Positions 1 to 64,000 of a DNA stretch of 64,000 nucleotides are shown in pieces. The position numbers and the translations under genes were made by a program. Within the stretch, counting starts at the first letter, position 1; the number at the start of each line of letters is the position of its first letter. This stretch comes from Candidatus Hadarchaeota archaeon (GTDB taxonomy: Archaea; CAYQAE01; CAYVLA01): positions 16,516 through 80,515 of the forward strand of contig CAZUNO010000012.1 in the NCBI GenBank assembly GCA_964621445.1, in the 5' to 3' direction. The notes below the pieces were generated by a model that was given only the letters and a program-made list of their open reading frames with translations, did not search any database and was not told the origin of the DNA.

Positions 1-510
1 CATTTCAATAAAGTAATGGGAAACGTGCCTTATTCCATATCCTCTCCCTTGATTTTTCGTCTGCTGGAGCATGACTTTGAACTTGGAGTTCTTGCCTTCC
101 AATATGAATTTGCCCTCCGTCTGTGTGCTAGGCCTGGATCCTCGGATTACTCGAGAATATCGGCCATGCTCGGTCTAATGACAACAAAGGTCAAGTTGGC
201 CCTCAAGATTCCAAGGAAAGCATTCTACCCGGTGCCAAATGTGGATTCCGCGGCTGTTCTTCTTTATCCTGACCCGGATGCAGATCCCCCTGACGAAACC
301 TGCAGAGAGATAATCAGGATGTTGTTCTGCCATAAAAAGAAAAAGGTAAAAAATGCGATCGAGGATTCGGAGAGGGACTTAAGGAAGACCTTCGGCATCG
401 CACCGGATATGGTTTTGAATGCCCTGGAAGTCGATTTGGAGGGGCGGGTCTTTCGTATGGGTCCCGAGGAGCTCAGGTCCGCGTGTCGTTCACTGGAAGA
501 GATCCTCTAA
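1..510 (+). CDS. rsmA: 16S rRNA adenine dimethyltransferase (KsgA/Dim1), 5'-partial
   Basis: Frame open from base 1; GNVPYSISS, QYEFALRL, FYPVPNVDSA motifs. Confidence 0.9.
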   Translation, partial: HFNKVMGNVPYSISSPLIFRLLEHDFELGVLAFQYEFALRLCARPGSSDYSRISAMLGLMTTKVKLALKIPRKAFYPVPNVDSAAVLLYPDPDADPPDETCREIIRMLFCHKKKKVKNAIEDSERDLRKTFGIAPDMVLNALEVDLEGRVFRMGPEELRSACRSLEEIL

Positions 511-731
511 GGGGGTTTCATCCAATGGAGACCGAATGCGTTCCACAATTTTTCCTAGCATCTAACGTATAATTTAGTGAGCTGGATCTCGAGATGTGGG
601 AGAGTAGATCGTCGGATATCGGGAAATGACCCGATTTCAACTTCCCCTCCATTTTCATTAACAGGGTCATGACTCGATGAAAGAATATAATATGAGGCTT
701 GACAGCTAGAAAGTGAGTGGTCGTGAGCTCC

Positions 732-2228
732 ATGGAAGGAGAACGAGATATCCTTAGAAGAGGTAGATTTGATGGGGAACAGAATCGCTCTGCCCTGCAG
801 TTCCTGTCCTCCAAAGAGCAAGACCGCAACATACTGGAAGCCGATATCTGGGTAGACAAAGCTCACACACTCATGCTTCACAGAAAAGGCATAATTGGAT
901 CCGAGGAAGCTGGGCCAATTCTTAGGGCTTTATCAAAAATCGAAAGCGAGCCCTGGAAGGACCTTTCCAAGGGAGAATATGAAGATGTACATGTTCTTCT
1001 GGAAAGCAGGATCATAGATATAGTTGGGGAAGAAGCGGGTGGGAGACTTCACACGGCCAGGTCCAGGAATGATGAGGTGGCTACCTGTATCAGAATCGCC
1101 CTCCGATGGCGTATCCTGGAAACCATGGATCTCCTGCTCAAATTGGTGGAAAAGTTCGTGGACATCTCAGAAAAGCACCTGGAAACGGTGATGCCTGGCT
1201 ATACCCATCTTCAACATGCACAACCGACCACCCTGGCCCATCATATTCTATCGCACGCCTTTGCCCTCCAACGTGACATCACTCGGCTAATTTCATGCTA
1301 TGAACGGCTGAATCTCAGTCCGCTGGGATCAGGGGCCATGGCCTGCACAACCTATGATATAGATCCTGTTTTTTCAGCTGAACTAATGGCGTTTGATGGA
1401 GTTATTGAGAACTCGATGGACGCGGTTTCCTCGAGGGATCACATATTGGAGGTCCTCTCATGCCTATCGATTCTCGGCGTAAACCTCAGCCGGCTTCTTG
1501 AGGAAATAATTCTGTGGAGTTCAACTGAATTTGGATTTGTAAAGCTGGCTGACGAGTACTCATCGACCAGTTCCATAATGCCTCAGAAGAGAAATCCGGA
1601 CCTGGCTGAACTTTCGAGGGCCCGGATTTCAACCTTGATGGGATCTCTATTCTCATCTCTGACCATCTGCAAGGCCTTGCCACAATCCTATAATCGTGAC
1701 CTTCAGGAAGTAAACGCTCATCTCTGGTCCGCCACTGATATAGTAAAAGGAATATTATCGCTTACATCCGGGCTGTTTTCAACCCTTACAATCGATGAAC
1801 GGGCCCTCCAAGAAGCTGCTGGTAAGGGCTTTCCCTGGGCAACGGACTTAGCCGACTTCATCGTTCAAAATTTTGATATTCCATTTAGAACTGCGCACAC
1901 GCTGGTGGCCACGCTAACCAAGGAACTAAATGATCAGGCGGGTCCCTCCGAAATCCGCCGGCAATTGGTGAATTCTTCCTCTAAAATCCTGGGCAAGGAA
2001 ATAAAACCAGGGAACCAAGAACTACAGGAAATTCTGGACCCCGATACCTCCATACGTCGCAAACGAGGAAATGGTCCCTCCCCGAAATCAACTGGAGTAA
2101 TGATAGAGGAAATTAGAAAAAGCCAGAAATCAAACCTGGAATGGCTCGAGAAGAGGGAGCTGGCCATAAACCAGGCAAAGGAAAGAGTATCATCTTTACA
2201 GGAAAGACTTGAATCAGAGGAGGCTTAG
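732..2228 (+). CDS. argH: argininosuccinate lyase
   Basis: LHTARSRNDEV, MPGYTHLQHAQP, SSIMPQKRNPD signature; ATG 732 preferred over GTG 717. Confidence 0.95.
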   Translation: MEGERDILRRGRFDGEQNRSALQFLSSKEQDRNILEADIWVDKAHTLMLHRKGIIGSEEAGPILRALSKIESEPWKDLSKGEYEDVHVLLESRIIDIVGEEAGGRLHTARSRNDEVATCIRIALRWRILETMDLLLKLVEKFVDISEKHLETVMPGYTHLQHAQPTTLAHHILSHAFALQRDITRLISCYERLNLSPLGSGAMACTTYDIDPVFSAELMAFDGVIENSMDAVSSRDHILEVLSCLSILGVNLSRLLEEIILWSSTEFGFVKLADEYSSTSSIMPQKRNPDLAELSRARISTLMGSLFSSLTICKALPQSYNRDLQEVNAHLWSATDIVKGILSLTSGLFSTLTIDERALQEAAGKGFPWATDLADFIVQNFDIPFRTAHTLVATLTKELNDQAGPSEIRRQLVNSSSKILGKEIKPGNQELQEILDPDTSIRRKRGNGPSPKSTGVMIEEIRKSQKSNLEWLEKRELAINQAKERVSSLQERLESEEA

Positions 2229-3095
2229 GTGCTGTCGGTGAATATCGGACCAGGGGAAGGTAAATCCGAAAGGGCAGATAAGTACATATCCATGGCCGAG
2301 AGCCTACTTTCCCAGTCCATCACCCTCATAGATGATGAAATAGCAGATAAAGCCGGGCGATATATCGATGATGCCAGATATTTCCTCGAAGATGGGGATA
2401 CTGACACTGCATTAGCTGCGGCAAGCTATTCATATGGACTCCTGAATGGGGCGATCTCCCAGAATCGAAATGGGATGAAATCCCTAGGAAAGACCGTTTT
2501 GGGCAATATATACTCAAATCAAATCTCTCGCGATCAGGATATCTCCAGCCCCTGCGGGATGGAAGCCATCGAGCCGCAACTGGAGCTTAGGGTCATCCAC
2601 CAACTTCAAGAGGAGGGCCTGCTAACTAAGGATTCCGAGCCGCTCCTGACCAAAGAGGGAAGATCCGAGATCAGAGTGGGGTTAGCAGGCGGAGTTTTTG
2701 ACCTTATCCATCCCGGACATATGGCCTTTCTGGAATGGTGCAAGGACCAGGTTGATGTCCTTATTGTGGTTGTAGCCCGTGGTCCCTCCTCGGAAGATCG
2801 GAAAGGAAGAATACCCGTACAACCAAACCATGATAGGCTCAATGTGGTCAGCCAGCTGAAACCGGTGGATTGTGCATGTCTCGGTAACAAAAATAATTTG
2901 TTCGAACCAGTTTCCAGAATACGCCCTGAAGTTATTTTTTTGGGCAGGGACCAGGACCTGGACGCGGATTTTCTCAGGAAAGAGCTGGATGAGAGGAACT
3001 TGAAAACCAGAATTGTGAGGAGTGAGATCTGGGATTCGGGTGAGCTATCCAAGACCACCAGAATAATAGGGGAAATAAGAAGGCGACTTTCATGA
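2229..3095 (+). CDS. ribL: FAD synthase (RibL) with N-terminal DUF357-like domain
   Basis: C-terminal GGVFDLIHPGH cytidylyltransferase fold, IFLGRDQ; N-terminal RYIDDARYFLEDGD..ALAAASYSYGLL resembles DUF357; adjacent to ribK. Confidence 0.8.
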   Translation: MLSVNIGPGEGKSERADKYISMAESLLSQSITLIDDEIADKAGRYIDDARYFLEDGDTDTALAAASYSYGLLNGAISQNRNGMKSLGKTVLGNIYSNQISRDQDISSPCGMEAIEPQLELRVIHQLQEEGLLTKDSEPLLTKEGRSEIRVGLAGGVFDLIHPGHMAFLEWCKDQVDVLIVVVARGPSSEDRKGRIPVQPNHDRLNVVSQLKPVDCACLGNKNNLFEPVSRIRPEVIFLGRDQDLDADFLRKELDERNLKTRIVRSEIWDSGELSKTTRIIGEIRRRLS

Positions 3096-3737
3096 AAGCG
3101 GAAGGAGGGTCAACCTTACCATATCCCCATCATCGAGATCCAGCGTTTCCCGAAGATTTTGCGGTGATATGACCTCCAGTACATCCCGTGGGTAATGGGT
3201 CCTCTCCGGGAGGAAGATCGCTCCTCTAACCCCGCTTTCAATATCTACGGGATAACACCTGCCACCTCCGAAGGACCGGTCGCCGGTCTGGAATTTTTCG
3301 ATGGAAACAGCATCCCTGGAAGATAGGTCCTCGACCACGGAGGGGGAAACCCGTAGGTTTAAGGTCCCCGGAAAGGGATCGAATCCCAGTTTTTCCCTAA
3401 ATTGACTCCGGTATCCCTCCCTGCTAATGTAATATCTCCCCTCACCAACCCCGGTAAAAACCCTCCCCTCGATGACCCGGCCCTCGAATATCCGGGAGAG
3501 CAAATGGCATGTCTCGATAAGTCGGCTCATTCCCTTAGGCGTGATCCTCACCTCCTTCCCCTTTCCCTCCATCCGTCTTTCTATGAGACCCCGGTCTTCC
3601 ATGAAACCCATGAGCCTACTTGCCGTCTGCTGAGATTTGCCTATTGCCTCCCCCATCTCGGTGGTTGACACTTTGATGAAGCGTTTATCGCACCCCCGAG
3701 CCGCGAGTTCCATCAAACAGGAAAGTTCTTCTCCCAT
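3090..3737 (-). CDS. ribK: CTP-dependent riboflavin kinase with N-terminal winged HTH (RbkR type)
   Basis: SQQTASR HTH; GVGEGRYYIS, FDPFPGTLN, PERTHYP..LEVIS; likely start ATG 3737. Confidence 0.92.
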   Translation of the reverse strand: MGEELSCLMELAARGCDKRFIKVSTTEMGEAIGKSQQTASRLMGFMEDRGLIERRMEGKGKEVRITPKGMSRLIETCHLLSRIFEGRVIEGRVFTGVGEGRYYISREGYRSQFREKLGFDPFPGTLNLRVSPSVVEDLSSRDAVSIEKFQTGDRSFGGGRCYPVDIESGVRGAIFLPERTHYPRDVLEVISPQNLRETLDLDDGDMVRLTLLPLS

Positions 3738-3739
3738 TT

Positions 3740-4603
3740 TTACTGCCCACTGATCATTGTACCAATCCCCTCGTCGGTGAGTAGTTCCAGTACCAATGAG
3801 TGAGGGATATTGCCATTCAGGATATGACCCCGTCCAACTCCATTCTCTATGGCTTGAACACATGATTCCAGCTTGGGAACCATGCCACCGGATATCCTCT
3901 TCTCCTCAATCAACTGCTTTGCCCGGTCCTTGGAAAGTTCGGAAATCACGGTGGAGCTATCCTCTGGGTCCTCCATTACTCCCCTAACATCCGTCAGTAT
4001 AACGTATTTTTCGGCGCCAAGAGCTCCAGCCAATTCTCCCGCCAGGGTATCCGCGTTGATATTAAGGCTGTTCCCCAATGAATCCATACCCACCGGCGCT
4101 ATAACCGGGATGAATCCGGCATCCGATAACCTGTCAATTATCTCGGTGTCCAGGCTCTCCACAATACCGACTCTGCCGAGCTTAGGATCCTTCAGTTTTG
4201 CCCTTATAAGTCCCCCATCCTTTCCGGAGAGGCCCACGGACTTGCCACCCTGCCCTGCCAGTGCACATACGATGGCCTTATTGACCTTGCCCACCAACAC
4301 CATCTCAACCACTTCCATGGTGTTCTCGTCGGTGACTCGTAAACCATTAACGAAACTCGGTTTCATGGATAACTTCTCCATGAAGTCTGAGATCTCAGAG
4401 CCGCCTCCATGGACTATAACCGGCTCCATGCCTACCAGTCTCATTAAAACGATATCCTTGGCCACGTTTTCTAGACTATTCGGATCGGAACTAACATTTC
4501 CGCCGAATTTGACCAATATAATCCTGCCATAAAGCTTCTTTATGTAGGGCAAGGCCTCGATAATGGTCCTGGAGACCTCGTTTCTGGGCAGCTTCTTTGG
4601 CAT
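3740..4603 (-). CDS. argB: acetylglutamate kinase
   Basis: EALPYI, VKFGGN, VHGGG, GLRVTD, NINADT, GGMVPKL. Confidence 0.95.
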   Translation of the reverse strand: MPKKLPRNEVSRTIIEALPYIKKLYGRIILVKFGGNVSSDPNSLENVAKDIVLMRLVGMEPVIVHGGGSEISDFMEKLSMKPSFVNGLRVTDENTMEVVEMVLVGKVNKAIVCALAGQGGKSVGLSGKDGGLIRAKLKDPKLGRVGIVESLDTEIIDRLSDAGFIPVIAPVGMDSLGNSLNINADTLAGELAGALGAEKYVILTDVRGVMEDPEDSSTVISELSKDRAKQLIEEKRISGGMVPKLESCVQAIENGVGRGHILNGNIPHSLVLELLTDEGIGTMISGQ

Positions 4604-4672
4604 TTTCACCAAACCATCCGGGCTTAGGTCGTAGAATTAGATATATATCTTGTCCGCTGACCGGACTCTAGG

Positions 4673-5128
4673 ATGAGAATTAGGATAGCCGGTATCGCGA
4701 TATCCTGCGCTCACTTTATCGAGATTGATGGAGAATTTGAATCTCTACACGGACATAACCTCCTGATATCCAGTGAGGTTTCCGGTAATCAGGAAAAGGG
4801 CATGGTGATGGATTTCCGCGAACTGAAATCAAAGCTCAAAGAGGAAGTTGACGCCCTTGACCATAAGGTTATCATTCCCGTGGAAAATCCCCATCTGCTA
4901 GTAGAGAGATCAGGAGACTACATGGAGATCAAGACCCCTCAAAAGCGTTATAAGCTACCCTGCAGTGATGTGGCCCTCCTTCCCGCCAGGAACTCAACCG
5001 TGGAACAGATAGGCCAGCACATATTCAGACAGCTTGAAGGGAAACTGCCGGACGGCATATCTCTCTACGAGGTGACCATCAGCGAAAGCGAGGGGGAGGA
5101 GGCCGTAATTAATCGGATTCCGGACTAG
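4673..5128 (+). CDS. COG0720 6-pyruvoyl-tetrahydropterin synthase family protein; E-x2-HGH motif (PTPS-III-like) rather than QueD
   Basis: SCAH, FESLHGHN, GMVMDF, LDHK, STVE. Confidence 0.85.
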   Translation: MRIRIAGIAISCAHFIEIDGEFESLHGHNLLISSEVSGNQEKGMVMDFRELKSKLKEEVDALDHKVIIPVENPHLLVERSGDYMEIKTPQKRYKLPCSDVALLPARNSTVEQIGQHIFRQLEGKLPDGISLYEVTISESEGEEAVINRIPD

Positions 5129-5972
5129 CTTTCTCGGCCCACTCCTTTCCATAAACGGTAAGGGTTATCTCCTTTTGTCTCCCCGTATATGATGTTTTAA
5201 CGAATCCACAGCGCTCCAGGGTAGCGATCTGTTTGGCGGCCATGACCCTGTCAGTTGGCGTTGGTTTTCTACCCAACATCTCCACTAACAGCTTGGTAAT
5301 GGACGGTGCCTTGCCCCCCATATTGTCCACGGCTTCAAGGTATTCAGGTTCTACCTCTTCCTGTTCAATCCTAATGGGTAGTGGTGGGCATTTGAGTACC
5401 TTTCTAACCCCTCGGGACATCTGCGGTATCTCGAACTCGTCCAAACCCTCCTCAATAATCGAGTCCACGGTATCTAGGTTAGATTCCTCGCCGGTCTCCC
5501 TGTATCTCTTGAGGTGTTTCTTTATGCTCTCTAGGCGCTTTCTGGAGTCTTCGGGAGTAAAATAGGATCTGGGGCTAACGTAGTAGATGCTGGCGTTTTC
5601 CTCAAGGGCGGCTAGGAATAGCGCGCACGAGACGATACGGGTACCCGACGATATGTTGACCAGAAAATCCGCTTCTGGTCCCAGCCTGGAGATTATGGCC
5701 CTAAAATCAAGGTACGCATCCAACAGGTCGAAGAAATTAACCTTAAAGGTGGTTATGTCGATCATGTCCTCATCAATGGGAATGATCGGGTCCTCAACCA
5801 GTCTCTTCTTAAGATCATTTAGTATCTTCTCAACCGTGATCTCAACGCTGGACATTTCCGACGATTTTTTCTTATTCCTAATCACGAAAACCTTATCCGG
5901 CTGCAAATGAGTTATCGAACCAATTATTCTATCCCTTTCGAGACCCTGTGGTACTAGAAGATACCTTGGCAA
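5109..5972 (-). CDS. CARF-like (DUF6293/Csa3-like) domain plus C-terminal winged-HTH regulator
   Basis: Rossmann start YLLVPQGLERDRI, VNISSGTRIVSCALFLAA, YYVSP; wHTH end LERCGFV..GRQKEITLTVYG. Confidence 0.7.
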   Translation of the reverse strand: MPRYLLVPQGLERDRIIGSITHLQPDKVFVIRNKKKSSEMSSVEITVEKILNDLKKRLVEDPIIPIDEDMIDITTFKVNFFDLLDAYLDFRAIISRLGPEADFLVNISSGTRIVSCALFLAALEENASIYYVSPRSYFTPEDSRKRLESIKKHLKRYRETGEESNLDTVDSIIEEGLDEFEIPQMSRGVRKVLKCPPLPIRIEQEEVEPEYLEAVDNMGGKAPSITKLLVEMLGRKPTPTDRVMAAKQIATLERCGFVKTSYTGRQKEITLTVYGKEWAEKASPESD

Positions 5973-6140
5973 AACCTACACCGACTCCAAAAGCGTAACG
6001 AGGATTAAAAAACTTAATGTATAATATTTCTTTATAATTTTGTTTCTCGTAACGAAAAAAGCTTTTGTTTAATCGTTATACATCCAAAACGTTTATATTA
6101 TCTGATATTAACACGAACACGTTTCGTTTACACTAAGTGA
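5973..6140. promoter_or_regulatory. AT-rich divergent promoter region with repeated CGTAACGA candidate operator
   Basis: CGTAACGA at 5994-6001 and 6048-6055; the second lies in the imperfect palindrome TTTCTCGTAACGAAAAA (6043-6059); several TATA-like boxes. Confidence 0.5.
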
Positions 6141-6145
6141 ATACA

Positions 6146-6793
6146 ATGTCAATAATTGGAGCCGATGAAGTCGGTTCGGGCGATACCTTCTGCGGAGTAG
6201 TGGTTTCCGCCATCTGCATAAACGAACATCAACGGAGCTTACTTAAGAAGAAAAGGATAAGGGATTGCAAGAGAATTAGCGATAATAGAATTGGGGAATA
6301 CGTTGCCCTTCTCTCTCAGGTCGGGGCCAGACATAGCACAATTGCAATTACACCGGATGAGATAAATGACCTTACATCCAGACTTGGAAGCCATGTCGAG
6401 ATACATAACAGTATCTATTCCAAGGCCATCGCTAATCTGATAGAAAAGGTTGGAAATCCAGACAGGATTATTATCGATAGATATCCAGGGGCAGATATCA
6501 AGGTCGACCATCAAGAGGTAGATATGATTCCTAGGGCTGATGAGGAATTCTTGTCGGTGGCCGCCGCCAGCATAATGGCCCGGTCTGCGTACCTCGGCAT
6601 GAAGAAATCGCTTCAGAGAGAACTGGGAATGGAGATACCTCTCGGGAGCTCCAATACCAAACAGGTGTTGAGGACCCTCATAAACCGCCGAATTGACATA
6701 TCCAGATATGCCAAGCTTTATCCCAACAACGTTCAGGCCGTTCTCAGGGAGGCGGGATCACCAGGGAGTCCCGCCGCATTTGATTTTACTTAG
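6146..6793 (+). CDS. type 2 ribonuclease H, RNase HIII-like catalytic domain lacking the TBP-like N-domain
   Basis: IGADEVGSGDTF, IRDCKRISD, IIIDRY, SVAAASIMAR, IPLGS, YAKL. Confidence 0.8.
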   Translation: MSIIGADEVGSGDTFCGVVVSAICINEHQRSLLKKKRIRDCKRISDNRIGEYVALLSQVGARHSTIAITPDEINDLTSRLGSHVEIHNSIYSKAIANLIEKVGNPDRIIIDRYPGADIKVDHQEVDMIPRADEEFLSVAAASIMARSAYLGMKKSLQRELGMEIPLGSSNTKQVLRTLINRRIDISRYAKLYPNNVQAVLREAGSPGSPAAFDFT

Positions 6794-6854
6794 AGGACAA
6801 ATAATAAGTCTAGTTAATACATACATTTTTGAATAATCAGTATTAATAATACCC

Positions 6855-8363
6855 GTGCCTGGCCAAATCAAAACCATCGAGCAAATAAATGAAAAGATCC
6901 GTAACCGGGAAGTAGTTGTGGTTAGTGCCGAGGACATGCCGGGTATCGTCGACGAAAAAGGCGCCGAGGAAGCGGCCAGGGAGGTAGATGTGGTAACCAC
7001 CGGTACCTTTGGGGCCATGTGCTCGTCGGGTGCCTGGCTAAATTTTGGTCACTCGGACCCTCCCATAAAAATGAAAAATGTCTTCCTCAACGATGTTCAG
7101 GCATATTCTGGGGTAGCAGCTGTAGATGCATACCTGGGAGCCGCCCAGATGAGCAGGAAGGAGGGTTTTAACTACGGGGGAGGCCACGTGCTCGAGGACC
7201 TGGTAAAAGGGCAGGATGTAACTTTGGAGGCCGATGCATATGGAACCGACTGCTATCCCCGGAAGCAGTTGGAGATAGATATTGGCCTCGAAGACCTCAA
7301 TCAGGCCATCATGATTAATCCCAGAAATGGCTACCAGAAGTATAATGCTGCAACCAATAGCCGGGAGGAAACGATTTACACCTACATGGGAGCACTTCTA
7401 CCCGGGATGCGCAACGTTACCTTCTCCGGTTCCGGGACCCTGAACCCTCTTTCCAATGATCCTCATTATAGAACAATCGGGATGGGAACTCGAATTTTCC
7501 TGGGTGGTGTCTCTGGATACGTTATAGGTCAAGGTACCCAGCACTCCCCCCGGAATGGCTTCGGTACCCTGATGGTAAAGGGGAACCTCAAGGAAATGTC
7601 TTCCAAATTCATCCGAGGAGCTACATTCCAACGATATGGAACCACCCTCTACATAGGTATAGGGATTCCAATTCCCATTCTGGACCCGGAAATGGCCAGA
7701 TTTACCGCGATAAGAGATGAGGACATATACACCCATGTGATGGACTATGGAACTCCAAGACGCGATAGACCAAAGGTAACCCAGGTAACCTACGCACAGC
7801 TTAGATCTGGTCAAATAGAGATCGACGGGAGGGAGGTACCTGTCTCTCCGCTTTCAAGCTACAAGATGGCCAGGGAGATCGCCCTATTACTTAAGAAATG
7901 GTTAGAGAAGGGCGAATTCACCCTCACAGCGCCGGTGGAGAATCTCCCCATGTCAACCGAGTTTAATCCTATGAAAGCGGAATCAGCCATTCCCTTCGTG
8001 GAGGATGTTTCCTCAAAAGAGGTAGTAACCATTTCTCCGAAAGCGAGCATAAAGGAGGCTTCCAAAAAGCTGACCGATAGGTCAGCGGATACCCTCATAG
8101 TTCAGGGCGAGGATGGGATCCTCAAAGGGATCCTGACCACCTGGGATATAGCAAAGGCCCTTTCCGTGGGAGCGAGCACGGCTGGGGAGGTTATGACCAC
8201 AAAGGTAATCGCCGCGCATAAGGGGGAACCAATAGATCTTGCGGCTCGAAAGTTGGAGAAGCATGGAATTAGTGCTCTACCTATCGTGGACGCCGATAGA
8301 AAGGTAGTGGGCATGATCTCCGAGGAGGATATAGCCAGGTTTGTAGGGAGGCGAAAATGGTGA
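6855..8363 (+). CDS. L-aspartate semialdehyde sulfurtransferase (DUF39 + CBS; homocysteine biosynthesis, MA1821-like)
   Basis: KTIEQINEKI, VDVVTTGTFGAMCSSGA, YGTDCYPR; C-terminal CBS pair. Confidence 0.92.
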   Translation: MPGQIKTIEQINEKIRNREVVVVSAEDMPGIVDEKGAEEAAREVDVVTTGTFGAMCSSGAWLNFGHSDPPIKMKNVFLNDVQAYSGVAAVDAYLGAAQMSRKEGFNYGGGHVLEDLVKGQDVTLEADAYGTDCYPRKQLEIDIGLEDLNQAIMINPRNGYQKYNAATNSREETIYTYMGALLPGMRNVTFSGSGTLNPLSNDPHYRTIGMGTRIFLGGVSGYVIGQGTQHSPRNGFGTLMVKGNLKEMSSKFIRGATFQRYGTTLYIGIGIPIPILDPEMARFTAIRDEDIYTHVMDYGTPRRDRPKVTQVTYAQLRSGQIEIDGREVPVSPLSSYKMAREIALLLKKWLEKGEFTLTAPVENLPMSTEFNPMKAESAIPFVEDVSSKEVVTISPKASIKEASKKLTDRSADTLIVQGEDGILKGILTTWDIAKALSVGASTAGEVMTTKVIAAHKGEPIDLAARKLEKHGISALPIVDADRKVVGMISEEDIARFVGRRKW

Positions 8364-8758
8364 CCTACCTCAACCTCGAGTTTCCCAAGGAGATAGTTAC
8401 CCAACCCGTGGTTTCCGATGGAATAAGGAAAACGGGTGTATCAATCAACATTCTCAGGGCTAGGATAGATGAAACCCACGGCGAAATCATAGCCCATGTG
8501 AAGGGAAAGGCCGAGAAGATAAGTCGTTTCGCTGATTACCTCAAGGACCAGGGAGTAATAGTAAAGGAACTCAAGAATAGCGTCTCGGTCCATGTCGATG
8601 GTTGCATCCACTGTGGAGCTTGCATCTCGATGTGTCCGGTCAGCGCGATATCGATAGACGAAGACCACGAGATAGAATTCGACCACCAGAAATGTATCTC
8701 CTGCCAAGTTTGTATTCCGGTCTGCCCGGTAGGTGCAATCAAGCCCCCTCCCATCTAG
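8357..8758 (+). CDS. NIL domain + 2x[4Fe-4S] ferredoxin (MA1822-like partner)
   Basis: INILRARI NIL domain; CIHCGACISMCP and CISCQVCIPVCP. Confidence 0.92.
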   Translation: MVTYLNLEFPKEIVTQPVVSDGIRKTGVSINILRARIDETHGEIIAHVKGKAEKISRFADYLKDQGVIVKELKNSVSVHVDGCIHCGACISMCPVSAISIDEDHEIEFDHQKCISCQVCIPVCPVGAIKPPPI

Positions 8759-9501
8759 GTTGCCCTGGAGTGGAGTCTCGGATCTATAATCAGGTCGGCT
8801 TCCCCGGAATAGCTGACTAAATGAGGAAGGTCTCCCCATATCCCCATCCTGTCACCTTGGAAGATAAGAAAGCCTATCTCTCCTATCTTCTTTGCCAATT
8901 TTACTCCCCTATCGATTCCATCCGACCCCCTAACGGCGTTACATACGGCGGTGGCTCCAGCATCCGCCAATGTTGGGGAATTCGAACTGTAGGCAACTAC
9001 GGCTTCGGCATCTCCAAAGCTAATTGATTCCCCTACCCGGGAAGAACTTGTGCACAGGCCGATGAATTCCGAACTCGATGGGATATCTAGGGCAATCTTC
9101 TGGGAGAAAGGAGACGAACCAGCATGTATCGCCACCTTGAAAGAATGGGACCCGGTAATGCACATGTCGCCCCCATTTTCAACCAACACGCAGTTGGCAC
9201 CCGCACCCATGGCCGCCCGAGCGGCCTCCCAGGATAAAGCCCCCGCAACGGAAGCAAAAGGCCCCACCCCCGTCTTTGCAGCGGCTGAGTACATATTCTC
9301 AATGAAACTTGGGACCTCAAAATCAGGAGGTTCAATGGGTTCCAATGACCAATGAAACTCCGGAATTCGTCCTATATGCTCCTTGAGTTTGGCCCTAGCG
9401 CTCGTGATGGCCTTCTCGACAGGCACTCTAGTTTCCTTCCCATCCGTCTTGACGAGAATACCTGTTTCTCCCTGTACCAGAGTATAGTTCATGAGGCGCA
9501 T
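8755..9501 (-). CDS. UPF0280 / ApbE-like (COG2122) sulfide-assimilation protein
   Basis: GVGPFASVAG, VENGGD, CTSS..GESISFGDA, ADAGATAVCN. Confidence 0.9.
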   Translation of the reverse strand: MRLMNYTLVQGETGILVKTDGKETRVPVEKAITSARAKLKEHIGRIPEFHWSLEPIEPPDFEVPSFIENMYSAAAKTGVGPFASVAGALSWEAARAAMGAGANCVLVENGGDMCITGSHSFKVAIHAGSSPFSQKIALDIPSSSEFIGLCTSSSRVGESISFGDAEAVVAYSSNSPTLADAGATAVCNAVRGSDGIDRGVKLAKKIGEIGFLIFQGDRMGIWGDLPHLVSYSGEADLIIDPRLHSRAT

Positions 9502-9510
9502 TTCGAACGC

Positions 9511-10995
9511 CTAATATGACTTGGCAACCATGACCATGCACTCAGCAGGCTTGCCACATACTATGCATTTCTCACCTGGTTCGATTTTCGGTTGGCCAAA
9601 ACGAGTACCACGTACCTCTCCATCTGTATCCTCCTTAATGATATCGGCACAGGATTCTCCCTCAAAGCCCCTGGAACAAAATGGTACCTTTACGAATCCA
9701 CCCCTTTGGGAAAGAATTTCTTCCAGCTCCTCCATATTCTCTGCACTGAAGATGTGGCCCTCAAGCTCCGCGGTGGCCTTTTCCCTCAGGTTCTCAACTA
9801 TATCCTCGCCCATGGAATGTATTTCTTCCAGAGCATTTTCAAAATCCACCTGTTTCTTCTCCCCGGTATCCCTTCTTACGAGGGTCACTACCCCCGCTTT
9901 TAGGTCACGGGGGCCTATCTCGGCCCTTATGGGCACTCCCTTCATTTCCCAGTAATAGAACTTCATGCCCGGATTCTTATCAGAATCGTCAAGAGTAGCA
10001 CGCAAACCGGCTTCTTCAAGCGTTTCGAAAAACTCGCAGGACTTGGCCAATACCTCTTCCCTTTGATCCCGGAAAACAATGGGCACCACCACCACCTGGG
10101 TGGGTGCGATGGCAAAAGGTAGTATGAGACCACGTTTATCTCCGTGCACCGAAGCCAGGACGCCCAGGGTCCTGGATATCGGTGGTCCATAACATGTCTG
10201 GTGAGGAATTTTCTTCTCACCCTCGGCGTTTTCAAAACCTATGTCAAAGGCCTTGGCAAACCCTTTACCCAGGTTATGGGTGGAGGGAAGCTGTACCACT
10301 CTACCATCTGGCATGAGGGCATCGGCAGCGTATGTATCAACAGCTCCCGGGAATTTATCAAATGCCGGTCTTCTGAAGAACAGGAAGGGGATACCAAGCC
10401 TACCGCTAAGGACTGCCTTACTGGTCTCCATATCATTTTCGACCTGCTCCAGAGCCTCCTCTCCGGTGGCAAATACGTCATGTGCCTCGATCCAGAGGAA
10501 CTCCCTTCCCCTTATCAAGGGCTTAGTTGCCTTTGTATCGTATCGATATACTGCACAGCTTTGATATAACCTTAATGGCAGGTCGGTATAGGATCTTATC
10601 CATAGCGAATACATGGTATAAAATGCGGCTTCAGAGGTTGGTCTCAGTGCCAATTTTTCATCTAAATCCCCCTCTCCCGCCCTGGTCACCCAGAAGACCT
10701 CGGGAATAAACCCCTCGACATGGTCCTTTTCCTTCTCAAAGTTTCTTTCCGGAATCACCACTGGAAAGAGGGTGGGCTCATGACCCCTTTCTTCAAGTTC
10801 ATGTTCCCATGCCGAATATAGCTCCTTAACCATTCTCATTAGCCAGGGCTTATATACGACGAATCCCTTCACGTCGTATCTCAGGTCAACTAGATCCGCC
10901 GTGGTCATTATCTCATTATACCATCGAGAGAAATCGGATTTATCGATATCAAATACGTGTGCGTCTTTTTCTTCGCTTGACGTCAAAAGTCTCAC
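9511..10995 (-). CDS. proS: proline--tRNA ligase (archaeal/eukaryotic type)
   Basis: RYDVKG, LALRPTSE, PLIRGREFLWIEAH, WEMKGVPIRAEIGPRD, ends AKSY. Confidence 0.96.
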   Translation of the reverse strand: MRLLTSSEEKDAHVFDIDKSDFSRWYNEIMTTADLVDLRYDVKGFVVYKPWLMRMVKELYSAWEHELEERGHEPTLFPVVIPERNFEKEKDHVEGFIPEVFWVTRAGEGDLDEKLALRPTSEAAFYTMYSLWIRSYTDLPLRLYQSCAVYRYDTKATKPLIRGREFLWIEAHDVFATGEEALEQVENDMETSKAVLSGRLGIPFLFFRRPAFDKFPGAVDTYAADALMPDGRVVQLPSTHNLGKGFAKAFDIGFENAEGEKKIPHQTCYGPPISRTLGVLASVHGDKRGLILPFAIAPTQVVVVPIVFRDQREEVLAKSCEFFETLEEAGLRATLDDSDKNPGMKFYYWEMKGVPIRAEIGPRDLKAGVVTLVRRDTGEKKQVDFENALEEIHSMGEDIVENLREKATAELEGHIFSAENMEELEEILSQRGGFVKVPFCSRGFEGESCADIIKEDTDGEVRGTRFGQPKIEPGEKCIVCGKPAECMVMVAKSY

Positions 10996-11067
10996 TACTC
11001 CCAGACCTATAGAGAATTTTATTACTCTTTCCAGAACGCTATAATACTGTGTGATGCAGCTCCGAAC

Positions 11068-11595
11068 TCACTGCTTATCCTTTTTCCTAATGCGAATAAC
11101 CTCGCCAAGGGTCACATCACTGCCGTTGGAATGGGTATCCATCTGAATCTGCTCATCAAAAGGCTCCTCAAGCAGGTCTATCTTCAGGAATCTCTCGAGC
11201 TTCCGTGCCAATGAATTGCTAGGCACGAGGGACTCGGCCTCCAATCTATGGATTGTAGAACTTTTTTCATTTACCTTCTTGCCAAGTTCCTCCTGGGTTA
11301 GCCCCTTGCGTTCCCTGGCGGATCTAATTTCAGACCCGAAACCGTCGATTACCTCCATTTTGCTTCTTTTGGCCTGAGGACGAGTTTTTTTGGAACCCTT
11401 GGATCGTCGGCGAACCGATTTCGAGGACCGTTTCTTGGCCTGTTTCTTGGCCTGTTTCTTGGCCTGTTTCTTGGCCTGTTTCTTTTTCACTGGCTTACCG
11501 AACCTTGCACAGCGATCGCAAACGTCAAGAGTTGCTTTATCCACCCTGACGGTCGTAAGTTTCTTCACATCAGCTCCGCAGATCTCACAGATCAT
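11068..11595 (-). CDS. multiprotein bridging factor aMBF1
   Basis: CEICG...VCDRCARFG zinc ribbon; IRSARERKGLTQEELG HTH; TLGE end motif. Confidence 0.93.
   Translation of the reverse strand: MICEICGADVKKLTTVRVDKATLDVCDRCARFGKPVKKKQAKKQAKKQAKKQAKKRSSKSVRRRSKGSKKTRPQAKRSKMEVIDGFGSEIRSARERKGLTQEELGKKVNEKSSTIHRLEAESLVPSNSLARKLERFLKIDLLEEPFDEQIQMDTHSNGSDVTLGEVIRIRKKDKQ
11431..11484. repeat. 12-bp tandem repeat (4.5 copies) encoding (KKQA)n in the aMBF1 linker
   Basis: TTTCTTGGCCTG x4 followed by TTTCTT. Confidence 0.95.
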
Positions 11596-11661
11596 TTCTA
11601 CCGCCTGCCGTTAATTCCTTCTCAACTGAATATATTTAAATCGCGCGAACTCCTGTCCTTT

Positions 11662-12858
11662 TTGGAGCGTGGAGTATTGTCAGAGGCCGGTGCGGCCAGC
11701 GAAACGGACGAAGTGATAAGTACGAATATACAGCTCCACAAGAAGATTAGATACCTGGAGTTCGAGAAGAGGAATATCGAACGCGAGTATCTTAGACTTG
11801 AGAAGGAGCTCAAAACCCTCAGGTCCGAGATTCGTAAAATGCACGAAGCACCGCTTATCTCAGCCTCAGTCATAGAAAAATTGACTGACGACAGGGCCAT
11901 AGTCCGGTGCCATAACGGAGAATTCGTGGTTGAGGTTTCCGAGTACATTGAACCCGAGGACCTAGATCCCGGGTCCAGGGTAGCCCTTAACAGCAGAAAT
12001 TATACCGTGGTCGAGGCCATGCCAGCGCCAAAGGATCCTCTGGTCCTGGGCATGGAACTGCTCGAGAAGCCCCCCGTGTCATACGAGGATATCGGCGGTC
12101 TGAGCGAACAGATACAGGAGCTCCGTGAAATCGTTGAACTCAGCCTGACGGACGTTGAACTCTTCAACAAGGTAGGCGTGGAACCACCCAAGGGAGTTCT
12201 CCTCCATGGACCCCCGGGAACCGGAAAGACCATGGCAGCAAAGGCCGTGGCCAGGCAGACGAATGCCACCTTCATCAGGATCGTTGGTTCTGAACTGGTC
12301 AAGAAGTACATCGGAGAGGGGGCAAGAATGGTCCGGGAAGTATTCCAGTTTGCGGAGGAAAGAGAGCCCTGCATAATTTTCATTGACGAACTGGACGCAA
12401 TAGGGGCCAGGAGGGTGGACAGCGGCACCAGCTCCGACCGGGAGGTTCAGAGGACTTTAATGCAGCTATTATCGGAGATAGATGGTTTTGACCCCTGTGG
12501 AAACGTAAAGGTCGTGGGAGCAACCAATAGATCAGATATCCTGGACCCCGCCCTGCTGAGATCTGGAAGGTTCGATAGACTCATCGAATTCCCTCTCCCC
12601 AGCCGGGAGGCCCGCCTCAGCATACTAAAGATCCACACCAGGGACATGAATCTGGAATCCGTGGACCTGGATGCCATAGCCAATTTGACCGAGGAGGCAT
12701 CGGGAGCAGATCTGAAGAATATCTGTACCGAGGCTGGAATGTTTGCAATCAGGGATAGAAGGGAGCATATAATACAGGATGACCTGAAGGCGGCAATAAA
12801 CAAGGTTATGAACTCGCCCATCAATAGCACCAGAGAAACCTCGGCTGTTTACGTCTAG
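11662..12858 (+). CDS. pan: proteasome-activating nucleotidase
   Basis: N-terminal coiled coil, GPPGTGKT, KYIGEGA, FIDELD, DPALLRSGRFDR, HbYX tail VYV; divergent from aMBF1. Confidence 0.96.
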   Translation: MERGVLSEAGAASETDEVISTNIQLHKKIRYLEFEKRNIEREYLRLEKELKTLRSEIRKMHEAPLISASVIEKLTDDRAIVRCHNGEFVVEVSEYIEPEDLDPGSRVALNSRNYTVVEAMPAPKDPLVLGMELLEKPPVSYEDIGGLSEQIQELREIVELSLTDVELFNKVGVEPPKGVLLHGPPGTGKTMAAKAVARQTNATFIRIVGSELVKKYIGEGARMVREVFQFAEEREPCIIFIDELDAIGARRVDSGTSSDREVQRTLMQLLSEIDGFDPCGNVKVVGATNRSDILDPALLRSGRFDRLIEFPLPSREARLSILKIHTRDMNLESVDLDAIANLTEEASGADLKNICTEAGMFAIRDRREHIIQDDLKAAINKVMNSPINSTRETSAVYV

Positions 12859-13547
12859 TCCCGCTCAAGCGATGAGGTAAACGCCCTTGCCGATTCCGAT
12901 GAAGAAGATCTTGAGTTCCGAGCTTGGCGGAAACTGGCCAGCTTATTCCTAACCGATGCTAGCGTTTCTCGATCATTTATGTTGGTGAAACAGCCCAGCG
13001 AAGGGTCAAATCTTTTGATCCTGAAAACAGGAAGATACCTGGTTCGAAGACCATCGAAAAGCCTCCTAACCCGGAGGATTCGATCACGGCAGACTCCATT
13101 CAACCAGCCAATGGCTGGCTCCCTCCTTATTACCGAGTGAAGGGGCTCCAGGTACCCGTTTGGGTGCTTCGGAACTGTGGCTTGAAAGTTACCCATGAAT
13201 CTCCTCTGGAAATCTATTATCCTCTCATCGATGAGGGGCATATCCGCGCCGACCAGAAATACCAAATCTGTCCGTAAACTTAGACATCCGGCCAATATCC
13301 CTCCCAAGATGCCTTTCCCCTCATCCCTTACCGTCCTCTTGCCAGTCAGTTCACTGTACAGCTTTTCCCTTTCGCTGTCCCTGGTACAAATTACCACGTG
13401 CTCCATGAAATCCAGGCGTGAAACGACCTCCTGTATCAGGGCATTTCCGTTGCCCAAACTGGACAGAGCCTTGTCCCCGGGGCCAAACCGGATGGAGTCC
13501 CCGCCGGCCAGGACTATTGCCCCCATATCAGGTTCCGGGTCAGGCAT
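12855..13547 (-). CDS. mobA: molybdenum cofactor guanylyltransferase
   Basis: IVLAGGDSIRFG..DKAL, GADMP, LEPLHS, FTNIN. Confidence 0.85.
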   Translation of the reverse strand: MPDPEPDMGAIVLAGGDSIRFGPGDKALSSLGNGNALIQEVVSRLDFMEHVVICTRDSEREKLYSELTGKRTVRDEGKGILGGILAGCLSLRTDLVFLVGADMPLIDERIIDFQRRFMGNFQATVPKHPNGYLEPLHSVIRREPAIGWLNGVCRDRILRVRRLFDGLRTRYLPVFRIKRFDPSLGCFTNINDRETLASVRNKLASFRQARNSRSSSSESARAFTSSLERD

Positions 13548-14305
13548 CAGTCCTCACCTTGCCGAGGGTGACCAAGGTCTTCAATCTTTCCAAGTATGGT
13601 TCCATCGATCAGGATTACGGTTGACCCTGGAATATCGAGACAATTGCTTGCCATGGGTCCCAGAGGCTTATCCACGTTAAAGCCCGTTCCTCCAAGCAAT
13701 TTATTGAAACTGGGGAGAACGATGACCTTGAGGTCCCGATTATATTCCCCCATTCTCGAGGGATACCTTTCCTCCAGTTTCTCCCAGATCGGGTTGGACT
13801 CGATGAAACAGGGGAGTCTCTTCTCCACTCCCAAGGCGTCCTTTAGCACGATGGCCGGGTGACTATGGCCCATAACCAGGTATTTACAGTCCAGTAGGTC
13901 ACGTTCAGGCCAGGTATGTCCGTGAAAGAACCCTACCCCACCCCGCACCTCCCCGCGGGTTTTTCCAAATGAAACCTTATCCGCATGTATGATGGACTCC
14001 AAACCACCGTCGTGGTTGCCCTTGATTATGGTGGTTTCCACGGGCATGGCCCTAGCGAACTGCTCAAGCTCTTCGAACTCCCAGTCGCCCACGTACGGAA
14101 TATTGTGCTTGAAATCACCAAGGATTATCAACTCTCTGGGATCTAGCCTCTCGGATAGAGAAAGTAGGCGCTTCCTCATCTCCCCGGTCTGGGAGGGGAT
14201 TCTTAGGCCATTCTGAAGAAGTTCAAATTCATAACCCAGGTGTAGGTCGGCTACTACTAGCACGTCCTCTCCGGATAGGAATAGTCCCCTATTCACTGGG
14301 CGCAT
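13547..14305 (-). CDS. calcineurin-like metallophosphoesterase
   Basis: ADLHLGYE, LGDFKH, KGNHD, HGH, GHSHP, LPSFN. Confidence 0.9.
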   Translation of the reverse strand: MRPVNRGLFLSGEDVLVVADLHLGYEFELLQNGLRIPSQTGEMRKRLLSLSERLDPRELIILGDFKHNIPYVGDWEFEELEQFARAMPVETTIIKGNHDGGLESIIHADKVSFGKTRGEVRGGVGFFHGHTWPERDLLDCKYLVMGHSHPAIVLKDALGVEKRLPCFIESNPIWEKLEERYPSRMGEYNRDLKVIVLPSFNKLLGGTGFNVDKPLGPMASNCLDIPGSTVILIDGTILGKIEDLGHPRQGED

Positions 14306-14371
14306 CTGACCTAGGTGGTAGCGGTCACTGAAAAGTGCTCGCGCCGATTAGGTTTTTTCTCGATGGATGGC

Positions 14372-15508
14372 TCATTCAATTTCCACGGAGGGAGGGTTTA
14401 TGAAATCGTGATACTTCTCTCCAGCCTCTGCCTTCTCGGTTGTCCCGTCATGGATGTAAAGCCTGTAACGGAAGCTTAGGGTCTCACCTGCACCGAGCTT
14501 ATAGTCGCCGTTGGCCGGTTTATCTCCGTAGAAATAGGATAGCCCGAAACAATTTGCGGTCATCAGGCCATAATTTCTCACGTGCCAGTTCGTGGGATGT
14601 CGCAGGTTATCGGTGTCCTCGAATACGGTGATACCGGCGGTCTTTCCCTCGGTGGGTCCGTAATAGTCACACCAGTGGGCCTTCTTCCCCCAGGTCTCGG
14701 GCTCATTCACCCCACCATAGGAGTTGATAATGGTCCCCTCTCTCTTTACGTCCATTGAACTTGCCACCCTCACTGAGATTATGCCTCCTTCCTTGGTATC
14801 ACCAAAGACCACATCTCCTTCGGTGGCTGTGAAATCCACATCGACATCGATTATGTATCCTTTATCCCCGACATTGTAGAAGGTGAAGGCGCTCCTCTCT
14901 TCCATAATTTTGTTCTTATCGGCATCTACCCAGTCGTTTAGGGTCGATATTTTGGCAAAAACCGGGCCTGACGTGCGATCTAGGAAATCTCGATGCAGGG
15001 TAAAGCCGTGTCCCTCTCCCTGGCTCCAATTATCTACGCCATTCACATCCCCGTGCGCAATCCAGATGGATTTATGATGGGGATGATCGTCGGTCTCCCC
15101 CGGAACGTCCTTGATCATGGGGAATGACCTGGTGACCTTTGCACCACATGGAGCCCGGACCGGGAATAGGTAGGGACGAATGAAATCCTCACCATCATAG
15201 ACATATGTAGTAAAGGCCTCTCCATTTATCTTGACATCAACCGCGTTCTCCGCGTCTGAAAGCTCGGCAAGTCCATCCGCTTCCATTTCCTCATCCTTGA
15301 GAACGAATTTGCGGCTTTCGCCTGCCTTAAGCTCATTCAGCAGAAAGGTGACCGTGCATCCTTCCTCGGAGGTCTCTACCTGTCCGGGAAATTTGTTTCC
15401 CTTTGGGTCAACGAGAACTGCTTTTTGGATATCCTCGCCTAGAGATATCTTGACCGGGCAATTTTTCCGATCGTGATTGCCGGCATCTATGGTAACTTGT
15501 TTTTCCAT
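14372..15508 (-). CDS. DUF6807 ('PmoA family') protein, sugar-cluster associated
   Basis: RPYLFPV, DHPHHKSIW, FGDTKEGG, HPTNWHVRNYG. Confidence 0.8.
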   Translation of the reverse strand: MEKQVTIDAGNHDRKNCPVKISLGEDIQKAVLVDPKGNKFPGQVETSEEGCTVTFLLNELKAGESRKFVLKDEEMEADGLAELSDAENAVDVKINGEAFTTYVYDGEDFIRPYLFPVRAPCGAKVTRSFPMIKDVPGETDDHPHHKSIWIAHGDVNGVDNWSQGEGHGFTLHRDFLDRTSGPVFAKISTLNDWVDADKNKIMEERSAFTFYNVGDKGYIIDVDVDFTATEGDVVFGDTKEGGIISVRVASSMDVKREGTIINSYGGVNEPETWGKKAHWCDYYGPTEGKTAGITVFEDTDNLRHPTNWHVRNYGLMTANCFGLSYFYGDKPANGDYKLGAGETLSFRYRLYIHDGTTEKAEAGEKYHDFINPPSVEIE

Positions 15509-15606
15509 TTGGGACTACTCTCCAGTAGGACCCCTTCTATTATTCTTATAACTATTATCCAGATTGACCAAGCTCTCGCTTTATGGACATGAGCGGACCA
15601 GGACAG

Positions 15607-16707
15607 TCATGTACGGTATTTTTCGATCTTTCTCTCGTCGATATCTATTCCCAGGCCCTTTCCTTTGGGCAATATGATTTTGCCTTCATCCAATTCCGGT
15701 GTTTTGGATAGCAAATGATCTTGAAGCATCCAAGGTCCTATGAGTTCCGCTCCATAATCGAATACATCCGAGGTTACGGCGAGCTGGAGGCCGGCAAGGG
15801 TACCTATGCCCAGCTCAGGCATGCTTCCCAGCATGCAGCTCATGTCCCACCCTTCCGCCATATGACCCAATTTGAGCGACGGGTGCAATCCTCCTGGTTT
15901 CATTATCTTGATGTTGAATATATCGGCCGCCGCCAGATCCAATACTCTTCGTCCATCATCCATGTTGTAGAGGCTTTCATCAACCATGACCGGGATGTCG
16001 ATTCTTCTCCTTAGCTCCGCCAATCCCTGAAGGTGGTCTCTAGGTAACGGCTGCTCGAAGACTGAAACGTCAAGTTCCTGTAGCCTCTCCCCCACCTCTA
16101 TAGAGGTATCCAGATTATATCCCTGGTTGGCATCCACCTTTATATTGACCTTCTGACCCACTGATTCCCGAACAACCCTCACCCTCTCGATGTCCTTTTC
16201 CGCATCCTTTCCTATCTTGATCTTTATGGTCCTAAATCCCTTTTTTGAAAACATCAGTGACTCATCGGCCATCTTCTCCGCGGATTTGAATCCTATGGCC
16301 CAAGATAGGTCAACCGAGCCAGCTACCGCTCCCCCTAGAAGAGAATTTATCGCGATTCCCAGACTCCTAGCCGCCAGGTCATGCATTGCTATATCAATCC
16401 CTGCAGCTGCAAAGGTATTTACCTTCCTTCTACCCATTTCCATATGGAGCTTTTCGATCCTCAAGGGATCCATACCGATCAAATTCGGTAAAATATCCTC
16501 CGTCTCTTTGATGACCTTGGCCTGGGTCTCCTTAGAGTAGGAGGACATGGGCGCAGACTCGCCATAGCCCACCTCACCATTGCTCCCGATGGCCTTGACT
16601 ATTACGTGCCTGGCATTTTCGGCAACCCCGCCGGTTATCTCAAAGGGTTCTATGAAGGGAACCGATACCGGAATGACCTCCAAATCTGATACGATCATGC
16701 GGATCAC
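15607..16707 (-). CDS. mandelate racemase/muconate lactonizing enzyme family protein
   Basis: GYGE, KIKIG, DANQG, EQP, DES, NIKIMK. Confidence 0.9.
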   Translation of the reverse strand: MIRMIVSDLEVIPVSVPFIEPFEITGGVAENARHVIVKAIGSNGEVGYGESAPMSSYSKETQAKVIKETEDILPNLIGMDPLRIEKLHMEMGRRKVNTFAAAGIDIAMHDLAARSLGIAINSLLGGAVAGSVDLSWAIGFKSAEKMADESLMFSKKGFRTIKIKIGKDAEKDIERVRVVRESVGQKVNIKVDANQGYNLDTSIEVGERLQELDVSVFEQPLPRDHLQGLAELRRRIDIPVMVDESLYNMDDGRRVLDLAAADIFNIKIMKPGGLHPSLKLGHMAEGWDMSCMLGSMPELGIGTLAGLQLAVTSDVFDYGAELIGPWMLQDHLLSKTPELDEGKIILPKGKGLGIDIDERKIEKYRT

Positions 16708-17711
16708 CGTAGTAACTGAGTTGCCACATCCAGATATATCTCCGACGCCTGTTTAACCTGGGCCAAGTCCACGAACTCATCCGGTGAATGCGCCTGGGAA
16801 ACCTCACCAGGTCCCAATACAAGCGCATCGGCACCCGCATCATTTCTGAAGGGATCTGCCTCAGTCCAACCTCTAAAACCAATGGGATCCATGGCCATTC
16901 CCAACACGTTCTTTTCAGCTCTCAAAACAGAATCCAATAGTGATGAATCATGTTTGGTTTCCATTGGTTCCCCGCTCTTAAAGACCTCCAGAGCCCCCCA
17001 TTTCTCTGCCAGGGGGCAGATAGATGTTAAGGCCTCCTGGACAGAGGTACCGGGCATCACCCTAACGTCGACCTTTGCCCTGCAGTGGTCAGGAATCCTA
17101 TTCGTTGTGTCTCCCCCTTTTATCACTCCTAGGTTGGTGGAGGGCTTTCCCACAAATGGGTGATCTTTAAATCCAGAAACATATTCATCAATATCGCGGT
17201 AGTAATCGACCATTCTGGTTATTGCATTCCGCCCTTTCCAGGGAGAAGAGCCGTGGCCACCGGTTCCCGTCGTTTCCAGGATCAGGAATATTAGCCCGCT
17301 ATGAGCAACTACCGGAGACAACCCAGTAGGCTCACCAACAACCGCGAGATCACAATCATATCCCTTCTGGATACAGGTTCTCACCCCCCTGCTGGAGACC
17401 TCTTCATCAACGGAAATTAGGAGATCCAGGCGTCCTGAAACACCCTGCTCATCGACCCTTGAGAATGCATCAAGCATCGAAACCAGGCTCGCCTTGTCGT
17501 CGCAGGAACCTAGGCCCCTCACCAGATTATCATCGCATGTCGATTTCGGGACCGACCTACCACTAGGGGGGACGGTATCCGAATGGGCGTTTAAGCATAA
17601 CACGGGTTTACCTGAACCCTTGGAGGCCAGCAAATTGAACCTATCATCTTTCATGGGGATGCGCGATACCTCCGGGGCGATCTTACGGAGAAGCTCCTCC
17701 AAAAATATCAT
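16704..17711 (-). CDS. M20 (ArgE/DapE-like) metallo-amidohydrolase
   Basis: AHSDTVP, GLGSCDDK, DEE, GEPT, GHGS, AHSPDE; family-like N-terminus LCDLVDLESTTGNE continues in frame upstream to ~17780. Confidence 0.9.
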   Translation of the reverse strand: MIFLEELLRKIAPEVSRIPMKDDRFNLLASKGSGKPVLCLNAHSDTVPPSGRSVPKSTCDDNLVRGLGSCDDKASLVSMLDAFSRVDEQGVSGRLDLLISVDEEVSSRGVRTCIQKGYDCDLAVVGEPTGLSPVVAHSGLIFLILETTGTGGHGSSPWKGRNAITRMVDYYRDIDEYVSGFKDHPFVGKPSTNLGVIKGGDTTNRIPDHCRAKVDVRVMPGTSVQEALTSICPLAEKWGALEVFKSGEPMETKHDSSLLDSVLRAEKNVLGMAMDPIGFRGWTEADPFRNDAGADALVLGPGEVSQAHSPDEFVDLAQVKQASEIYLDVATQLLR

Positions 17712-17801
17712 TATCTTCTCTTCGTTACCTGTAGTGCTCTCAAGATCAACCAGATCACAGAGAGTTTCTCTCAGTTTCGTAATATCTCCTCATGATATCG
17801 C

Positions 17802-18638
17802 TTAGGATCTCCTGTCCTCTACCACTTCATTTGTAAGTACATCCAAGCCCTCAACCTCGCACTCCACGACATCACCTGGCACTATGGGGCTAATTCCTTC
17901 CGGCGTGCCGGTTGATATGACATCCCCTGGCTCCAGGGTCATATGTCGTGAAATGAACTCTACTAACTCGTCTATGGGGAATATCATGTCCCCCGTATTT
18001 GCCTTCTGTCTCACCTGGGAATTCACCCTGCATTCAAGCTCCAGGTCCTGTGGGTTTCCGATCTCGTCCCTGGTGGTTAGCCAAGGACCAAAGGGACAGA
18101 ATGTGTCCAGGCTCTTTGATCGGAACCAAGGATTTCTAGCATCTATATCCCTTTTTTGCATCTCCCGGGCGGAGACATCGTTTAGAATGGTATAGCCGAA
18201 GATCTTTCCCAGAAACTCCTCCTTGGGGGTACGAGTAGCGAAATCACTAATTATTACGGCAAGCTCTACCTCGTGATCCACTCTTTCACAAATATCGTGA
18301 TGTATAATTACATCTCCCTGCCCGGCCACCGCACTCGAAGCCTTTGGAAATATGATGGGTTCATCCGGAACCGACATTCCAGATTCCTCGGCATGTGCTG
18401 CATAGTTCCTCCCTAGACATACGATCTTACCGGGCCTGCTAATGGGAGGTAGGATATTTACCTCCTCCAGAGGGATTCCCTTTTGCTCCTGGACAATATC
18501 CTCGATTTCGTTAAGACTGGAGTTGAAGCGGGCAACCAGTCTCTTCATCGAACGGTGATAATCAACCGGAAGAACCTCGTCTCCATCCTTGATTCCTATC
18601 CTCGTTTTTCTTCCATCCCGAAAACGTAATAACTTCAC
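17802..18638 (-). CDS. fumarylacetoacetate hydrolase family protein
   Basis: KIVCLGRNYAAH, DHEVELAV, NDVSAR, KSLDTFCP, GDVISTGTP. Confidence 0.93.
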   Translation of the reverse strand: MKLLRFRDGRKTRIGIKDGDEVLPVDYHRSMKRLVARFNSSLNEIEDIVQEQKGIPLEEVNILPPISRPGKIVCLGRNYAAHAEESGMSVPDEPIIFPKASSAVAGQGDVIIHHDICERVDHEVELAVIISDFATRTPKEEFLGKIFGYTILNDVSAREMQKRDIDARNPWFRSKSLDTFCPFGPWLTTRDEIGNPQDLELECRVNSQVRQKANTGDMIFPIDELVEFISRHMTLEPGDVISTGTPEGISPIVPGDVVECEVEGLDVLTNEVVEDRRS

Positions 18639-18641
18639 CTT

Positions 18642-19262
18642 CTATTCCTCCATTACCACAACTCTAGCTGGAGCTGCATCTATACCCTCTATTCTAAGTG
18701 GGAGGGCAATTAATGTCACCTCGTCTTCCGTGATACGGTCCAGGCCGATCACGTTCTCAATCTGGCACCCGCCCGCTCCCAGGATGACGTTATGGACATT
18801 CAGGGTAAGGGGCAGGTCTACCACCAAAGCCCGCACCCCTTTCTCCACCAGAAGCTTCGCGAAACCGGTAGTGACCCGGGGAAAATCATCATAGTAGTCA
18901 TCCTGACCCCAGTGTTCATACCATCCGGTATCCAATATGATCCTCTCTTGATCGATCATACCGGGGGCCACGTCCCCTCTATCGATTTCCTCATTGGGTT
19001 CCACATCAACCCTAAGCACCCTTGCTGGGCCGATCAGATTTTGAAGGGAAATCCGATCAATGGGGGTCCCTCCCTCTATCATATGCAAAGGGGCATCGAT
19101 GTGGGTGCCAGAATGACTTCCCATTACAATTCTGCTCGTGCGGCAATCAACTTCCTCGTAGTTTCCCTCTTGGGATACCTTAACGCGCACGTGGTCCGGC
19201 CTCGGGAACCTGAACATGTCCGTGGTTACGGGGACGGAAATGTCGATAATCTTCAAAGCCAA
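18642..19262 (-). CDS. cyclase family (kynurenine formamidase-like) protein
   Basis: HSGTHIDAPLH, IENV, ALPLRIEGIDAAPARV. Confidence 0.9.
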   Translation of the reverse strand: MALKIIDISVPVTTDMFRFPRPDHVRVKVSQEGNYEEVDCRTSRIVMGSHSGTHIDAPLHMIEGGTPIDRISLQNLIGPARVLRVDVEPNEEIDRGDVAPGMIDQERIILDTGWYEHWGQDDYYDDFPRVTTGFAKLLVEKGVRALVVDLPLTLNVHNVILGAGGCQIENVIGLDRITEDEVTLIALPLRIEGIDAAPARVVVMEE

Positions 19263-19337
19263 TCACCGGGTGTTCTGCTCAGATGATAACTCTCTTAAGG
19301 TTTTTGTAGATCAAGGCAGCTCTCTTAAAAATCAAAA

Positions 19338-20738
19338 TCAGGAGGCTCTGGACCACTTTGTTCCCCAATCCGTGTCCTCGATTATTAATCCATCCTCCTC
19401 TAATTCCGATCGAAGGTTATCCGCGGTCTCCCAGTCCCTCATTTCTCTGGCCCTTTCACGTTCACGTATCTTCCTCGTCTGCTCTGCCGTCAGGTTTGGA
19501 GGTTCTGGAAATTGAAGACCGAATACTGATGCAAATCGATCGAATGCCTCTTTGCACTTGCCTAAAACCTTCTCGTTCCTAGCCTCCTGTAGATAGCCAT
19601 TAATGGACTTTGCAAGTTCATGGAAAACACCGAGGGCCAGAGGGGTGTTGAAATCGTCGTCCATGGCATCCCTGAACCTTTTCTCAAAATCCGCCATCTC
19701 CTCCATCATCTCTTCTTCGGATTCATTTGATGTTCTAAGTGCGAAGTTCAGATTCTGGTATGCGTTTAGAAGCCGCTGACAGTTGTTCTCTGCATTCTCG
19801 ATCGTCTCCTGCGTGTAATCCAGTATCCTTCTATAATGGGTAGAAGCGAACATATACCTCAACACGTTCACCGAGTACCTATCCAACACATCATCTATCC
19901 TCACAATATTTCCCAGCGACTTGCTCATCTTCTCTCCGTCGACCATGAGGTGCTGTCCGTGAAGCCAGTATCTCACAAAGGTCTGACCGGTATATGACTC
20001 GCTCTGAGCGATCTCGTTCTCGTGATGAGGGAAAACCAGGTCAACTCCACCCGTGTGAATGTCGATGGTTTTTCCCAGGTATTTCATGGACAGGGTTGAG
20101 CATTCCATGTGCCACCCAGGACGTACCTTCCCCCATGGAGAATCGAAAAATATACCCCTTTCTATCTCTGAATCCGTGGATCTCTTTAGCAGCACGAAAT
20201 CCCGGGGGTTATTTTTCCCATATTCATCAACATCGACCCTGGCCCCGACCCTCACCTGGTTCAAATCCACCCCGGAAAGCTTGCCGTAATCATGGAATTT
20301 TGATATGTCAAAGTAAACGCTGCCCTTGCTTTCATAGGCATATCCCTTCTCCACAAGTACCTCCACTATATCGATCATGGATTGGACGTTTTCGGTTGCT
20401 CGGGGATACTTCTCTGCTGGCAGGATATTCAGCCGGTCCAGACCCTCAAAAAATATCTGTTCATATCTCCTGGTGTAATCCTCCAATTTTTCCCCCATTT
20501 CAGCAGATCTCTGAATCGTCTTGTCATCGATATCGGTAATATTCACCACCTGGTGAACTTCATATCCTGAGAACTCCAGGTACCGACGTATGTTATCATT
20601 CATTACAAAGCTCCTGTAGTTCCCAAGATGCGGCTCATCATAAACGGTCGGGCCGCAGCAATACATGGTTACCTGGCCTTCCTTTAGGGGCGAAAATTTC
20701 TCCTTTTCTCTAGATAACGTGTTGTATACCTTGAGCAT
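19338..20738 (-). CDS. cysS: cysteine--tRNA ligase
   Basis: CGPTVY..HLGN, NITDIDDK, RPGWHMEC, FPHHENE, KMSKSLGN. Confidence 0.97.
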   Translation of the reverse strand: MLKVYNTLSREKEKFSPLKEGQVTMYCCGPTVYDEPHLGNYRSFVMNDNIRRYLEFSGYEVHQVVNITDIDDKTIQRSAEMGEKLEDYTRRYEQIFFEGLDRLNILPAEKYPRATENVQSMIDIVEVLVEKGYAYESKGSVYFDISKFHDYGKLSGVDLNQVRVGARVDVDEYGKNNPRDFVLLKRSTDSEIERGIFFDSPWGKVRPGWHMECSTLSMKYLGKTIDIHTGGVDLVFPHHENEIAQSESYTGQTFVRYWLHGQHLMVDGEKMSKSLGNIVRIDDVLDRYSVNVLRYMFASTHYRRILDYTQETIENAENNCQRLLNAYQNLNFALRTSNESEEEMMEEMADFEKRFRDAMDDDFNTPLALGVFHELAKSINGYLQEARNEKVLGKCKEAFDRFASVFGLQFPEPPNLTAEQTRKIRERERAREMRDWETADNLRSELEEDGLIIEDTDWGTKWSRAS

Positions 20739-20808
20739 TACATCCCTCCGATGAGGGGAATCTCATTATATGTTTTGGAGACTCCACGTTCAAAAATGGG
20801 TCCGGGGC

Positions 20809-20993
20809 CTAAAGCCGGGCACTACCTCTTTTACCGGTAAGGGAACTCCATTCCTCACGTAGTTCATAGTAGATCGGCCCAAATCCCAGGCTGACAACCA
20901 CCACCGCCAAAAGACCTCCCAGTATAGGAACCCAGAACAGGAGGATGCTAAAAGAAACATGGAAAGAGCGATTATTAACAGAATCTCCTTCAA
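20809..20993 (-). CDS. small membrane protein (~61 aa) with an apparent 1-nt frameshift
   Basis: Adding one base to the A4 run at 20950-20953 joins MKEILLIIALSMFL to FSILLFWVPILGGLLAVVVVSLGFGPIYYELREEW... Confidence 0.45.
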
Positions 20994-21163
20994 TTTATCA
21001 CAACCCCGTGAGCGAGACTTGAATCAAACAGGCGTGAGGGATTCCCGCCCCTTTCATTGACAAAGTTTGGCTTTTGGGTGACTCCTAACGAATTGGCGGT
21101 AATCAAACATCAACTGCCCTCTTGAAACCGAATGCTCCCTTACGGCTACACAGGCGTTTGTGA

Positions 21164-22756
21164 TCAAATATCCCCTGGCTCGATAATCGAAGCCCCCCTA
21201 ATGGGTTTAACTACCTCGCAAAAAGGTGACAGACCCCGAGGTTCATAATAGCGCTCCTTCATCTCCCTTAGCAGGGAATCCACCGCCCCACGCTCGGCAA
21301 GGATCCTTATCGACCCCCCAAAGCCAGCCCCGGTCAAGCCGGCTCCCAACACCCCGGTAACGGAATTTGCTATGTCCACCATCTCATCCAACTCCGGAGA
21401 GCTGCATCCATAACCGCCGGACTGGAGGTGTATCTGGGCCCTTCTGGCCCTCTTCTCCTCGCCGCTATTCAGATCGGCAATTAGCCCTCCAAGATACTCA
21501 TCACTAACCGTGTTGTCCAAGGGCCTCCACCTCTCTTCCTGATCATCGTATGACACCACCCGGTCACCATCGTGCTCGATGGACATCAATCTCCCCACCT
21601 CCTCAATATCCCCGGAACGGACCACATCCGCGAATATCCTACCCCTTTCACATTCCGAAATTCCAAACAAGGCCACTGAACGTATGCGATAGCCTCTGTC
21701 CGGTGGTTTATGGGTACGGAAGATCCGCTCCAATTTATTCTTTTGACACGGGAATCTCCCCAATAAGTCCTCCCTGGTTGCCCTGGTCGGAAGGGCTAGA
21801 ACCATCCTATAGATATCCTCCAGTGGAATTCTTAGAGGGTTTATATCCCTAAGATGTTCGGTCCTGCGGATGAGTCCATCATCCAAGCCGAGATCCCTCA
21901 TGGCCTCCTTAGCCAGGATCAGTACCATGTTATAGGCGGCTATCGTCTGGTTATAAGCATCCAGAACCTCACCCGCCTTATGCGCCGATTTTCTGGAATC
22001 ACATACCACTATGCTGTATCCGTTGGGAAGAGGAATATACTCCTCGACTTTGAAGGGAAAGAACCGAAGATGGGATATCCTTTCCGGCAGGCATACTAAC
22101 ATGGCCGCGTGATCTCCGGCCCCGCCCCTGGTACCAACATACCATTCCGCCTCTCCACAGAGTTCCACCAGTTCCTCCTTCCCAATATCCAATTGATTTA
22201 CGGCCAGGGTCAATAAACTGGATATCACCACCATGGCGGAAGAAGATGATAGACCCGAGGATCTGGGGATGTCCCCGTAAAAGGCCACATCCATGCCCTT
22301 CAAGCTAATATCTGAAAACCTTCTCTGCAATCGAAGAACCGCGGCCTTCACATAATTGGACCAATCACTCTGCTGCTCGGACACCCTTTTCATAACCGGA
22401 TCTGAATTCAGGTAATCAAGCCAGCTTGACCCTTCACCTATCTCCATCTCATCTCCAATGGAGAAATTCCGGTCAGGGAAACGGTCGCTCCTGACATCAG
22501 TAATTCTTACGATGTCATCGGCTCTTTTGGCAGCCGCTGCCAGGATCTCACGGCTATGCGTAACGTAGTTCACATAGCCCCCTCGATGCTCCACGTGCAT
22601 CCCCATCAAATTTACCCTACAGGGACATCTGGCCAGGAATACAGGGCGATCGGTTCCAAATCTATCCTCGAAATGGTTCAATAATTCCCCAAAACTGGAA
22701 ATCTTGTCCTTCACAATCCCGTTATCCCCATAGACAGCCGCTAAAACGGAATTCAA
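21164..22756 (-). CDS. GHMP family sugar kinase (galactokinase-like)
   Basis: PCRVNLMGMH, WSNYVKA, IPRSSGLSSSSA, GAGLTGAGFGG; TTG 22756 follows a GGAGG-like sequence (ORF open to 22831). Confidence 0.85.
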   Translation of the reverse strand: MNSVLAAVYGDNGIVKDKISSFGELLNHFEDRFGTDRPVFLARCPCRVNLMGMHVEHRGGYVNYVTHSREILAAAAKRADDIVRITDVRSDRFPDRNFSIGDEMEIGEGSSWLDYLNSDPVMKRVSEQQSDWSNYVKAAVLRLQRRFSDISLKGMDVAFYGDIPRSSGLSSSSAMVVISSLLTLAVNQLDIGKEELVELCGEAEWYVGTRGGAGDHAAMLVCLPERISHLRFFPFKVEEYIPLPNGYSIVVCDSRKSAHKAGEVLDAYNQTIAAYNMVLILAKEAMRDLGLDDGLIRRTEHLRDINPLRIPLEDIYRMVLALPTRATREDLLGRFPCQKNKLERIFRTHKPPDRGYRIRSVALFGISECERGRIFADVVRSGDIEEVGRLMSIEHDGDRVVSYDDQEERWRPLDNTVSDEYLGGLIADLNSGEEKRARRAQIHLQSGGYGCSSPELDEMVDIANSVTGVLGAGLTGAGFGGSIRILAERGAVDSLLREMKERYYEPRGLSPFCEVVKPIRGASIIEPGDI

Positions 22757-22907
22757 CCCTCCCCCTAATTGACCTCTCCACCAAATGATATCTCTAGAAG
22801 CAGGCAAATAATCACCATAGGAAGATGGCAAGTGTTACGCTTGGATAACATCCCCAGGGTAACCAATTAATATCTTCTGCTCTCCACAGATCCGGAGACT
22901 GTAGGAA

Positions 22908-23882
22908 ATGGTAACAAAAAACAGCCCAAATGATTCCTCCTTAAGCCTGAATGAAAAGGCCATGACCCTGGTTCAAAGACTTGTGGATAATGCCGCATAT
23001 TACAAAGTTGAGATATCCCGTCTAAAGGATGGATCTACCCTCATAGATGGAGGTTTGGAGGGTCAGGGAGGGCTGAGAGCCGGGGAATTAATTGCGGAGA
23101 TATCCATGGGAGGGCTAGGTTCGGTCGATCTCACCCGTTTGGATCTATTCGACCAGAAGTTCCCGGGCGTATATGTTTCTACCGATCACCCGCTGCTTTC
23201 CTGCCTTCTTTCACAGCTAGCAGGCTGGTCCATCAAGGTTGGTAAATTTCGTGCGCTGGGATCCGGGCCTGCCCGAGCCCTGGCCCAAACCGAAGCAGTT
23301 TTCGATGAATACAGCTATCATGATGACCATTCGGAGGGCGTGCTGATCCTGGAGACCTCAAAAAAGCCCTCCCACAAGGTATCTACATATGTCAGCAAGA
23401 AATGCAAAATCGACCCCAAGGACCTCTATATCGTGATTACCCCAACCTCAAGCCCCGCAGGAAACCTGCAGATCTGCTCCAGAATCGTGGAGACCGGGAT
23501 CCACAAGATGAACGAGCTGGATATCGACATCGGCATGATCCGATCGGGCATAGGTTCTTGCCCACTTCCCCCGCTCTGCAAAAATGACCTCACCATGATG
23601 GGCAGGACCAACGATGCAATTCTCTACGGCGGTATTACCCATTACCAATCCCTCGCCAGCTTGGCAAGGGACAAAATTGAATCCATCCCCTCCTGCTCAT
23701 CCCCGGATTATGGGAAGCCCTTCGAGGAGCTATTCAAGGCCGCAGGTGGGGATTTCTACAAACTCGATCAGGGGTTATTCAGCCCGGCCCTGGTCCAGAT
23801 AAACGATCTAGAAGAGGGAAGTTTTGACTCATCTGGCCTCGTAAACGAGGAGGTTCTGAAGGAGTCCTTCGACATCACCTAG
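22908..23882 (+). CDS. mch: methenyltetrahydromethanopterin cyclohydrolase
   Basis: SQLAGW, GSGPARAL, RIVETGIHK, MGRTNDAILYGG, DYGKPF, FSPA. Confidence 0.95.
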   Translation: MVTKNSPNDSSLSLNEKAMTLVQRLVDNAAYYKVEISRLKDGSTLIDGGLEGQGGLRAGELIAEISMGGLGSVDLTRLDLFDQKFPGVYVSTDHPLLSCLLSQLAGWSIKVGKFRALGSGPARALAQTEAVFDEYSYHDDHSEGVLILETSKKPSHKVSTYVSKKCKIDPKDLYIVITPTSSPAGNLQICSRIVETGIHKMNELDIDIGMIRSGIGSCPLPPLCKNDLTMMGRTNDAILYGGITHYQSLASLARDKIESIPSCSSPDYGKPFEELFKAAGGDFYKLDQGLFSPALVQINDLEEGSFDSSGLVNEEVLKESFDIT

Positions 23883-25524
23883 CAACCTCAATAGCCCGTT
23901 GCAGTATATCGCTGACCGCTTCATTACCAAGTGCACTTACCAGCGGGCCAAACCTCGGGCCAGATTTCTTTTTCAGCACCAACCGGTAGAGGATTCGGAA
24001 CATCCTTCCTGGTTTAACTCCATGATTCTTGGCTTCGCTAAAAATCGTGGACTGGATCTCGCCCGGTCCTGGGGAGGAGCGGATACAGGAATTTATCCTC
24101 TCTAGGGCTGAAATTTCATTCTCAGAGAGCTGGGAAACGAAATCGCGGTCCGGAACCTCGGCTAATGTGAGAGCCTGATCGGGGACATATGATTCCACCC
24201 AGCGAAGGCCGAACTGCAACCTCCTTCTTATGAACTCAACATCCTCACCGCTAAGTTCCTCACCGATTATACCCGATCTCTGAAGAGTTTCAAGTGCCTC
24301 CTGGATCTGGGTTTCCGGGTCGTATATCTGGGCAATTAATGAAGCGAAGGAGAAATCCACCATGGCAGGTCTCTTATCAGGGATATCGCCGAGTTGCGAA
24401 ATCTCATACAATCTGCTCATATGAGCTCTTTCTCGTTCATTTGAGGGAACCGTTATCCCGTAGTAGACATCGGCGTGGCGGTCATAATCGGAATAGAGCC
24501 TGGGTAGACCGCGCCAGGTAAAGCTTCTGGTCTTCATTAACTTCTTGTTATAGAGAAAACGGAGTAGTTCCGGGGGAGCAACCTGCAGCCACTGGGATGG
24601 ATAAACCACATTGCCAACTGATGCGCTCATCTTCTCTCCATCGATCATTAGATGCTCGTAGAAGAATGGCTCGGGCATGGGGTAATCGAGTATTCGTTCC
24701 ACGATCTCCCCGTTAACCCACCATGCGCTGGTTGGAACCTCGTACTCCTTTCCGCCACCTTCACAGGCCACGTTCCAGCGAGCCCATTCACTGGCCCATT
24801 CTCCCTTCCAAAGTAGCTTGCCCTCGTCACTAGTGGCCTCCGCCTCCCCGATATATCCACAGCCACGGGCCGTGGTCTTTTCGAAGTCGTAATCCCTGCA
24901 CTCGTATCTTACCTTCGTACCACGTAATTCAATTATTCGGGGGGTAATTATCTTTCCGCACTTGCTGCAGATCGGTTTCCAGGGGCTCCAGGTTTTAGAA
25001 AGTTCCGAATCCCGGTACTTACCCAGGATTTCCTTTACCTCGTCCACTTTTTGAAGGATACTCCTTATGTATGAGCTGAAAAAACCCTTCTTGTACTGCT
25101 CACGCATGGAGAAGATATCCATCTCGTTGGACACGAATTTGTGAATAACGTCGAGGTATTCTTCCTGATGGTGCTCCGCGTAGGATTGATGGCATCCCTG
25201 CGGGTCGGGAACATCGGTAACCGGTTTTCCAAGATAATCCTCATATTCCTTGGGAACCCCCCTTGGTATCTTTCTAAGAGGATCCATATCCTCAGCTACC
25301 CAGATCATCCTGGCATCTACCCCTGCATCCTCCAGAGCTGTAACCACGGAATCCGCCCGAATGGTATCGCTAAGGCGTCCTATGTGGAGCACCCCTGATA
25401 GAGAGGCTGAGGATTTAACCACATACAGGTCCCTCTTCTCGACTGGCTTGTCCAGGAAATGAAAGCTACTTCTTTGAATTATGTCTGCGGCCTTCTGATC
25501 GGCCCAGAAGAGTGATTCCTCCAT
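23875..25524 (-). CDS. lysS: class I lysine--tRNA ligase
   Basis: FWAD, SGVLHIG, DPLRKIP, GKLLWK.EW, KMSAS.GN, GPRFG. Confidence 0.95.
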   Translation of the reverse strand: MEESLFWADQKAADIIQRSSFHFLDKPVEKRDLYVVKSSASLSGVLHIGRLSDTIRADSVVTALEDAGVDARMIWVAEDMDPLRKIPRGVPKEYEDYLGKPVTDVPDPQGCHQSYAEHHQEEYLDVIHKFVSNEMDIFSMREQYKKGFFSSYIRSILQKVDEVKEILGKYRDSELSKTWSPWKPICSKCGKIITPRIIELRGTKVRYECRDYDFEKTTARGCGYIGEAEATSDEGKLLWKGEWASEWARWNVACEGGGKEYEVPTSAWWVNGEIVERILDYPMPEPFFYEHLMIDGEKMSASVGNVVYPSQWLQVAPPELLRFLYNKKLMKTRSFTWRGLPRLYSDYDRHADVYYGITVPSNERERAHMSRLYEISQLGDIPDKRPAMVDFSFASLIAQIYDPETQIQEALETLQRSGIIGEELSGEDVEFIRRRLQFGLRWVESYVPDQALTLAEVPDRDFVSQLSENEISALERINSCIRSSPGPGEIQSTIFSEAKNHGVKPGRMFRILYRLVLKKKSGPRFGPLVSALGNEAVSDILQRAIEVAR

Positions 25525-25558
25525 AAACACACCAAAAATACTAGTCGCGGGTCCAAGA

Positions 25559-25750
25559 TGCCGTTCGCCCCGGTTTTTACCGGTGGAGCGGGGTTCGAAC
25601 CCGCGACTTCCGTCTCAAATGAGACTCCGGATGTCCCAGTGACATGGCCGGTGAACCTATACTCGGTCTCCGTGCCCTAAGGTCTCCTATGAGTCCGGCG
25701 CGCTCTCCGGTCGAACCTTGAGGTTCGATAACCGGCTGCGCCATCCCGGC
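25559..25750 (-). tRNA. elongator tRNA-Met (CAT) with four predicted introns (20a/21, 37/38, ~45/46, 68/69)
   Basis: Exons 25750-25730, 25704-25688, 25632-25625, 25607-25585 and 25563-25559 join into a fully paired 74-nt cloverleaf GCCGGGA TG GCGC AGCCGGTTA GCGC G CCGGA CTCATAA TCCGG AGGTC GCGGG TTCGAAC CCCGC TCCCGGC A; BHB-like motifs at the junctions. Confidence 0.88.
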
Positions 25751-25782
25751 ATAGGTTCTCTGACGCGATGCCGGAAAAACGC

Positions 25783-25794
25783 ATATAAATATAT
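25783..25794. promoter_or_regulatory. TATA-box-like element between the divergent tRNA-Met and radical SAM genes
   Basis: ATATAAATATAT about 30 bp from both the tRNA 5' end and ATG 25824. Confidence 0.55.
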
Positions 25795-25823
25795 CTGCAT
25801 ATTCACCTTCCACGAGGTTCATT

Positions 25824-27329
25824 ATGACTACCCTAGTACAGGAAGTGGGAGGTTTTAGAAAACGTAAAGCCGATCTAAGGATCGCCCTCGTCTATCCCAA
25901 TATCTACCCGGTCGGGATGGCAAATCTGGGGCTCCACACGGTATATTCCCTCTTCAACTCCTATGAGAAAATTGCCTGCGAGAGGTTCTTCCTGGGGATG
26001 GACAAGTCCATGGAGACCAATACCCCCTTGGGCCTATTCGATGTCATCGCCTTCTCCCTTCAATACGAGATGGATTATACCAATGTTATCAAGATTCTCA
26101 AGTCATGCAACATCGAACCCGATAGGCGGAGAAGAAATGGACCCATGGTCATCGCCGGGGGGCCATGTTGTTTCAACCCCCTTCCCCTAACGGGCATCAT
26201 TGACCTGTTCGTTGTCGGTGAGATTGAACCTCTGGCCAATGACCTCGTCGAGGGTCTTCTCGAGGGCTATGGTACAGACGAGATGTCTTCAACTCCGGGT
26301 CTACTATCAAGTCAACTCCTGAACCTCACGAAGGCAGCTCGCGCAATGGATCTGGACTCAATTCCCGCTCCCCTAAATCAACCTCGCCCAGTGTCGGGAG
26401 TTAATCCGGCCCTGGGCGAGACTTTTCTGGTCGAGATATCGAGGGGATGCAACGTTAGATGCAGGTTCTGCATGTATTCCCATTGCACCTTCCCTAAAAG
26501 GGAGAGATCATTCCAGAGAATCAAGGAGGTAGTTGATAAGGGCCTGAAAATCACTAAATCTCCCAAGGTCTCATTGATTGGGGCCCTGGTTACGGATCAT
26601 TCCGAGATAAAGGAGATACTCCATTACCTGTCCGAGATCGGGGTCTCGGTCTCCCTTCCATCGATCAGAACTGATGGCGTGGACGATGAACTGATGGAAC
26701 TGATCAGGGCTCTTGGGGTTAGGACCTTGACAATTGCACCCGAGGGAAGCCCGAAAATTAGATCTACTCTCAAGAAGGGAATTTCGGAGGATAGCATAAG
26801 GTATGTGTCCGAGGCGGCGGTTGATTACGGCGTGGAAAAGCTTCGGATGTACTTCATCACCGGGGTTCCTGGAGAAACCACCCAAGACCTGGAGTATATC
26901 GCAAACCTGTCAGCCGATCTCTCGAGGATTTACGGAAGACGCCGCGTTACCGCCAGCGTTAACCCCCTGGTTCCTAAACCCCACACGCCGGCGGAATTCC
27001 TTCCCATGTCTAAACGTGGGCGACTGAAATCAAATTATTCCTTTCTTAGAAAATTCACCCCGGATTCCGTCAACCTGAACTTGCAGAGCATAAGAGAGTC
27101 AATTATACAGGCCTATCTGGCCAAAGGAACGGCCATAACCGCTAAGGTGCTATTATCGATGGATACCGGCTCCACGAGCTATGGCGAATGGAAACGAGCG
27201 GCAGAAAGGGAGGGAGACTCCATTAATCGGATATTTTCACCTCCTGACGATACCCCCTGGGACATCGTAGATTCTGGTTTAAACCGGAGCTATCTTAAAA
27301 GACAGCACCAATCCATGCTGCAAAATTAA
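25824..27329 (+). CDS. radical SAM protein (TIGR03960-like / B12-binding-associated family)
   Basis: YPNIYPVGMANLG, EISRGCNVRCRFC (CxxxCxxC), SLPSIR, TLTIAPE, VPKPHTP. Confidence 0.88.
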   Translation: MTTLVQEVGGFRKRKADLRIALVYPNIYPVGMANLGLHTVYSLFNSYEKIACERFFLGMDKSMETNTPLGLFDVIAFSLQYEMDYTNVIKILKSCNIEPDRRRRNGPMVIAGGPCCFNPLPLTGIIDLFVVGEIEPLANDLVEGLLEGYGTDEMSSTPGLLSSQLLNLTKAARAMDLDSIPAPLNQPRPVSGVNPALGETFLVEISRGCNVRCRFCMYSHCTFPKRERSFQRIKEVVDKGLKITKSPKVSLIGALVTDHSEIKEILHYLSEIGVSVSLPSIRTDGVDDELMELIRALGVRTLTIAPEGSPKIRSTLKKGISEDSIRYVSEAAVDYGVEKLRMYFITGVPGETTQDLEYIANLSADLSRIYGRRRVTASVNPLVPKPHTPAEFLPMSKRGRLKSNYSFLRKFTPDSVNLNLQSIRESIIQAYLAKGTAITAKVLLSMDTGSTSYGEWKRAAEREGDSINRIFSPPDDTPWDIVDSGLNRSYLKRQHQSMLQN

Positions 27330-27426
27330 AAGAATTCCGCCTGCCATTTGGAATTTTAGCATTGAGATTAACCTAAGAGGGTTTTATTAGCGTCTGAGAA
27401 AGCATTAATAGCCACGTCAAAACACT

Positions 27427-28134
27427 ATGTATCTAGGAGATCTAGTCTTGTTTTGTCCTCGCTGTAATGAAAGGATTAGCGAGAGTTGGACCTACTGTCC
27501 CCGATGTGGAGCAAAGCTTCCAGGTTCCAAAAATTCCTCTGGCCAGGAGATTAATGGATCATTTAATGATATGTTCGAGGATATCCGAAAGCAGATGAAG
27601 GATGCCCTGAAGGATGATCTTTCGGGAGATATCGAGTTCTTTGATCTTAAGCCCGAATTTCTCAAGAAACATCCCTTATTCAGATCGGGAGGGTTCCGAG
27701 TAAAGATAACCAGGGCCGGTGATGGACCACCGGATATCGACATTAAGGCCTTCGGTGATATAGATGAGAAGACGGCCGAGAAGATACAGAAAGCCATGAA
27801 GAAACAAAAGGTAAATCTTGATGACAGGAAGGAAAGGGAAGAGAAAGAGCAGGAAAAAGGGTCCAAGAAACAGGAAACCCGGTACAAACAGATCTCGGAA
27901 TACAGGGAACCGACCTGCGAGACCAAATGGGCCGGGGATCACTTGGTAGTGGAGCTAGATCTACCTGGTGTAAAGAGTGAGGACCATATCGACATTAGAA
28001 AGCTAACCGAGAGCATCGAGATCAAGGCATTTGCCGGAAATCAAGGGTACTTCAAGATCCTAAGCATACCAGAGGACGCAAAATTGTTCAAGAAGGAGTT
28101 CCGAGACCACAAGCTCAAATTGAATATCAAATAG
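27427..28134 (+). CDS. zinc-ribbon + Hsp20-like C-terminal domain protein
   Basis: CPRC...YCPRCG; VELDLPGVKSEDHIDI..LTESIEIKA. Confidence 0.7.
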   Translation: MYLGDLVLFCPRCNERISESWTYCPRCGAKLPGSKNSSGQEINGSFNDMFEDIRKQMKDALKDDLSGDIEFFDLKPEFLKKHPLFRSGGFRVKITRAGDGPPDIDIKAFGDIDEKTAEKIQKAMKKQKVNLDDRKEREEKEQEKGSKKQETRYKQISEYREPTCETKWAGDHLVVELDLPGVKSEDHIDIRKLTESIEIKAFAGNQGYFKILSIPEDAKLFKKEFRDHKLKLNIK

Positions 28135-28180
28135 GTCTCCTCCTCGAAACATTAAAGAATTCTCTCGCCCTCCTCAATCC

Positions 28181-28255
28181 AGCGAGGTGGGGCAGCCAGG
28201 AGTGCCCGACGGGCTCATAACCCGTAGGTCAGTGGTTCAAATCCACTCCTCGCTA
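28181..28255 (+). tRNA. initiator tRNA-Met (CAT), intronless
   Basis: AGCGAGG/CCTCGCT acceptor with A1-U72, anticodon stem ACGGG/CCCGT with three G-C pairs, CTCATAA loop, GGTTCAAATCC T arm. Confidence 0.97.
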
Positions 28256-28298
28256 TTCTTGCTTTTATTCCCGGAAAATTATCTTTATTTGCCAATCT

Positions 28299-29183
28299 CT
28301 ATCGTTTTCCCAGCCATTTTTCCAGGAAACCTATGTCACCTGGATCGACACCTAACTTTTCGCTAACCACAAAAGGTGTTGGACAAGCATTTTCAACATT
28401 ATGTATATCGCTCCCCAGCACCAGCTTTCCTCCCGAATCTATGAATTCTTCCAGGAAGTAGATGTACCTTTCGGCAAATGATTGGTGATTCATTGCCAAT
28501 ATCCTGCCCCAGCTTGATTGGTTTATTTCCAAAGGCACATTACGACTATCGGAGACCGCTGCTAACCTTCTAACATCAATTCCAAGAAGCTCCTGTACAT
28601 CGCTTAGAGGATCGCCAATGGACATAAGAGGGGGGAACGGGTCCTGCTTTGGCATCTTAGGCCCAACGCCGGTCTTGCCCAGCATATCATTGATCAATGC
28701 CCTTAGAGGATGGGCCAAGAATCCCGGAACACCGTACTCCTCCCTTACCTCCGAGATGACTTCCATTCCCCGAATGAGGTAATCTCCTAGCTCGACTCCA
28801 TTATCCGGTCTACTTGGTTCTCCTATTATGAAGTCCACCTCGGCCTCCTCCATGGCCGATCTACCGGTTTCCGATTCGAAATGAGCTAGCCCGATTTCGG
28901 GGGAGAAAAGAATGATCGCGCCCGGGAAATGATCCTTTTCCTCTCTTACTTCCTTGGCGAATATCCTATATCCACCGAGGGTCCCGGGGTAGTGATTCAG
29001 CCTTGCGCTAGCACCGAGGGTAAAACGCCCGAAATGATCCGTTACACCGATAATCCTGCGGCCACTGGCGACTGCAAAGGAAATGAAATCATGAAGCGAA
29101 CAGCCCTTGGGTCTTTCGGTACCAGCGTGAAAATGGAGGTCTATGTTGAAGAGCTCCAGGTTATCCCAGCTTGGGGGTTCCAT
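28299..29183 (-). CDS. PHP-domain-like metallohydrolase
   Basis: DLHFH, GVTDH, LAHP, LEIN, GSDIH. Confidence 0.75.
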   Translation of the reverse strand: MEPPSWDNLELFNIDLHFHAGTERPKGCSLHDFISFAVASGRRIIGVTDHFGRFTLGASARLNHYPGTLGGYRIFAKEVREEKDHFPGAIILFSPEIGLAHFESETGRSAMEEAEVDFIIGEPSRPDNGVELGDYLIRGMEVISEVREEYGVPGFLAHPLRALINDMLGKTGVGPKMPKQDPFPPLMSIGDPLSDVQELLGIDVRRLAAVSDSRNVPLEINQSSWGRILAMNHQSFAERYIYFLEEFIDSGGKLVLGSDIHNVENACPTPFVVSEKLGVDPGDIGFLEKWLGKR

Positions 29184-29372
29184 ATTCAGATTCTATAAGA
29201 CGATCTCTATAACTTTAAGCTTCCTGGAATCCGCTGGATGGGAGAAAATCCCCAATTTTCACTGGCTCCATGCTTAACTCCCTGGAAGCTGGCCTACTTC
29301 GACGCCCAGATGAACTCATCGTCCTCCTGGCTCAGTTTTAAGTTCTGGTAATTAATGTACTAATCGGTAAAA

Positions 29373-30080
29373 ATGGTCAGCCCTGCAAAAGTATTTCGCA
29401 TTCGTGAAGATATTGATACTGAATCCATAGCCGATATCCTCGATCAATTCCGGGAGGAGGAGTCCGTATTGACCGAGCAGGATGAGGAAACCAAGCTGGT
29501 GACCGAGGTCCTTGACCTAGACCTGGAAGAAGGCGTCCTCAGCGGGGTTTTCAGCAAGGATTTTCTCAAGACCGAGCGCTACAGGAGGAAGGTGATCGAA
29601 ACTCCGGTGACCGAAGAGGCTCCCTTCTGGATACGGGAATCCGAAGGACAAGCGTATCTTGTCGTCTTCGCGCCATCGGTGGCCCGCGGTGTGAAAAAGC
29701 TACTCACCAGTCACGTCGCCCGTGAACTCGCGGGTATTCTTTTCATGGAAAGAGGTTCAATCGTCGAAACCAAGATATCCCATGAAACCCTAAAGGAAGT
29801 CCATGAATCCAACCCCAGGGCCACCAAACTTATCTGGTTCGATAATATCGATTTTCCGGATGTAGGAAAGCTCTGCCTTTCGGGTTCCTCCATTGCAGAT
29901 ACCGATCTTTACAACCAATACCTGGATCACGGGAAGATATGGTATGCGGTATTTGAAGTCGAGCAATACGGAATGGTAATTGGGCTAACTCGAAGCTGCG
30001 TGGTGACGCTGTTCAGCAAGGCAACGCCGGAGGAATTTTCTCAATACATACTCAACGAGATACTACCGCTGACGGAGTAG
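29373..30080 (+). CDS. hypothetical protein
   Basis: 235-aa ORF with protein-like composition; no family recognised. Confidence 0.75.
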   Translation: MVSPAKVFRIREDIDTESIADILDQFREEESVLTEQDEETKLVTEVLDLDLEEGVLSGVFSKDFLKTERYRRKVIETPVTEEAPFWIRESEGQAYLVVFAPSVARGVKKLLTSHVARELAGILFMERGSIVETKISHETLKEVHESNPRATKLIWFDNIDFPDVGKLCLSGSSIADTDLYNQYLDHGKIWYAVFEVEQYGMVIGLTRSCVVTLFSKATPEEFSQYILNEILPLTE

Positions 30081-30142
30081 ATTCCTCCTAAATATCCCTG
30101 TGTCACAATTTTAAACATCAAATATCGTCTATCAACGGTTGG

Positions 30143-31507
30143 GTGCTGGCATTGAAAGAATTCCGCGACCAAAGTAAGTTTGCAGATAATATCATCAAGG
30201 AGGCCCGGAAGGAGATAGACCTCGAGACCCGGATTCCCAAAAAAGAGTACCAGCAGAGGTGGAGTTCCGTACAGAGGGCCATGGAAGATAATGAAATTGA
30301 CCTCATCTACGCCTGCGGAAGCGAGCTTGACCGTTCCGATACGGCCTGGCTGGCCGGAATATTCGACCCAATCATCGAGAGATACGGCGTTCTACTTCCC
30401 ATTGACGGGAAACCCGTAATCCTCGCCGGTTCGGAAGGAGGACACGTGCTGGAAGAGGCCGCGGATAGGTCAGGGGCAGATATCTTCCTCCTACGCGAAT
30501 TTCAGATCTCGGATGAGGAATATCGTCACGCGGATTTCACATCTTTGGACCAGGTATTGAAATCGATTGGAATGACGGACCCCAAGATGGTGGCCATAGT
30601 ATCCAGCCCGGAATTCCTACCCCTCTCCCAGTATCGGCTTTTGAGAAAAAAATTTGGCGATGCGGTTTGCTTTAACCCGCTTCTGAAGCAATTGAAGTAT
30701 GAGAAATCTCATGCTGAACTCAGGGTCTGCGAACAGGCGAACATTATTGCAGATGCTGGCATGAGGGCCATGCTTGCCTCCCTTCGCCCTGGAATGACTG
30801 AGCTGCAGCTGGCCGGAATCGGAGATTACGTAATGAAGGAGCTTGGAGCCGGACGTACGGGGTTTCCAACAATAATCACCTCCGGGGAAAGGAATTACAC
30901 GGTAATAGGGCCGGCTACCAATAAGGTGATAAAGGACGGGGAAATGGTATCTCTCGGTCTTAGCCCAACCTTCAATGGTTACCACGGAGTTGTTAGACGT
31001 ACGGTTAAGGTTGGCGAATTAACCAGGAAACAGAGGGAATTCATGACCAGCGTTGAGGACCTCTATCGTGTAGTGATGGAAGCCACAATTGAAGCCGCCG
31101 AACATGATCTGCCCTCAAACCACATAGATAGGGCAGGGAAAGAGTTTCTGGACCGCCTGGAGCTAAAGACGATTGCAGGCTCTCTGGACACTCCACCGGA
31201 ACCCTATACCTTCCTCCATAATACGGGGTGCTCCGAGTGTCAAGAGGGATTCGGAGCGGTAACTCCACACACAGATCACCCCCTTGGCCAGAATGTTGCC
31301 CTAATGATTGACATCGCATTACTCGGATTCGAGGAAAGAGGTAAACCGATATTCGAAGTACTCTATGGAGTGATCGAGGACGCACTCTGGAAAATGGACA
31401 GCAGGGTCGGTGTATATAACAAGCTTCCACTTGACGTGCAGGAACTGGTGGGTAGCGAGGCTGAATTTGAGAGAAATCCATACCACTGCCCACTACCTAG
31501 AGGCTAA
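30143..31507 (+). CDS. M24 (Xaa-Pro aminopeptidase/creatinase-like) family protein
   Basis: EYQQRWSSVQRAM N-domain, KSHAEL, LRPGMTE, PTFNGYHG; canonical metal ligands look divergent. Confidence 0.8.
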   Translation: MLALKEFRDQSKFADNIIKEARKEIDLETRIPKKEYQQRWSSVQRAMEDNEIDLIYACGSELDRSDTAWLAGIFDPIIERYGVLLPIDGKPVILAGSEGGHVLEEAADRSGADIFLLREFQISDEEYRHADFTSLDQVLKSIGMTDPKMVAIVSSPEFLPLSQYRLLRKKFGDAVCFNPLLKQLKYEKSHAELRVCEQANIIADAGMRAMLASLRPGMTELQLAGIGDYVMKELGAGRTGFPTIITSGERNYTVIGPATNKVIKDGEMVSLGLSPTFNGYHGVVRRTVKVGELTRKQREFMTSVEDLYRVVMEATIEAAEHDLPSNHIDRAGKEFLDRLELKTIAGSLDTPPEPYTFLHNTGCSECQEGFGAVTPHTDHPLGQNVALMIDIALLGFEERGKPIFEVLYGVIEDALWKMDSRVGVYNKLPLDVQELVGSEAEFERNPYHCPLPRG

Positions 31508-32274
31508 TCAAGGCGATAGGCGGTCGGTCGTCTGTCCTCAAGGATATCGTTAAGGCCAGTCACCTTCTTGTCCCGGGCGGAAGAGGTATCAACCTTCACC
31601 ACCGATTTCTCAATGCAAGAATTACCGGCCCTTGATAGAACGTTTCCTTTAGGTGAAACAATCAGGGACCCGCCCACGAAATCCAGGCCTCTCTCACTCC
31701 CTACCCTGCTGGCCGTAACGATAAAAACGTGGTTTTCAATGGCCCTGACAAGGGCTGCTGTGGGCCAGAATGGCAGAACCAGGTTGGCAGGGTGAGCGAT
31801 GATTTCGGCTCCCTTTAACATTAGGGTCCTGCAGGATTCAGGGAAGAACCAGTCGAAACACACCATCATTCCGATTTTAGCCCCCCTCCATGAATGTACG
31901 TCGAAGCTGGATCCAGGGCTGAAGATCTTCTTCTCCCTGTCAAATAGGTGGACCTTCCTGTGTACCTTAATCCCCTCAGGAGTTATGAGGGCTGATGAGT
32001 TATAGAATTTCTCCGACGCCCGCTCCGCGAAACCTGCCACGATGGCCCTGTCCTTTTGGCTGCTAATTTCCTGGAGGGCGGCCAGGGTTCTTCCATCCGG
32101 GACCTCCTCTGCTAGATCTACCAATTCCGTCCTGCTCAGCGAGTAGCCAGTGTTGAATAGCTCCGGTAAGACGATTAGATCCGCATGGATATCCCCGATA
32201 ATGTCCAGTACTTCATCGATATTTCTCCCCACCTCTCCCAGTACTGGTCTTGTTTGAACATATCCTATTCTCAT
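31504..32274 (-). CDS. carbon-nitrogen hydrolase (nitrilase family)
   Basis: LPELFNTGY, HRKVHLF, VCFDWFFPE (E-K-C triad). Confidence 0.92.
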   Translation of the reverse strand: MRIGYVQTRPVLGEVGRNIDEVLDIIGDIHADLIVLPELFNTGYSLSRTELVDLAEEVPDGRTLAALQEISSQKDRAIVAGFAERASEKFYNSSALITPEGIKVHRKVHLFDREKKIFSPGSSFDVHSWRGAKIGMMVCFDWFFPESCRTLMLKGAEIIAHPANLVLPFWPTAALVRAIENHVFIVTASRVGSERGLDFVGGSLIVSPKGNVLSRAGNSCIEKSVVKVDTSSARDKKVTGLNDILEDRRPTAYRLD

Positions 32275-32323
32275 CGGTTATCATCCCTTGACATGGTTCC
32301 ATATCCCACCAAAATTGGTTTAT

Positions 32324-33442
32324 TCATGAACGGGTTGATCGGCTTTTCACGTTTACTCCTGCCTTTCTGGCCAGATAGGTCCGATATATGCAGAAATTTC
32401 TCCAGGAAACATCCGGTGGCAACCAGTGATCGGCATGTGGTATGTAACCGCCGGTTTCCACCACCGGCCAAATCCTATCAACCTCTCTCTTGATCTCCTT
32501 CTTTCCCCTGGCCAGGGCCCTTTTATCTATGCCACCGAACATCACCAGCGAGGGATACCTGGCCCTGAGATCCTTTACATCCATTCCTGCCTGGACCTCC
32601 AGAGGCCATACGCCCTTCACGCCTGCTTCCAACCATAGGGGTATTAACTGGTTTACATCACCGTCGCTGTCGACGCAGATCAGGTCCACACCCCTAGAAC
32701 GAAGGAAATTGCAGACCTCCCTATACCTGGGAACCATGAACTCCCTGAACATCGAGGGCGATATCAAAGGGCCATTCCTATAAGCCATGTCCTCCCAAAA
32801 ACCAAAAGCATCCAGTTGCACCGATTTCAGTACCTTTCCCAATATGGCCAACAGGACCTCAACCCTTTGATCCATCATGGCCTCCACAAAATCCGGTGTT
32901 TCGTGAAATGCCCGGCAAAGCCCCTTTAGGCCCAGTAGATTCCTGAGAGGACCGAAGAAACCGCCCCATCTGTTGGCAAAGCACATGAGAGGCGAGTCCC
33001 TCTGTTTCCATTTCTCAACCTTGCATTCCCAGTCACCCGGGAACCTTTCCTCCAGTTTGGGACACAGCCTGGTACTAGCCAGACGCCAGAAATCCTCCTC
33101 GTTTTCAACCGGGAATCTGACGAACTGGGGCATGCTTGAACGGGACCTGCGACCCTTGAACTCCCGACGCACCACCCCGTCAGCATCAACATAGGTACGG
33201 GTTTTGGGATTTTCACTAATAGTCCGGGATTTAAATGGAGGGAATGGGCCGACCGGTATATCAATCCCAAGGATGGGATCCAGGTTGAAGATATCTCCAA
33301 CCGGCGCGCCATTCCATCCCTCTCTTCGCCACCTTTCCTCCGTCTCAGGCCACATGCCCTCAAAGGACAGGAAGGGTCGGTCAGGGTCCCCGAAGTGAGT
33401 TACTGCAAGATACCTCTCCCTGGGATTCATCAACGGGTCCAT
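32324..33442 (-). CDS. uroporphyrinogen decarboxylase-like family protein
   Basis: WEDMAYRNGPLISP, DSDGD, PLEVQAGMD, GGIDKR, GGYIPHADH. Confidence 0.88.
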   Translation of the reverse strand: MDPLMNPRERYLAVTHFGDPDRPFLSFEGMWPETEERWRREGWNGAPVGDIFNLDPILGIDIPVGPFPPFKSRTISENPKTRTYVDADGVVRREFKGRRSRSSMPQFVRFPVENEEDFWRLASTRLCPKLEERFPGDWECKVEKWKQRDSPLMCFANRWGGFFGPLRNLLGLKGLCRAFHETPDFVEAMMDQRVEVLLAILGKVLKSVQLDAFGFWEDMAYRNGPLISPSMFREFMVPRYREVCNFLRSRGVDLICVDSDGDVNQLIPLWLEAGVKGVWPLEVQAGMDVKDLRARYPSLVMFGGIDKRALARGKKEIKREVDRIWPVVETGGYIPHADHWLPPDVSWRNFCIYRTYLARKAGVNVKSRSTRS

Positions 33443-33484
33443 CCTTCCTCTCGGTAATAACTGTTGATTTTGGCAAATTCCTGC

Positions 33485-35158
33485 CTATCTCCTTACGGGG
33501 AGGGAAAGATAACTACCCATTTTTCTATCGTGGTAAACAAGATTTTGGGAGGGAAGTAAATTTGGGTAGAAGGCCGGGAAATCACTGTTAGCAATATCCA
33601 ATCTAAGTCCAACATCGCTTGATATCGCCTTCCAAACCGGCATCAACTCTATTCTGAATTCGTAGATCTCCCCTGGGACCAGTGGCTCAGGATCCCTATG
33701 GGATCGCCGGTGGGAGCCCCGAAGTCTTCCCGTGGTCAAGAGTATTGATTCGCCGGCCGGTCTAACCTCGGTCAGTTTGGCTATCCAGTCAACATCCTCT
33801 CGATCGCTGGATGAGAATAGGTGAACAACCGGTGATCCGGCTATTTCGATCTTACCGGGCTTTTTAGCTGAGGTATACACCAACATCCTCTCTTCCGCCC
33901 TTCGGATATCTGAATTTCTACCCGAAACGGTCGGAACCGGATTCTCAGGGTCGTGCTTGATATGGTCCGGTGGGTGGTCCCCCGCCGGATTCTGCTCAAG
34001 GGTTCCCCGGGTTTCTCCTGGTCCCATTTCTCCCTCGGACTGCAGATAATACCTCTTCTCGAGGGTATCGGGGGGCCAGGATTCCTGAAACCTCCACTCA
34101 TCCTTGCCCAGTACGAAGATCCTCACCGGTGGTTCTTCCATTACCCCATTATCCTTTCCCTTCAACCAGTGATCGAACCACCGGAGTTGGACGTTTCTGA
34201 GATCAAATCCCTCACGACCGCCATGAAGCCAGGGCCCTATTAGCATCTTCTTTGGTGCTTTGATCTCCATGAAGCTCCTCAACGTTCCCCTTATGAAATA
34301 ATCAAACCAACCCCCAAGACAGTAGATAGGGACATCTATCTCCCCGAACAGGTTCCCCGGGGATTTTCCGTACCAGAAAGGACTATCGGTATCGTTCTCC
34401 ACGATCTGCTCAAGGAACTGGCCTCCATAGATCCCCTTTCCACCCAATGCATGTTCGGCCACTCGTCTCGCTCTCGCAAAGTGAACCTTTTCCCTCATAC
34501 CCTCCAAACTTTCATACTCCTGGTCCCGATGAATACCTGGGACCTTTGGAGCAACTATGTGAGCAAGATGGCTTATGGACCATCTCAGCATCAACATGTT
34601 CATTATCCCCCCGGGATAGGCCGCCTCATTGTACATGTTCGCCCCCGCAAAACTGGTGAACATGGCCTTTAACCCCGGCGGGTGCTCGGCGGCCAGGAAA
34701 AACTGGTCCATGCCCAGGTAGGAACCTCCCATGGTGCCAATGTTGCCGTCGCACCATGACTGCTCCCCTATCCAGGACACGGTGTCGAATCCATCGGGCC
34801 CATCCTGATCGAGAAAGCTAAACTCCCCTTCAGAAATCCCGGTTCCCCTAACCTCTGCCTCAACAACCGCGTAACCTCTGGAAACGAATTCCCTGTGACA
34901 TTCCTTATCCCGCCTTTGGGGAGGGTCATTTACGTTATGATAGGGCGTTCTTATCAAAATGGTGGGAAATGGCTCATCCACGTCCGGACGAAAGACCTCA
35001 AGGTAGAGCTTTACCCCATCCCGCATGGGTATGTAGGTCCTTTCAACCTCTCCAGGGTCGTAGAGCCTTATTCCCCAGGCCGGATCCAGTTTCTTTGAGG
35101 ACAAGATCGTATTCTCCGCTGCAGTCATTGGTGAAAATGGGATATATTGTTTTCGCAA
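33485..35158 (-). CDS. CocE/NonD family hydrolase
   Basis: MRDGVKL, IRTPY, RGTGISEG, GGSYLG, GGWFD, GPWLH. Confidence 0.92.
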   Translation of the reverse strand: MRKQYIPFSPMTAAENTILSSKKLDPAWGIRLYDPGEVERTYIPMRDGVKLYLEVFRPDVDEPFPTILIRTPYHNVNDPPQRRDKECHREFVSRGYAVVEAEVRGTGISEGEFSFLDQDGPDGFDTVSWIGEQSWCDGNIGTMGGSYLGMDQFFLAAEHPPGLKAMFTSFAGANMYNEAAYPGGIMNMLMLRWSISHLAHIVAPKVPGIHRDQEYESLEGMREKVHFARARRVAEHALGGKGIYGGQFLEQIVENDTDSPFWYGKSPGNLFGEIDVPIYCLGGWFDYFIRGTLRSFMEIKAPKKMLIGPWLHGGREGFDLRNVQLRWFDHWLKGKDNGVMEEPPVRIFVLGKDEWRFQESWPPDTLEKRYYLQSEGEMGPGETRGTLEQNPAGDHPPDHIKHDPENPVPTVSGRNSDIRRAEERMLVYTSAKKPGKIEIAGSPVVHLFSSSDREDVDWIAKLTEVRPAGESILLTTGRLRGSHRRSHRDPEPLVPGEIYEFRIELMPVWKAISSDVGLRLDIANSDFPAFYPNLLPSQNLVYHDRKMGSYLSLPVRR

Positions 35159-35214
35159 CCGGGGTTCCGCCGTAAAAAAGTGTTATACCACATGTATGGA
35201 TAATTCCTAAGGCC

Positions 35215-36438
35215 ATGAGAATTCACCTGGTCATCATAATACTCATGTTTTTAATGCCCGCAGTTTCCCCAATGGAGGAAAAGGTCGATCCCCGGACGGG
35301 GAGAATCCGCCTGCTCTACATTGGATCCTCTTACTGGGGCACCAGACCGGGCCTCATATTCCTTTCGGACCCCAAGTTCCGCCCAACCTTGATTCCTGCC
35401 ATCACCGTCTGGTCCACTGGCAGGCAAACATTCGGAGATCCTGAACAGGATATCGCCAGGAGCATGAGGATATATTTCCCGAGAACATATGAAGATCTGA
35501 TAGCCAAGTATGATTTCATCCAGCTATCAGGCTGCAACGAGAACGTAATCAGCGGCAGATGGCAGCGGGATTTCACACGGGCAACGAGGGAGGAGGGCCT
35601 CGGATTTGCCATGACCGATGGGTATCGAGGCTTCGGTGGCGGTCCCCAGGCCCATTCAACCTGGGAGGGGAGTTATCTTGACGCAGCACTGCTCCCCGTG
35701 AACTCACTCACCAAACAATTCGTAATAGGGCCCATGTGGGCTAGGGTCCTTGAACCAGACAATGACCTCATGAAATCGCTGCCTCTAGAAAGTGCCCCTC
35801 CTCTTATGGAAATAAACGAGGTCACAATGAAACAGGGTGCCACCTTGCTCATGGATATCGAGCCCCAGGCCAAACCCCTAATGGCATACTGGGACGTTGG
35901 AGAAGGAAGATGCCTTGCCTGGACATGTGATCTTCACGGAGCACCTAGGGGGTCGGGCATCTGGCAAAGGGAATGGAACTACTGGATTGATTTCGTACTC
36001 AACCTTGATTACTTCGTGGCGGGTATTGAATGCCCCAAGGACCCCATGATGATGCACGCCATAAGGGAAGGATTCTGATCGTACTCGGAGAGGCTTGCCC
36101 TCATAAACGATCTAATATCATTCATACAAAGATTCGGGGCCAGCACCGGGAAGATTGACCAGCACTTGGATATCTTGAAGTCCCTGAAGAGAGATATCGA
36201 TGAGTCGTATCTGGATCAAAAGTACCAGGAAACCCTGTCTAAAATGAGGAACCTGGAAAGGGAATTCGAGTCGGCTCAGGAAACGGCCATGGAGATTAAG
36301 GATAATGCACTTCTCTGGGTCTACACGGTCGAATATTTGACGGTTCTGGGAACCATCCTGGCATCTGGTGCCGTTTTGTGGTCCGTCCTTGTGAAAAGAT
36401 CCCTTTACAGGGAGGTGAAGACCACCCGTGAGAAATGA
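35215..36438 (+). pseudogene. secreted, membrane-anchored GATase1-like domain protein interrupted by an in-frame TGA (36076-36078)
   Basis: ORFs 35215-36078 and 36166-36438 share a frame with no other stop between them; signal peptide, GGFGG-like and GEGR motifs, C-terminal TM helix plus basic tail. Confidence 0.65.
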
Positions 36439-36449
36439 TTACGTCGACA

Positions 36450-37137
36450 TCATCTCCATACCAGCCTCAGCCCCTCGATACCAAGGGGAACTCCAACATA
36501 CTCATCGGTCCAACCATGGTAATCCCTAAAACTCCGTGGATTCACCCCTGTGAACTCGTCCGCCTCCCAGTGTCTGGGACCTAGGAGGTTTCGGAGGCTG
36601 TTAGTGAGCTTTATTTTGATTTCATTCATGCCCACCTTGAGTTCATCCTCAACGCAAATCCGATATTCCCGCCAGAAAACGTTCCCTACCTTCTTTTCGT
36701 TGACTATAAATTGGGCTACGGTACCCCCGAGCTGTTCAAACTCAAGGTAGGGCCTCCCGGGCCTCCGCTTCTCGATCCTTATTTCCGTTTCCAGTACAAT
36801 TGTCCCGGCGAAGAAGGGATATCCATGAGTTCTAAGGTCTGATATATCAGGGCACTCGGACTCCTCCTCCGTGAGAAGAGGGCACTTTCCGTCTATCCTA
36901 ACCGCAAAATCACCAAGAATATAGGCATCCTCGATACTGAGATCCTCTTCCTTTCTCCCCCTGATTATGACACGATTACGCCCCTTTACCAGGCATCCAT
37001 CCGCCGAAATCCGTCTGAATGCCGGATCAAGCCACCATGAATTCTCCTGGGGTTCAACCTTTCTCTCGTTGATGTAAAGGTCAAACCTCTGGGCATCTTC
37101 AATAACCACGGAAACGGAATATGACGAATCATTACGG
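36450..37137 (-). pseudogene. 3' fragment of the split glycoside hydrolase gene
   Basis: YILGDFAV, GYPFFAG, TNSLRNLLGPRH; continues the frame of 45232-47390 across the direct repeat. Confidence 0.85.
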
Positions 37138-37147
37138 AACTCGTATT
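37138..37147 (+). repeat. left att core (direct repeat)
   Basis: AACTCGTATT, identical to 45232-45241. Confidence 0.9.
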
Positions 37148-37350
37148 ATGTCACGTGTTAGTGTTGCTTTTGTTCCAATATTAATCTAATCGAGATGATA
37201 GCTTGATATATTTAAAATTTTTTATAAAAAAAATCCATTAAAATTGTGACAATAATTATATTTATTAGGATTCAAAGAAAAAGATATTGGAATCGAGATC
37301 TAAAAAAAAATGAGATTTGTTTGAAGTTGAAATCTAAAAACAAGATAGAC

Positions 37351-38226
37351 TTGAAGCTGGCACGGTTTAGAGAAAGGATATCTGGCCGGAAGTGGAACCC
37401 ACTGACCGTGAGGCAGTACGTGGTGTGGGCCAGGAGGCTTGAGGCCTGGGCCAAGCTCCATAACCAAGAACCGGAAAGCTTCCCGGGCTTGATGTTCGAC
37501 TTCGACACCTATCTCGCCAACCTCCCCCGGAACCCGCCCTGGGGGTCCACCAAGAAGAAGGGCGACAGCTATGCGTATCGGTCCCGGGTCCAGGCTCTCT
37601 CCGCAGCCAAGCTCTACCTACAGCTCATGTACGGGGCCCGCCTGGAGCGGGACGTGGACCAGTTCGTATCCGGGCAGCAACCCCAGTTCAAGCCGGAGTG
37701 GTACACCAGGGAGGAGGCACACAAGATCTTCAGAGACACCGCCAACTGTAGCTACCCCTCCTGCCGGGCCATGACCAGGCTGGGGTACGACTGCATCCTG
37801 CGGTGCGCCGAACTGGTAAAGGTACAGAAAAACGACATAGACATGAACCGAAAAACCCTGGAGGTCAGGGCGGTCAAGCACTCCATCCCCAGAGAGGTAG
37901 GGTTCACCGAGAAGACCAAGGCCCTGCTGGAGCCGGTTATGGAGAGGCGAAAGACTGGGCACCTGTTCCTGACCTACGAGACCGAGGACAGGCCGGGCGT
38001 CAAGCCCTTCCAGCCGCAGTCATGGAGCAGGCACTTCAGGAGAGAGCACAACGCCAAGTTCCACAAGCTGTGCCGGCATTCGAGCATTATCCACAAGCTG
38101 CAGGAGGGATGGAGGTTCGGCGATGTCTACCTCCAGGCCAGGCACAGGCACCCCTCCATGACCGCCAAGTACGCGGAGTACGCAGCGGTAGAGGTCCCGG
38201 AATGGGCTCAGGAGACCCCTTTCTGA
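37351..38226 (+). CDS. tyrosine recombinase/integrase, apparently intact
   Basis: ILRCAEL (R), AVKHS (K), FHKLCRHS (H..R), ARHRHPSMTAKY (H, Y); start uncertain (ORF open from 37246); visibly GC-richer than its flanks. Confidence 0.88.
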   Translation: MKLARFRERISGRKWNPLTVRQYVVWARRLEAWAKLHNQEPESFPGLMFDFDTYLANLPRNPPWGSTKKKGDSYAYRSRVQALSAAKLYLQLMYGARLERDVDQFVSGQQPQFKPEWYTREEAHKIFRDTANCSYPSCRAMTRLGYDCILRCAELVKVQKNDIDMNRKTLEVRAVKHSIPREVGFTEKTKALLEPVMERRKTGHLFLTYETEDRPGVKPFQPQSWSRHFRREHNAKFHKLCRHSSIIHKLQEGWRFGDVYLQARHRHPSMTAKYAEYAAVEVPEWAQETPF

Positions 38227-38982
38227 AGGCGGTAAGCCCTCGCCATTAGCGGTGAAGGAAAGGGGGAAGACAAAAACACAAAGCCTGAAAAAGGTGACCA
38301 GCCGCCAGTGAAGAGGAGAAAAAAACTTTCTGAATATTGAAATTATGATCATTTAACTTGGAAATGAGAAGCCCCCCAATCAGGGATCTTTATGATGAGA
38401 AAAAGGGTTGACCCAGCACCTATAGACAGCACAGGTATCTCCTATAAGAAACTGCCAAACCATCCCGATATCGATTAGGCAAATGAAAAACACTCAGTGC
38501 TACCGCTATCTACCGATTTCCTTACCACCGGGGAATGGAAGCAAGATTAAGATACTGCTCCCCCTAAACAAACTCCGGGGGGTTTTCTAGTTAACCTCTA
38601 ACCATAGAAGAAGCTTTCCCGATCCTCTTCCGCTGTGAACAGATTTCGTGAAACAATATAAGATTGGCTATACTTCTGACCTTCTAGACATGCACAAACG
38701 ATTCCTGCTCAACCTAGAAAAGGTACAAAATAGGCAGAGATAACGCTATTGCTAGGCGGGGCAAACAGTGAACACGTCAATCATTGCCGGGTATTGCCTG
38801 GGCAGGGCCCTAGTGTACTTCTTGATGGTCATCCATTTTCGGCCTTGGTCTGTATAGCATTAGATGGTTGGTGGACCCTATTATAAAGCATCCCAGTATG
38901 CATTTCGTTCCCGACCCCTTGACGGTAGTAAGAGACCACAAGATGGGGAGGAGACCTATTACCACACGTTTGGCTGGCGGAA

Positions 38983-39198
38983 CTAGATCCTCGATCTTTT
39001 TACTGCCAGCTTCACGTCTTCCCCCCGTACTGTCTTTCTTCCCGCGTGTTGAGCCATCTTTTTAGCCCTGACCGCGACCAGGGCTCCGTGCTTCTCGAGC
39101 AGCTGTGCCAGGGCACGTGTGGCCGAGGCGCTGACACGCTGAGCATGAGCATTGTCTCTGATAATTCTCTCCACTGGGGCTAAAGGCAGTTCCCCCAC
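38983..39198 (-). CDS. archaeal histone (HMf family)
   Basis: (M)GELPLAPVERIIR..AQRVS...AQHAGRKTVRGEDVKLA; AGGTGA RBS before GTG 39198. Confidence 0.93.
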   Translation of the reverse strand: MGELPLAPVERIIRDNAHAQRVSASATRALAQLLEKHGALVAVRAKKMAQHAGRKTVRGEDVKLAVKRSRI

Positions 39199-39210
39199 AA
39201 CATTCACCTA

Positions 39211-39251
39211 CAGGGGCAGTTTCCCGGCCCCGTATTAAGGTGTTGCCCCTG
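39211..39251. promoter_or_regulatory. 8-bp inverted repeat bracketing the putative histone TATA box
   Basis: CAGGGGCA (39211-39218) and TGCCCCTG (39244-39251) around CTTAATA on the minus strand. Confidence 0.5.
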
Positions 39252-39397
39252 ACGGGAGTGCCCTGCCGATATGGTTTTCGACCGATCTCCGCCCGTGCAG
39301 GCGCGGGCCTTCACTCAGCTTGCGCCCGTTGAGCGAGTAGAAGCATTTTCAAGGGAGGGGGATAAGGCGGCATTGTCATTTATGGAAGGCAAGCCCC

Positions 39398-39734
39398 ATG
39401 AAGGCAAATCCACGTTGGGTTAGGTTCTCCTTGGCAGCATTCGCCGTGATGGCTGCCGCAGTCCCTGGCTTTGCGATTCTCGATATCTACAATTTTGATT
39501 GGTATTACTTTGGAGGAACGGGGGGGGAGAGCTTCGCTGGCAACTTTACTGCCTATCATATTTGGTATGCTCAACTTAGTAGTTTTCTTTTCAGGCCCTC
39601 TTATGTTCGCACTTGGGATTCTAGAGGGATATCAGATTGTTCGTGGTCTTATGGATCCTTACAAGAATCCTAGCGAGTTCCCAGTGCCTCATACTACAGT
39701 AAGGTATGAGAATGACATAAGGGGAGAAATATGA
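39398..39734 (+). CDS. small membrane protein split by a G8 tract
   Basis: Overlapping ORFs 39398-39673 and 39471-39734 join into a 111-aa hydrophobic protein if G8 (39520-39527) is G7. Confidence 0.45.
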
Positions 39735-40351
39735 AGTCTGTACGAAAGAAGGTTTATGGGAACCGAATAATAGTAATTACTGGTCAGAGTACTTCTTTGA
39801 ATTGTGGCGGTATGGGAATGATACTCGGCTTCACTAGATCCTTGGAAAACTCCTTCCAAGAATCTAAGATTTTCCTTCTATCAAATAATTCTAAACTGGA
39901 TCAAAGAAGATATGCCTTGGAGAATATTGAGATCGTGCAAAGATCTTGGGTAAGGGCAAAAGATAGAGATTTTCAGAAGTATCTCTATACTGTTATCTCC
40001 TTTCTCCTTATTGTAACTAGGGCTTTCCTTTACCGTTTGGCAGGAGTACTTCATCTTGAGAGTGAAAGAATCTTGGAGTCTACGCTCTCTGTTTATGTTC
40101 GGTCGAATGTTGTTGTCGATATCAATGGGGATTGTTGGTCTCGGCATTTCGATCATCGTTTTTTTCCCTGGTTATTGCCCTTGGTTTTACATGGGGTGGA
40201 TTTAACTAGGAGCGGAGGTATTGGTTTGGCATTATATTATCGACCGGTGGTTCTGTTTTCCCTATTTTTGTTCACTGTGCTCCCCCAGTTGGGGGTCGCC
40301 AGGATTACTCCTGATTGTAGTGATCTCGGGGAGTTAGAGCGATTGGAATAA
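39731..40351 (+). pseudogene. truncated polysaccharide pyruvyl transferase family protein
   Basis: RIIVITG...NCGGMGM N-terminus and VVVDINGDCWS; similarity is lost after ~40140. Confidence 0.6.
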
Positions 40352-41407
40352 GGGCAGTACCATCCCAAACACTTGTAGCCTTCAAGAACAAGGCTCCCGA
40401 TAGACGTCGGGGCCTCGCGTCAGACAATGCATCTACCCTGGCTCTCGGCCATTGATCTTTGGAGCAAGATGGATAAATGAAATTTAGGGAGGAGATTATC
40501 AGCCTGCTGCCAAAACCTATTTCACACCAACTACAATAGGACTAAAGGACATTGTGCATCCGTAGATACAAAAATGGGTTCCAAACTATTTCGATAACAC
40601 AGGGACTGGAAAACCTAGAAAGAGCTTGGTCTAGATCTCATACCCAAATTCTGCGAGAAAATAGCATGATTCTAGGGCCTACCTCTCGATGATCACGCCG
40701 GGCCGTTCTCACCACATATCGCCGTCCATTGTTTAGTGCCTCTATTGGCTACTCCTCCTGTATCAATCCCTGTCTAGGAATGTTGGCGCGGATATGCCCG
40801 AATAATCATTCCTCATAACTTGCTGAAAGTCCTCCGTAGACATGGTGGACAACGTTCCAGACGCTATCTACTCACCGGTCTCGGAGTAGGTGACTACAAC
40901 ATTCAGCTTCTGGGCCACACATATGTTCAAGGAAGGATTCCTCCTGCCCTCCACCAGCCTTCCCTCGCCCCACTGGAAGGAGGGAACTTTCAATAACAGG
41001 ATTAGAGCTCAATTATTGGTTGTTCAAGAACGTGGTTCAATCTCTTCATAGCATCAATCATCTCCTTCTGTACTCTGCACCACTCTCCGTCATCGTCTCC
41101 CTACATCAGTAATCTTCTTTCAAACCCTTGAAGCTTTTCTGTCCTCCATCTTGGCCCATGCAAGTCATCATGTGTAATTGGCTAAAGAACAGCAAAACAC
41201 ACCGCATTGCCGGAACCGCGGTACCGCGAAATAGTTATTAAAACCCCTAATTCAAAAACAGTCAACAAAATCCGTCCAAACCCCCAAAACCCGCTCATTC
41301 AAGCTCAAAAATTGAAATAAAAAAATCCAAAAAACATAACCTTGGATGTCCACCCGCTACAGCGAGGGAATCCCTACGGGCCGGCCCACTTGGTCAAGAA
41401 TACATAA

Positions 41408-43750
41408 CTAATCCTCTCTAGTCGTGGGGGGTCGGTAGCTGAAACCCCTTAGGAAACAAATCAGGCCCACGAATAGCAGGGGGAGTAAAAGTTCAGTAAT
41501 CGGGAACCACAACGAGTTGGATCCAGCTGATTTAAGGGTAAGCCACTCCTGTTCTCTCTGATATTCCGCCGGGTATGCGGTGTGGTAGTACTCGGGCCAC
41601 GGTGATGGTGCGGGGTATTGGCCGCCCAGGGTCAGTGAGTAGAGCTGTGTTTCCTGGTAGGTGTGTCCTCCTAGCTCGACTATCCACTCGGAGACGTTGT
41701 CACCGTCGATGTCGCCCCACCAGCCTCCGTTCTCCGCCCTCCTGTTCACTGCTACATTCTCGTTCATGTAGTATGCTTCCAGCCTCCCCGTGGCGCCATC
41801 GGTGACTATCGGGAAGGGGGCTAGCCAAAGCACCTCTAGCTCGCCGTCGCCGTCGATATCGGCTATCGTCTGGTAAGAGGACCAGTAGTTGGCGGTCGCT
41901 CCCCACGGTAGTTCCCCGCTCTGGCTCATCTCGGTGAAGTTAACCTCCCATATGACCTCCGGGGAATCCCCGCTTATGTTGAGGGCGAAACCGGCGTCAC
42001 TGGACATCACCACCATATCCATACCGCCATCTCGGTCCAGATCCCCGACAGCCTGACAGAGCCTGATTGTGCCCTGCCTGGGGTGCCTCCATGACCACTC
42101 CTCCACGCCCTCATGGCTGATGCTGAAAACAGACGACATCGGCGGGCTGGTCCAGGCCAGCGCCTCGAACTCCCCGTCCCCGTCGATATCCGCTACAATC
42201 ACATTGTTGAACTCCATGTTGGACCCTGTGTCGAACCTCCACCTCTCCAACCCGGACCCGGCATCAATGCAGTACACATTGTGGTCCTGGCAGGCCCAAA
42301 CCACCTCGAACTCACCGTCCCGGTCGATATCACAGACAGTGGGATGACCACCGTTACCCGGCAAGGTCTGGAACGAGGTCCAAACCAGCTCGCCCTCATG
42401 GCTAACGCGGTGGATATAGCCATGGTTGGTGCTGAGAAAGAACTCAACGAAACCATCGCCATCAACATCCAAAGCCTGCGGGGCACCAAACATATCCGCC
42501 CGATCGGGTTCATCCCAGTACCACACAAGCTGTCCATCACCATTCAGAACATGAAGCCTTCCACCCCTACCAGCCAGACAGAGCTCATAGACACCGTCGG
42601 CATCAACGTCCACCAGGGACACCTTACCCGGGTTACCGGGAAGCCCAGGCATATCGGGAGGAGGATACATCCACTCCAGCCTGGAATCCGCATCGACACA
42701 CCACAGCCTCTTGGTATCACCCCTCCCGTTACCGAACACCATCTCCATCACCCCGTCACCGTCCACATCCCAAACCGTCTGACATCCCCGGTGCCCCGGA
42801 CCAACGATCGAGGAGGTAAGATCACTCATATTGACAATCCACTCAACACCGAGCAGAGGGACCTCCGGTTCCCTGAACTCGGTCGAGAAATTCACCCCAG
42901 CGCTAGCCTCAGTCCGACCATCAGAGACATATACCACCAACCGGTGAACCCCATCCGGCAAGACCAAGTCAATCTTCTTGTCCACCACAACAGGGCAGGC
43001 ATCATTACCGATGTAGCTCTGCCTGGCATGGCCCTCCAGAATTATCTCGCCGTCGACCTCTACCCGCCAGTCAATCTCAATAGGTTCAACATCCACATCG
43101 TACACCCGGAAACAAACCGACCAGAGTCTAGCTAACTCCGCTCCCTGGTTCGGCTCGGTGATAACCAGGTACCGAGTCTCCCCCGGCACCCTGGACCCGG
43201 AGATGTTACCGGCAAGCGTGATACCGGCCCGCGGGTATCTAAGAGCAACCCGACTCATCTCCTGGAACTGATACCTCGGGAGCCTCCACACAGCCCACAG
43301 CCCGATACAGGAACGGGGGCTAAGGTTATACCTCCCATGCTTCCAGATCTTCTCTACAAGCCCATCGCATTCCATTTCACCAAATTGTTGGGACCATCGA
43401 TGGTAGTAACAATCTCTCCACGGGCCGTCATCCACCTTAAACTCCATCAAACGCGGATCAATAACCATATAGCTATCCAGGTTGTTGCGGAGTCTCATCC
43501 AAACGATAACCTCCCTGAACCCCTCAACATCCCCAACGGCAACCAACTCCAGGGTCACCCCATTACTCGTGGCATCCACAGACATGTAGGAATGGTTGCC
43601 ATGGAGTGGTTGTGAAGAACCTCCAGGATCAACGTCAAGGCTAGACACCAAGCTGAAGTTAAGCGGAAGAATTAGAAAAAGGAAAAATAGAGAATTGAAT
43701 TTCGTCATCCTAATTCCACTGAACGAAGGATTGTTCCACATGAAAATCAC
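41408..43750 (-). CDS. secreted surface protein with FG-GAP/beta-propeller repeats and C-terminal membrane anchor
   Basis: Signal peptide; repeated D(V/I)DGDG.xE motifs; C-terminal PITE + hydrophobic helix + basic residues. Confidence 0.82.
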   Translation of the reverse strand: MIFMWNNPSFSGIRMTKFNSLFFLFLILPLNFSLVSSLDVDPGGSSQPLHGNHSYMSVDATSNGVTLELVAVGDVEGFREVIVWMRLRNNLDSYMVIDPRLMEFKVDDGPWRDCYYHRWSQQFGEMECDGLVEKIWKHGRYNLSPRSCIGLWAVWRLPRYQFQEMSRVALRYPRAGITLAGNISGSRVPGETRYLVITEPNQGAELARLWSVCFRVYDVDVEPIEIDWRVEVDGEIILEGHARQSYIGNDACPVVVDKKIDLVLPDGVHRLVVYVSDGRTEASAGVNFSTEFREPEVPLLGVEWIVNMSDLTSSIVGPGHRGCQTVWDVDGDGVMEMVFGNGRGDTKRLWCVDADSRLEWMYPPPDMPGLPGNPGKVSLVDVDADGVYELCLAGRGGRLHVLNGDGQLVWYWDEPDRADMFGAPQALDVDGDGFVEFFLSTNHGYIHRVSHEGELVWTSFQTLPGNGGHPTVCDIDRDGEFEVVWACQDHNVYCIDAGSGLERWRFDTGSNMEFNNVIVADIDGDGEFEALAWTSPPMSSVFSISHEGVEEWSWRHPRQGTIRLCQAVGDLDRDGGMDMVVMSSDAGFALNISGDSPEVIWEVNFTEMSQSGELPWGATANYWSSYQTIADIDGDGELEVLWLAPFPIVTDGATGRLEAYYMNENVAVNRRAENGGWWGDIDGDNVSEWIVELGGHTYQETQLYSLTLGGQYPAPSPWPEYYHTAYPAEYQREQEWLTLKSAGSNSLWFPITELLLPLLFVGLICFLRGFSYRPPTTRED

Positions 43751-43785
43751 ATTTACCTAGGAGGCTCAGCTTTCTTATAGGTCCT

Positions 43786-44388
43786 TCAGTCATCGACGAA
43801 GAGTCCTCTGGTCGGCTGGTTATTGTCATCTATCTCCAAGTTGTAAATCTCTGTGTTCGAGTCCGGTCCATTCAGATGGGCTCTGCTGAGGAACCTGAAT
43901 TTGTACTCAGCTGTGCCGAAATCGTAGTTGACTTGAAGCCACTCCGTAGATTCCGGGATACTACTTGTGGTAGTACTCCAGAGCTTGCTTCCCACGTTGA
44001 CCCAGTGCCCATCTTGTTTCTCGTAGACGAAAAGCCACATCCTGAAATAAGCTTTGCTTGCCGTGTCCTGTTCTCTTCATAGTCTACTAGCACACCACAC
44101 TTTGCGTACTCTCCACCGTCCAACTCGTTTTCGTCTGTATACCAATACGCTTCCCAACCATAATAGCCGCTTCCAGTTCCGCTGTCGAAATCGCCGTATC
44201 CTCCGTACATGTATCCATATATCCCAGCCCAATACGTGCACCCAGTTTCACAATCTCCTGAATCCACTTCGAAATGGTCGGCACTGTAACCAAATGAGGA
44301 AGTGTTGTCTATGTCTACTCTAGATATGGCCCAGACAATGGCAGCGCTGCCGATAACCAACATCACTGTCAAGATGGCTTCTCTTTTC
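43786..44388 (-). pseudogene. secreted hypothetical protein with a frameshift near 44070
   Basis: GGTGA RBS and signal peptide MKREAILTVMLVIG; the frame continues as QDTASKAYFRMWLFVYEK... in ORF 43786-44040. Confidence 0.6.
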
Positions 44389-44489
44389 ATTTCTTTCACC
44401 CCCCTTTGGCCCATCTGGAGGCCATGAGGACAGGTCGAACAACACCCAGGGAACTGTACAGATCCCTCGGTCTGGGAGCTGCGGCCTTT

Positions 44490-45177
44490 CTCGGTCCACG
44501 TTGGCCTGGGTCCTCTTTCTCTCCTCCAGGTACCGTCTTAACGCCTGGCAGGCGTCCTGCCCAAAGAAAGCTCTGTACTCAACGCCCGACTTCTTTCTAG
44601 CTAGCTTAACCAGCAGCGGGGGGTCCTCCAGGCTACCTCTTACCGGGTCCTCCACCATGACGTCGCCGACGTTCAGATCCAGCAGATCTCCTATGCTCAT
44701 ACCGGACTGCCATAGGCAGAGGATGATGGCTTTGTCTCTGTTGGCTTTTGCATGGTCCACCAGCTCTCTGACTTGGTCTCGCCGAATATTCATCTTCCGG
44801 TTTCTCTGTCTTCTGGTCGCTTTCGGTAAGCTCAACTTTTTCTTGTCCACGGGGAGATCGTTGTAGTTCAAGAACTCCGTTATGCCCGAAAGGTACTTGT
44901 GACAGGTTTTAAGAGCGAAACCTTTTTCTCCATTCTTCTTCTCCGCCTGGCTGTGGAGGTAGTTGAAGAACCCCTTGAGGATGTTGACTTCAGGCCTTTG
45001 ACGTTTCTCTATATCCTTTCTCCTGTCCTCGGCGACAACCCTTATCAGTCCCTCTCCCAAGATTTTGTGCCCTCGCTCCTTCTCCATGTAGCCCTGGAAA
45101 AGCTGGAACGCTCTCCGGTACGCTGTCCGCGTGGACTCATTCTTAGATTCAAGGAAGCTCTCAGTCCTGTTGTCCAT
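44490..45177 (-). pseudogene. tyrosine recombinase/integrase, C-terminally truncated
   Basis: STRTAYRRAF N-domain, RDKAIILCLWQSGMSIGDLLDLNVGD, RKKSGVEY, ALRRYLEER; no HxxR/Y region before the next gene. Confidence 0.82.
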
Positions 45178-45221
45178 GGTACCACACCCAACCTAAACAC
45201 CCAAAGTAAAAATGTAACTAG

Positions 45222-47390
45222 TTAATGAACTAACTCGTATTCGACTTCGAACTCAGCCCCGTTATTCAAGGAGGAAACCGCCTCCTGGACCTGCCACACT
45301 GGCAGAATCTCGCTCCATTCGCCAGATCCATTCACTGGTCTCCACCTGGCGAAATCCATTACCGCCTGATTGGGTTGAGAACGGGATATCTTCCAGGAAG
45401 AATCGGGTTCAGTTATATGCAGAGGCTCATCGAGCACCTCCTCTGCCTCTCCATCCACCTGAAAATCCGGATTGACCAGAAATAGTCTCCCCTGACCACC
45501 GGCCAGGTCGAAGGTCGTGTTCCGTGGACGAGATAAAACCTCACCCGTGTGGGGAACCAGCTCCTGGACCTCATCCTCGAAATCCACATTCAGCCTCATA
45601 GTTTTCGAGTAATGCATATTTACCATGAAGCTTATGGTTGAATTTCCCAACCTTCGCCTATGAATTAGTAGATTTCGTAGAGGTGCTCCTGACACCCATT
45701 CAATGGAAGGGCCGGGGCTAAGAAACGGTTTTATTTTGGACGCCAGACTGCGTTCGGAGTTTTTAGTTTTTATCGCCCGGGCCAGCAGATCCTGGAGCTC
45801 GCCTGATTCCTCCCCCTCGATCAGATATGGTACCTCCCCAACCAGGATGATCTCACCACCCGATTCCGAGAGATCTTTGAGCAGCTCGAAGGTCGATCGC
45901 CTGATGCTTTTCATGGAGGGAATGACCACTACCCGGTATTTCTGGCGTCCCAGGACCAATTTCCCTCCACGAACCTCCCCATGCTTTTCAATGATGAACT
46001 CCTCACCGTACTCAAAATCTATCTGACTTCTAAGGAGATTCCAGGTCAGCTCTCTAAATTTCTCAAAGACATCCTCAACCCGATCCGGTCTGGATGGGCT
46101 ATACTCGGCCCAGGCGCTTCCTATGGGATGGATGACTAGCACATCAACCAATCTATCTCCATGCGATAGGACGTAACTAAGCCTGGTGAAATAATCGGCT
46201 ACCATGCGGTTATATTCCCACCAGGGCTGATGGGGAGATAGCGTGGGTGGATAGTCCCTCTTTCGAGCCCCCCTCAAGGAATATAAAGCCAGGTGTTGGC
46301 ACAGAAAATTTACCCCCAGCGCGTATTGAAAGTTGCCTATCCATCTTCTATCATGAAAGTCCAGCGCCTGTCCAGAGGTGCCGTAGCTCTCGGATAGAAC
46401 CCTTCTCTTGCCGAGCTGAGAGGAAACCGAGGCAACCTGCTTCTCTACCCAGGGATTATGTATGCCCTTTCCCAGGTGGTCTATTCCTGGCTGTTGCATG
46501 TATTCATAGTGTTGCATGGCACTCCCAATGCAGTGGATCTGGCCCAGAAGAGAATCCTCCCACTCGTAGTGCCCCGTATAGCTCAGTGACCGTTCCTCGC
46601 ACCAATCATGGACCTGCTTGCTGAAAGCCTCCACGAAAAGCCGGGTCAATGTAGAGTAATAATCGTACCTTACCTTTCTGAATTCTCCTTCATCGAAAAA
46701 TAGGCTTTCAATATGATCCGCTAAATTGTATCCGTGTTCCACCTCAAACCTATCAACCATGTCCTTTGCCCAGGGAATAACAAGTTTCCCGCTCTGGGAA
46801 TGATGGGTGGCATACTGCGGCTCGTCGGTAAATATGCCCGGTACAGTTTCACCAAACTCGTTTCCCAGGTGAATCTCATATAGTTCGTGGGTTGACTCCA
46901 GGAAGCAACCAACTGCATCGGGGTTTAGTAGATTTGGGATATGTCCCATCGGCATGACCTTGGCGAAGAAATCGAAGGATTGCATCTCCCCGTCGATCTC
47001 CATCTCCCTCCTTGCCAGGGTATTCAGCGGAGGCCTGGAATCCCGTGATGGCCTGCAATATAGAAGCATGCTCCTGAATTCCGGGGCGAGCTTGGTGACT
47101 TGTCCTCCACCCTTTCCGCTGGGCCAACCATCCTCATCATATATCCAGAACCTGCCTCCGATCTCCTCGAACTTCCGAACGCAGGATTTGACTAGATTGA
47201 ACCAACGGTTGCTCAAATAGGGGGTCACTAGTCCCGTCCGGGCATGGAAGAAGAATCCACCCCACCCCTGACAATGGAATTCCTCTATGAACTCCAGGAG
47301 CCTTTCCTCCTCTAGCTGATCATTGACTGAAAAGAAGGGAGCGGGACGGTATTGGACAGGTGGTTCCTTGAATCGGTCTAGATTCACCAA
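45222..47390 (-). pseudogene. 5' part of a GH106/alpha-L-rhamnosidase-like glycoside hydrolase, interrupted by the element
   Basis: YRPAPFFSVND, HARTGL.TPYL, WIYDEDGWPSG, GIFTDEP, PGIDHL, RKRDYPP; AGGAGG before TTG 47390; the stop at 45222 lies in element DNA. Confidence 0.85.
45232..45241 (+). repeat. right att core (direct repeat)
   Basis: AACTCGTATT. Confidence 0.9.
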
Positions 47391-47477
47391 ACATCCTCCT
47401 CCTCTCGCCACATCTCCGGTGTTGATAAATGCGCATGTGACCGTGCCCTTTATCAATCTGGTAACCTGCCGTAAGAC

Positions 47478-48365
47478 ATGGATTTCGCTAACCCCTTCAG
47501 GGATGCTGAGGGAGCCTGGTTTAAGGGAAACGTCCACACCCACACCACTGAATCGGATGGTCACCTCTCTCCCCGGGAAGTGGCTGACTTCTACCGGGAG
47601 AGCGGATACGATTTCCTGGTTTTAACCGACCACGAGAGGGCAAGCAATCCAAGCCCCCTGTCAAGAGATGAATTCCTGGTGTTCACCGGTCTTGAAACAT
47701 CGCCGCTGGAAGAGGATCACCACATAGTGGGCATAGGAATCAAGGAAATAGGGCCTTTCTCCAGGAAGAATACCGTGCAGGAGAGCATAGATGCTCTGAG
47801 AGATATGGATGCATATGTCTTTCTCGCTCACCCTTACTGGTCAGCGCTCACCGAGAAGGATGTACTGGGACTAGGAGGTATCGATGGCCTCGAGCTTTAT
47901 AACACGGGGTGCGAAGTCGAGAAGGGAAGGGGATTTTCCACAGTTCACTGGGACAACCTTCTGTCCGCCGGCATGAGGCTAAGCGGGCTGGCAGTAGATG
48001 ATGCCCACAGGTATACCAATGACGCACCCGGTGGATGGATCTGGGTAAAGTCAGCGAAACTAACGGAAACCGCCATCCTGGAAGCCATCCGCAATGGGTT
48101 CTTCTACGCCTCCACGGGACCGAGAATACTCGATGTGGATATCAGGGAGGGCACCGTGAGCGTGCTCACCAGTCCATGCGAGGTTATAACCTTTCATAGC
48201 AAGGGGCCAACGGGAAGCAGCAACACCCGGGTGGGCGAGGGAATGCTGCATCATGCCCAGCACAAGTTGCGGCCAGAAAACGAGTACATTCGTATAGAGT
48301 GCGTTGATGGCGGGGGAAGACGCGCCTGGACCAACCCGATCTATACCGATAAATTCGGGAAATGA
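47478..48365 (+). CDS. CehA/McbA-type PHP metallohydrolase
   Basis: KGNVHTHTTESDG, LTDH, AHPYWS, VDDAH, AWTNP. Confidence 0.88.
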   Translation: MDFANPFRDAEGAWFKGNVHTHTTESDGHLSPREVADFYRESGYDFLVLTDHERASNPSPLSRDEFLVFTGLETSPLEEDHHIVGIGIKEIGPFSRKNTVQESIDALRDMDAYVFLAHPYWSALTEKDVLGLGGIDGLELYNTGCEVEKGRGFSTVHWDNLLSAGMRLSGLAVDDAHRYTNDAPGGWIWVKSAKLTETAILEAIRNGFFYASTGPRILDVDIREGTVSVLTSPCEVITFHSKGPTGSSNTRVGEGMLHHAQHKLRPENEYIRIECVDGGGRRAWTNPIYTDKFGK

Positions 48366-48437
48366 CATCCATAGAGGCTCATAATCTGTTGACCAGTACA
48401 ATAACCAAGGACCGTGCCAGTGCTGACCTTGCTGAAT

Positions 48438-49376
48438 TCAATCGGCACTATCCAGCTTTTCTATGATATCTCGGGCCCTATTCTCGGCCTCGGATACCGT
48501 GTCATGGTCGCATAGAATTCCATACAGCTCGGGCCGTCTGCTTGCTTTCACCGCAATCGATCTCTCGCATAGCTTGGCAAAATGGAAGTTGGATATCCTT
48601 TTCCTGTCCAGGTCTACCTCCCGTGTAACTACCTCAACCTGCCGAGACGCCTCAGCAAGTATCATTCCATCTGGTCCCATAATCCCGCTACGGCCTAGCA
48701 TCATTCCCGGACGCCAGGGCTCCTCGTCGCCCACCCCGTAGGATGCGGAAATCAGGTACGTACCTGTGTCTATGGCCCTGGAACGGTATCGGGCTTCCCA
48801 GTCTATCTCTCCCCAGCTGGATTGCACGTGGGGGAAGAGGATGATCTCAGCACCCTTAAGCATTAGACAAAGAGGGACTTCTGGGTACTCTATGTCCATG
48901 CATATCATTATCCCCATCGTCCCGAAGTCCAGCTCGAATACCGGAATCTCGTCCCCAGGAACGATTCCCGCCTCCGCTTCCGGCGCAGGGAGGTGGGTCT
49001 TGTAGTATGTACCGAGGTGGTCTCCCTGTCTGTTCATGATCAGAGCTGCGTTCCTGAGCCTGCCATTGACTTTGATTATTGCCGGGGCGACGATATTCAT
49101 GGAATACTCATCCGCGATATCCGAAATAGAATCGACGAAAGGACCGGGAACTGGATCAGCGTATTCGGTCAACATGTCCTTCTTGAAGGGCAACCCTCTT
49201 AGATTGGCCATCTCCCCGAATACCGCTAAATCCGATTCCCTTTCACCGGCAATGATCAAGTTCTCCTTAATCGATTCCAAATTCTCCCGCTTCTTCTCAT
49301 GTGGAGTGCTCCCCTCGTTTTTTTGGGGGAGCTGGAGAGTACTCAGCCTTACTTTTCTAGACATTGAACCACCCAT
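48438..49376 (-). CDS. carbon-nitrogen hydrolase family protein
   Basis: FGE, YYKTHL, ICMDIEYPE, RRPELY. Confidence 0.88.
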   Translation of the reverse strand: MGGSMSRKVRLSTLQLPQKNEGSTPHEKKRENLESIKENLIIAGERESDLAVFGEMANLRGLPFKKDMLTEYADPVPGPFVDSISDIADEYSMNIVAPAIIKVNGRLRNAALIMNRQGDHLGTYYKTHLPAPEAEAGIVPGDEIPVFELDFGTMGIMICMDIEYPEVPLCLMLKGAEIILFPHVQSSWGEIDWEARYRSRAIDTGTYLISASYGVGDEEPWRPGMMLGRSGIMGPDGMILAEASRQVEVVTREVDLDRKRISNFHFAKLCERSIAVKASRRPELYGILCDHDTVSEAENRARDIIEKLDSAD

Positions 49377-50426
49377 TTAAGGTTTGACTATTGATCTGAT
49401 CACTTCATCAGGATTATCTATCGAAAACTTGATGGCTTTCTCCACATCCTCCAATGGGTAATGTCCCGATATCAAGGATCGCATGTCAACCAGCTTACGT
49501 TGCATTAGATTGATTGAGGTCGGGAAGTCCCTGCAAAAGCCGAGAATCCCTAGAAGGTCCATCTCCTGAAGGGTTATCTTGGAGAGATTGATCTCGTCCA
49601 GATCATTTCCAGTGAACCCTATGGGCATTATAGTGGCTCCACTACAGGCCAGGTCGACCATCTGTCGAATCGTCTCTGGTCTTCCCACGGCCTCCATGAC
49701 AAATGGTGCCATCTCCCCGTCAGTCAGATCGCTCACCGCTTCCACGGTGTCTTCTCTAGATGCGTTAACCGTGTAATCGGCGCCGAGCTTGCTGGCTAAT
49801 TGGAGTTTCGAATCCACCAGATCAGCGATTAGTACCTCTGCACCCGATGCCTTGGCCACCTGAAGCACCATTAGGCCAATGGCGCCGGCACCAAGGATGA
49901 CCACGAAATCACCGACCCCTATTTCGCACCTGTTTATCGCATGGACCCCCACGGAAAGGGGCTCGGTGAGAGCCGCTTCATCAAAGCTAACTTCCTCCGG
50001 TTTGGTGTATATGTGATTCGCATTGGCCAGGGTGTACTGGGCGAAGGAGCCATCAACATTATGCCCGATCACCTTTACCTCATTGCAGACATTGTATCTC
50101 CCCTTTCGGCAGCCCGGGCAGGTACCGCAATAGTCGAAAAAGGTCTCCACGATTACTTCATCCCCCGGTTTCCAGCGATCGATCCCCGGCCCCACCTTTC
50201 TTACCGTGCCCGCGCATTCGTGGCCCATTATCCTGGGAGGCTCGATCATGGGATGTTTATCCAGATACCCCGACACGTCCGAGCGACAAATGGCAGTCGC
50301 TGCAACCTCTACCAGTACCTGTTCCTTTTTGGGCTCAGGTATCTCGACCTCCTTGACCTCTAGCTTCTTGGGGGCGGTCAATACGACCGCCTTCATAGTC
50401 TTCTTCACCCTGACCACCTCTGACAT
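49377..50426 (-). CDS. zinc-dependent alcohol/polyol dehydrogenase
   Basis: ICRSD, GHE, CGTCPGC..GRYNVC, GAGAIG; the longer 5' extension overlaps the next gene and is unlikely. Confidence 0.92.
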   Translation of the reverse strand: MSEVVRVKKTMKAVVLTAPKKLEVKEVEIPEPKKEQVLVEVAATAICRSDVSGYLDKHPMIEPPRIMGHECAGTVRKVGPGIDRWKPGDEVIVETFFDYCGTCPGCRKGRYNVCNEVKVIGHNVDGSFAQYTLANANHIYTKPEEVSFDEAALTEPLSVGVHAINRCEIGVGDFVVILGAGAIGLMVLQVAKASGAEVLIADLVDSKLQLASKLGADYTVNASREDTVEAVSDLTDGEMAPFVMEAVGRPETIRQMVDLACSGATIMPIGFTGNDLDEINLSKITLQEMDLLGILGFCRDFPTSINLMQRKLVDMRSLISGHYPLEDVEKAIKFSIDNPDEVIRSIVKP

Positions 50427-50538
50427 TTGCTCCCCATTGGAAGAAAAATCTGTTGCAACCGGAGACCGGTAACTCAACCCATGACTATCGCCCCAAACAT
50501 GGATCAAAGCTTTCAACCTCCCTTCCTTCCCACTCCCG

Positions 50539-51312
50539 GTGAACAGCTTGCTACCCACCATAAAGTTGGGAAAACATCGGGTCACTAGACTAATTGTGGG
50601 AGGCAACCCCTTCAGCGGTAACTCCCATTTCAGCAAGGAACGCGACATCGAGATGAGAAATTACTACACTATGGAAAGGATAAAGGAGACCCTAAGGCAA
50701 TGCGAAAAGGCGGGAATCAATACCTGGCAGGCGCGGGGGGATAACTTCATCACTCGAGTTCTAAACGAGTACCGCCTTGAAGGCGGGAAGATCCAGTGGA
50801 TTGCCCAGACCGCCTCCGAGCGTCGAGACGTGATTGCCAATATTCATCAGTTGGCAGAATACGACCCCATTGCCATCTATAACCAGGGGAGAAGGACCGA
50901 TTATCTGTATCTGGAGGGCAGGATCGAGGAGGTATTCGAGCATGTGGACGAGATCAAAAGCCTGGGCATAACGGCCGGAATAGGGTCCCACATGCCAGAG
51001 GTGATCGCCCACTGCGAGGAGGCGGGGGTGGACCCCGACTTCTACATGCTTTCCCTCTACAATCTAACCGAAAAGGACGAGGGATACGACCACGAGGACC
51101 GAGTCAAGGCCTGCGAGATGATCAGGAAGATCAAGCGTCCATTCATCGCCTTTAAGATCATGGCTGCCGGGCGTAACGAGCCTAGAGAGGCATTCGAATT
51201 TGCCCTCAGGAACATCAAGCCAACCGATGCGGTTGATGTGGGAATGTATACCAAGCACCAGCCGGATCAGGTTTATGAGAACGTGAAGATCGTCAATTCC
51301 ATCCTGGCCTGA
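50539..51312 (+). CDS. aldo/keto reductase-like fold protein
   Basis: LGKHRVTRLIVGGNPFSGNSH, GIGSH, AFKIMAAGR. Confidence 0.7.
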   Translation: MNSLLPTIKLGKHRVTRLIVGGNPFSGNSHFSKERDIEMRNYYTMERIKETLRQCEKAGINTWQARGDNFITRVLNEYRLEGGKIQWIAQTASERRDVIANIHQLAEYDPIAIYNQGRRTDYLYLEGRIEEVFEHVDEIKSLGITAGIGSHMPEVIAHCEEAGVDPDFYMLSLYNLTEKDEGYDHEDRVKACEMIRKIKRPFIAFKIMAAGRNEPREAFEFALRNIKPTDAVDVGMYTKHQPDQVYENVKIVNSILA

Positions 51313-51324
51313 TCTTCCAGAAAG

Positions 51325-52779
51325 TCAGCTGAATACCATCTTCACGCGACATCCGTCGGGATAACCCGGTCTCAACAAATAATGTCCTTTGGGCGTTGGG
51401 ACCTTTTTCCCGTCAACGGTTACCGTCAAGCTGGTTCCTCCTCTCCACTTTATGTCCAGAAAGAAGTTCTTGCCTGCATAGGAAAGAGGAGCCGTGGTGT
51501 CCAAATTTTTCATTCCGGTCAATCGGCAGGGCTTGATCCGCAGGCCCCCGGCGATTGGCTGCAGGCCTAAAACTCCCTCCGTTAATGGTGTTATTAGCGA
51601 GCCATAATTTCCTATCTCCGGAGACCACTTCCCATCGTGTGTCCAATCCATGAAGATGCTGTTGTGGATGGTTCCTTCTCGCCTCTCAAATCCCATGATG
51701 GCCCTATACATCCCGCTGGCCTGGCCAACGTATCCTGATCTTAGCCTGGCCACGGCTGCGTGGGCTCCCAGGGTCAGCCACACATCACCGTTGGTTATGC
51801 TCTGGCCGTAGTTTTCCCTCCGGGCGTTTTTCCGGGGAAGATGATTCGTTAGGACGGGTAATGGGCTCTCTATCTCGGGATTGGCTTCCAGGTAATGCCA
51901 TATCCGCTCCGACTGGTTTCTCGACGGAATACCCAGTAGCAGTGCCATGTAGTTTGCTGTGGACTCGAAATAATCATGGCCGTATACTCTTTGGCCCCGG
52001 GCATCATTTCCGTGCAGGAAGTATCCCCTCCCGGAATCCCAAAAACCCCCTTCCTCCGCCGGTAGGAGAAATGCGGATTTGATCTCCTTCTCCGCCTGGC
52101 GGTATCTCTTCTCCTTTCCCGTTCTTCCAAATATGGATTCGACCTCGGCCAATTGTCTGAGGCACTGAATCATACACACGTTATTGTTGGAGTTATCTGC
52201 ATGCCAGTCCGTATTCTCAGTCCAATCCCCCTCAATTCCCGACTCGATCAGGTTTGGGTTATACTCCCCTCTCAGGTTGTCAAGGATATAATCCGTGCTC
52301 TTTTCGATTGTTTGAAGCTTATCCTGTGATAACCAGGACCTGTCCCGGGTGTAAAGGAAGAACTCCAGTGCCATCTTTGCCCAGCAGATAATATTGTCCA
52401 GGCAATAATCCTCACCATGGACCCCTGAATAGGTCCTGTAGTAGACATTTTCCCGCCCCTCACGATATCCAATCCTTCCATCGCTATCTATGGGTACCGA
52501 ATGAGGCAGTAGACCGGTTCCTGGCTCAGGTCGTGAAAGGCCCTCGTCAAGCGTATCTCGAACGATATCATGCACATCGCTCCCCACAAGAGGGGTAAGA
52601 TCATGAATGCCACACCAGGTATTCCAACCCCAGATGCCCACTGGCCGTGTGTTCCCATCCTTGTCGGTGTACAATTCACAGAATCGTCCTTCATGGGTCA
52701 GCTGGTTAATGAAAACCCTATCTATACGCTCCTGGATATCGTCAAGCCAGTTCAACTCCGTTTTCAGGAAATTTGGCAT
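51325..52779 (-). CDS. six-hairpin glycosidase-like protein
   Basis: GDWTE, A..IKSAF..GGFWD, NGDVW, EGVLGLQP C-terminus. Confidence 0.6.
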   Translation of the reverse strand: MPNFLKTELNWLDDIQERIDRVFINQLTHEGRFCELYTDKDGNTRPVGIWGWNTWCGIHDLTPLVGSDVHDIVRDTLDEGLSRPEPGTGLLPHSVPIDSDGRIGYREGRENVYYRTYSGVHGEDYCLDNIICWAKMALEFFLYTRDRSWLSQDKLQTIEKSTDYILDNLRGEYNPNLIESGIEGDWTENTDWHADNSNNNVCMIQCLRQLAEVESIFGRTGKEKRYRQAEKEIKSAFLLPAEEGGFWDSGRGYFLHGNDARGQRVYGHDYFESTANYMALLLGIPSRNQSERIWHYLEANPEIESPLPVLTNHLPRKNARRENYGQSITNGDVWLTLGAHAAVARLRSGYVGQASGMYRAIMGFERREGTIHNSIFMDWTHDGKWSPEIGNYGSLITPLTEGVLGLQPIAGGLRIKPCRLTGMKNLDTTAPLSYAGKNFFLDIKWRGGTSLTVTVDGKKVPTPKGHYLLRPGYPDGCRVKMVFS

Positions 52780-52836
52780 AGAAAACTTCTACCGACTAGT
52801 GGTTGTAAATCTCTTATCCCCTCAGCCGGAGGGTGT

Positions 52837-54810
52837 TTAGCGGTTTGAAATCAGGCTGCCCGAAACCAGATAAAAAGCTGCCAATGCCGCAAATAGAATA
52901 GGCCGGATACGGGCCGGTATCTCCGGGACCTGGCTCTCGAGTTCCTCTATTCTGTCTCGCAGGTCCTTTATCATATCCAGGAGATACTGGTTAGACCTAG
53001 TTAGTTGCTGGTTCTTCATCAGAAGCTGGCTAATCGTCTGGTTCATTCTCAACAATTTTTCCTGCAGGAACTGGTTTGATTCCTGGCATGATTGAAGCAT
53101 CTCCTCCAGGTCGGCCTTATCCGAGGAAAGGGATTGTATCTGGTCAATCAACTCCTGCCTGTCCTCCTCAAGTCCCTCTATCGTATCCAGGAGTTCCGCT
53201 CTCTCATCCTGAAGGTCCTGAATGATTTGTGAGAGGACGGCCTTTTCATCCTCACAGCTCTCCAGGGCATGGTTCAGGTCATCTATGGTGGAATTCAAAT
53301 CGAATATCTGTTGCCTTAACTCCTCCACAAGGCCCCTTAGTCTCTCCAGTTCCCTTTCACACCAGGACTTGGTGATCGTGAAATTGAAGGTGGCGGGGGA
53401 AGGATCGAGCAATCCCCTGTTATCCATGGCCCTAACCTGGAAGACGTGGTCCCCCGAGGAAAGGTTCAGATAATCCAGGTTCTGTGACGTGGTCTGGGTC
53501 CAGTTACCATAATCGAGCCTGAATTCATATAGAGTGACTGATCCATCCATATCATTGCCCGACCAGGCGAAGAAAACGTCTCTAACACTTGTGGTCTGAT
53601 TTGGATGCTGGGTAATATTCGTCTCCGGTGGGCTATTGATAATGACCACGAACTCCTTGTAGGCGGGAGAAGGGTCAAAGAGACCATCGTCATCCCTGGA
53701 CTTTACCTCAAACCTGTGTGTTCCGTTCGAGAGTCCGGTATAGAGCCTGCTGGTATTTTCAGTCTCTTGCCAGGGACCGGAATCCATACGGTAGCTGTAG
53801 CCAATTACCTTGCCGTCCAGATCCGAACCCGTCCACTTGAAGAGAACGGTTTCATTATCGGTAACCGCCGGCGGAGGCTCGACCAGCCAGGTGTCCGGCC
53901 TGATAGCCGCATATAATGGGTAGATACTGAATGATGCAGAGTGCTCATAGGACCCCATGGATATTTGAACCCTGTATGGATGGGTGTAGTTCGCCGGGAA
54001 GGTTGAATTATCGGCCTCCACCACGCAATGGGTGGCCCACCTGCCCTCTCCGACGTAATATATTGGCGTGTTACGGGTAATGATTGTGCTCCCGTTTGTA
54101 TTGTTCCACCTCACCAGGGCCTGTGTTTCTCCGGTGCTGTTCCCTGAAGGCTTCACCACCAGGCTGGCATTGAGATGGGTTGTCGGTATCGGGGTATCGA
54201 AGAAGAATGGGGAATACCTGCCCAGCTGATCGGATACTGAAACTGGCCAGGATGTTCCCTCCGGCACCTGGAAGAACATCCAGGGAACATTTGGGTTCCC
54301 GTCAGGATATGTCCAGTTGGAACCTCCCTCAAGGGTTCCGGTGATATTGACCCTCACCTGGTATAAGCCTGGTTTGCCCTCTGGGTCAAAGGTAGCTATG
54401 AAAAGATGATAGGTATAATCTCCTGCCTCCGATTCTGAAGATACGGCCATCCGGGTGGTCCATACCGGAGATGAACCGGGATAGAGATGCCCAGTGGAGT
54501 TGAACCCATTGCTGGAACTCACATTTCGATAGGCAATGAAGGTGGCGTTTACCTCATCGCTGGGGTCGGTGCTGGATATCACGTAAGCGATATTTACAGC
54601 CGAATGGCGATATGAAAGATTCAAGCGGTTGGGACCGGTATCGTTGTACATTCCCCACGTTTCCCTTGGCTTTCCGCCTTCCTTTATCCACAACATCTCG
54701 GGTTGCAGGTAATCTGGAGGGGCTGGCGGGAGAGCCCAGACCGAGCATTGCAAGGATATCAATATAAGAAGGACTAGTATCGTGGCCGTGGAAATTCTCC
54801 GCTTGAACAC
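52837..54810 (-). CDS. cell-surface glycoprotein: two Ig/Y_Y_Y-like repeats, coiled-coil stalk, C-terminal VPE + TM anchor
   Basis: Signal peptide; duplicated F.W.G.D.DG....Y.YR.D...LS.G.H.F.V...D..GL.DPSPA; many NxS/T sequons; heptad region. Confidence 0.78.
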   Translation of the reverse strand: MFKRRISTATILVLLILISLQCSVWALPPAPPDYLQPEMLWIKEGGKPRETWGMYNDTGPNRLNLSYRHSAVNIAYVISSTDPSDEVNATFIAYRNVSSSNGFNSTGHLYPGSSPVWTTRMAVSSESEAGDYTYHLFIATFDPEGKPGLYQVRVNITGTLEGGSNWTYPDGNPNVPWMFFQVPEGTSWPVSVSDQLGRYSPFFFDTPIPTTHLNASLVVKPSGNSTGETQALVRWNNTNGSTIITRNTPIYYVGEGRWATHCVVEADNSTFPANYTHPYRVQISMGSYEHSASFSIYPLYAAIRPDTWLVEPPPAVTDNETVLFKWTGSDLDGKVIGYSYRMDSGPWQETENTSRLYTGLSNGTHRFEVKSRDDDGLFDPSPAYKEFVVIINSPPETNITQHPNQTTSVRDVFFAWSGNDMDGSVTLYEFRLDYGNWTQTTSQNLDYLNLSSGDHVFQVRAMDNRGLLDPSPATFNFTITKSWCERELERLRGLVEELRQQIFDLNSTIDDLNHALESCEDEKAVLSQIIQDLQDERAELLDTIEGLEEDRQELIDQIQSLSSDKADLEEMLQSCQESNQFLQEKLLRMNQTISQLLMKNQQLTRSNQYLLDMIKDLRDRIEELESQVPEIPARIRPILFAALAAFYLVSGSLISNR

Positions 54811-54925
54811 CTTTACCCCAAGGATAATTGTTATCTAGGACTTAAAATCCTATTCTATACCCGGTTGAATTTTCGTCAAATGTTTGGAATAAAGGCGGAT
54901 TTCTGGCATTATTCCCTAGCAGATA

Positions 54926-57900
54926 TCACTTCACTCTTTTATACTCGGTTCTTCCCATGTAAAACAGCTTTGCATATATCCAGAAGTGAGGATCCTCCTC
55001 CTCAAACTCAAAATCCAGTACCTGTCGCCCTTTTGGAGGAAGCTCGAAAGAATTAACCGATGGTGACATCTTAACCATGGAGTAATCCCCAACTTCACTC
55101 TCTGACCAGGTCTCCAGTGGGGTTATCAGGGCAATCCCTCCCGAGACCCGCTCATTATAGGGGTTCTCAAGTTTCACCGATAGACCGTCTTTCCGGAGAT
55201 AGGTTTGCCACTTGATGGATTTCTCGACTTGTTCATGGAGAACATCCTGATATACCGCCCCGCCGCCGCCGTATCTGATCTTGCTCTTCTCCCCTATCTC
55301 CATCACATCCTCATACTCCTGCCCCCCGTGCTTGAGTCGCACTCGAAGAAGACCCGTTCTCCTGTTTCCTGAGAAGGAAAATGCAAAATCATAGGTCTTA
55401 CAGCTCCTGGAAGGTACTTGATAGGATATCTCTCCCGGTTCAAGCGTCCACCCCTCAGGGGCCTCGAGCACCGCCTTACCTGATACATCCCGATCAACGT
55501 AGTTATTCATGATGCTTACCGAAAGGGAGTTAACGGTCGTGCCTCTTCCCCCCGCCTCGGTTACGGGTGTTCCCTGTATGGACACCGTCACCGGCTGATA
55601 GCCAATTGGAGCTGGGCCCAGGTTCTGTTCCCAGTATTTGGAGTATACAGGCTGGACTATTTCCATTGGTTTAGGCTCAATTGCATTATCCTGATTCGGT
55701 TCCAGATCCGGATAGAGTGCAAATGTCTGGATAGAGAAGGGCCCAATTTCCGTCGAGAAGCTGCCCTGGTCCTCAACTTCCATTTCAGATTCTGGATTCT
55801 CCATCAGGTCGGCTTTTTGCACGGATTTCAATGGAAAAGAAGCCCGGAAATGGGATTTGATTGGTCTCCCTTCGGCTTCATATACCCTGATAACCAAACC
55901 TTCGCTGGCATCCGATACCCCGGATTTGAAGCTAGCCACCGGGTTTCCAAGGGGCTTCATCGCGGTCATCACCAAGCTGTCCCCGGAGATGCTAAGGAAG
56001 GAATGATTGGTGTCCAGACTCCCATCATGCTTGCCGGTGGCCCTGCAGATCATAGGAGAGTTGAACTCCCATCCCTTGCGGTAGGATTTGGCCTCCCTCC
56101 AATTCCCGGCATGGGGATATAGAGCATAGTGGAAGATGTGATCCTTTCTCTCGGGAACGAACTTCTCATCCAGGTGCTTACGTGACCATTCAGCCGTGTG
56201 TTTTAGGAATAGAGTCATGGTTCCATCTGGTTCAACCGTATTGGCCATGTTCCCGTTATTGAGAACGCTTAGGCCATAATCCTCAACCTGGCAATCGCTC
56301 AACCTATTTGCGTGTCGAGGAATTATGATATCTCCAGTTCGTAATCCCTCGATTAGGAAATCCACCGCGTACTTCAGGCCCTTTTCATCCCTTCCCATTA
56401 TCACCAGGACCGGCATAGGTTCCCAGCCATCCGGCAAGTCGGAATCCGGCACTACAAGGAAGTCAAAACCCAACCTCTCCACCCGGCCTAGGAACCCTTC
56501 CTTCACGGAGTCCTGTAGGTGGCCGAGCAGCGAATTCGAATAGGAATTGTCTCCCCCGATTCCAATTGATATTCTGAAGTTACAGTTGGCAAGGTCTCCG
56601 TCCCTTTCGTTTGCTTGGGTGGAATCCGTAGAGGATAATTCCCCACGCCGGGGACTGTCATTGTCATCGAACCATGGGGTGGTCAAGACCCCACGCCTGG
56701 TCAGCTCGCGCTGTATATCGATGGCAAGGGGTCTTACTTGCTCGTCATGCGGGAATATAATTCCCACTGAACCGAGATTCATGGCGGCTACCGTATTTAC
56801 GTCGTTATCAACAAACCGTATCTTGGTTGTGGAACCGTAATCGAAGAAATTCTGCGACGAATGAACGGAGCAATCCGAATATGCGTCCCCCCGCCAGGTC
56901 CGGTAATCGAACTTTCTTCTACCCTTATGTTTGGTTATCGAGCCGAATCTTTCCTCGTAGGTGGGAGATCCACCCTCTATATCCGGGGGAAACACGGCGC
57001 AGAAGAGGTCGTCCTCTCCCTCGTAGCCCATTATCTTGGTTGTGAGATCTATCCTCTTCACACCATCTCTGAGTTTAATTTCACGAACGAGGTCCACTCC
57101 TTCCCGGAGGCTGTTTCGTATCTCCATCTTTCGCGTGGGCCCCGAAGCCTGGACGGAAATGTCTGCCGGGAAGTCCCCGGAGAACATCCTTTCCCCGGTG
57201 GTGAAAAATTCCCAGGAAGGCTCGTGTCGATCGTGTTCTTCCTTGAGGACTGCTATCTCGTTCATGAGAAGCTGATTCTCTTTTCGGACGATCTCCTTTT
57301 CCGCATCTTTATCCTTAATGCTGCATATCCCGCCTCCCCTTTGAGGATCGACCTCTACGATATAGAAATCATTCTCGATGGTGAAGCATTGTTCTCGCTG
57401 GACCCAACACGGAAGATCGATATCCTCAACCGGCTTGACTATATAGGTCTCAAAACCAACCGAAGGAACATCTCGGGCTGTGAACTCTATCCTGGCGGAG
57501 ATGATTCCTCCCTCTTCCTCTTTTTTATCCAGTATACAGAAGGGGATTCCCACGCCCTCGGAATCCAGCAGTTCAAAGGATTTAACCGGCTGGTCGAAGT
57601 TCAGGTCTACTCTAGCCACGTCGGTCCGGTTCCAATTCAGGGTGTTAAACACCAAAACGGGAATTCCATCTATATCCCTGGTATCGACCTTCTGGCATAT
57701 TGATTCCAGTGCCGAATCATTCACCTCACCCGATAGGTCCAGAGCCTCCCGATACCCCTGCATCATATCCAGATAGGAGATGTCACAGGAGGTTCCGGTT
57801 ATTGCGTCATGATGCGAATTGAAAAGCAGCTGTCTCCACACCTTGTCGATTCTCAAATCAGGGTATTGATTCCCTAGCAGGGAGGACAGGGTAGACAATA

Positions 57901-59659
57901 GCTCTCCATTGTAGGCCGACATCTCACCCAGTCTGTTGGCAATCTTGAGTTCAATTCTAGATTGTGAGGTTCCTATGTGATACTGGGTCGCATCCCTGGA
58001 TGTGTACGGGATATCCGAGGCGGAAGGCGATTTCTGGATTTGGTGGAAAAATTCCGTTGGATTAGCGATCTCAATGCTAGGTAACAGGGATTTTAGCTCC
58101 GAGCACCTGCCAAGACTCCAAGCCGTTGGCGGCTTGAAATCGGTTGAATCCATCCTCAGGTCAACTTCGTGGCCCAGCGACCGCATCTCCTCGAATCTGG
58201 TATAGGCACGTTGCCTCATCTCATCGAAACTGCCGGTGGTGAAGCTGTAATCAACCCGCCTGTGCAGGAGATCCGTGCCGTCCAGCGAAATATAACGAAA
58301 AACGGGAGGGAAACCCTTCACGCTCTTGGACCATACAACCCCCTGGTTACCGGATTTTGACAGGATCTGGGAAAGCTGGGGTATATGTCCGAATACGTCC
58401 CATGCGTGATAGGTCGTGGGAATGACTCCGAACTGCGATCTGGCGAAAAGCCTGCCGTACAGAATATTCCTTATTATCTGCTCGCCGGACACGTTTTTCT
58501 CGTTGGGCTGGCAGTAGGACCCGCCGGGTATTACCCTCTCCGCCTGGGCGAGGTTTATAAGGTAATCCCTATCGTTGGGATAAAAATCCAGATAGGGCTT
58601 GAGGTAATCCAACTCGTGGAATATCACCTTGAAATCGGGATCCGAACGGCAGAATTGGAGATACTGACTGACATTACTGAGAGAGATGTCGTTGTACATG
58701 GATTGGGTATGGGTCCAGACGGGGTCGCAGTGAAATCCAGCCCCCACGAAAATTCTCTCATTTTTGGAGGGTGGATCAATTCCCTCTGCGCGTGATTCGA
58801 CTTCAATTTCATCCATTAGTTTCAGGGCAAGGTCGAGGTTTCCTCCCTCTTCCCGGTTAACCGGGACTCCTTGTCTTACTAGCCTTGTTTCACCAGCCTT
58901 TAGAATACCGGCGCTGTATTCGGCTACGGGCTCTCCCTCAACTAAAATTTCTGTTGATGAACCGGTCAAGTCGGAGGATGTCAGGTTAGCCAAAGCATAT
59001 TCGATCTCGATCTGTGGATTCTCGGCCGTGCCCCTGTAAAAACCGGTGAATCTTGGACGGGTTAGTGCCAGATCCCCGCGATCCGTCAAAAAGGCCGGGG
59101 AAAAAGATAGCTTGGCCCCCCAATTGGTCCTTCTTTGAACCGCTCCGACCACCTTTACCATAATTAAATTACTACATTTCACTAGCCGAATGGGGACGAG
59201 TGCCGAACTGGGCGAGACCATCTGCCCATTTACGATTAATGCTCCCGCCATATCCGCTCGGAAGTCGCAGATAAGGAGGCGATCATCCTCGCTATCAATA
59301 TAGGCCGCTGCATAGACCAGGCCATGGTCCTTTCCCTCGAATTCCGAATCAAAAATCAAGCTCGTGGACCCTACCTCTTTATAGCTCCAGCTTACCTGCC
59401 CGCTGGGAACCGAATCGGAGTGGTGAGTCATACCCCTTGAGGGCTTTATATCCAGCTCCCCACCTAGCGGGTCCCCCTCAGGAACCTCGAGCCTTCCCAT
59501 ATGTCGAAGTGTGCTAAGCCTATCCGCGTTCTCTGAAATGAAGGGCCCACATATCAGCCACCTGCTCACAAAACCGTGACCGGCAACCTCGTTAGCATCA
59601 TTGGATGGGTAGATGTCTTGGGACATGAAAATTGCCACCTGTAATTCAAACCAGCCCAC
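54926..59659 (-). CDS. GH38 alpha-mannosidase-like multidomain protein (NEW3-like C-terminal domain)
   Basis: FHCDPVW, WDVFGH, HHDAITGT, VFNTLNW.R, IENDFY; probable start ATG ~59626. Confidence 0.88.
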   Translation of the reverse strand: MGWFELQVAIFMSQDIYPSNDANEVAGHGFVSRWLICGPFISENADRLSTLRHMGRLEVPEGDPLGGELDIKPSRGMTHHSDSVPSGQVSWSYKEVGSTSLIFDSEFEGKDHGLVYAAAYIDSEDDRLLICDFRADMAGALIVNGQMVSPSSALVPIRLVKCSNLIMVKVVGAVQRRTNWGAKLSFSPAFLTDRGDLALTRPRFTGFYRGTAENPQIEIEYALANLTSSDLTGSSTEILVEGEPVAEYSAGILKAGETRLVRQGVPVNREEGGNLDLALKLMDEIEVESRAEGIDPPSKNERIFVGAGFHCDPVWTHTQSMYNDISLSNVSQYLQFCRSDPDFKVIFHELDYLKPYLDFYPNDRDYLINLAQAERVIPGGSYCQPNEKNVSGEQIIRNILYGRLFARSQFGVIPTTYHAWDVFGHIPQLSQILSKSGNQGVVWSKSVKGFPPVFRYISLDGTDLLHRRVDYSFTTGSFDEMRQRAYTRFEEMRSLGHEVDLRMDSTDFKPPTAWSLGRCSELKSLLPSIEIANPTEFFHQIQKSPSASDIPYTSRDATQYHIGTSQSRIELKIANRLGEMSAYNGELLSTLSSLLGNQYPDLRIDKVWRQLLFNSHHDAITGTSCDISYLDMMQGYREALDLSGEVNDSALESICQKVDTRDIDGIPVLVFNTLNWNRTDVARVDLNFDQPVKSFELLDSEGVGIPFCILDKKEEEGGIISARIEFTARDVPSVGFETYIVKPVEDIDLPCWVQREQCFTIENDFYIVEVDPQRGGGICSIKDKDAEKEIVRKENQLLMNEIAVLKEEHDRHEPSWEFFTTGERMFSGDFPADISVQASGPTRKMEIRNSLREGVDLVREIKLRDGVKRIDLTTKIMGYEGEDDLFCAVFPPDIEGGSPTYEERFGSITKHKGRRKFDYRTWRGDAYSDCSVHSSQNFFDYGSTTKIRFVDNDVNTVAAMNLGSVGIIFPHDEQVRPLAIDIQRELTRRGVLTTPWFDDNDSPRRGELSSTDSTQANERDGDLANCNFRISIGIGGDNSYSNSLLGHLQDSVKEGFLGRVERLGFDFLVVPDSDLPDGWEPMPVLVIMGRDEKGLKYAVDFLIEGLRTGDIIIPRHANRLSDCQVEDYGLSVLNNGNMANTVEPDGTMTLFLKHTAEWSRKHLDEKFVPERKDHIFHYALYPHAGNWREAKSYRKGWEFNSPMICRATGKHDGSLDTNHSFLSISGDSLVMTAMKPLGNPVASFKSGVSDASEGLVIRVYEAEGRPIKSHFRASFPLKSVQKADLMENPESEMEVEDQGSFSTEIGPFSIQTFALYPDLEPNQDNAIEPKPMEIVQPVYSKYWEQNLGPAPIGYQPVTVSIQGTPVTEAGGRGTTVNSLSVSIMNNYVDRDVSGKAVLEAPEGWTLEPGEISYQVPSRSCKTYDFAFSFSGNRRTGLLRVRLKHGGQEYEDVMEIGEKSKIRYGGGGAVYQDVLHEQVEKSIKWQTYLRKDGLSVKLENPYNERVSGGIALITPLETWSESEVGDYSMVKMSPSVNSFELPPKGRQVLDFEFEEEDPHFWIYAKLFYMGRTEYKRVK

Positions 59660-59740
59660 CCCGGCATAATAAGTGTTCCACTCATCAAATCGGAGAGGCC
59701 AACATTTTTACCGGTGCCGCTAGGCTCTGTAATCGATAAA

Positions 59741-60595
59741 ATGATCAACCTGGGAATATGCGGTACTAACAACTCGCATTCGGTTGTTTTCTCGCGTCTG
59801 GCAAACTCAGAGGAACTTCCGCCGGAGGAGCGGGTGGAGGGAGCTAGGTGTATCGCCTTTTTCGCCTACGACGAGGAAAATGTGGAAGATCTGAAAAAAC
59901 TGGGATTGAAGCAGGTTGAACGAAAGGAGGACCTGATACATCTGGTGGATGGCGTGCTCTGCGTTACCCGGGATGGGACCAAGCATCTGGAGGAGGCCAT
60001 ACCCTTCCTGGAGGTCGGAATACCTACATTCGTTGACAAGCCCTTGGCGGTGAGCACCGATGATGCAAAAAGCATCGTGGATAAGGCGCGTGAAACTGGC
60101 ACCCCCCTGATGTCCTGCTCGGCGCTACGTTTCGCCCCCGAGATAACCAATAGTCAGGAGAAGCTGGAGGAGATATCACCCCTTCACGTGGGGACGGTAA
60201 CGGGAATGGGAAAAACGATCTTCTACGGGGTACACGCAGCTGAGATGATGAGCACCGTTTTTGGCTCCGGAGTGGAGTACGTGTTCAACTCGCAGACCAA
60301 GGGACATGACATGGCCTTGGTCCACTACCGGGATGGCAAGACCATCTCCCTCCAGATATTGAGGGACTCCGAGGTCGGCTTCAGGGTCATTGCCCACGGG
60401 GAGGGTGGACGCCTGGATATGCCGGTCGAAAGCCGCCTATACTACCCCGAAACTCTCAAGCAGATAATCAGGTTTATGGAAACTGGAAAGACACCGATCC
60501 CACTTGACCACACCCTAGAGATCATCTCTTGCCTCAATGCACTGGGTGAGAGCGCAGATAGTGGAAGTAAGGTTTACCTCAATAGCGTTAGGTAG
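59741..60595 (+). CDS. Gfo/Idh/MocA family oxidoreductase
   Basis: GICGTNNSH, FVDKPLA, SALRF, YGVH. Confidence 0.88.
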   Translation: MINLGICGTNNSHSVVFSRLANSEELPPEERVEGARCIAFFAYDEENVEDLKKLGLKQVERKEDLIHLVDGVLCVTRDGTKHLEEAIPFLEVGIPTFVDKPLAVSTDDAKSIVDKARETGTPLMSCSALRFAPEITNSQEKLEEISPLHVGTVTGMGKTIFYGVHAAEMMSTVFGSGVEYVFNSQTKGHDMALVHYRDGKTISLQILRDSEVGFRVIAHGEGGRLDMPVESRLYYPETLKQIIRFMETGKTPIPLDHTLEIISCLNALGESADSGSKVYLNSVR

Positions 60596-60607
60596 GGAAG
60601 TGTTCGA

Positions 60608-61564
60608 TTGGATATCTTGAGATTGGCCCTAATTGGGGCAGGAGCCATGGCCAACTCCGTTCATTACCCCTCACTTGAGGAGTTGCCAGGCGTGGAATTA
60701 TCGGCCCTCTGCGACCTGGTCGAGGAGAAACTGAACAGGACTGGCGAGAGATTCGGTATAGAGGATAGATACACCGACTATGAGAAGATGCTGGAGGAGG
60801 TCAAACCAGATGCGGTATACGTGATTACGCCTCCCCATCAGCTTTTTGATATCGCCATTAACTGCCTTTCACGGGGACTGGACCTCTTTACCGAAAAACC
60901 TCCCGGAGTGACCACCTTTCAATGTAGAAGACTGGCCATGAAGGCGGAGGAGAACGAATGTCTAACCATGGTGGGGTTTAATAGGAGGTATATACCTCTC
61001 CTGGATCAAGTTGTGAACAGGGCCAGGTCAAGGGGACCGATCCTACACGCAGTGGCCACCTTCTACAAGAACATGATCGGTTCTCCACCGTATTATAATG
61101 GATCAGTTGACATGTTGACCTGTGACATGATACACGCGGTGGATGCCTTGCGCTGGTTCTGTGGCGAGCCAACGAAGGTTAAGAGCACCTTAAAATGTCT
61201 GAATGCTGATTACCAAAACGCGTTTAATGCATTGATGGAGTTCGAGTCCGGGGGCACCGGGGTTCTAATGAGCAACTGGTCGGTGGGTAGCCGGATACAT
61301 AGGTTTGAAGTACACAGTAAGGGCTTTTCGGCGACCATAAATCCCAATACGGAGGCTGAGATATTTGATGGGTCAAGGGAAGCCATTCATATAAGCACCG
61401 AGGAAGCCGCGGGGTCTGATCTATATCACAAATTCTACGGCTTCTTCGGTGAGAATGCCCACTTCATCGAATCGTTGAGGGAAAATAAGATGCCGATGAC
61501 CAATCTCAAGGACGCGACCAGGACAATGGAGCTCGTGGATAGAATCCGTCATTCACAGCTCTGA
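60608..61564 (+). CDS. Gfo/Idh/MocA family oxidoreductase
   Basis: IGAGAMA, EKPPG, VGFNRRY, DMIHAVD. Confidence 0.92.
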   Translation: MDILRLALIGAGAMANSVHYPSLEELPGVELSALCDLVEEKLNRTGERFGIEDRYTDYEKMLEEVKPDAVYVITPPHQLFDIAINCLSRGLDLFTEKPPGVTTFQCRRLAMKAEENECLTMVGFNRRYIPLLDQVVNRARSRGPILHAVATFYKNMIGSPPYYNGSVDMLTCDMIHAVDALRWFCGEPTKVKSTLKCLNADYQNAFNALMEFESGGTGVLMSNWSVGSRIHRFEVHSKGFSATINPNTEAEIFDGSREAIHISTEEAAGSDLYHKFYGFFGENAHFIESLRENKMPMTNLKDATRTMELVDRIRHSQL

Positions 61565-61642
61565 ATACCTACCGACCCAGGATAGCCAATAAGTGCAAAG
61601 AACTATCCAATCATTTCGTCCAGTGTTAAAAAATAGCCATTA

Positions 61643-62098
61643 ATGATACCGGTTATGGAACAAAAGGGTGAACCAATCAATCTACTGAAATGGCGCACTG
61701 TGGTGGCCGTGATGGCCACCCTTATTCTCTGCATTCCCTGGTATTGGGCGCAAACGAACCATCCAGGAAAGAGGACCGTTTATGGAAAGGTCACCAGGGT
61801 CATTGACGGAGACACACTCGATGTTTCCGGGGTGGGCAGGGTCAGGCTGGTCGGGGTAAACACCCCCGAGGAGCACGAAGAGGGCTATCTAGAGGCAACC
61901 GACTTTCTCCGGTCCATATGCCTGGGAAAGACCGTGAGCATAGATATCGACGATGAGAATAGTAGAGACCATTTCGGCAGAATACTTGCCGTCGTCTACC
62001 GGGAGGGGAGGAACATTAACGCCGAGATACTGAAATCAGGCCATGGAGAAATACTATATCTCCCCCCCTCGGAATTCGACCCCTTTGAATGGATCTGA
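61643..62098 (+). CDS. thermonuclease (SNase) family protein, membrane-anchored
   Basis: VIDGDTL, VRLVGVNTPE, DHFGRILA. Confidence 0.92.
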   Translation: MIPVMEQKGEPINLLKWRTVVAVMATLILCIPWYWAQTNHPGKRTVYGKVTRVIDGDTLDVSGVGRVRLVGVNTPEEHEEGYLEATDFLRSICLGKTVSIDIDDENSRDHFGRILAVVYREGRNINAEILKSGHGEILYLPPSEFDPFEWI

Positions 62099-62108
62099 AT
62101 AGTTGAGC

Positions 62109-62714
62109 CTATTCCTTGAGTTCGTTGAGTCTTCCCTTTATCTGCTCAATCTGGGTTTGAAGCGACTTAAGGTAGTTTTCCAGCTGCTCTATTTCCTCCT
62201 CCTTATTGGAGGGCGTTTGTGGGGTTGGTTGGGGAGTACCCACTCCAGCACCCATGCCGGAGCCCATTCCAGGCTGCATTCTTCTGCCCATACCGGCACC
62301 CATACCTCGGCCCATACCTCGGACCATACCGGCGCCACCCACTCCCGCGTGTGCTGAAGCGGTAGCCTGTCCTGCATTCTGTAGCTGTCCCTCGTTGAAC
62401 ATATCTATTGCCTGCTTCACAGTTCCCGAAGCACCCACCAATATGTCTAACCCGGCCGCGGAGAGAGTAGCATAGGCATTTGGACCAACGTTTCCGGTGA
62501 TAACAGCCTCGACACCCTTTGAAGCAACGTTCTGAGCGGCGGATATACCAGCGCCACCCATCGCCTGTGCGGCCTCATTCTTAATCGACTCGAATTCAAG
62601 GCTCTCAGAATCGGCGATAACGAAAGCCGGACATCTACCAAATCTCGGATCAACCTGGGAATCAAGGCCAGGTCCAGTTGAACTTACACATACTTTCAAA
62701 TCAAAACCTCCCAC
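62109..62714 (-). CDS. NifB/NifX family protein with Gly/Met-rich linker and coiled-coil tail
   Basis: VDPRFGRC, GGAGI.AAQ, TGNVGPNA, (GMG)n. Confidence 0.9.
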   Translation of the reverse strand: MGGFDLKVCVSSTGPGLDSQVDPRFGRCPAFVIADSESLEFESIKNEAAQAMGGAGISAAQNVASKGVEAVITGNVGPNAYATLSAAGLDILVGASGTVKQAIDMFNEGQLQNAGQATASAHAGVGGAGMVRGMGRGMGAGMGRRMQPGMGSGMGAGVGTPQPTPQTPSNKEEEIEQLENYLKSLQTQIEQIKGRLNELKE

Positions 62715-62899
62715 ATGTTTGCATTAGCACATAAATCGGAGCTGAATAAAATAGTTTCCGTGTCTATGGTCTCTTGAAATGGATAGTACCTTAAGGATTT
62801 GAATACCAATTCACAATAAAACCCAACATCGACATCCATTGAATGACTACCCCAACGGAATTCCAAAAACTAAAGAAACATTAGAACCAAACACTCCTT

Positions 62900-64000
62900 A
62901 TGGAAAAGCGGCTTCTAATAGTATCCCTTCTATTCATCTTATTCCTCCTCCCCCTCACCGCGGTTCAGGGTAACAGTCCGGCTGGTAACTGGTCCGAATT
63001 ACCTCCATATCTTTTCGCTTGGTACACGGGACGAAATGGATGGCGCCAGGGCGAGTTCCCCCAGGATAGGTTTCCGGGAATGAACCTTATCTATTCCTCC
63101 TGGTCATTACATCACGCCGATCTGGAAACGATAATCGAAGTATCCAAGAATATGAGCATTGCAGCCAAAAAGAAGGGAGCAGTATTAGTCATTGGCCTTT
63201 ACTGGTCAAGGAAACTTGATATCAATTTTCAAGAACTGTTCACTACGGAAAGCGAGAAAGCTGGGTTCCCTCTCCATCCGATAAGCGCTATTGGAAAGAG
63301 GCAGTTATAAAGCCAGCACAAGCACTGGCCAACCTATCCCTAGACTATCCAATCTATGGTGTATTCTGGGACCTGGAACTCTATCACGAGGACCATGTTG
63401 AAGAACCTACGTATTCCTGGGATCAGTATAGCCTGAACAGATTCGGGGAGGAAAAGGGAATACAGATACCCAAACTAAACGACTCCTACCGACGAAACTG
63501 GATGCACGAACAAGGACTAATCGAGGAATACAAAAACTGGCAAGAACAAAAAGTCTACCAATACGCAAGAGAAACCGAACAACTCGTACACCAAATCAAC
63601 CCCGACTTCGCCCTAGGAACCCTAGCCTACTACGACGACTGGTTCGGCTGGGTGATTAGAAAAGGATTCGATAACCAAAGAGTACCCACCTTTCTCTGGT
63701 GTGAAAGAACTTATAGCGGATACATGGTGGGCGAGCACCCCCAAGAAGTCCAGGCAGCCCTAGACAAGATAGAATCACTGGGACTAAACTGCCTGTACTT
63801 CCCCGGATTCTGGATAAACAGGAGATCACCCGAGGAACTCCTGGACGATATGCAACATGGGCTGACCAAATGCAGCCGTTTCTGGATCTATTCTAAGGGA
63901 ACCCCGGAGCCAAAAACCGGGCGAAGATGGGAGGAATACGTCTTCGCCTTCAGTTTCTTCGAGGAATACTTCTTCAACTCAACGGGAGGATTCGCCTTCC
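62900..64000 (+). CDS. secreted TIM-barrel/glycoside-hydrolase-like hypothetical protein, frameshifted and 3'-partial
   Basis: Signal peptide; one extra T in the T4 run at 63226-63229 joins a frame open to the window end (PSPSDKRYW, GVFWDLELY, HQINPDF). Confidence 0.65.

Follow-up and report, generated by a model that had tools for sequence, protein, structure and literature searches.

The BHB motif consists of two 3-nt bulges on opposite strands with a 4-bp helix between them, the splice sites lying inside the bulges, and in archaea the flanks of 16S and 23S rRNA pair and carry such a motif as an EndA substrate. Archaeal rRNA processing stems with a BHB are mentioned in PMC7714728. Flanking sequence is likewise put to use in split tRNA genes (Nanoarchaeum equitans, Caldivirga), where a long GC-rich flank helix lies by a relaxed BHB and sets up EndA action (PMC4090602, PMC4033280), and in circularly permuted tRNA genes (Cyanidioschyzon merolae, Thermofilum pendens), where leader and trailer pair to build the BHB (PMC4090602). 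How EndA gains access to introns inside the helices of a folded tRNA is usually left open, BHB and cloverleaf being mutually exclusive.

Here we describe a four-intron gene for elongator tRNA-Met(CAU) on the minus strand (25750–25559) of a 64,000-nucleotide stretch of DNA (the window) from a Candidatus Hadarchaeota archaeon, the trailer of which is complementary to its own T arm. As in split tRNA genes, a GC-rich helix with a non-tRNA flank adjoins a relaxed BHB, but tRNA-Met is encoded contiguously and in normal order by a single gene, and the helix has mature tRNA as one of its strands and is in competition with the final fold; moreover, no BHB bounds the trailer, so EndA, unlike in split tRNAs, cannot remove it. 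In contrast to permuted genes, there is neither permutation nor leader–trailer pairing, and the trailer pairs with an exon. With Thermoproteales-type tRNAs the gene shares introns at the D loop, 37/38, 45/46 and acceptor/T region, a relaxed BHB, EndA paralogues in the genome (here two EndA-family genes, candidates for cleaving non-canonical sites, of 373 aa with two catalytic-type domains and of 507 aa) and its being missed by standard finders, but the literature covered on those multi-intron tRNAs treats BHB formation as local. Flanking sequence would build the EndA substrate as it does in archaeal rRNA processing stems, in which, however, both strands are flanks and are discarded, whereas tRNA-Met would borrow an exon strand temporarily. 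The part of the literature covered (reviews and papers on archaeal tRNA introns) mentions no role for the 3′ trailer and contains no description of an anti-T-arm trailer.

Architecture of the tRNA-Met Locus

The unspliced gene is called by neither ARAGORN nor Rfam, and in silico removal of its four introns yields a 74-nt product that ARAGORN identifies as tRNA-Met(CAT). Within 192 nt of a single strand, exons 1 to 5 follow one another in order (Table 1). In the BHB of intron 1, CCGG pairs with CCGG as the central helix, the bulges are UU^A and AG^A, and the hairpin has 7 bp. The boundary of intron 3 was so chosen that the variable loop counts 5 nt (AGGUC), a boundary one base upstream being the alternative, and with this assignment the last base of intron 3 is the first pair of the trailer helix. 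A TATA-like box, found within a block (ATTTATATG) that is invariant across the four-species alignment, is by its position a candidate promoter of the gene. Downstream, the ATG of lysyl-tRNA synthetase lies 34 nt past the tRNA 3′ end, with a GGTG motif at 25533–25530, and this gene order is common to all four species compared, which are the present one (G000) and three sister species of the same family (G001–G003); a sister family is represented by G004.

Table 1. Features of the tRNA-Met locus, in window positions
Feature	Position	Strand	Basis or remark
TATA-like box (TTTATAT)	25783..25789	-	about 36 nt upstream of tRNA 5′ end
Exon 1 (1 to 20a: acceptor 5′ strand, D stem 5′ strand, D loop)	25730..25750	-	exon/intron assignment
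Intron 1, 25 nt, D loop	25705..25729	-	read from sequence
Exon 2 (D stem 3′ strand, anticodon stem 5′ strand, anticodon CAU, to position 37)	25688..25704	-	
Intron 2, 55 nt, canonical position 37/38	25633..25687	-	central helix CUCA/UGGG read from sequence
Exon 3 (positions 38–45)	25625..25632	-	
Intron 3, 17 nt, position 45/46, relaxed BHB	25608..25624	-	sequence and exon/intron assignment
Exon 4 (G46–C68: variable loop, complete T arm, first 3 nt of acceptor 3′ strand)	25585..25607	-	
Trailer target AGUCGCGGGUUCGA	25595..25608	-	last base of intron 3, G46–C48, G49–G53, U54–A58
Intron 4, 21 nt, position 68/69, acceptor 3′ strand	25564..25584	-	
Exon 5 (C69–C72 and discriminator A73)	25559..25563	-	
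Anti-T-arm trailer UUGGACCCGCGACU	25543..25556	-	begins 2 nt past discriminator A (25559)
U5 tract (T5 run)	25534..25538	-	4 nt past trailer helix
Class I lysyl-tRNA synthetase (lysK), downstream gene	23875..25524	-	ORF; Pfam PF01921, E=3.5e-97

Intron 4, which interrupts the acceptor 3′ strand, folds as a BHB comprising an outer helix H1 (C61–G71, C62–G70), a central helix H2 of C63–U66 (25590–25587) with GGCG (25569–25566) and an intron hairpin H3 of CCGG (25583–25580) with CCGG (25573–25570). The bulges CC^A and AA^C surround CGCU/GGCG (three Watson–Crick pairs and one G-U), and removal of this intron together with the others restores a canonical tRNA (ARAGORN). All four pairs of H2 and all four of H3 are kept in 4/4 species. 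The outer helix counts 2 bp in G000 and 3 bp in the other species, and by this shortness the BHB is of the relaxed form. H1 and H2 together take up C61–U66, in agreement with the initial annotation, by which the motif needs bases 61–66; the T-stem 3′ strand lies among these bases, and an unbroken T arm is thereby in competition with the acceptor-intron BHB.

The Trailer Helix and Its Conservation

Trailer and target can form 14 contiguous pairs, 12 Watson–Crick and two G-U. Re-reading the sequence gave the same 14-pair complementarity as first annotated, two G-U pairs, 2-nt spacing and following U5 tract included. The original description of the target as variable loop, T-stem 5′ strand and T loop holds for the 13 bases G46–A58 (of which G49–G53 form the T-stem 5′ strand and U54–A58 belong to the T loop) and fails for A 25608, which our exon/intron assignment places in intron 3 and not in the variable loop. 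When the trailer is appended to the precursor, the minimum free energy structure includes the helix (−98.1 kcal/mol, versus −83.1 kcal/mol for the precursor without trailer). As a general rule archaeal RNA polymerase stops at oligo-T. A T run of five to six occurs at the site of the U5 tract in 4/4 species, and this tract is the likely transcript end of tRNA-Met; there is no T run of at least four between the tRNA end and the trailer helix, and any transcript extending as far as the U5 tract therefore includes the helix.

Several other views of the trailer were considered and rejected. Pairing between leader and trailer comes down to a 5-bp CGCG-centered match in G000 and G003 that is absent from G001 and G002. 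A direct repeat of the att-site kind fits less well than the antisense match, with about 8–9/12 positions (by eye) versus 12 Watson–Crick plus two G-U pairs of 14. The gene is not split or permuted, its exons being in order, one strand of the helix being mature G46–A58 and no BHB lying between discriminator and helix.

The four-intron gene is found in all three sister species (75–86% identity), and across the four species the tRNA side of the trailer helix is invariant. Seven of the 14 pairs are invariant, in four only the trailer base changes and pairing is kept, and the three terminal ones break in some species. Of the alignment cells 92.9% are paired, compared to at most 47.4% with the partner slid by 1–3 columns. 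Within the 11-bp core every change is a pair-preserving transition. Orthologues lacking the complementarity at the same intron would have counted against the initial annotation; all three retain both. Among the metagenome and genome contig matches listed, one is identical to the G002 locus, and two are near-identical to that of G001. One divergent metagenome contig (depth 4.75), to be read with this depth in mind, carries a fifth variant at about 85% identity that keeps 12 contiguous pairs. The bases of the linker and those after the helix vary freely in the alignments of this tRNA and of tRNA-Asp, which is described below. Counting from the per-pair tables of both helices, non-Watson–Crick cells comprise 18 G-U versus two A-C, as selection at the RNA level predicts for the transcribed strand, and the argument for such selection, first made from the two G-U pairs of the present locus, extends to this larger set. 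No two-sided compensatory changes occur in the trailer helices of the Met and Asp alignments, which follows from a tRNA side that cannot vary. The pair-preserving pattern, read from four to five related sequences, is suggestive and falls short of proof.

Other tRNAs with 3′ Introns

In the same family tRNA-Asp(GUC) contains a 31-nt intron at 70/71, the BHB of which takes up the T-stem 3′ strand, and in silico splicing gives a canonical 73-nt tRNA. Its trailer pairs with variable loop and T-stem 5′ strand through 10, 9, 8 and 16 contiguous pairs in the four species, with the caveat that its CCCGGG is palindromic; 92.5% of cells are paired versus at most 57.1% when slid. A U tract follows this helix in 0/4 species. 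In the sister family tRNA-Gly(CCC) combines an intron at 70/71 with an 11-bp anti-T trailer that stands as a GC island within AT-rich DNA and is followed by a U-rich stretch, and its paralogue tRNA-Gly(GCC), with the same acceptor stem, has neither a 3′ intron nor such a trailer. tRNA-Asn of G004, with an intron in the T-stem 3′ strand, is without a complementary trailer. Inspection of weak Rfam tRNA matches gave no additional acceptor-intron case in G001–G003 and one in G004, which is Gly-CCC.

These data bear on the proposal that other tRNAs with T-arm or acceptor introns might carry similar trailers: those with acceptor introns (Asp, Gly(CCC)) do, and those with T-loop or T-stem introns do not. 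The latter fits the same logic, because there the T stem is the outer helix of the BHB or is itself split. Within the genomes compared, the trailer is restricted to acceptor-intron tRNAs and is known from three gene families (Met, Asp, Gly) of one small phylum. Searching 401 archaeal genomes with a Met-type pattern retrieved G000 and G002 only, plus one match in a further genome (G367) that we take as chance, its acceptor stem being contiguous and the complement lying 55 nt downstream; this pattern misses the trailers of G001 and G003 and hence says little on other lineages. A covariance model built from the four Met loci finds the Asp loci at only about 6 bits and is too sequence-specific.

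Censuses within the Genome

Of 55 strict T-arm motifs in the 3.2-Mb genome, each compared with the following 110 nt, tRNA-Met alone reaches 14 pairs, the others giving 10 (4 motifs), 9 (7), 8 (14), 7 (15), 6 (11) and 5 (3). In a second census, covering the first 40 nt of trailer, tRNA-Met ranks first of 44 recognized tRNAs. The best helices here are 14 and 10 pairs for the two acceptor-intron tRNAs, 10, 9, 9 and otherwise at most 7 for tRNAs without a 3′ intron (n = 36), at most 6 for those with T-loop introns (n = 5) and 5 for the single one with a T-stem intron. The corresponding figures for G004 are 11 for tRNA-Gly(CCC) and at most 7 for 27 tRNAs with a contiguous 3′ part, in counts that leave out two "Tstem3" rows and the unsolved rows and in which 3/4 rows labeled "acc3" by the script are, as read from the sequences, misparsed ordinary contiguous 3′ ends. 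The scripts require a recognizable T-loop motif and a D-arm signature, and some tRNAs are therefore missed. A 10-bp match by itself is at chance level, unrelated tRNAs giving 10–11 pairs further downstream.

Folding Energetics

We then compared the calculated cost of the full-BHB fold in precursors without and with trailer. For tRNA-Met this cost falls from 9.2 to 2.8, 5.9 to 0.8, 9.8 to 1.6 and 9.5 to 1.8 kcal/mol in the four species, for tRNA-Asp from 5.1 to 2.7, 5.6 to 2.6, 5.9 to 1.9 and 6.4 to 2.3 kcal/mol, and for tRNA-Gly(CCC) from 8.1 to 4.8 kcal/mol, amounting to a reduction by 2–8 kcal/mol in 9/9 precursors. T-stem probability drops from 0.42–1.00 to at most 0.01 in three of the four Met precursors and is 0.75 in the fourth. 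The unconstrained probability of the 4-bp central helix in the G000 Met precursor, however, falls from 0.36 to 0.06 with the trailer, and the minimum free energy fold of this precursor without trailer already contains central helix and intron hairpin. Folding with and without trailer thus bears out the predicted effect on BHB cost (4/4 species) and T stem (lost in three, reduced in the fourth), and speaks against it where the central helix of G000 is concerned. In shuffle controls, 4/100 shuffled Met trailers (mean 6.1, sd 2.0) and 2/100 shuffled Gly trailers cut the BHB cost as much as the native ones, and the specificity that the calculations suggest is only modestly convincing. After splicing, the helix form of tRNA-Met is calculated to be 5.9 kcal/mol more stable than the cloverleaf (−43.5 versus −37.6 kcal/mol), hence a removal step would be needed, which is a cost for the reading set out below.

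Alternative Explanations

That a GC-rich trailer should match the T arm fortuitously might be argued from the contiguous matches of 9–11 pairs near other tRNAs, but a 14-pair match occurs once in 55 motifs, the helix is kept in four species and one metagenome variant, and the pattern recurs exactly in those tRNAs that have acceptor introns. The complementarity is not chance, and we find this explanation scarcely credible. A neutral relic, in which the inverted copy arose as by-product of intron or hairpin insertion (by fold-back or inverted target duplication) and was kept through close kinship, is in our view very unlikely. It would account for the one long imperfect inverted repeat that runs from variable loop to trailer and for a trailer conserved no better than the introns. 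It would not explain why the same architecture is found in three different tRNAs, each fitting its own T arm, nor why linker and post-helix bases are free where the core admits pair-preserving transitions only and G-U exceeds A-C by 18 to 2. None of the Met introns, furthermore, recurs elsewhere in the genome, nor does the trailer of that gene or the intron and trailer of tRNA-Asp: blastn-short searches of introns and trailers against the genome returned their own loci only, other matches being at most 17 nt with E of at least 0.026. A multicopy mobile hairpin module was rejected on the same single-copy result.

The Met helix also resembles an intrinsic-terminator hairpin in being GC-rich and followed by U5–U6, and could end or stabilize the transcript or tune read-through into lysyl-tRNA synthetase. 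Five to six U within 3–4 nt of the helix in 4/4 species, the U-rich stretch after the Gly(CCC) helix, and lysK coming next with its GGTG motif and no space for its own promoter would all suit such a function. Nothing about a terminator, however, would call for the T arm of the tRNA itself as one of its strands, and archaeal termination is generally held to need oligo-T only. A U run does not follow every instance (Met 4/4, Asp 0/4), the genes neighboring tRNA-Asp differ, and in the censuses of G000 and G004 the feature follows the acceptor intron and not the neighbor gene; we hold a terminator to be quite unlikely. Somewhat different is the idea that the helix was selected as a lock, barring precursors not yet fully spliced from the tRNA fold until splicing is done, any effect on the BHB being incidental; the steps so escaped would be 3′ processing, CCA addition, aminoacylation or surveillance. 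The helix indeed abolishes the T stem in folding calculations, outlasts splicing as the more stable form and covers the 3′ splice site of intron 3. With intron 4 in place there is, on the other hand, no acceptor stem and no end-processing substrate, making a lock needless, and the multi-intron tRNAs examined that have T-loop or T-stem introns would need one as well, yet have no such trailers (6/6 in G000). We rate this explanation as unlikely.

Proposed Mechanism

We consider it moderately probable that the trailer acts in cis as an anti-T-arm element, making the acceptor-intron BHB available to the splicing endonuclease, and has to be removed afterwards. This reading was first put forward in the initial annotation, and all checks suggested there that lend themselves to computation support it. 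Formation of the intron-4 BHB would require C61–C65 and U66 to pair with intron GGCG and G70–G71, not with the T-stem 5′ strand, and the intact GC-rich T arm of the unspliced transcript would compete with it. By capturing, in the cell, the variable loop and T-stem 5′ strand together with the T loop up to its fifth base, the trailer would take this competitor away, and the 14-bp helix, a small internal loop away, may act as a long outer clamp on the 2–3-bp outer helix of the BHB. The splicing endonuclease would then excise intron 4 and, after ligation, the trailer would have to be unwound, or else degraded, starting at the free 3′ end with its U-rich sequence; T arm and normal 3′-processing substrate would form only after trailer removal. 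Because the base of the helix covers the intron 3 3′ splice site, splicing of intron 3 and of intron 4 would need different conformers. We infer that "chaperone" and "ordered maturation" may be suitable labels for what the trailer does.

A bolder generalization, which we see as possible but doubtful, is that archaeal acceptor-stem introns exist only with such a built-in T-arm-antisense chaperone, which turns the tRNA fold into the splicing fold, clamps the BHB and imposes a fixed order: acceptor intron, trailer removal, then remaining introns and end processing. If true, the trailers of intron-rich archaeal tRNA genes would be functional RNA elements co-evolving with intron position, and the rule could point to hidden tRNA genes and account for the sites of intron gain.

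Conclusions

The trailer of this tRNA-Met gene has relatives in the helper helices known from split tRNAs and rRNA precursors, yet would act in cis against the mature fold. Constructs with the trailer deleted or with compensatory mutations make the proposed reading directly testable in EndA assays. Such a trailer would offer an annotation rule for multi-intron tRNA genes missed by current finders and a possible constraint on where tRNA introns settle, and by borrowing a T-arm strand for a time it would give a simple answer, encoded in the gene itself, to how EndA reaches introns inside the helices of a folded tRNA.

Results and Discussion

The tRNA-Met gene and its trailer

ARAGORN and Rfam both miss the four-intron elongator tRNA-Met(CAU) gene on the minus strand of the window, and running the Rfam tRNA model over the whole genome with hits admitted up to E = 1 does not recover it either; its exon/intron structure was therefore assigned by hand. 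The gene begins with GCCGGGAUGG... and ends with ...CGGCA, and ARAGORN recognises the joined exons (74 nt, introns removed in silico) as tRNA-Met(CAT). The sole tRNA that these searches report in the window is a second tRNA-Met(CAT), whose acceptor stem, AGCGAGG/CCUCGCU (A1-U72), is typical for archaeal initiator tRNA.

Features of the tRNA-Met locus in window coordinates
Feature	Position	Coordinates	Strand	Basis
tRNA-Met(CAU) gene		25750-25559	minus	window sequence
Exon 1		25750-25730	minus	manual segmentation
Intron 1	D loop	25729-25705	minus	manual segmentation
Exon 2		25704-25688	minus	manual segmentation
Intron 2	37/38	25687-25633	minus	manual segmentation
Exon 3		25632-25625	minus	manual segmentation
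Intron 3	45/46	25624-25608	minus	manual segmentation
Exon 4		25607-25585	minus	manual segmentation
Intron 4	68/69	25584-25564	minus	manual segmentation
Exon 5		25563-25559	minus	manual segmentation
Target of trailer		25608-25595	minus	
Trailer 14-mer		25556-25543	minus	
U5 tract		25538-25534	minus	
Class I lysyl-tRNA synthetase gene with its preceding GGTG		23875-25533	minus	Pfam PF01921
Second tRNA-Met(CAT), no intron		28181-28255	plus	

The tRNA is followed by UC, the 14-mer UUGGACCCGCGACU, AGUA and the U5 tract. The 14-mer is antisense to AGUCGCGGGUUCGA, with 12 Watson-Crick and two G-U pairs, and re-reading of the minus-strand sequence confirms both the coordinates and the 14-nt trailer/T-arm pairing of the initial annotation. 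Its description of the target as running from the variable loop onward holds for 13 bases (G46-A58) but not for A 25608, which the exon assignment places at the 3' end of intron 3. In all four species carrying the locus the lysyl-tRNA synthetase gene begins 34 nt past the tRNA 3' end, with GGTG 7-10 nt 5' of its ATG, which leaves no space for a separate TATA box; it is probably expressed as a tRNA-mRNA co-transcript via read-through beyond the U5 tract.

In the bulge-helix-bulge (BHB) splice motif of intron 4, outer helix H1 comprises C61-G71 and C62-G70, central helix H2 pairs C63 G64 C65 U66 with GGCG at the 3' end of the intron, inner hairpin H3 is CCGG/CCGG, and the 5' and 3' bulges are C67 C68^A and AA^C69, respectively. 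That this motif needs bases 61-66, as had been proposed, is thus borne out, and H1 and H2 take up the entire T-stem 3' strand. The T arm (GCGGG/CCCGC) is unbroken in the precursor and hence competes with the BHB, and the trailer's partner is precisely the strand that the BHB releases, extended by the variable loop and by five bases of the T loop. In computed structures a small internal loop alone separates the trailer helix from H1, so that the helix also supplies a long outer stem where H1 itself spans only 2-3 bp. The trailer would present the BHB by keeping the 5' strand of the T stem occupied, and this is probably, and more plausibly than anything else, what it is for.

Conservation of the helix

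The phylum is represented in the collection by just five species genomes, among them that of the window (G000; 3.2 Mb, 89 contigs, 51.7% GC). The four-intron tRNA-Met and the same downstream gene recur in the sister species G001, G002 and G003 (81, 75 and 86% identity); the locus has no match in the fifth genome, G004, from another family, and among the matches listed one public contig is identical to the G002 locus. All four species share one sequence on the tRNA side of the helix, the trailers vary (UCUUGGACCCGCGACUAG, UCCUGAAUCCGCGGCUCAC, UUUUAGAAUCCGCGGCUCAU, CACGGGGCCCGCGACGCU), and pairing is retained in every orthologue with the same intron. Seven of the 14 pairs never vary, four change on the trailer side only with pairing kept (U-A/U-G, G-C/G-U, U-A/U-G, U-A/U-G), and three terminal ones are broken in some species, the 11-bp core GUCGCGGGUUC being paired throughout. 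Paired cells make up 92.9% of the four-species alignment versus at most 47.4% in slid registers, and the linker and post-helix bases vary freely, transversions and one insertion included. A metagenome contig (~85% identical; depth 4.75, hence to be read with caution) keeps 12 contiguous pairs, shares two of those pair-preserving changes and loses pairing at one terminal position. With an invariant tRNA side, two-sided covariation is impossible, which makes a shuffle control on the Met alignment uninformative.

Recurrence with acceptor-strand introns

A scan of G000 for interrupted 3' acceptor strands yields one additional tRNA, tRNA-Asp(GUC) (L251, contig C17), whose introns lie in the D loop (28 nt) and at 70/71 (31 nt) and which ARAGORN recognises as tRNA-Asp once spliced. 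Its BHB (GCCG/CGGC, bulges GG^U and AA^G, outer helix G64-C72 and C63-G73) likewise uses up the T-stem 3' strand, and its trailer includes GAUCCGGGUC, pairing with GACCCGGGUU (variable loop, T-stem 5' strand, U54-U55). This intron is present in all three sister species, where trailers that differ in sequence still form 9, 8 and 16 contiguous pairs; paired cells reach 92.5% versus at most 57.1% when slid, and the intron hairpin shows one compensatory change, A-U to G-C. A weak Rfam match in G004 is tRNA-Gly(CCC) (L265, contig C4) with an intron at 70/71, 11 bases of whose trailer UUUUGCCUGGGUAAC pair with GUUACCCGGGU; the paralogous tRNA-Gly(GCC), with an identical acceptor stem, lacks a 3' intron, and its trailer is AT-rich and contains no complement. 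The Asp and Gly(CCC) acceptor introns agree in position and in outline (NGGGNGUAA ... CCCCGNAA), possibly through common origin or transposition between tRNAs.

All 44 script-recognised tRNAs of G000 were scored by the longest uninterrupted helix that the first 40 nt of trailer can form with a target of 6 nt before the T stem, the T-stem 5' strand and five T-loop bases. The two with acceptor-strand introns score 14 and 10 pairs, the 36 without 3' intron 10, 9, 9 and then at most 7, the five with T-loop introns 6, 5, 5, 4 and 4, and tRNA-Asn, with an intron in the T-stem 3' strand, 5. In G004, Gly(CCC) scores 11 and the 27 tRNAs with contiguous 3' part at most 7; three further rows labelled acceptor-intron (9, 6, 4) are, on reading the printed sequences, mis-parsed ordinary 3' ends.

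This class pattern makes mechanistic sense, since an intact competing T arm remains only with acceptor-strand introns. With T-loop introns the T stem itself is the BHB outer helix and no competing arm exists, as read from the sequence of C5:45163 and assumed for the other four G000 genes; a T-stem intron splits the stem, which then cannot compete, and hence tRNA-Asn of G000, G002 and G004 has no such trailer and is not counted as contradicting the model. The suggestion that similar trailers might accompany other T-arm or acceptor introns therefore holds for the latter but not for T-loop or T-stem introns.

The T-loop introns (17-28 nt) lie at C2:128892(-), C2:103618(-), C5:45163(-), C19:12980(-) and C32:11920(-), and none of these five genes has a T-arm-complementary trailer. 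The tRNA-Asn intron, at 63/64 or 64/65, occurs in both families (G000 C13:79967(+); L271, G002; L266, G004); directly 3' lies another tRNA in G000 and G002, and in G004 CCA is encoded with T5 immediately after. In an unrelated archaeon (L279, G367:C11) a tRNA with the same T arm and a contiguous acceptor stem is followed, 55 nt downstream, by 8 nt complementary to its variable loop and T stem, which we took as chance. A motif ending ...CCGGCAC, e.g. CCUGUCCGGCAC and CUCUCCGGCAC, stands a few bases 3' of several tRNA or tRNA-like genes (G000 C15:2300(+), C45:6001(+), C85:197(-); L268, G002; L272, G003).

Folding and order of steps

BHB cost was calculated (ViennaRNA) as the ensemble energy with H1, H2 and H3 enforced and bulges open minus that of the free ensemble.

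BHB cost (kcal/mol) of precursors without and with trailer
tRNA	Genome	Without	With
Met	G000	9.2	2.8
Met	G003	5.9	0.8
Met	G001	9.8	1.6
Met	G002	9.5	1.8
Asp	G000	5.1	2.7
Asp	G003	5.6	2.6
Asp	G001	5.9	1.9
Asp	G002	6.4	2.3
Gly(CCC)	G004	8.1	4.8

As can be seen, the trailer lowers the cost in all nine precursors, but the unconstrained H2 probability in G000 falls from 0.36 to 0.06, since a rival pairing within the enclosed loop is favoured; the G003 value climbs from 0.02 to 0.79. The trailer helix is present in the free MFE fold of G000 Met, all four Asp precursors and Gly, and Met trailer-pairing probability is at least 0.9 across the core in three of four species and 0.25 in G001. Shuffling the Met trailer 100 times gives a mean cost of 6.1 (sd 2.0), and 4 of the shuffles match the real one; for Gly(CCC), 2 of 100 are as good. 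These calculations are consistent with the model and insufficient alone to establish it.

With introns out and the trailer attached, the helix conformer is predicted at -43.5 versus -37.6 kcal/mol for the cloverleaf with free trailer, and active removal or unwinding of the trailer would therefore be needed; a 3' exonuclease may enter at the single-stranded tail AGUAUUUUU. The 3' splice site of intron 3 (A 25608 / G46) lies under the first helix pairs, so that its BHB would be incompatible with the full helix; this predicted exclusion is the sole concrete basis for the 'ordered maturation' proposed initially. G000 encodes two proteins of the family of EndA, the archaeal splicing endonuclease: one of 373 aa (L273, C2, ORF 1468-2589(-)) with two catalytic-type domains and an N-terminal domain, and one of 507 aa (L274, C9, ORF 520-2043(+)) with a weak Sen54-like N-terminal match.

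Alternative explanations

A terminator or attenuator for the lysyl-tRNA synthetase gene suits the Met locus, with the ATG close behind the tRNA and GGTG ahead of it, but not Asp, whose helices have no U tract after them, and it leaves the T arm as helix strand unexplained. Were the trailer instead the relic of an insertion mechanism, one has to reconcile this with introns and trailers that lack a second copy anywhere in the G000 genome, with each gene's trailer fitting a different T arm, and with non-Watson-Crick cells of the Met and Asp alignments that are 18 G-U against 2 A-C by manual count, upholding the G-U bias on the transcribed strand noted in the initial annotation. Pure chance is excluded by rank, conservation and recurrence combined.

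Leader/trailer pairing is described in the searchable full-text literature only for split and permuted tRNAs (PMC4090602, PMC4033280, PMC3218864, PMC3241643), and a trailer that pairs with its own tRNA's T arm is not mentioned in that text. Helper helices beside BHB motifs are a known theme, of which the trailer/T-arm helix is a new variant. Its pairing is a genuine, non-random feature that recurs in three tRNA genes from two families of one small archaeal phylum and goes together with introns in the 3' strand of the acceptor stem.

Follow-up and report, generated by a model that had tools for sequence, protein, structure and literature searches.

Multiple introns within single archaeal tRNA genes have been described for the Thermoproteales (Pyrobaculum, Thermofilum and Caldivirga; Sugahara et al. 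2007/2008, reviewed in PMC4033280 and PMC8450103) and for Asgard archaea. As far as the reviews describe them, the Thermoproteales introns are short, have bulge-helix-bulge (BHB) motifs and occupy the canonical position as well as many non-canonical ones, with several in one gene. Neighbouring motifs in these genes cannot form all at once, and the genomes encode an endonuclease of broad specificity, the EndA being an alpha2-beta2 heterotetramer. In the relevant text of the 2014 review, the maximum is three introns per tRNA gene, in the Thermoproteales (PMC4033280), so that the number given in the original prediction for the present locus agrees with the reviewed literature in the parts that bear on it (PMC4033280, PMC8450103).

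Higher numbers appear in a preprint posted on bioRxiv in October 2026 (10.64898/2026.10.13.758758), which gives up to five intervening sequences per gene in three Asgard families, the Freyr-, Jordi- and Atabeyarchaeaceae, with an average of 2.2 inserts per gene. These inserts lie at bulge-helix-bulge boundaries and were gained lineage by lineage, and many of those in the D arm are missed by tRNAscan-SE. In addition, multiple introns in more than half the tRNA genes have been described for three Asgard genomes in the portion of PMC11291895 that is concerned with them. The further suggestion of the prediction, that four introns in one gene may be exceptional, is therefore not borne out by what the preprint reports.

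The third system of relevance is defined by its splicing enzyme. The EndA of ARMAN-2 (Candidatus Micrarchaeum acidiphilum; PMC3239211, PMC3488258; PDB 4FZ2) is of the epsilon2 type, a three-unit polypeptide of about 400 amino acids. According to the passages of PMC3488258 that deal with its specificity, this enzyme cuts both strict and relaxed motifs, and its activity needs Y236, H251 and K282, plus K161 in a type-specific loop. Relaxed motifs occur in some of the host's tRNA introns, in the T loop as well as at other sites (PMC3239211, PMC3488258).

Here, we describe a tRNA gene in the window, by which we mean the whole 64,000-nt stretch of DNA that was analysed. We are confident that it is a single-copy elongator tRNA-Met gene with four introns that are cut by EndA and with exons that are joined by RtcB. 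Like the Thermoproteales genes, in so far as the reviews cover these traits, it has short BHB introns at the canonical and at non-canonical positions, with neighbouring motifs that cannot form together and a predicted broad-specificity endonuclease in the genome; the load of about one intron per tRNA gene in the genome is also similar. It is unlike them in having four introns instead of at most three, and in belonging to a genome that encodes a two-unit EndA together with an ARMAN-type three-unit EndA in place of the heterotetramer. The lineage is different as well, as the phylum of the window genome is represented by only five species in the collection of genomes (GTDB 232). These fall into two families: four genomes (G000–G003) form the family of the window, and one (G004) represents the other. 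The window genome thus lies outside the Asgard families, which belong to a large phylum, the Asgardarchaeota. With those families, as the preprint presents them (10.64898/2026.10.13.758758), it shares at least four intervening sequences in a gene, D-arm inserts that standard software misses, and inserts at BHB boundaries that appear to have been gained lineage by lineage; their average of inserts per gene lies above the roughly one of the window genome.

Gene anatomy, predicted spliced product and identity of the tRNA

The elongator tRNA-Met(CAU) gene occupies 192 nt on the minus strand of the window (25750–25559) and comprises five exons and four inserts (Table 1). Cutting by script at these coordinates removes inserts of 25, 55, 17 and 21 nt and joins exons of 21, 17, 8, 23 and 5 nt into a sequence of 74 nt, which ARAGORN reads as tRNA-Met(cat) with 21/21 stem pairs. 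Its cloverleaf has an acceptor stem of 7 bp, a D stem of 4 bp, an anticodon stem of 5 bp, a variable loop of 5 nt and a T stem of 5 bp. The joined sequence also has U33, a D loop containing GG, a T loop that reads TTCGAAC, and A73. The anticodon loop, CTCATAA, holds CAU within 7 nt, with U33 and a purine at 37, and the 3' end reads ...CGGCA. The layout of five exons and four BHB-type inserts that had been proposed for this tRNA-Met gene is therefore upheld, with exact coordinates and a 74-nt product that ARAGORN accepts.

Table 1. Features of the four-intron tRNA-Met gene and its flanks. Motif counts are central pairs (of 4) / contiguous intron-helix pairs / contiguous exon-helix pairs, where the intron-helix count can enter the loop. 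Within a bulge, the slash marks the border.
Feature	Length	Window position	Strand	Content or site	Motif counts
TATA-box-like element TTTATATG		25782..25789	-	about 32–39 nt 5' of tRNA position 1; putative promoter element	
Exon 1	21 nt	25730..25750	-	acceptor 5' strand, positions 8–9, D-stem 5' strand, D loop through 20a	
Intron 1	25 nt	25705..25729	-	D loop 20a/21, HBh' type; CCGG/CCGG central helix, bulges TT/A and AG/A, 7-bp hairpin	4/8/0
Exon 2	17 nt	25688..25704	-	position 21, D-stem 3' strand, 26, anticodon-stem 5' strand, loop 32–37 with anticodon CAT	
Intron 2	55 nt	25633..25687	-	canonical 37/38; CTCA/TGGG central helix, bulges TA/G and AC/A, outer helix is the anticodon stem	4/1/5
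Exon 3	8 nt	25625..25632	-	position 38, anticodon-stem 3' strand, positions 44–45	
Intron 3	17 nt	25608..25624	-	variable loop 45/46, relaxed motif; each border uncertain by 1 nt	3/4/0, relaxed
Exon 4	23 nt	25585..25607	-	positions 46–48, complete T arm, acceptor 3' strand 66–68	
Intron 4	21 nt	25564..25584	-	acceptor stem 68/69; CGCT/GGCG central helix, bulges CC/A and AA/C, hairpin CCGG/CCGG, 2-bp outer helix	4/5/2
Exon 5	5 nt	25559..25563	-	acceptor 3' strand 69–72 and discriminator A73	
T run		25534..25538	-	about 20 nt past the tRNA 3' end, right before the lysyl-tRNA synthetase start; possible terminator	

Introns 1, 2 and 4 form bulge-helix-bulge structures in which all four central pairs are present, with flanking helices of 7–8, 5 and 5+2 pairs, respectively. 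Motif counting shows that the strings predicted for introns 1 and 2 are correct, and intron 3 is, as had been stated, the least clean of the four, with 3/4 central pairs and uncertain borders. In the register that gives an AGGTC variable loop, the missing pair is a G-A mismatch. The borders of intron 1 are also uncertain, because a second register of 23 nt, which leaves a D loop of 11 instead of 9, again has 4/4 central pairs. Introns 3 and 4 have the same build: one nucleotide, a hairpin, four nucleotides that pair with the exon, and AA. This build recurs in roughly one-third of the listed inserts of the genome, and its presence at many genome positions hints at gene-to-gene copying. Inspection by eye of the 55-nt intron 2 in all four family genomes revealed no box C/D motifs.

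The unspliced gene escapes the tools, as the prediction had suspected of standard tRNA finders and as holds for both ARAGORN and Rfam/Infernal. ARAGORN found 0 genes in the unspliced 301-nt stretch, even with its intron option; Rfam misses the unspliced locus at the gathering score, and a genome-wide run of the Rfam tRNA model at E<=1 does not include it. When 351 nt around the gene were scanned with Rfam at a permissive E<=10, the outcome was three chance matches and neither a tRNA nor a snoRNA family. The intron-mode calls that ARAGORN makes genome-wide, with introns of 246–2214 nt, were regarded as false. An 81-codon open frame overlaps the tRNA gene and has no family match.

Rfam reveals two other CAT genes in the genome. 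The first, at window positions 28181–28255, shows A1:U72 together with GGG/CCC in its anticodon stem; A1:U72 and three G:C pairs at the base of this stem are what we take to be the marks of an initiator, and we assign the gene accordingly. The second, on contig C13, has its acceptor stem and D arm in common with tRNA-Ile(GAT) and is presumably tRNA-Ile2. The four-intron gene has neither the initiator marks, having G1:C72 and an anticodon stem of CCGGA/TCCGG instead, nor a tRNA-Ile-like body. A search of the genome for compact CAT anticodon arms gave 58, of which only the initiator and Ile2 arms lie in a tRNA. The check for another elongator tRNA-Met gene thus found none in the assembly, which is 96% complete and consists of 89 contigs, and the 17-nt anticodon exon has no second match in any of the four family genomes. 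As the sole elongator tRNA-Met found, the gene ought to be essential.

Inserts are common in the other tRNA genes of this genome. They were counted using a cloverleaf solver that reads from the T arm outward, may skip one stretch of 10–150 nt per arm and applies no splice-motif filter; it allows one insert per arm and fails on two-insert arms (e.g. the Met gene of the other family), so that its counts may be low. For 38 Rfam tRNA hits, it returned no insert in 9, one in 18, two in 7 and no solution in 4. Among individual genes, the solver places two inserts in Asp(GTC) and in Ala(GGC), two or three in Ser(GCT) and three in Gln(TTG); profile search and inspection by eye add two Pro genes, with two and about three, and Gln(CTG), with two. 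Met is the only four-intron gene among the rebuilt genes, and the load comes to about one intron per gene, which the solver may undercount. Many of the Rfam misses are due to T-loop or acceptor-stem introns. For His, Asn, Cys and Trp, no tRNA gene was found in the genome by Rfam, the solver or profile search. Hairpin inserts of 21–26 nt lie near the variable-loop site in the class I genes Ile2, Ile GAU, Lys CUU and Tyr, and that of Tyr has a full motif (4/8/6).

Chance, conservation within the phylum and independent DNA

The top solution of the solver contains the same four inserts, whether it starts from the gene or from the T arm alone. As a control, the T arm was kept and the flanks were shuffled with dinucleotides preserved; of the 266 shuffles scored, 3 reached the real score of 44.5. 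Twenty-four T-arm-like seeds outside solved genes were also used, 5 of them without a completed solver result; 12 gave solutions, and nine of these were non-tRNA-like, with scores of 34.5 to 42.0. The solver score was rejected as a test of reality, as shuffles and non-tRNA seeds come close to that of the gene. A cloverleaf after excision is roughly a 1-in-100 event under so flexible a search and alone is only suggestive. Because of this, the case rests on conservation in relatives.

Syntenic orthologues exist in all three other genomes of the family, each with all four inserts at identical positions. In the four genomes, the tRNA gene lies directly upstream of the gene for class I lysyl-tRNA synthetase. 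The synthetase proteins are only 61–64% identical across the family, which means that these genomes are not near-identical copies of one another. Against this background, 68 of the 74 exon columns are invariant, compared with 70 of the 118 intron columns. Exon 2 has the same sequence in 4/4 genomes and exons 3 and 5 are without change, exon 4 has a single T-loop substitution in the orthologues, and exon 1 differs by 2–3 substitutions in the three of them. All cells of the cloverleaf stems are paired (84/84, or 21/21 pairs in each genome), without compensating exon changes. Outside the gene, the TTTATATG box is unchanged in 4/4 orthologous loci, where the remaining upstream spacer is variable, and the T run is present at the equivalent spot in 4/4. 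A/T-rich boxes at a comparable distance precede many other tRNA genes of the genome.

The helices of the splice motifs are also maintained: 143 of the 144 cells hold a pair, and at six pairs both sides have changed, a result equalled by 2 of 500 shuffles. The compensated pairs, one central and five in the hairpin, all belong to intron 1, and the central one joins a D-loop base with an intron base. The helices of introns 2, 3 and 4 scarcely vary and, for that reason, neither support nor contradict their motifs. Here, the central helix of intron 2 is paired in 16/16 cells with one one-sided change, U-G to U-A; the TCTC/GAGA stem of intron 3 is invariant and carries a 4-nt loop that is different in each of the four genomes; and the three helices of intron 4 are paired in 40/40 cells, with a hairpin loop that varies in length and sequence.

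The four orthologues are absent from the Rfam tRNA hits of their own genomes. The four relatives of the window genome have 30–35 Rfam tRNA hits each, mostly 85–144 nt long. In the other family, an anticodon-arm motif search of the G004 genome found nothing, and the elongator Met gene was instead obtained from the Rfam hits of that genome. It is 116 nt long and runs without interruption from its 5' end through the D arm and again from the 3' strand of the anticodon stem to the end, with a plain 5-nt variable loop, AGATC. About 41 extra nt are confined to the anticodon arm, where inspection by eye suggests two inserts, one of 21 nt within the stem and one of 20 nt at 37/38 or adjoining it. Either the introns of the D loop, variable loop and acceptor stem would then be peculiar to the window's family, or the other family would have lost them.

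Further support for the DNA itself came from contigs of other sequencing runs. A contig from a second run of the same study spans the whole 501-nt stretch with zero differences, and one from a third run of that study spans 25546–25738. These two runs share their study with the likely source, and only the last run, which comes from another study, is independent: its contig spans 25400–25661 with 8 differences, of which only one, at intron 4 loop base 25577, is within the gene. None of the contigs of the other runs has an intron-less joint. A look through the sequencing runs recorded for window positions 23875–28300 gave no RNA run. The DNA of the organism occurs in runs labelled as microbial-mat and hypersaline-lake metagenomes.

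Splicing enzymes, order of splicing and alternative readings

The genome encodes the ligase RtcB (E 3.9e-183), and the EndA domain PF01974 is present in two open frames, giving two EndA genes. One encodes a protein of 347 amino acids, with an N-terminal domain and two matches to the catalytic domain, which aligns lengthwise with two-unit entries of the Archaeoglobus type; the closest matches of its C-terminal unit are catalytic subunits of crenarchaeal enzymes. The other encodes a protein of 402 amino acids, residues 20–402 of which align to 13–387 of the ARMAN-2 enzyme (4FZ2_A) with an E value of 2.6e-74. The residues matching Y236, H251, K282, R275 and W384, as well as the specificity lysine K161, are all identical. 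By this end-to-end alignment, with the triad and the lysine in place, the 402-amino-acid protein is a predicted epsilon2-type three-unit EndA. Unlike ARMAN-2, the window genome also keeps a two-unit EndA and, at 3.2 Mb, is not ultrasmall. The three-unit gene is full length in G000, G001 and G002 and is split across two contig ends in G003. A search of G004 with the three-unit query gave a weak match only, to a frame of 190 codons.

The proposed pathway begins with transcription, probably from the TATA-like box, which would yield a precursor of about 190 nt, not counting leader and trailer. EndA would then excise the four introns at bulge-helix-bulge structures built from exon and intron sequence together, and RtcB would ligate the five exons into a normal 74-nt tRNA, to which CCA would be added. 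Introns 1, 3 and 4 are likely to be cut by the three-unit EndA, since the ARMAN-2 form cuts relaxed motifs at non-canonical positions. The precursor's minimum-energy fold contains the intron 1, 3 and 4 motifs together and lacks the canonical motif of intron 2, because the central helix of intron 3 and the outer helix of intron 2 both need positions 40–43, on the 3' strand of the anticodon stem. The central helix of intron 4 takes positions 63–66, which are part of the T stem (3' strand). This folding suggests that splicing would be stepwise, with refolding between steps, and that introns 2 and 3 would not be removable from one conformer. As their motifs exclude each other, the order of splicing would be obligatory.

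Two alternative readings concern intron 3, the motif of which is the weakest of the four. It may be that three introns are removed and that the 17-nt insert is kept as a hairpin, producing a 22-nt variable arm that is class-II-like. The insert is a hairpin of 4 bp whose 4-nt loop differs between genomes, as would be expected of such an arm, and the Ile2, Ile GAU, Lys CUU and Tyr genes have their hairpin inserts at about the same place. However, the full motif of the Tyr insert and the plain 5-nt loop of the G004 Met gene point to removal, and the same build is found in D-loop, anticodon-stem, T-loop and acceptor-stem inserts, where retention would destroy the tRNA. We also know of no elongator tRNA-Met that has a long variable arm, and we regard retention of the insert as very unlikely. 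Removal could instead follow the locally best helix, TCCG/CGGA, in which the cuts fall after positions 44 and 46 and take one base off each side, leaving a tRNA of 72 nt with a 3-nt variable loop. This register has 4/4 central pairs, a 4-bp intron helix (TCTC/GAGA) and two clean 3-nt bulges, and since all the bases concerned are invariant in the four genomes, the comparison cannot choose the register of intron 3. The 72-nt product would, however, lose G46 and shorten the stretch bearing C48, which pairs with G15; to our knowledge, variable loops of 3 nt do not occur in archaeal cytoplasmic tRNAs. The rival AGGTC loop is a common one, G004 has AGATC, and about one-third of the listed inserts end in AA before the cut, which intron 3 also does in this register. 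On account of the normal product, the G004 loop and the build common to other inserts, we prefer the AGGTC register, and the shorter tRNA has little chance of being the real product.

A reading of a different kind holds that the locus is a decaying or silent copy, with the working elongator tRNA-Met on DNA missing from the assembly. At 96% completeness and in 89 contigs there would be room for such a gene, and those for His, Asn, Cys and Trp are also unfound. A silent copy would not, however, keep 68 of 74 exon columns, every stem pair (84/84 cells) and compensated splice helices while the neighbouring synthetase falls to 61–64% identity; the picture is the same in 4/4 genomes of the family, and the anticodon exon is without a second match. 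We find a silent copy hard to credit and retain the reading of a working, single-copy gene from which all four introns are removed.

Multi-intron tRNA genes in a further archaeal lineage

Four and five introns per tRNA gene have already been reported; the novelty lies in the lineage, in the ARMAN-type enzyme that accompanies the introns, and in the particular gene. For a specialist, the surprise is moderate, given that such numbers are already in the Asgard preprint. It is quite possible, though we stop short of calling it probable, that multi-intron tRNA genes have accumulated in a third, separate archaeal lineage, with no link to their build-up in the Thermoproteales and the Asgard archaea. 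Here, in the sole family with a full-length ARMAN-type EndA, the sole elongator tRNA-Met would have gained three extra mini-introns of common build and, with them, an obligatory order of splicing. Heavy interruption of tRNA genes extends, in any case, beyond the Thermoproteales and Asgard archaea, and does so here alongside an ARMAN-type endonuclease.

For annotation, the consequence is that the sole elongator tRNA-Met found in these genomes escapes both ARAGORN and the Rfam tRNA model. Because the finders miss the gene and an 81-codon frame overlaps it, automatic annotation would give a genome without tRNA-Met, possibly with a false protein in addition.

The phylum offers a natural comparison within one class, between a family with four introns in this gene and a family with extra sequence in the anticodon arm only and, as far as the three-unit query shows, no three-unit EndA. 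It adds one more independent case to the question of how introns of this kind are acquired and why they are retained. If the proposed reading is true, all protein synthesis in these cells would need eight exact cuts and four ligations, made in an obligatory order.

Introns of the genome and the second intron of the elongator tRNA-Met gene

Many non-canonical introns of the genome that holds the window (G000) have a common build, in which one nucleotide, mostly A, is followed by a hairpin, by four nucleotides that pair with the upstream exon and by AA, after which the cut falls (examples in the table). Several of these introns end at their 3' side in GGCGAA or GGGGAA. A T-loop intron at 53/54 is recurrent, being found in the Ala(CGC), Ala(GGC) and Gln(TTG) genes. 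Together, the common build and the recurrent T-loop intron suggest that these introns form a family of related mini-introns.

The second intron of the elongator tRNA-Met gene is canonical and, at 55 nt, long for this genome, whose other introns are 14–31 nt. Its sequence is unusually conserved among genera, the first 18 nt above all, when the window is compared with the orthologous loci of the other three genomes of the family (L009, L010 and L011). No box C/D motifs were seen in this intron by eye in the four genomes, and it was without an Rfam match in a search of the 351-nt stretch around the gene (E<=10).

Coordinates of the features discussed
Feature	Location	Strand
Elongator tRNA-Met intron 2	window 25633-25687	-
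Initiator tRNA-Met	window 28181-28255	+
81-codon open frame	window 25577-25822	-
Methenyl-tetrahydromethanopterin cyclohydrolase (MCH)	window 22908-23882	+
Radical SAM protein, N-terminal Radical_SAM_N2	window 25824-27329	+
tRNA-like gene, Ser-type body, GAA anticodon	G000 C45:5941-6025	+
tRNA-like gene, Ser-type body, GAA anticodon	G000 C15:2241-2324	+
tRNA-like gene related to this pair	G000 C85:173-250	-
Example of common-build introns	G000 C19:3831-3954
Example of common-build introns	G000 C3:156738-156861
Example of common-build introns	G000 C7:6658-6805
Example of common-build introns	G000 C6:118610-118712
3' end of Thr-type tRNA (T arm + acceptor strand)	G000 C50:4168-4188	-
3' end of Thr-type tRNA (T arm + acceptor strand)	G000 C22:40152-40172	-

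Unusual tRNA-like sequences and tRNA genes not found

The tRNA-like genes on contigs C45 and C15 combine a Ser-type body (long variable arm, G73 and a GC-rich acceptor as in Ser genes) with the anticodon loop TTGAAAA, which gives the Phe anticodon GAA; a normal tRNA-Phe(GAA) is present elsewhere in the genome. Both are bracketed by an inverted repeat (GTGCCGGA... upstream and ...TCCGGCAC downstream). They could be intron-containing Ser genes that were mis-read, parts of mobile elements or a recoding tRNA. The two Thr-type 3' ends are preceded by identical non-tRNA sequence (...CTTTTCTACTTGAG) and look like duplicated attachment sites from integrated elements.

Genes for tRNA-His, Asn, Cys and Trp were not found in the whole genome using Rfam, ARAGORN, T-arm seeds and a profile of its own tRNAs. 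These genes may be even more fragmented, split or located on DNA missing from the assembly.

Surroundings of the elongator tRNA-Met gene

The initiator tRNA-Met is intron-free and is separated from the elongator gene by 2.4 kb; in G001, of the same family, a 75-nt tRNA match lies at a similar distance from the elongator orthologue. The initiator of G004, the sole species of the phylum's other family in the genome collection searched, has a canonical intron. The elongator gene is overlapped on the same strand by an 81-codon open frame, which has no Pfam match and is likely to become a false gene call. Its neighbours include genes for a radical SAM protein and for MCH, and MCH is a sign that the organism has a C1 pathway dependent on tetrahydromethanopterin.

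Follow-up and report, generated by a model that had tools for sequence, protein, structure and literature searches.

The organization of a tRNA gene was analyzed in a window of 64,000 nucleotides, the whole stretch of DNA under study, to which all window coordinates refer. The source organism is an uncultured salt-mat archaeon whose phylum is represented by only five species genomes in the genome collection used. Its genome is designated G000 below; G001, G002 and G003 are other genomes of the same family, G004 belongs to the sister family and G011 to a distant archaeon. A tRNA-Met(CAT) gene of 192 nt lies on the minus strand at 25750-25559 and is interrupted by four intervening sequences, located in the D loop, at 37/38, in the variable loop and at 68/69. 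Exon 1 (25730-25750; this and all following parts of the locus are on the minus strand) carries the 5' strand of the acceptor stem, GCCGGGA, positions 8-9, the 5' strand of the D stem and most of the D loop. Intron 1 (25705-25729, 25 nt) interrupts the D loop at a motif of HBh' type, with four central pairs, an inner helix of 7 bp and no outer helix; six pairs of the inner helix show two-sided changes among the four family genomes. Exon 2 (25688-25704) completes the D arm and provides the 5' strand of the anticodon stem and the loop as far as position 37, with the anticodon CAT. It is followed by the canonical 37/38 intron (intron 2, 25633-25687, 55 nt), whose motif has four central pairs and uses the anticodon stem as a 5-bp outer helix, and by the 8-nt exon 3, ATCCGGAG (25625-25632), which contains position 38, the 3' strand of the anticodon stem and the start of the variable loop. 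Intron 3 (25608-25624, 17 nt) lies in the variable loop, at about 45/46. Exon 4 (25585-25607) finishes the variable loop and carries the T arm as well as TCC at acceptor positions 66-68, and is invariant in the four family genomes apart from position 60. Intron 4 (25564-25584, 21 nt) separates positions 68 and 69 at a strict bulge-helix-bulge (BHB) motif of the hBHBh' form. The last exon (25559-25563) has only 5 nt, CGGCA; it supplies acceptor positions 69-72 and the discriminator A73, its sequence is unchanged across the four family genomes, and the CCA is not encoded.

The boundary of intron 3 is ambiguous. A strict motif with four central pairs and a 4-bp inner helix gives an alternative intron of 19 nt (25607-25625) and a variable loop of 3 bases; the register used above has three of four central pairs and leaves the usual variable loop of 5 bases, as in the outgroup elongator tRNA-Met genes, where this loop is 5 nt long and uninterrupted. 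ARAGORN accepts the spliced products of both registers.

A TATA-like promoter element, GATATATTTATATG, is found at 25782-25795, 32-45 nt upstream of the mature 5' end. It is identical in all five orthologous loci compared (G000, G001, G002, G003 and the metagenome contig L065), and its sequence and position suggest an archaeal TATA box. At the other end, a T run at 25534-25538, just upstream of the lysK start and at the same place in the five loci, is likely to be the transcription stop, that is, a putative terminator. The start of lysK, which encodes a class I lysyl-tRNA synthetase, follows about 10 nt past the T run (window 25524-25560, minus strand). This order is kept in four of four genomes, and across them lysK is without a conserved TATA-like box of its own; co-transcription of the tRNA gene and lysK by read-through is a possibility. 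An open reading frame for 81 amino acids (25577-25822, minus strand) wholly overlaps the tRNA gene and its promoter and is most likely not a gene.

The unspliced gene was found neither by ARAGORN nor by Rfam, whether at gathering thresholds or with E values up to 10. Removing 25729-25705, 25687-25633, 25624-25608 and 25584-25564 by script yields a 74-nt product, which forms a full cloverleaf and is recognized along its entire length as tRNA-Met(cat) by ARAGORN. The spliced molecule has a CAT anticodon and a G1-C72 pair instead of the A1-U72 pair of the initiator, and its T arm, variable-loop flanks and acceptor resemble those of the elongator tRNA-Met of G011 and G004. We take such general features to distinguish tRNA-Met from tRNA-Ile2 here. 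An initiator-like tRNA with A1-U72 is located 2.4 kb away, at window 28181-28255. ARAGORN run with its intron search on the whole genome gave 42 tRNAs, two of them with a CAT anticodon, one initiator-like and the other Ile2-like, and each of the four family genomes contains a single instance of the anticodon-arm pattern seen in the interrupted gene. The gene at 25750-25559 thus appears to be the only elongator tRNA-Met gene of an assembly which, being 96% complete, leaves room for a second one. Since it is apparently the sole gene of its kind, a functional, spliced product is very likely.

The structure around intron 4 was scored with a program which encodes the published BHB definition, as given in the methods of the preprint 10.64898/2026.10.13.758758. 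The earlier note on this DNA had read a strict helix-bulge-helix-bulge-helix motif from 25593-25559; its minus-strand letters match the sequence exactly, and the scorer bears out the motif, with cuts at 25585|25584 and 25564|25563. The central helix has four of four pairs, CGCT with GGCG including one G-U. The two bulges, CCA and AAC, have 3 nt each, are on opposite strands and contain the cut sites. The inner helix is composed of 5 bp (CCGGT with ACCGG) closed by an AAAA loop, and the outer helix has 2 bp in the source genome (CC with GG); the strict hBHBh' form requires 2 or more pairs in each of these flanking helices. The archaeal splicing endonuclease EndA cleaves 3' of the second base of each bulge, and in the source genome this rule correctly places, at strict motifs, eight of the nine introns listed at 37/38. 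Applied to intron 4, as had been proposed, it joins TCC to CGGCA, and seven of seven Watson-Crick pairs are formed with GCCGGGA. When the cuts are moved one base either way the outer helix is lost and the join is different.

Among 200,000 shuffles of the 21 bases of intron 4, none kept the four central pairs together with an inner helix of at least 5 bp, and 25 kept them with an inner helix of at least 3 bp. Folded alone, the 35-nt BHB stretch is of unremarkable stability (z = -0.74; 45 of 200 shuffles fold as well). The signal of intron 4 therefore resides in its geometry and context, not in its energy. Two other readings of the hairpin were rejected: a terminator, since the hairpin is not followed by a T run, and read-through, since the resulting 3' strand fails to pair with the 5' strand.

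The distribution of the 68/69 intron in related genomes was then considered, a comparison which the earlier note had proposed in the form of a search for tRNAs whose 3' end is displaced by a hairpin. The intron is present in four of four family genomes. The orthologous precursors of the three other genomes are 77-89% identical and all four introns are present in each. Across the four species the exons of the tRNA are invariant, and divergence is found in the leader, the trailer and the loops of the introns. At intron 4, neither the exon columns nor the central helix varies, and the loop is variable in both sequence and length (4, 4, 3 and 10 nt, with a T-A, T-G or C-G closing pair). G002 has a CCG bulge instead of CCA and an inner helix of 8 bp; in G001-G003 the outer helix is 3 bp long, against the 2 bp of G000. 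Of the 48 cells of the structure, 47 are paired, compared to 29-47% when the partners are slid. Covariation within the BHB motif of these four genomes, which are close kin, is not significant: one of 12 pairs shows a two-sided change, and 243 of 500 shuffles do as well.

Outside the family the position is uninterrupted. The elongator tRNA-Met of the sister family (G004) contains two other introns and an intact 3' strand, and that of the distant archaeon (G011) has the canonical intron only. Since both genes are without it, the 68/69 intron looks like a gain within the family, as far as these sequences tell. Of the contigs of four other DNA runs, those of three cover parts of the stretch and those of the fourth do not match it. 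They gave no joint and no intron-less allele; within intron 4 the strain variants they contain differ in the loop, and in one deleted base adjoining it. A pattern scan of metagenomes returned at least 116 stretches. Among the 80 listed, one (L065) comes from the same lineage and has the intron. The 66 gap-free matches listed were discarded: judged by sequence, they are mostly bacterial-type class II tRNA-Leu genes in which the T arm and 3' strand coincide by chance. The other gapped matches, among those listed, contain no BHB. A search for loci based on lysyl-tRNA synthetase returned only relatives at 49-61% identity, none of them with a detectable tRNA. Taken together, the comparative and contextual evidence supports well the claim of a BHB intron at 68/69 leaving a terminal exon of 5 nt.

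The genome encodes the enzymes such an intron would need. A protein of 507 residues (C9:28248-29771, plus strand) gives a full-length alignment with the epsilon-type EndA of ARMAN-2 (4fz2, E 4.6e-74); its residues 125-507 align with residues 13-387 of 4fz2, and the motifs FRxY, HS and SVRK are conserved. We take the Tyr, His and Lys of these motifs to be the catalytic residues of EndA. The protein is thus predicted to be an epsilon-type EndA, with three units in a single chain; enzymes of this type are homodimers of broad substrate specificity. A second EndA of 373 residues (C2:82887-84008, minus strand) has two units, of which the catalytic one is closest to crenarchaeal alpha subunits. An RtcB ligase is also encoded (609 bits). 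Each of the three other family genomes also has the epsilon type; it was not found in the sister family, where only a short alpha-like homologue was seen.

Positions 66-72 were searched for further BHB introns by a genome scan anchored on the T arm. The scan returned 13 raw matches from the genome and none from a shuffled copy. Two of these matches are credible, one of them being intron 4; the rest are for the most part ordinary tRNAs, with an intact 3' strand and a chance motif downstream, or other chance motifs. The second credible case is a tRNA-Asp(GTC) gene (C17:17190-17322, minus strand, locus L044), in which a BHB intron of 31 nt at 70/71 leaves a terminal exon of 3 nt, GCG. This gene also has a D-loop intron. 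The 70/71 intron is present in four of four family genomes, and its central helix has just three of four pairs in two of them.

More generally, a T-arm-anchored census of tRNA genes, which is incomplete (45 of 99 seeds gave full-length solutions, 25 were resolved with confidence, and genes with interrupted T arms are missed), indicates that 16 of the 25 resolved genes are interrupted, tRNA-Met being the most interrupted. Intron sites among the resolved genes are the D loop, 22/23, 29/30, 30/31, 34/35, 37/38, 43/44, the variable arm and the acceptor, and several motifs have only three of four central pairs. Low-scoring solutions that placed introns in the 5' strand of the acceptor stem were considered spurious and set aside. 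Rfam reports 37 tRNA matches in the genome and ARAGORN 42, so that some tRNA genes remain undetected.

To characterize the order in which the tRNA-Met precursor would be processed, we examined its predicted folds. The earlier note had reasoned that the acceptor stem cannot fully form until intron 4 is removed. This premise was too strong: G1-G4 are already paired with C69-C72 in the precursor's minimum free energy fold, and a drawing with all seven acceptor pairs is possible with the hairpin in place. The T arm is a different matter. The BHB motif pairs positions 63-66 with intron 4, and the T stem is therefore excluded at the same time. RNAalifold on the four tRNA-Met precursors recovers the hBHBh' motif and predicts in addition a 10-pair helix, in which a segment of the 3' trailer (25544-25556, minus strand) pairs with the end of the variable loop and the 5' strand of the T stem (25607-25595), including part of the T loop. 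This predicted helix prolongs the one which bears the BHB. In it 94.9% of the cells are paired; three pairs have changed, each on one side only, and no two-sided change is seen. The trailer segment CCGCG is invariant in four of four species amid neighboring bases that vary. Since lysK starts about 20 nt downstream of it, the trailer could be conserved for another reason.

The energies of the 3' domain depend strongly on the trailer. With 16 nt of trailer, a fold without the T arm wins by 15.7, 12.6, 10.3 and 10.6 kcal/mol in the four species; when the trailer is left off, the T-arm fold and the alternative one differ by 0-0.1 kcal/mol in all four. Among 22 resolved tRNA genes the preference for the fold without T arm is 15.7 kcal/mol for tRNA-Met, 8.3 for tRNA-Asp and at most 2.2 for the other 20, in a comparison which sets stretches of 65-75 nt against stretches of 44 nt. 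For tRNA-Asp, single-sequence folds of the four 3' domains contain a trailer/T-stem pairing; the RNAalifold consensus is without this helix and pairs the trailer with the 5' acceptor strand instead. For the tRNA-Met precursor as a whole, 12 pairs show two-sided changes against 3.9 +/- 1.6 in shuffles, a score inflated by the fact that the structure was derived from the same four sequences.

The 5' end shows a pattern of its own. A predicted helix joins the leader (25751-25760) to the middle part of intron 2 (25653-25662, minus strand), with three compensatory pairs among the four genomes, and acceptor bases 4-6 are predicted to pair beside this helix. These folds suggest that the precursor has each of its two ends engaged in an alternative helix.

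The earlier proposal that splicing precedes end trimming gains computational support from the trailer/T-stem pairing predicted in four of four species; the order itself follows by inference from these models. In the scheme we favor, the precursor would be transcribed from the conserved TATA-like promoter to the T run. The 3' part of intron 4 would pair with nucleotides 63-66, forming the 4-bp central helix and displaying the splice sites in the 3-nt bulges. While intron 4 is present, the trailer would pair with the 5' strand of the T stem, which would free positions 61-66 for the BHB. The splicing endonuclease would cut at the two splice sites, each of which follows the second base of its bulge, and RtcB would join TCC to CGGCA, the trailer pairing keeping the tiny 3' exon tethered after cleavage. 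Splicing of intron 4 would come before RNase Z trimming and CCA addition, and probably before cleavage by RNase P; after ligation the T arm and acceptor stem would refold and the trailer would be released. Thus the trailer may help to present the BHB and to tether the micro-exon, with splicing placed before 3' trimming.

We regard it as very probable that 25584-25564 (minus strand) is a genuine BHB intron at 68/69 spliced by EndA and RtcB; the part of this explanation which places splicing first is the inferred one. A stronger version would see a dedicated architecture: the trailer unfolds the T arm, presents the BHB and clamps the exon of 3-5 nt, splicing is obligatorily first, and 68/69 and 70/71 are uncatalogued sites enabled by the clamp together with an epsilon-type endonuclease. 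We hold this version to be less likely than not.

A true BHB intron with no fixed processing order is the most serious competitor of the favored scheme, and we hold it, too, to be less likely than not. Trimming of the ends could come earlier than splicing or be independent of it, and the complementarity of trailer and T stem would here be incidental, for example constrained by lysK, whose start lies about 20 nt beyond the trailer helix. The core motif indeed needs no trailer, with its outer helix of 2-3 bp, central helix of 4 bp and inner helix of 5 bp; the equality of the two folds once the trailer is omitted, the lack of two-sided change in the trailer helix and the failure of RNAalifold to recover an equivalent helix on tRNA-Asp all agree with such a reading. 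It accounts less well for a CCGCG segment that stays invariant in all four species amid varying neighbors, for a predicted preference of 10.3-15.7 kcal/mol in every one of them, and for the restriction of this preference, among the 22 genes tested, to the two with introns in the 3' strand. Moreover, a 3' exon of 5 nt held by two or three pairs would presumably be easily lost after cleavage.

Doubts about the intron itself carry far less weight. A decaying tRNA pseudogene, with a hairpin that is never removed and a fortuitous BHB-like geometry, would explain why standard finders miss the gene and why covariation in the BHB is statistically weak, but we find it highly improbable: the exons are invariant in four species, at 77-89% identity, where intron loops, leader and trailer diverge, all four insertions are at BHB motifs and their removal gives a full cloverleaf, the promoter-like box and T run are conserved, another elongator tRNA-Met gene was not found in the genome, and the intron 4 motif was matched by none of 200,000 shuffles. 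Hardly more credible is a hairpin that stays in the mature tRNA as part of an enlarged acceptor arm, or that is taken out by nucleases of end processing, the five terminal bases being supplied in some other way: the seven acceptor pairs possible in principle around the hairpin and the pairing of positions 1-4 with 69-72 in the minimum free energy fold would allow it, but it leaves the conserved 3-4-3 bulge-helix-bulge with its stem-restoring cuts without a reason, the read-through 3' strand does not pair with GCCGGGA, and EndA and RtcB are both encoded.

Returning to the genuine BHB intron, its features were compared with those of known systems. Non-canonical BHB introns have been described in Thermoproteales at many positions, one of which is the acceptor-stem site 3/4 (Sugahara 2008, cited in PMC4090602). 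The introns of the present gene are like them in being defined by a BHB, in occurring several per gene, in their presumed removal by EndA and RtcB and in having one of their number inside the acceptor stem. Unlike the 3/4 site, those of tRNA-Met (68/69) and tRNA-Asp (70/71) are in the 3' strand and leave terminal exons of 5 nt and 3 nt; the endonucleases belong to the epsilon and two-unit types and not to the (alpha-beta)2 type. PMC12397907 counts "acceptor stem regions" among intron sites, and tRNAscan-SE 2.0 extends its candidates by 60 nt to accommodate introns near the 5' or 3' end (PMC8450103). Introns at 68/69 or 70/71 are not mentioned in what could be found of the literature searched; the main position catalogues lie outside that literature, and the two sites may already be listed there.

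Older reviews give a maximum of three introns per tRNA gene (PMC4033280, PMC4390854, PMC8450103). In Asgard genomes up to five intervening sequences per gene are reported, a few of them in the acceptor stem (preprint 10.64898/2026.10.13.758758). The four introns of the present gene are thus above the older maximum and, given the Asgard five, are not a record. The tRNA genes of Asgard archaea, as this preprint describes them, resemble the present set in that most are interrupted, non-canonical introns are numerous, annotation programs miss many of them and a few are in the acceptor stem; the present phylum, judging by its size of five species genomes, is a different one.

Split and circularly permuted tRNA genes offer another parallel. 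In those of Nanoarchaeum, Caldivirga, Thermofilum and Cyanidioschyzon, according to PMC3218864 and PMC4033280, the flanking leader or trailer helps to build the BHB, and splicing must precede the maturation of the acceptor-stem ends. Unlike them, the tRNA-Met precursor is a single colinear transcript with an intron spliced in cis, and the role of its trailer is a predicted one. As for the enzyme, the epsilon-2 EndA of ARMAN-2 (PDB 4fz2) is described in PMC3239211 and PMC3488258 as cutting relaxed BHB motifs at non-canonical positions. The 507-residue EndA predicted here differs from it by an N-terminal extension of about 120 residues and by its coexistence with a two-unit paralogue.

The 68/69 intron is thus of a known archaeal kind in an unusual placement, and the precursor architecture is possibly new. 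It extends BHB tRNA introns to five bases from the mature 3' end in tRNA-Met, and to three in tRNA-Asp. In both genes the folded BHB motif keeps the acceptor stem and T arm from reaching their final form. In archaea, the place of splicing among the steps carried out by RNase P, RNase Z and CCA addition is as a rule flexible and difficult to probe; these two genes make the order directly testable, and they suggest how a micro-exon may stay in place during splicing. A seemingly essential tRNA gene can be invisible to ARAGORN and Rfam, and a lineage rich in introns and bearing an epsilon-type EndA is added beyond Thermoproteales and Asgard archaea. One further locus of the sister family contains a CAT tRNA with an encoded CCA and an apparent insertion in the variable loop (G004, L032:1455-1600). 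Its 5' acceptor strand is non-contiguous: the pieces of the would-be GGGCCCG lie apart.

Follow-up and report, generated by a model that had tools for sequence, protein, structure and literature searches.

Mobile elements that interrupt an open reading frame have been described in bacteria, where gene-intervening elements and active lysogeny are represented by skin/sigK, SPbeta/spsM, gin/gerE and the comK prophage (PMC5595907, PMC5499854). In the bacterial gene-intervening elements, precise excision by a recombinase rebuilds the frame, and most recognisable mobility functions have been lost (PMC8987985). In archaea, att sites inside protein-coding genes have been documented (PMC8371274), and protein-coding genes were the targets of 14 of 68 elements in Thaumarchaeota (PMC6563490). 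The elements of these two sources are cryptic, carry an integrase and are bordered by short direct repeats; their sites were verified against the empty site of a close relative, and their targets include diverse enzyme genes. A further group, the SSV-type ('suicidal') integrases, comprises archaeal tyrosine recombinases on integrated elements with an att site inside int, so that integration splits int to the two ends (PMC7253208). 

We analysed a window of 64,000 nucleotides (64 kb) from an uncultured archaeon of hypersaline mats. An earlier note on this DNA had proposed that an integrative element splits a glycoside hydrolase gene, and had presented targets other than tRNA genes as exceptional in archaea. 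The first proposal held: the insertion has a tyrosine recombinase gene at either end, and the 5′ part of the gene matches GH106 in Pfam (Table 1). The second was too strong given the protein-coding targets in PMC8371274 and PMC6563490; the present site adds a further case to these known archaeal integrations into protein-coding genes. The element shares with those archaeal elements its cryptic nature, an integrase, short direct repeats and the occurrence of the empty site in a close relative. It differs from them in that the break falls at codon 716 of 948, so that an entire domain of 231 residues is lost, and in that the integrase belongs to a different, uncharacterised clade. As in the bacterial systems a mobile element interrupts an ORF; in contrast to them, the element is not conserved at its site, the host is an archaeon, and the enzyme is a tyrosine recombinase, not a serine integrase as in SPbeta. 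The SSV-type arrangement, with int split to opposite ends, is not found here: int1 is whole, and the missing half of int2 lies neither at the other end of the element nor elsewhere in the genome.

Table 1. Features of the interrupted hydrolase gene and of the inserted element (positions counted from the first nucleotide of the window).
Feature	Position	Strand	Remarks
3′ part of GH106-like glycoside hydrolase	36450..37145	-	231 codons plus stop, stop-free; C-terminal jelly-roll / beta-sandwich region
Left 10-bp repeat copy (putative att core, attL side)	37138..37147	+	exact match
Body of inserted element	37148..45231	.	skipped, together with one repeat copy, by contig of run X3
int1, complete tyrosine recombinase	37246..38226	+	Pfam PF00589 positions 3-167 of 172
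Archaeal histone	38983..39207	-	Pfam PF00808 3.5e-15; NCBIfam archaea_histone 8e-21
Gene fragment, 60 residues	40169..40348	+	N-terminus of 421-aa open frame on contig C20
FG-GAP repeat surface protein, 780 aa, intact ORF	41408..43750	-	Pfam FG-GAP_3 and FG-GAP
Small protein, hydrophobic N-terminus	43786..44414	-	two overlapping frames in window; no family match
53-nt stretch with hairpin	44428..44480	.	94% identical to C47:10748-10800
int2, truncated second tyrosine recombinase	44482..45177	-	PF00589 positions 3-88 of 172 only
Right 10-bp repeat copy (putative att core, attR side)	45232..45241	+	corresponds to joint in empty-site contig
5′ part of GH106-like glycoside hydrolase	45242..47390	-	716 codons from TTG 47390 (likely start)

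The reading frame of the 5′ part of the hydrolase gene continues across the right repeat copy, takes in three codons of the element and ends at a TAA (45222-45224). The 3′ part stays in frame between 37145 and its stop codon at 36450-36452, and the element contributes a TAA immediately upstream of this part, at 37148-37146. Joining 47390..45242 to 37147..36450 in silico gave 2847 nt, corresponding to 948 codons plus stop with no internal stop, which confirmed the frame of about 948 aa that precise excision had been predicted to restore. The claim that neither half contains stops or frameshifts was likewise borne out, the joined product aligning with its orthologues end to end and gap-free at the junction. 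TTG 47390 is the likely start of the gene because three orthologues begin there and because the frame opening at GTG 47564 overlaps a divergent gene (47478-48365). An AlphaFold2 model of the orthologue from genome G001, used only for placing the break (mean pLDDT 65.6, pTM 0.39, catalytic region below 50), places it in what is predicted to be the first strand of the beta-rich C-terminal domain. The predicted catalytic region lies within the retained 5′ part.

Assignment to the GH106 family was based on profile matches. The 5′ part reached 36.1 bits with Pfam PF17132 (Glyco_hydro_106) at a cut-off of 29, and both parts matched the GH106 model NCBIfam NF049897 colinearly (5′ part at positions 404-581, 3′ part at 778-849, of 897), the equivalog score of 55 bits being far under the cut-off of 1300. 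The 3′ part matched NCBIfam NF045579 (rhamnoside_JR domain) and, weakly and on its own, the C-terminal ends of the solved GH106 alpha-L-rhamnosidases PDB 6q2f, 5mqm and 5mwk, whose C-terminal domain was recognised by the family profile at 2e-21 to 1e-16. PF17132 was present as a precomputed annotation on all 120 best relatives of the enzyme, and 114 of these 120 measure 917-1072 aa, compared with 721 aa for the product called in the window.

Uninterrupted copies of the gene in relatives, which the earlier note had suggested looking for, were present in all three other genomes of the same family (G001, G002 and G003), with open frames of 955, 951 and 961 aa. Only four of the 41 genomes searched, the genome under study included, matched at all. 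Identity to these orthologues is 54-60% for the 5′ part, over their first three quarters, and 46-58% for the 3′ part, over their C-termini. An empty site was also observed at strain level. A 548-nt contig of run X3, an unrelated hypersaline-lake metagenome from another study, is about 98% identical to the window (11 mismatches) and joins position 37137 directly to 45232, skipping exactly 8094 nt, with ten letters fitting both sides. The empty site, with a single copy of the core, therefore occurs in nature. The genes for int1, the histone and int2 had no cover in the X3 contigs. The 26-mer proposed earlier for the empty site had no exact match in the metagenome contigs or in the genome contigs.

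The ten letters correspond to a direct repeat, AACTCGTATT, with exactly two copies in the 64-kb window, both on the + strand and flanking the insertion; none of 100 shuffles contained at least two matches. The identity extends over exactly 10 bp, the neighbouring bases differing between the copies, and the inserted unit measures 8094 bp when one copy is counted. The repeat would mark the crossover of an integrase-borne element. Dyad symmetry around the core was limited to arms of 4-5 nt at most, at both the occupied and the reconstructed sites. A promoter and terminator scan of the left junction gave nothing above shuffles, and an Rfam search of positions 36000-48000 (E≤0.1) gave no match.

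The product of int1 is a tyrosine recombinase that retains its catalytic residues: R186, K211, H273, R277, H300 and Y309 are invariant in the 17 aligned members of its clade. Its true start is probably some 30 codons downstream of the listed GTG, because relatives of about 295 aa begin near residue 30. The clade is rare, with 14 clusters at E≤1e-30 among 1.84 billion proteins. Phage records contained no match and plasmid records none above about 30% identity; the clade is otherwise found only in uncultured archaea from brines. A profile search for int1 returned the window's own copy only (one of 401 genomes, and one of the five in the host phylum), and no locus related to the int1 alignment was found in genome, viral or metagenome contigs. 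The second integrase keeps the N-terminal 233 of about 431 residues and lacks the catalytic half; its relatives measure 426-433 aa. A tblastn search with four of them recovered the first 212-233 residues only; elsewhere in the genome it detected no further part. Among PHROGs, int1 and a full-length relative of int2 matched generic integrase families only, and the other six cargo ORFs had no match.

The cargo had been described as heavily decayed, and this was true in part. The truncated int2 and the 60-residue fragment agree with decay; the latter aligned by tblastn with residues 1-60 only of the 421-residue frame on contig C20 (65% identity; 79% for nucleotides). In contrast, int1, the histone gene and the 780-aa FG-GAP gene are intact, and the apparent frameshift at about 44070 probably arose during assembly. 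Insertion of a T after 44070 turns 43786..44414 into a single open frame of 209 codons, and this extra T is present in contigs of both X1 and X2, two mat metagenomes. The window differs from the independent contigs a second time in 39 nt at 38883-38921. Another copy of the histone gene, on contig C15 of this genome, shows 91% amino-acid identity and, over 473 nt, 86% nucleotide identity to the one in the element. The FG-GAP gene is a member of a host multigene family, with nucleotide matches of 65-73% on at least seven other contigs. No directionality factor or recognisable transfer gene was found among the 64 stop-to-stop frames of the element, nor any transposase, Cas1, replication or capsid family.

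Taken together, the locus looks like an ordinary recent insertion and not a proven genetic switch. We assign a probability of about 0.8 to a recent, strain-specific, integrase-mediated insertion that knocked out or truncated the hydrolase. The proposal of a recent insertion in the earlier note agrees with the empty site in the closely related strain and with the whole genes of the three same-family genomes. According to this reading, a cryptic integrative element of 8.1 kb would have entered the coding sequence of a GH106-like hydrolase of about 948 aa by site-specific recombination of a tyrosine recombinase, across a 10-bp identity common to element and gene. Translation would then yield a truncated protein of 719 residues, the last three encoded by the element, and the last 231 codons would be stranded behind the element-borne stop. 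We infer that the enzyme was inactivated; the position of the predicted catalytic region, within the retained part, speaks against this. The intact halves would reflect too little time for decay and not retention for reassembly, and the dead integrase and gene fragments suggest that the element itself is partly degraded. Excision would stay possible in principle, given one complete integrase, and would presumably be unregulated. Restriction of the exact repeat to the two junctions argues for this reading; against it, 10 bp of identity is short for an att core, and dyad symmetry around it is confined to the arms of 4-5 nt. Both integrase genes start within about 55-190 bp of an end, and either may have acted.

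The insertion might also be a composite of two mobile elements, tandem or nested, in which the int2-bearing one is older and mostly deleted and only one of the two made the junctions. This is possible, if rather doubtful. The two integrases are of unrelated lengths (about 295 versus about 430 aa) with different nearest relatives; they lie at opposite ends of the element and read inward. Moreover, int2 breaks off directly at the 53-nt stretch shared with contig C47, at both edges of which the X1 and X2 contigs have loose ends, and tandem integrations are known in archaea according to PMC8371274. A copy of the 10-mer with one mismatch at 44122-44131, in the same orientation, would fit an internal boundary. 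We rejected it as a third att copy: it lies inside an ORF and is within chance, since about 0.2 such copies per 8 kb are expected on one strand by our own estimate; matches with up to two mismatches across the window numbered 54, with 39.9 expected. Furthermore, all 8094 bp are absent together in X3, and neither putative sub-element was found on its own.

Improbable, by comparison, is a reversible switch, in which the element is kept and the surviving integrase excises it under some condition to rebuild the full-length hydrolase. The earlier note had raised this reading, and it found no support. Precise excision would indeed restore an intact and conserved frame from two halves free of stops and frameshifts, one integrase is complete, and the lack of recognisable replication, capsid and transfer genes corresponds to the state of repurposed bacterial elements (PMC8987985). 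Intact halves are, however, expected anyway after a recent insertion. Maintenance at the site is typical of excision switches, if not strictly defining. Here the element is not conserved as part of the gene, because it is absent from the X3 strain and from all three related genomes, and at this site it occurs in none of the relatives. No empty-site or circle joint was seen among the X1 and X2 contigs listed, which is weak evidence as contigs drop rare variants; contig depth, one figure per contig, carries no information on copy number. A fourth run, X4, yielded no contigs for the window. The integrase gene closest to the right att copy is a dead remnant, and none of the frames was recognised as a directionality factor. 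It is not obvious why a GH106-like enzyme should need irreversible or developmental control, and the literature searched yielded no archaeal example. That a domesticated, excision-competent intervening element switches the GH106-like enzyme on under particular conditions is accordingly a very slim prospect.

Equally slim is an origin for which the integrases were not responsible, either through a transposition that duplicated 10 bp of the target or through illegitimate recombination at microhomology. The shortness of the repeat and the lack of extended similarity between the element ends and the target flanks would agree with it. Terminal inverted repeats, as expected of a transposon or casposon with target-site duplication, were not detected, 167 of 200 shuffles scoring at least as high as the local alignment of both ends. 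Nor is there a transposase or Cas1 among the 64 frames; integrase genes lie at both ends, and according to PMC6563490 the att sites of integrated elements in archaea can be short.

A wrong join of unrelated DNA into the gene is hardly credible despite the small differences at 44070 and 38883-38921 and a source genome that is a bin of 89 contigs with 4.2% contamination: the junctions are not misassembled, because contigs assembled independently from two mat metagenomes span them (X1 at 36775-37706 and 44443-45732, X2 at 45125-46096), and both the X3 deletion, which matches the repeat to the base, and the exact restoration of the frame contradict this doubt of the earlier note.

At this locus the occupied state (mat metagenomes) and the empty state (sister strain, salt lake) of an archaeal integrative element both occur in nature and are defined to the base, and the target is the middle of an enzyme gene rather than a tRNA gene. 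Target choice by archaeal recombinases could be studied with the two defined att sequences and with the intact integrase, which belongs to a rare, uncharacterised clade. The insertion further suggests that strains in hypersaline mats come to differ in carbohydrate use through mobile elements. If excision were regulated, the element would be an archaeal counterpart of the bacterial excision switches and, within the literature searched, the first excision-controlled gene found described in Archaea.

For the split gene, comparison of X3 with the window gave six nonsynonymous and four synonymous differences; for three flanking genes the numbers were six and 17, respectively (Fisher p = 0.11 for the contrast). 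These counts rest on 33 of the 40 differences listed, with 53 further rows beyond them. This is a non-significant hint of relaxed constraint on the split gene. With the same-family orthologues dS would be saturated, because they are only 46-60% identical. The G+C content is patchy within the element (0.40 to 0.62) and about 0.50-0.54 in the flanks. The host lineage is represented by only five species genomes in the collection. In G003, an S15 peptidase gene lies directly downstream of the orthologue; in the window it is found two genes beyond the 3′ end.

The 10-mer AACTCGTATT has just two copies in the window (37138-37147 and 45232-45241), which share one orientation, and two copies appeared in none of 100 shuffles. 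Since the bases adjoining the two copies differ, the identity is exactly 10 bp; around this core no dyad longer than 4-5 nt was detected. On the minus strand, the 5′ piece of the glycoside hydrolase gene is a long frame running from 47564/47390 into the right-hand 10-mer, followed by three codons and a TAA. The 3′ piece starts at the left-hand 10-mer, and its frame continues uninterrupted from 37145 until it terminates at 36450; a TAA from the inserted DNA stands immediately before this frame. Scripted in silico fusion of 47390..45242 with 37147..36450 gave 2847 nt, corresponding to 948 codons and a stop with no internal stops. The start at TTG 47390 assumed in the earlier note is likely, because the orthologues begin there and the frame from the more distant GTG extends into the divergent gene 47478-48365.

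The two pieces belong to a single gene for a GH106-like enzyme. The 5′ piece scored above the Pfam GH106 threshold (PF17132, 36.1 versus 29 bits), and both pieces matched one NCBIfam GH106 model colinearly (profile positions 404-581 and 778-849 of 897), though far under its equivalog cut-off. The 3′ piece also matched a 'glycosylhydrolase-like jelly roll' domain model, and the family profile matched solved GH106 structures (6q2f, 5mqm and 5mwk) in their C-terminal domain at 2e-21 to 1e-16. Orthologues were searched in 41 genomes (the own genome, three further members of its family, one of its class and 36 other archaea), four of which contained a match. The uninterrupted gene, which the earlier note had proposed to look for in relatives, is present in all three family members as open frames of 955, 951 and 961 aa with 60, 58 and 54% identity. 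The rejoined product aligned with the three orthologues from end to end, and the junction was gap-free and lay inside a conserved motif. Directly downstream of the orthologue in one of these genomes (G003) is an S15 peptidase gene, which in the window is found two genes past the 3′ end. Among 8000 scored candidates from a large protein collection, 2388 matched the hydrolase at E<=1e-30; within the best 120 of these, 114 measured 917-1072 aa and six were shorter, including the window's own 721-aa product. Another family of GH106-like paralogues, 1029-1053 aa long, also occurs in the own genome and its relatives.

The junctions were then compared with public metagenomes. X1 and X2, two microbial-mat metagenomes of one study from which the bin possibly came, contained 87% and 71%, respectively, of the sampled words of the region. 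Independently built contigs spanned both junctions in X1 (36775-37706 and 44443-45732) and the right junction in X2 (45125-46096), which rules out an artefact of the bin as origin of the structure. Neither an empty site nor a circle junction was present in the X1 and X2 contigs; contigs lose rare variants, so this has no bearing on excision. In X3, a hypersaline-lake metagenome from another study, the flanking genes were found at about 97-98% identity. A 548-nt X3 contig with 11 mismatches joined 36739-37137 directly to 45232-45380 and omitted exactly 8094 bases, the 10 letters of the repeat fitting either side. The sister strain in X3 thus has an empty site with a single copy of the 10-mer. 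The two integrase genes (int1 and int2) and the histone gene of the element had no cover in X3, and its FG-GAP gene was represented only by short pieces with loose ends, a pattern expected of paralogues. Together with the intact orthologues, the X3 empty site indicates that the uninterrupted gene is ancestral and that the insertion is recent and lineage-specific. The earlier observation is confirmed, and its interpretation as an integrative element that interrupts a glycoside hydrolase gene, and as a recent insertion, is supported.

Most likely, an integrase-bearing element recombined with the hydrolase gene through the 10-bp identity. The insert now separates codons 1-716 from codons 717-948, and the youth of the event accounts for the intactness of both halves. 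The break corresponds to residue 723 of an uninterrupted orthologue (G001). According to a low-confidence structure model (mean pLDDT 65.6), it would fall beyond the final helix of the N-terminal part, in the first strand that follows, where the C-terminal beta-rich region begins. At most a 719-residue protein lacking the C-terminal beta-rich domain, possibly without activity, can be produced. Among the listed differences between X3 and the window, the ratio of nonsynonymous to synonymous substitutions was 6:4 in the split gene and 6:17 in three neighbouring genes (p = 0.11), a non-significant hint of relaxed constraint on the split gene. This count covers 33 of 40 listed differences, leaving out seven in the element or between genes; 53 further differences lie beyond those listed.

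Features of the inserted element
Feature	Coordinates	Strand	Remarks
Element body	37148-45231		
int1	37246-38226	+	whole catalytic domain of tyrosine recombinase family matched (Pfam)
Archaeal histone gene	38983-39207	-	copy on contig C15: 91% protein, 86% DNA identity over 473 nt
60-residue gene fragment			421-aa relative on contig C20
FG-GAP protein gene			intact, 780 aa; family with many copies in genome
Small gene			protein with hydrophobic N-terminus
int2	44320-45177	-	only first half of tyrosine recombinase family profile matched (Pfam)

The int1 product retains R186, K211, H273, R277, H300 and Y309, which are invariant across 17 aligned relatives. Because relatives have a length of about 295 aa and align from near residue 30 of int1, its true start is probably about 30 codons further in. 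The clade is small: among 1.84 billion representatives, 14 clusters matched at E<=1e-30, rising to 24 at 1e-10 and 82 at 1e-3. No int1 relative was detected in the other four of the five species genomes that represent the host phylum in the collection, in 400 other archaeal genomes or in phage records, and the highest identity in plasmid records was about 30%. The closest named relatives (69-74% identity) derive from single-cell genomes labelled candidate division MSBL1. MSBL1 single cells are also among the sources of the int2 relatives, which are 426-433 aa long; only their first 212-233 residues were recovered in int2, ending at 44482. Proteins resembling int1 and int2 are encoded in brine single-cell genomes and metagenomes. 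The int2 break adjoins a stretch of 53 nt (44428-44480) that contains a hairpin and shares 94% identity with a site on contig C47. This stretch and one of 40 nt (43888-43927) match single sites on contigs C47 and C71 at 94-95% identity, and contigs from elsewhere in the metagenome stop exactly at their edges. Judged by reading their translations, the open frames beside the C47 site resemble an IS66-type transposase. Five or more additional tyrosine recombinase genes or gene fragments in the own genome exceed the Pfam cut-off, and none of them is close to either integrase of the element. These and the matches to cargo fragments are located on contigs C2, C4, C25, C61, C23 and C27; several cargo-fragment matches are on small contigs or at the ends of contigs, which would fit other mobile elements that interrupted the assembly.

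The heavy decay of the cargo, which lies between the two integrases, was described in the earlier note and held only in part. The small gene appears frameshifted in the window, and an extra T after 44070 in the X1 and X2 contigs opens one 209-codon frame, so that the apparent decay is partly an assembly error. The same contigs also omit 39 nt at 38883-38921; both differences probably reflect errors of the consensus or variation within the bin. The DNA match of the histone gene on C15 (70926-71359) takes in the 3′ flank, which suggests a recent exchange between element and chromosome or a second related element. None of the 64 stop-to-stop frames of the element matched transposase, Cas1, replication or capsid families, and PHROG searches of the element returned generic integrases only. 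Terminal inverted repeats of the element and Rfam matches in its region were likewise not found.

The element might alternatively act as a reversible excision switch for the hydrolase gene, which would be new. Int1 is intact, and the remaining features in favour would accompany every recent insertion into a gene. However, the element is not retained at this site in any relative, even in the strain with about 98% identity, the integrase adjoining one end (int2) is dead, either integrase may have made the junctions, and the element encodes no recognisable directionality factor. Moreover, the bacterial precedents, as described in the available parts of PMC5595907, PMC5499854 and PMC8987985, are developmental or host-interaction genes, and neither the results listed by full-text literature searches nor the accessible text of PMC8987985 provided an archaeal example. 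The switch, one of two readings offered in the earlier note, is unsupported and very improbable.

The element belongs with archaeal elements residing in protein-coding genes. Archaeal tyrosine recombinases mostly use tRNA genes, and several attB sites lie inside protein-coding genes, the three named putative targets being HMG-CoA reductase, metal efflux and AsnC regulator genes (PMC8371274, in part). The integrated elements in the consulted portion of PMC6563490 have short att sites, which were confirmed by comparison with the empty sites of relatives. Compared with the elements covered there, the present one severs an entire domain and not just a short tail, has an integrase of a rare clade and bears a histone gene along with two distinct integrases. 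In SSV-type elements the integrase gene is split on integration (PMC7253208, excerpt); this type was rejected here, since the missing catalytic half of int2 was found nowhere in the genome.

The window is archaeal. Among its products are a class I lysyl-tRNA synthetase, a proteasome-activating ATPase, a methenyl-H4MPT cyclohydrolase and the archaeal homocysteine-synthesis enzyme. It contains several sugar-related genes including a GH38 mannosidase. Such genes are abundant at and around 54926-59659 (minus strand): besides this GH38-type mannosidase of 1577 aa they include a galactokinase-like GHMP kinase, GFO/IDH/MocA oxidoreductases and two carbon-nitrogen hydrolases. Adjoining the split hydrolase gene, a GATase1-like ORF (35215-36078) and a 90-aa ORF (36166-36438) on the plus strand form one frame (35215-36438) with a lone in-frame TGA at 36076-36078. 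On C47 and C71, paralogues of 426 and 451 aa align in one frame through this TGA, which may reflect a nonsense pseudogene, read-through or an error.
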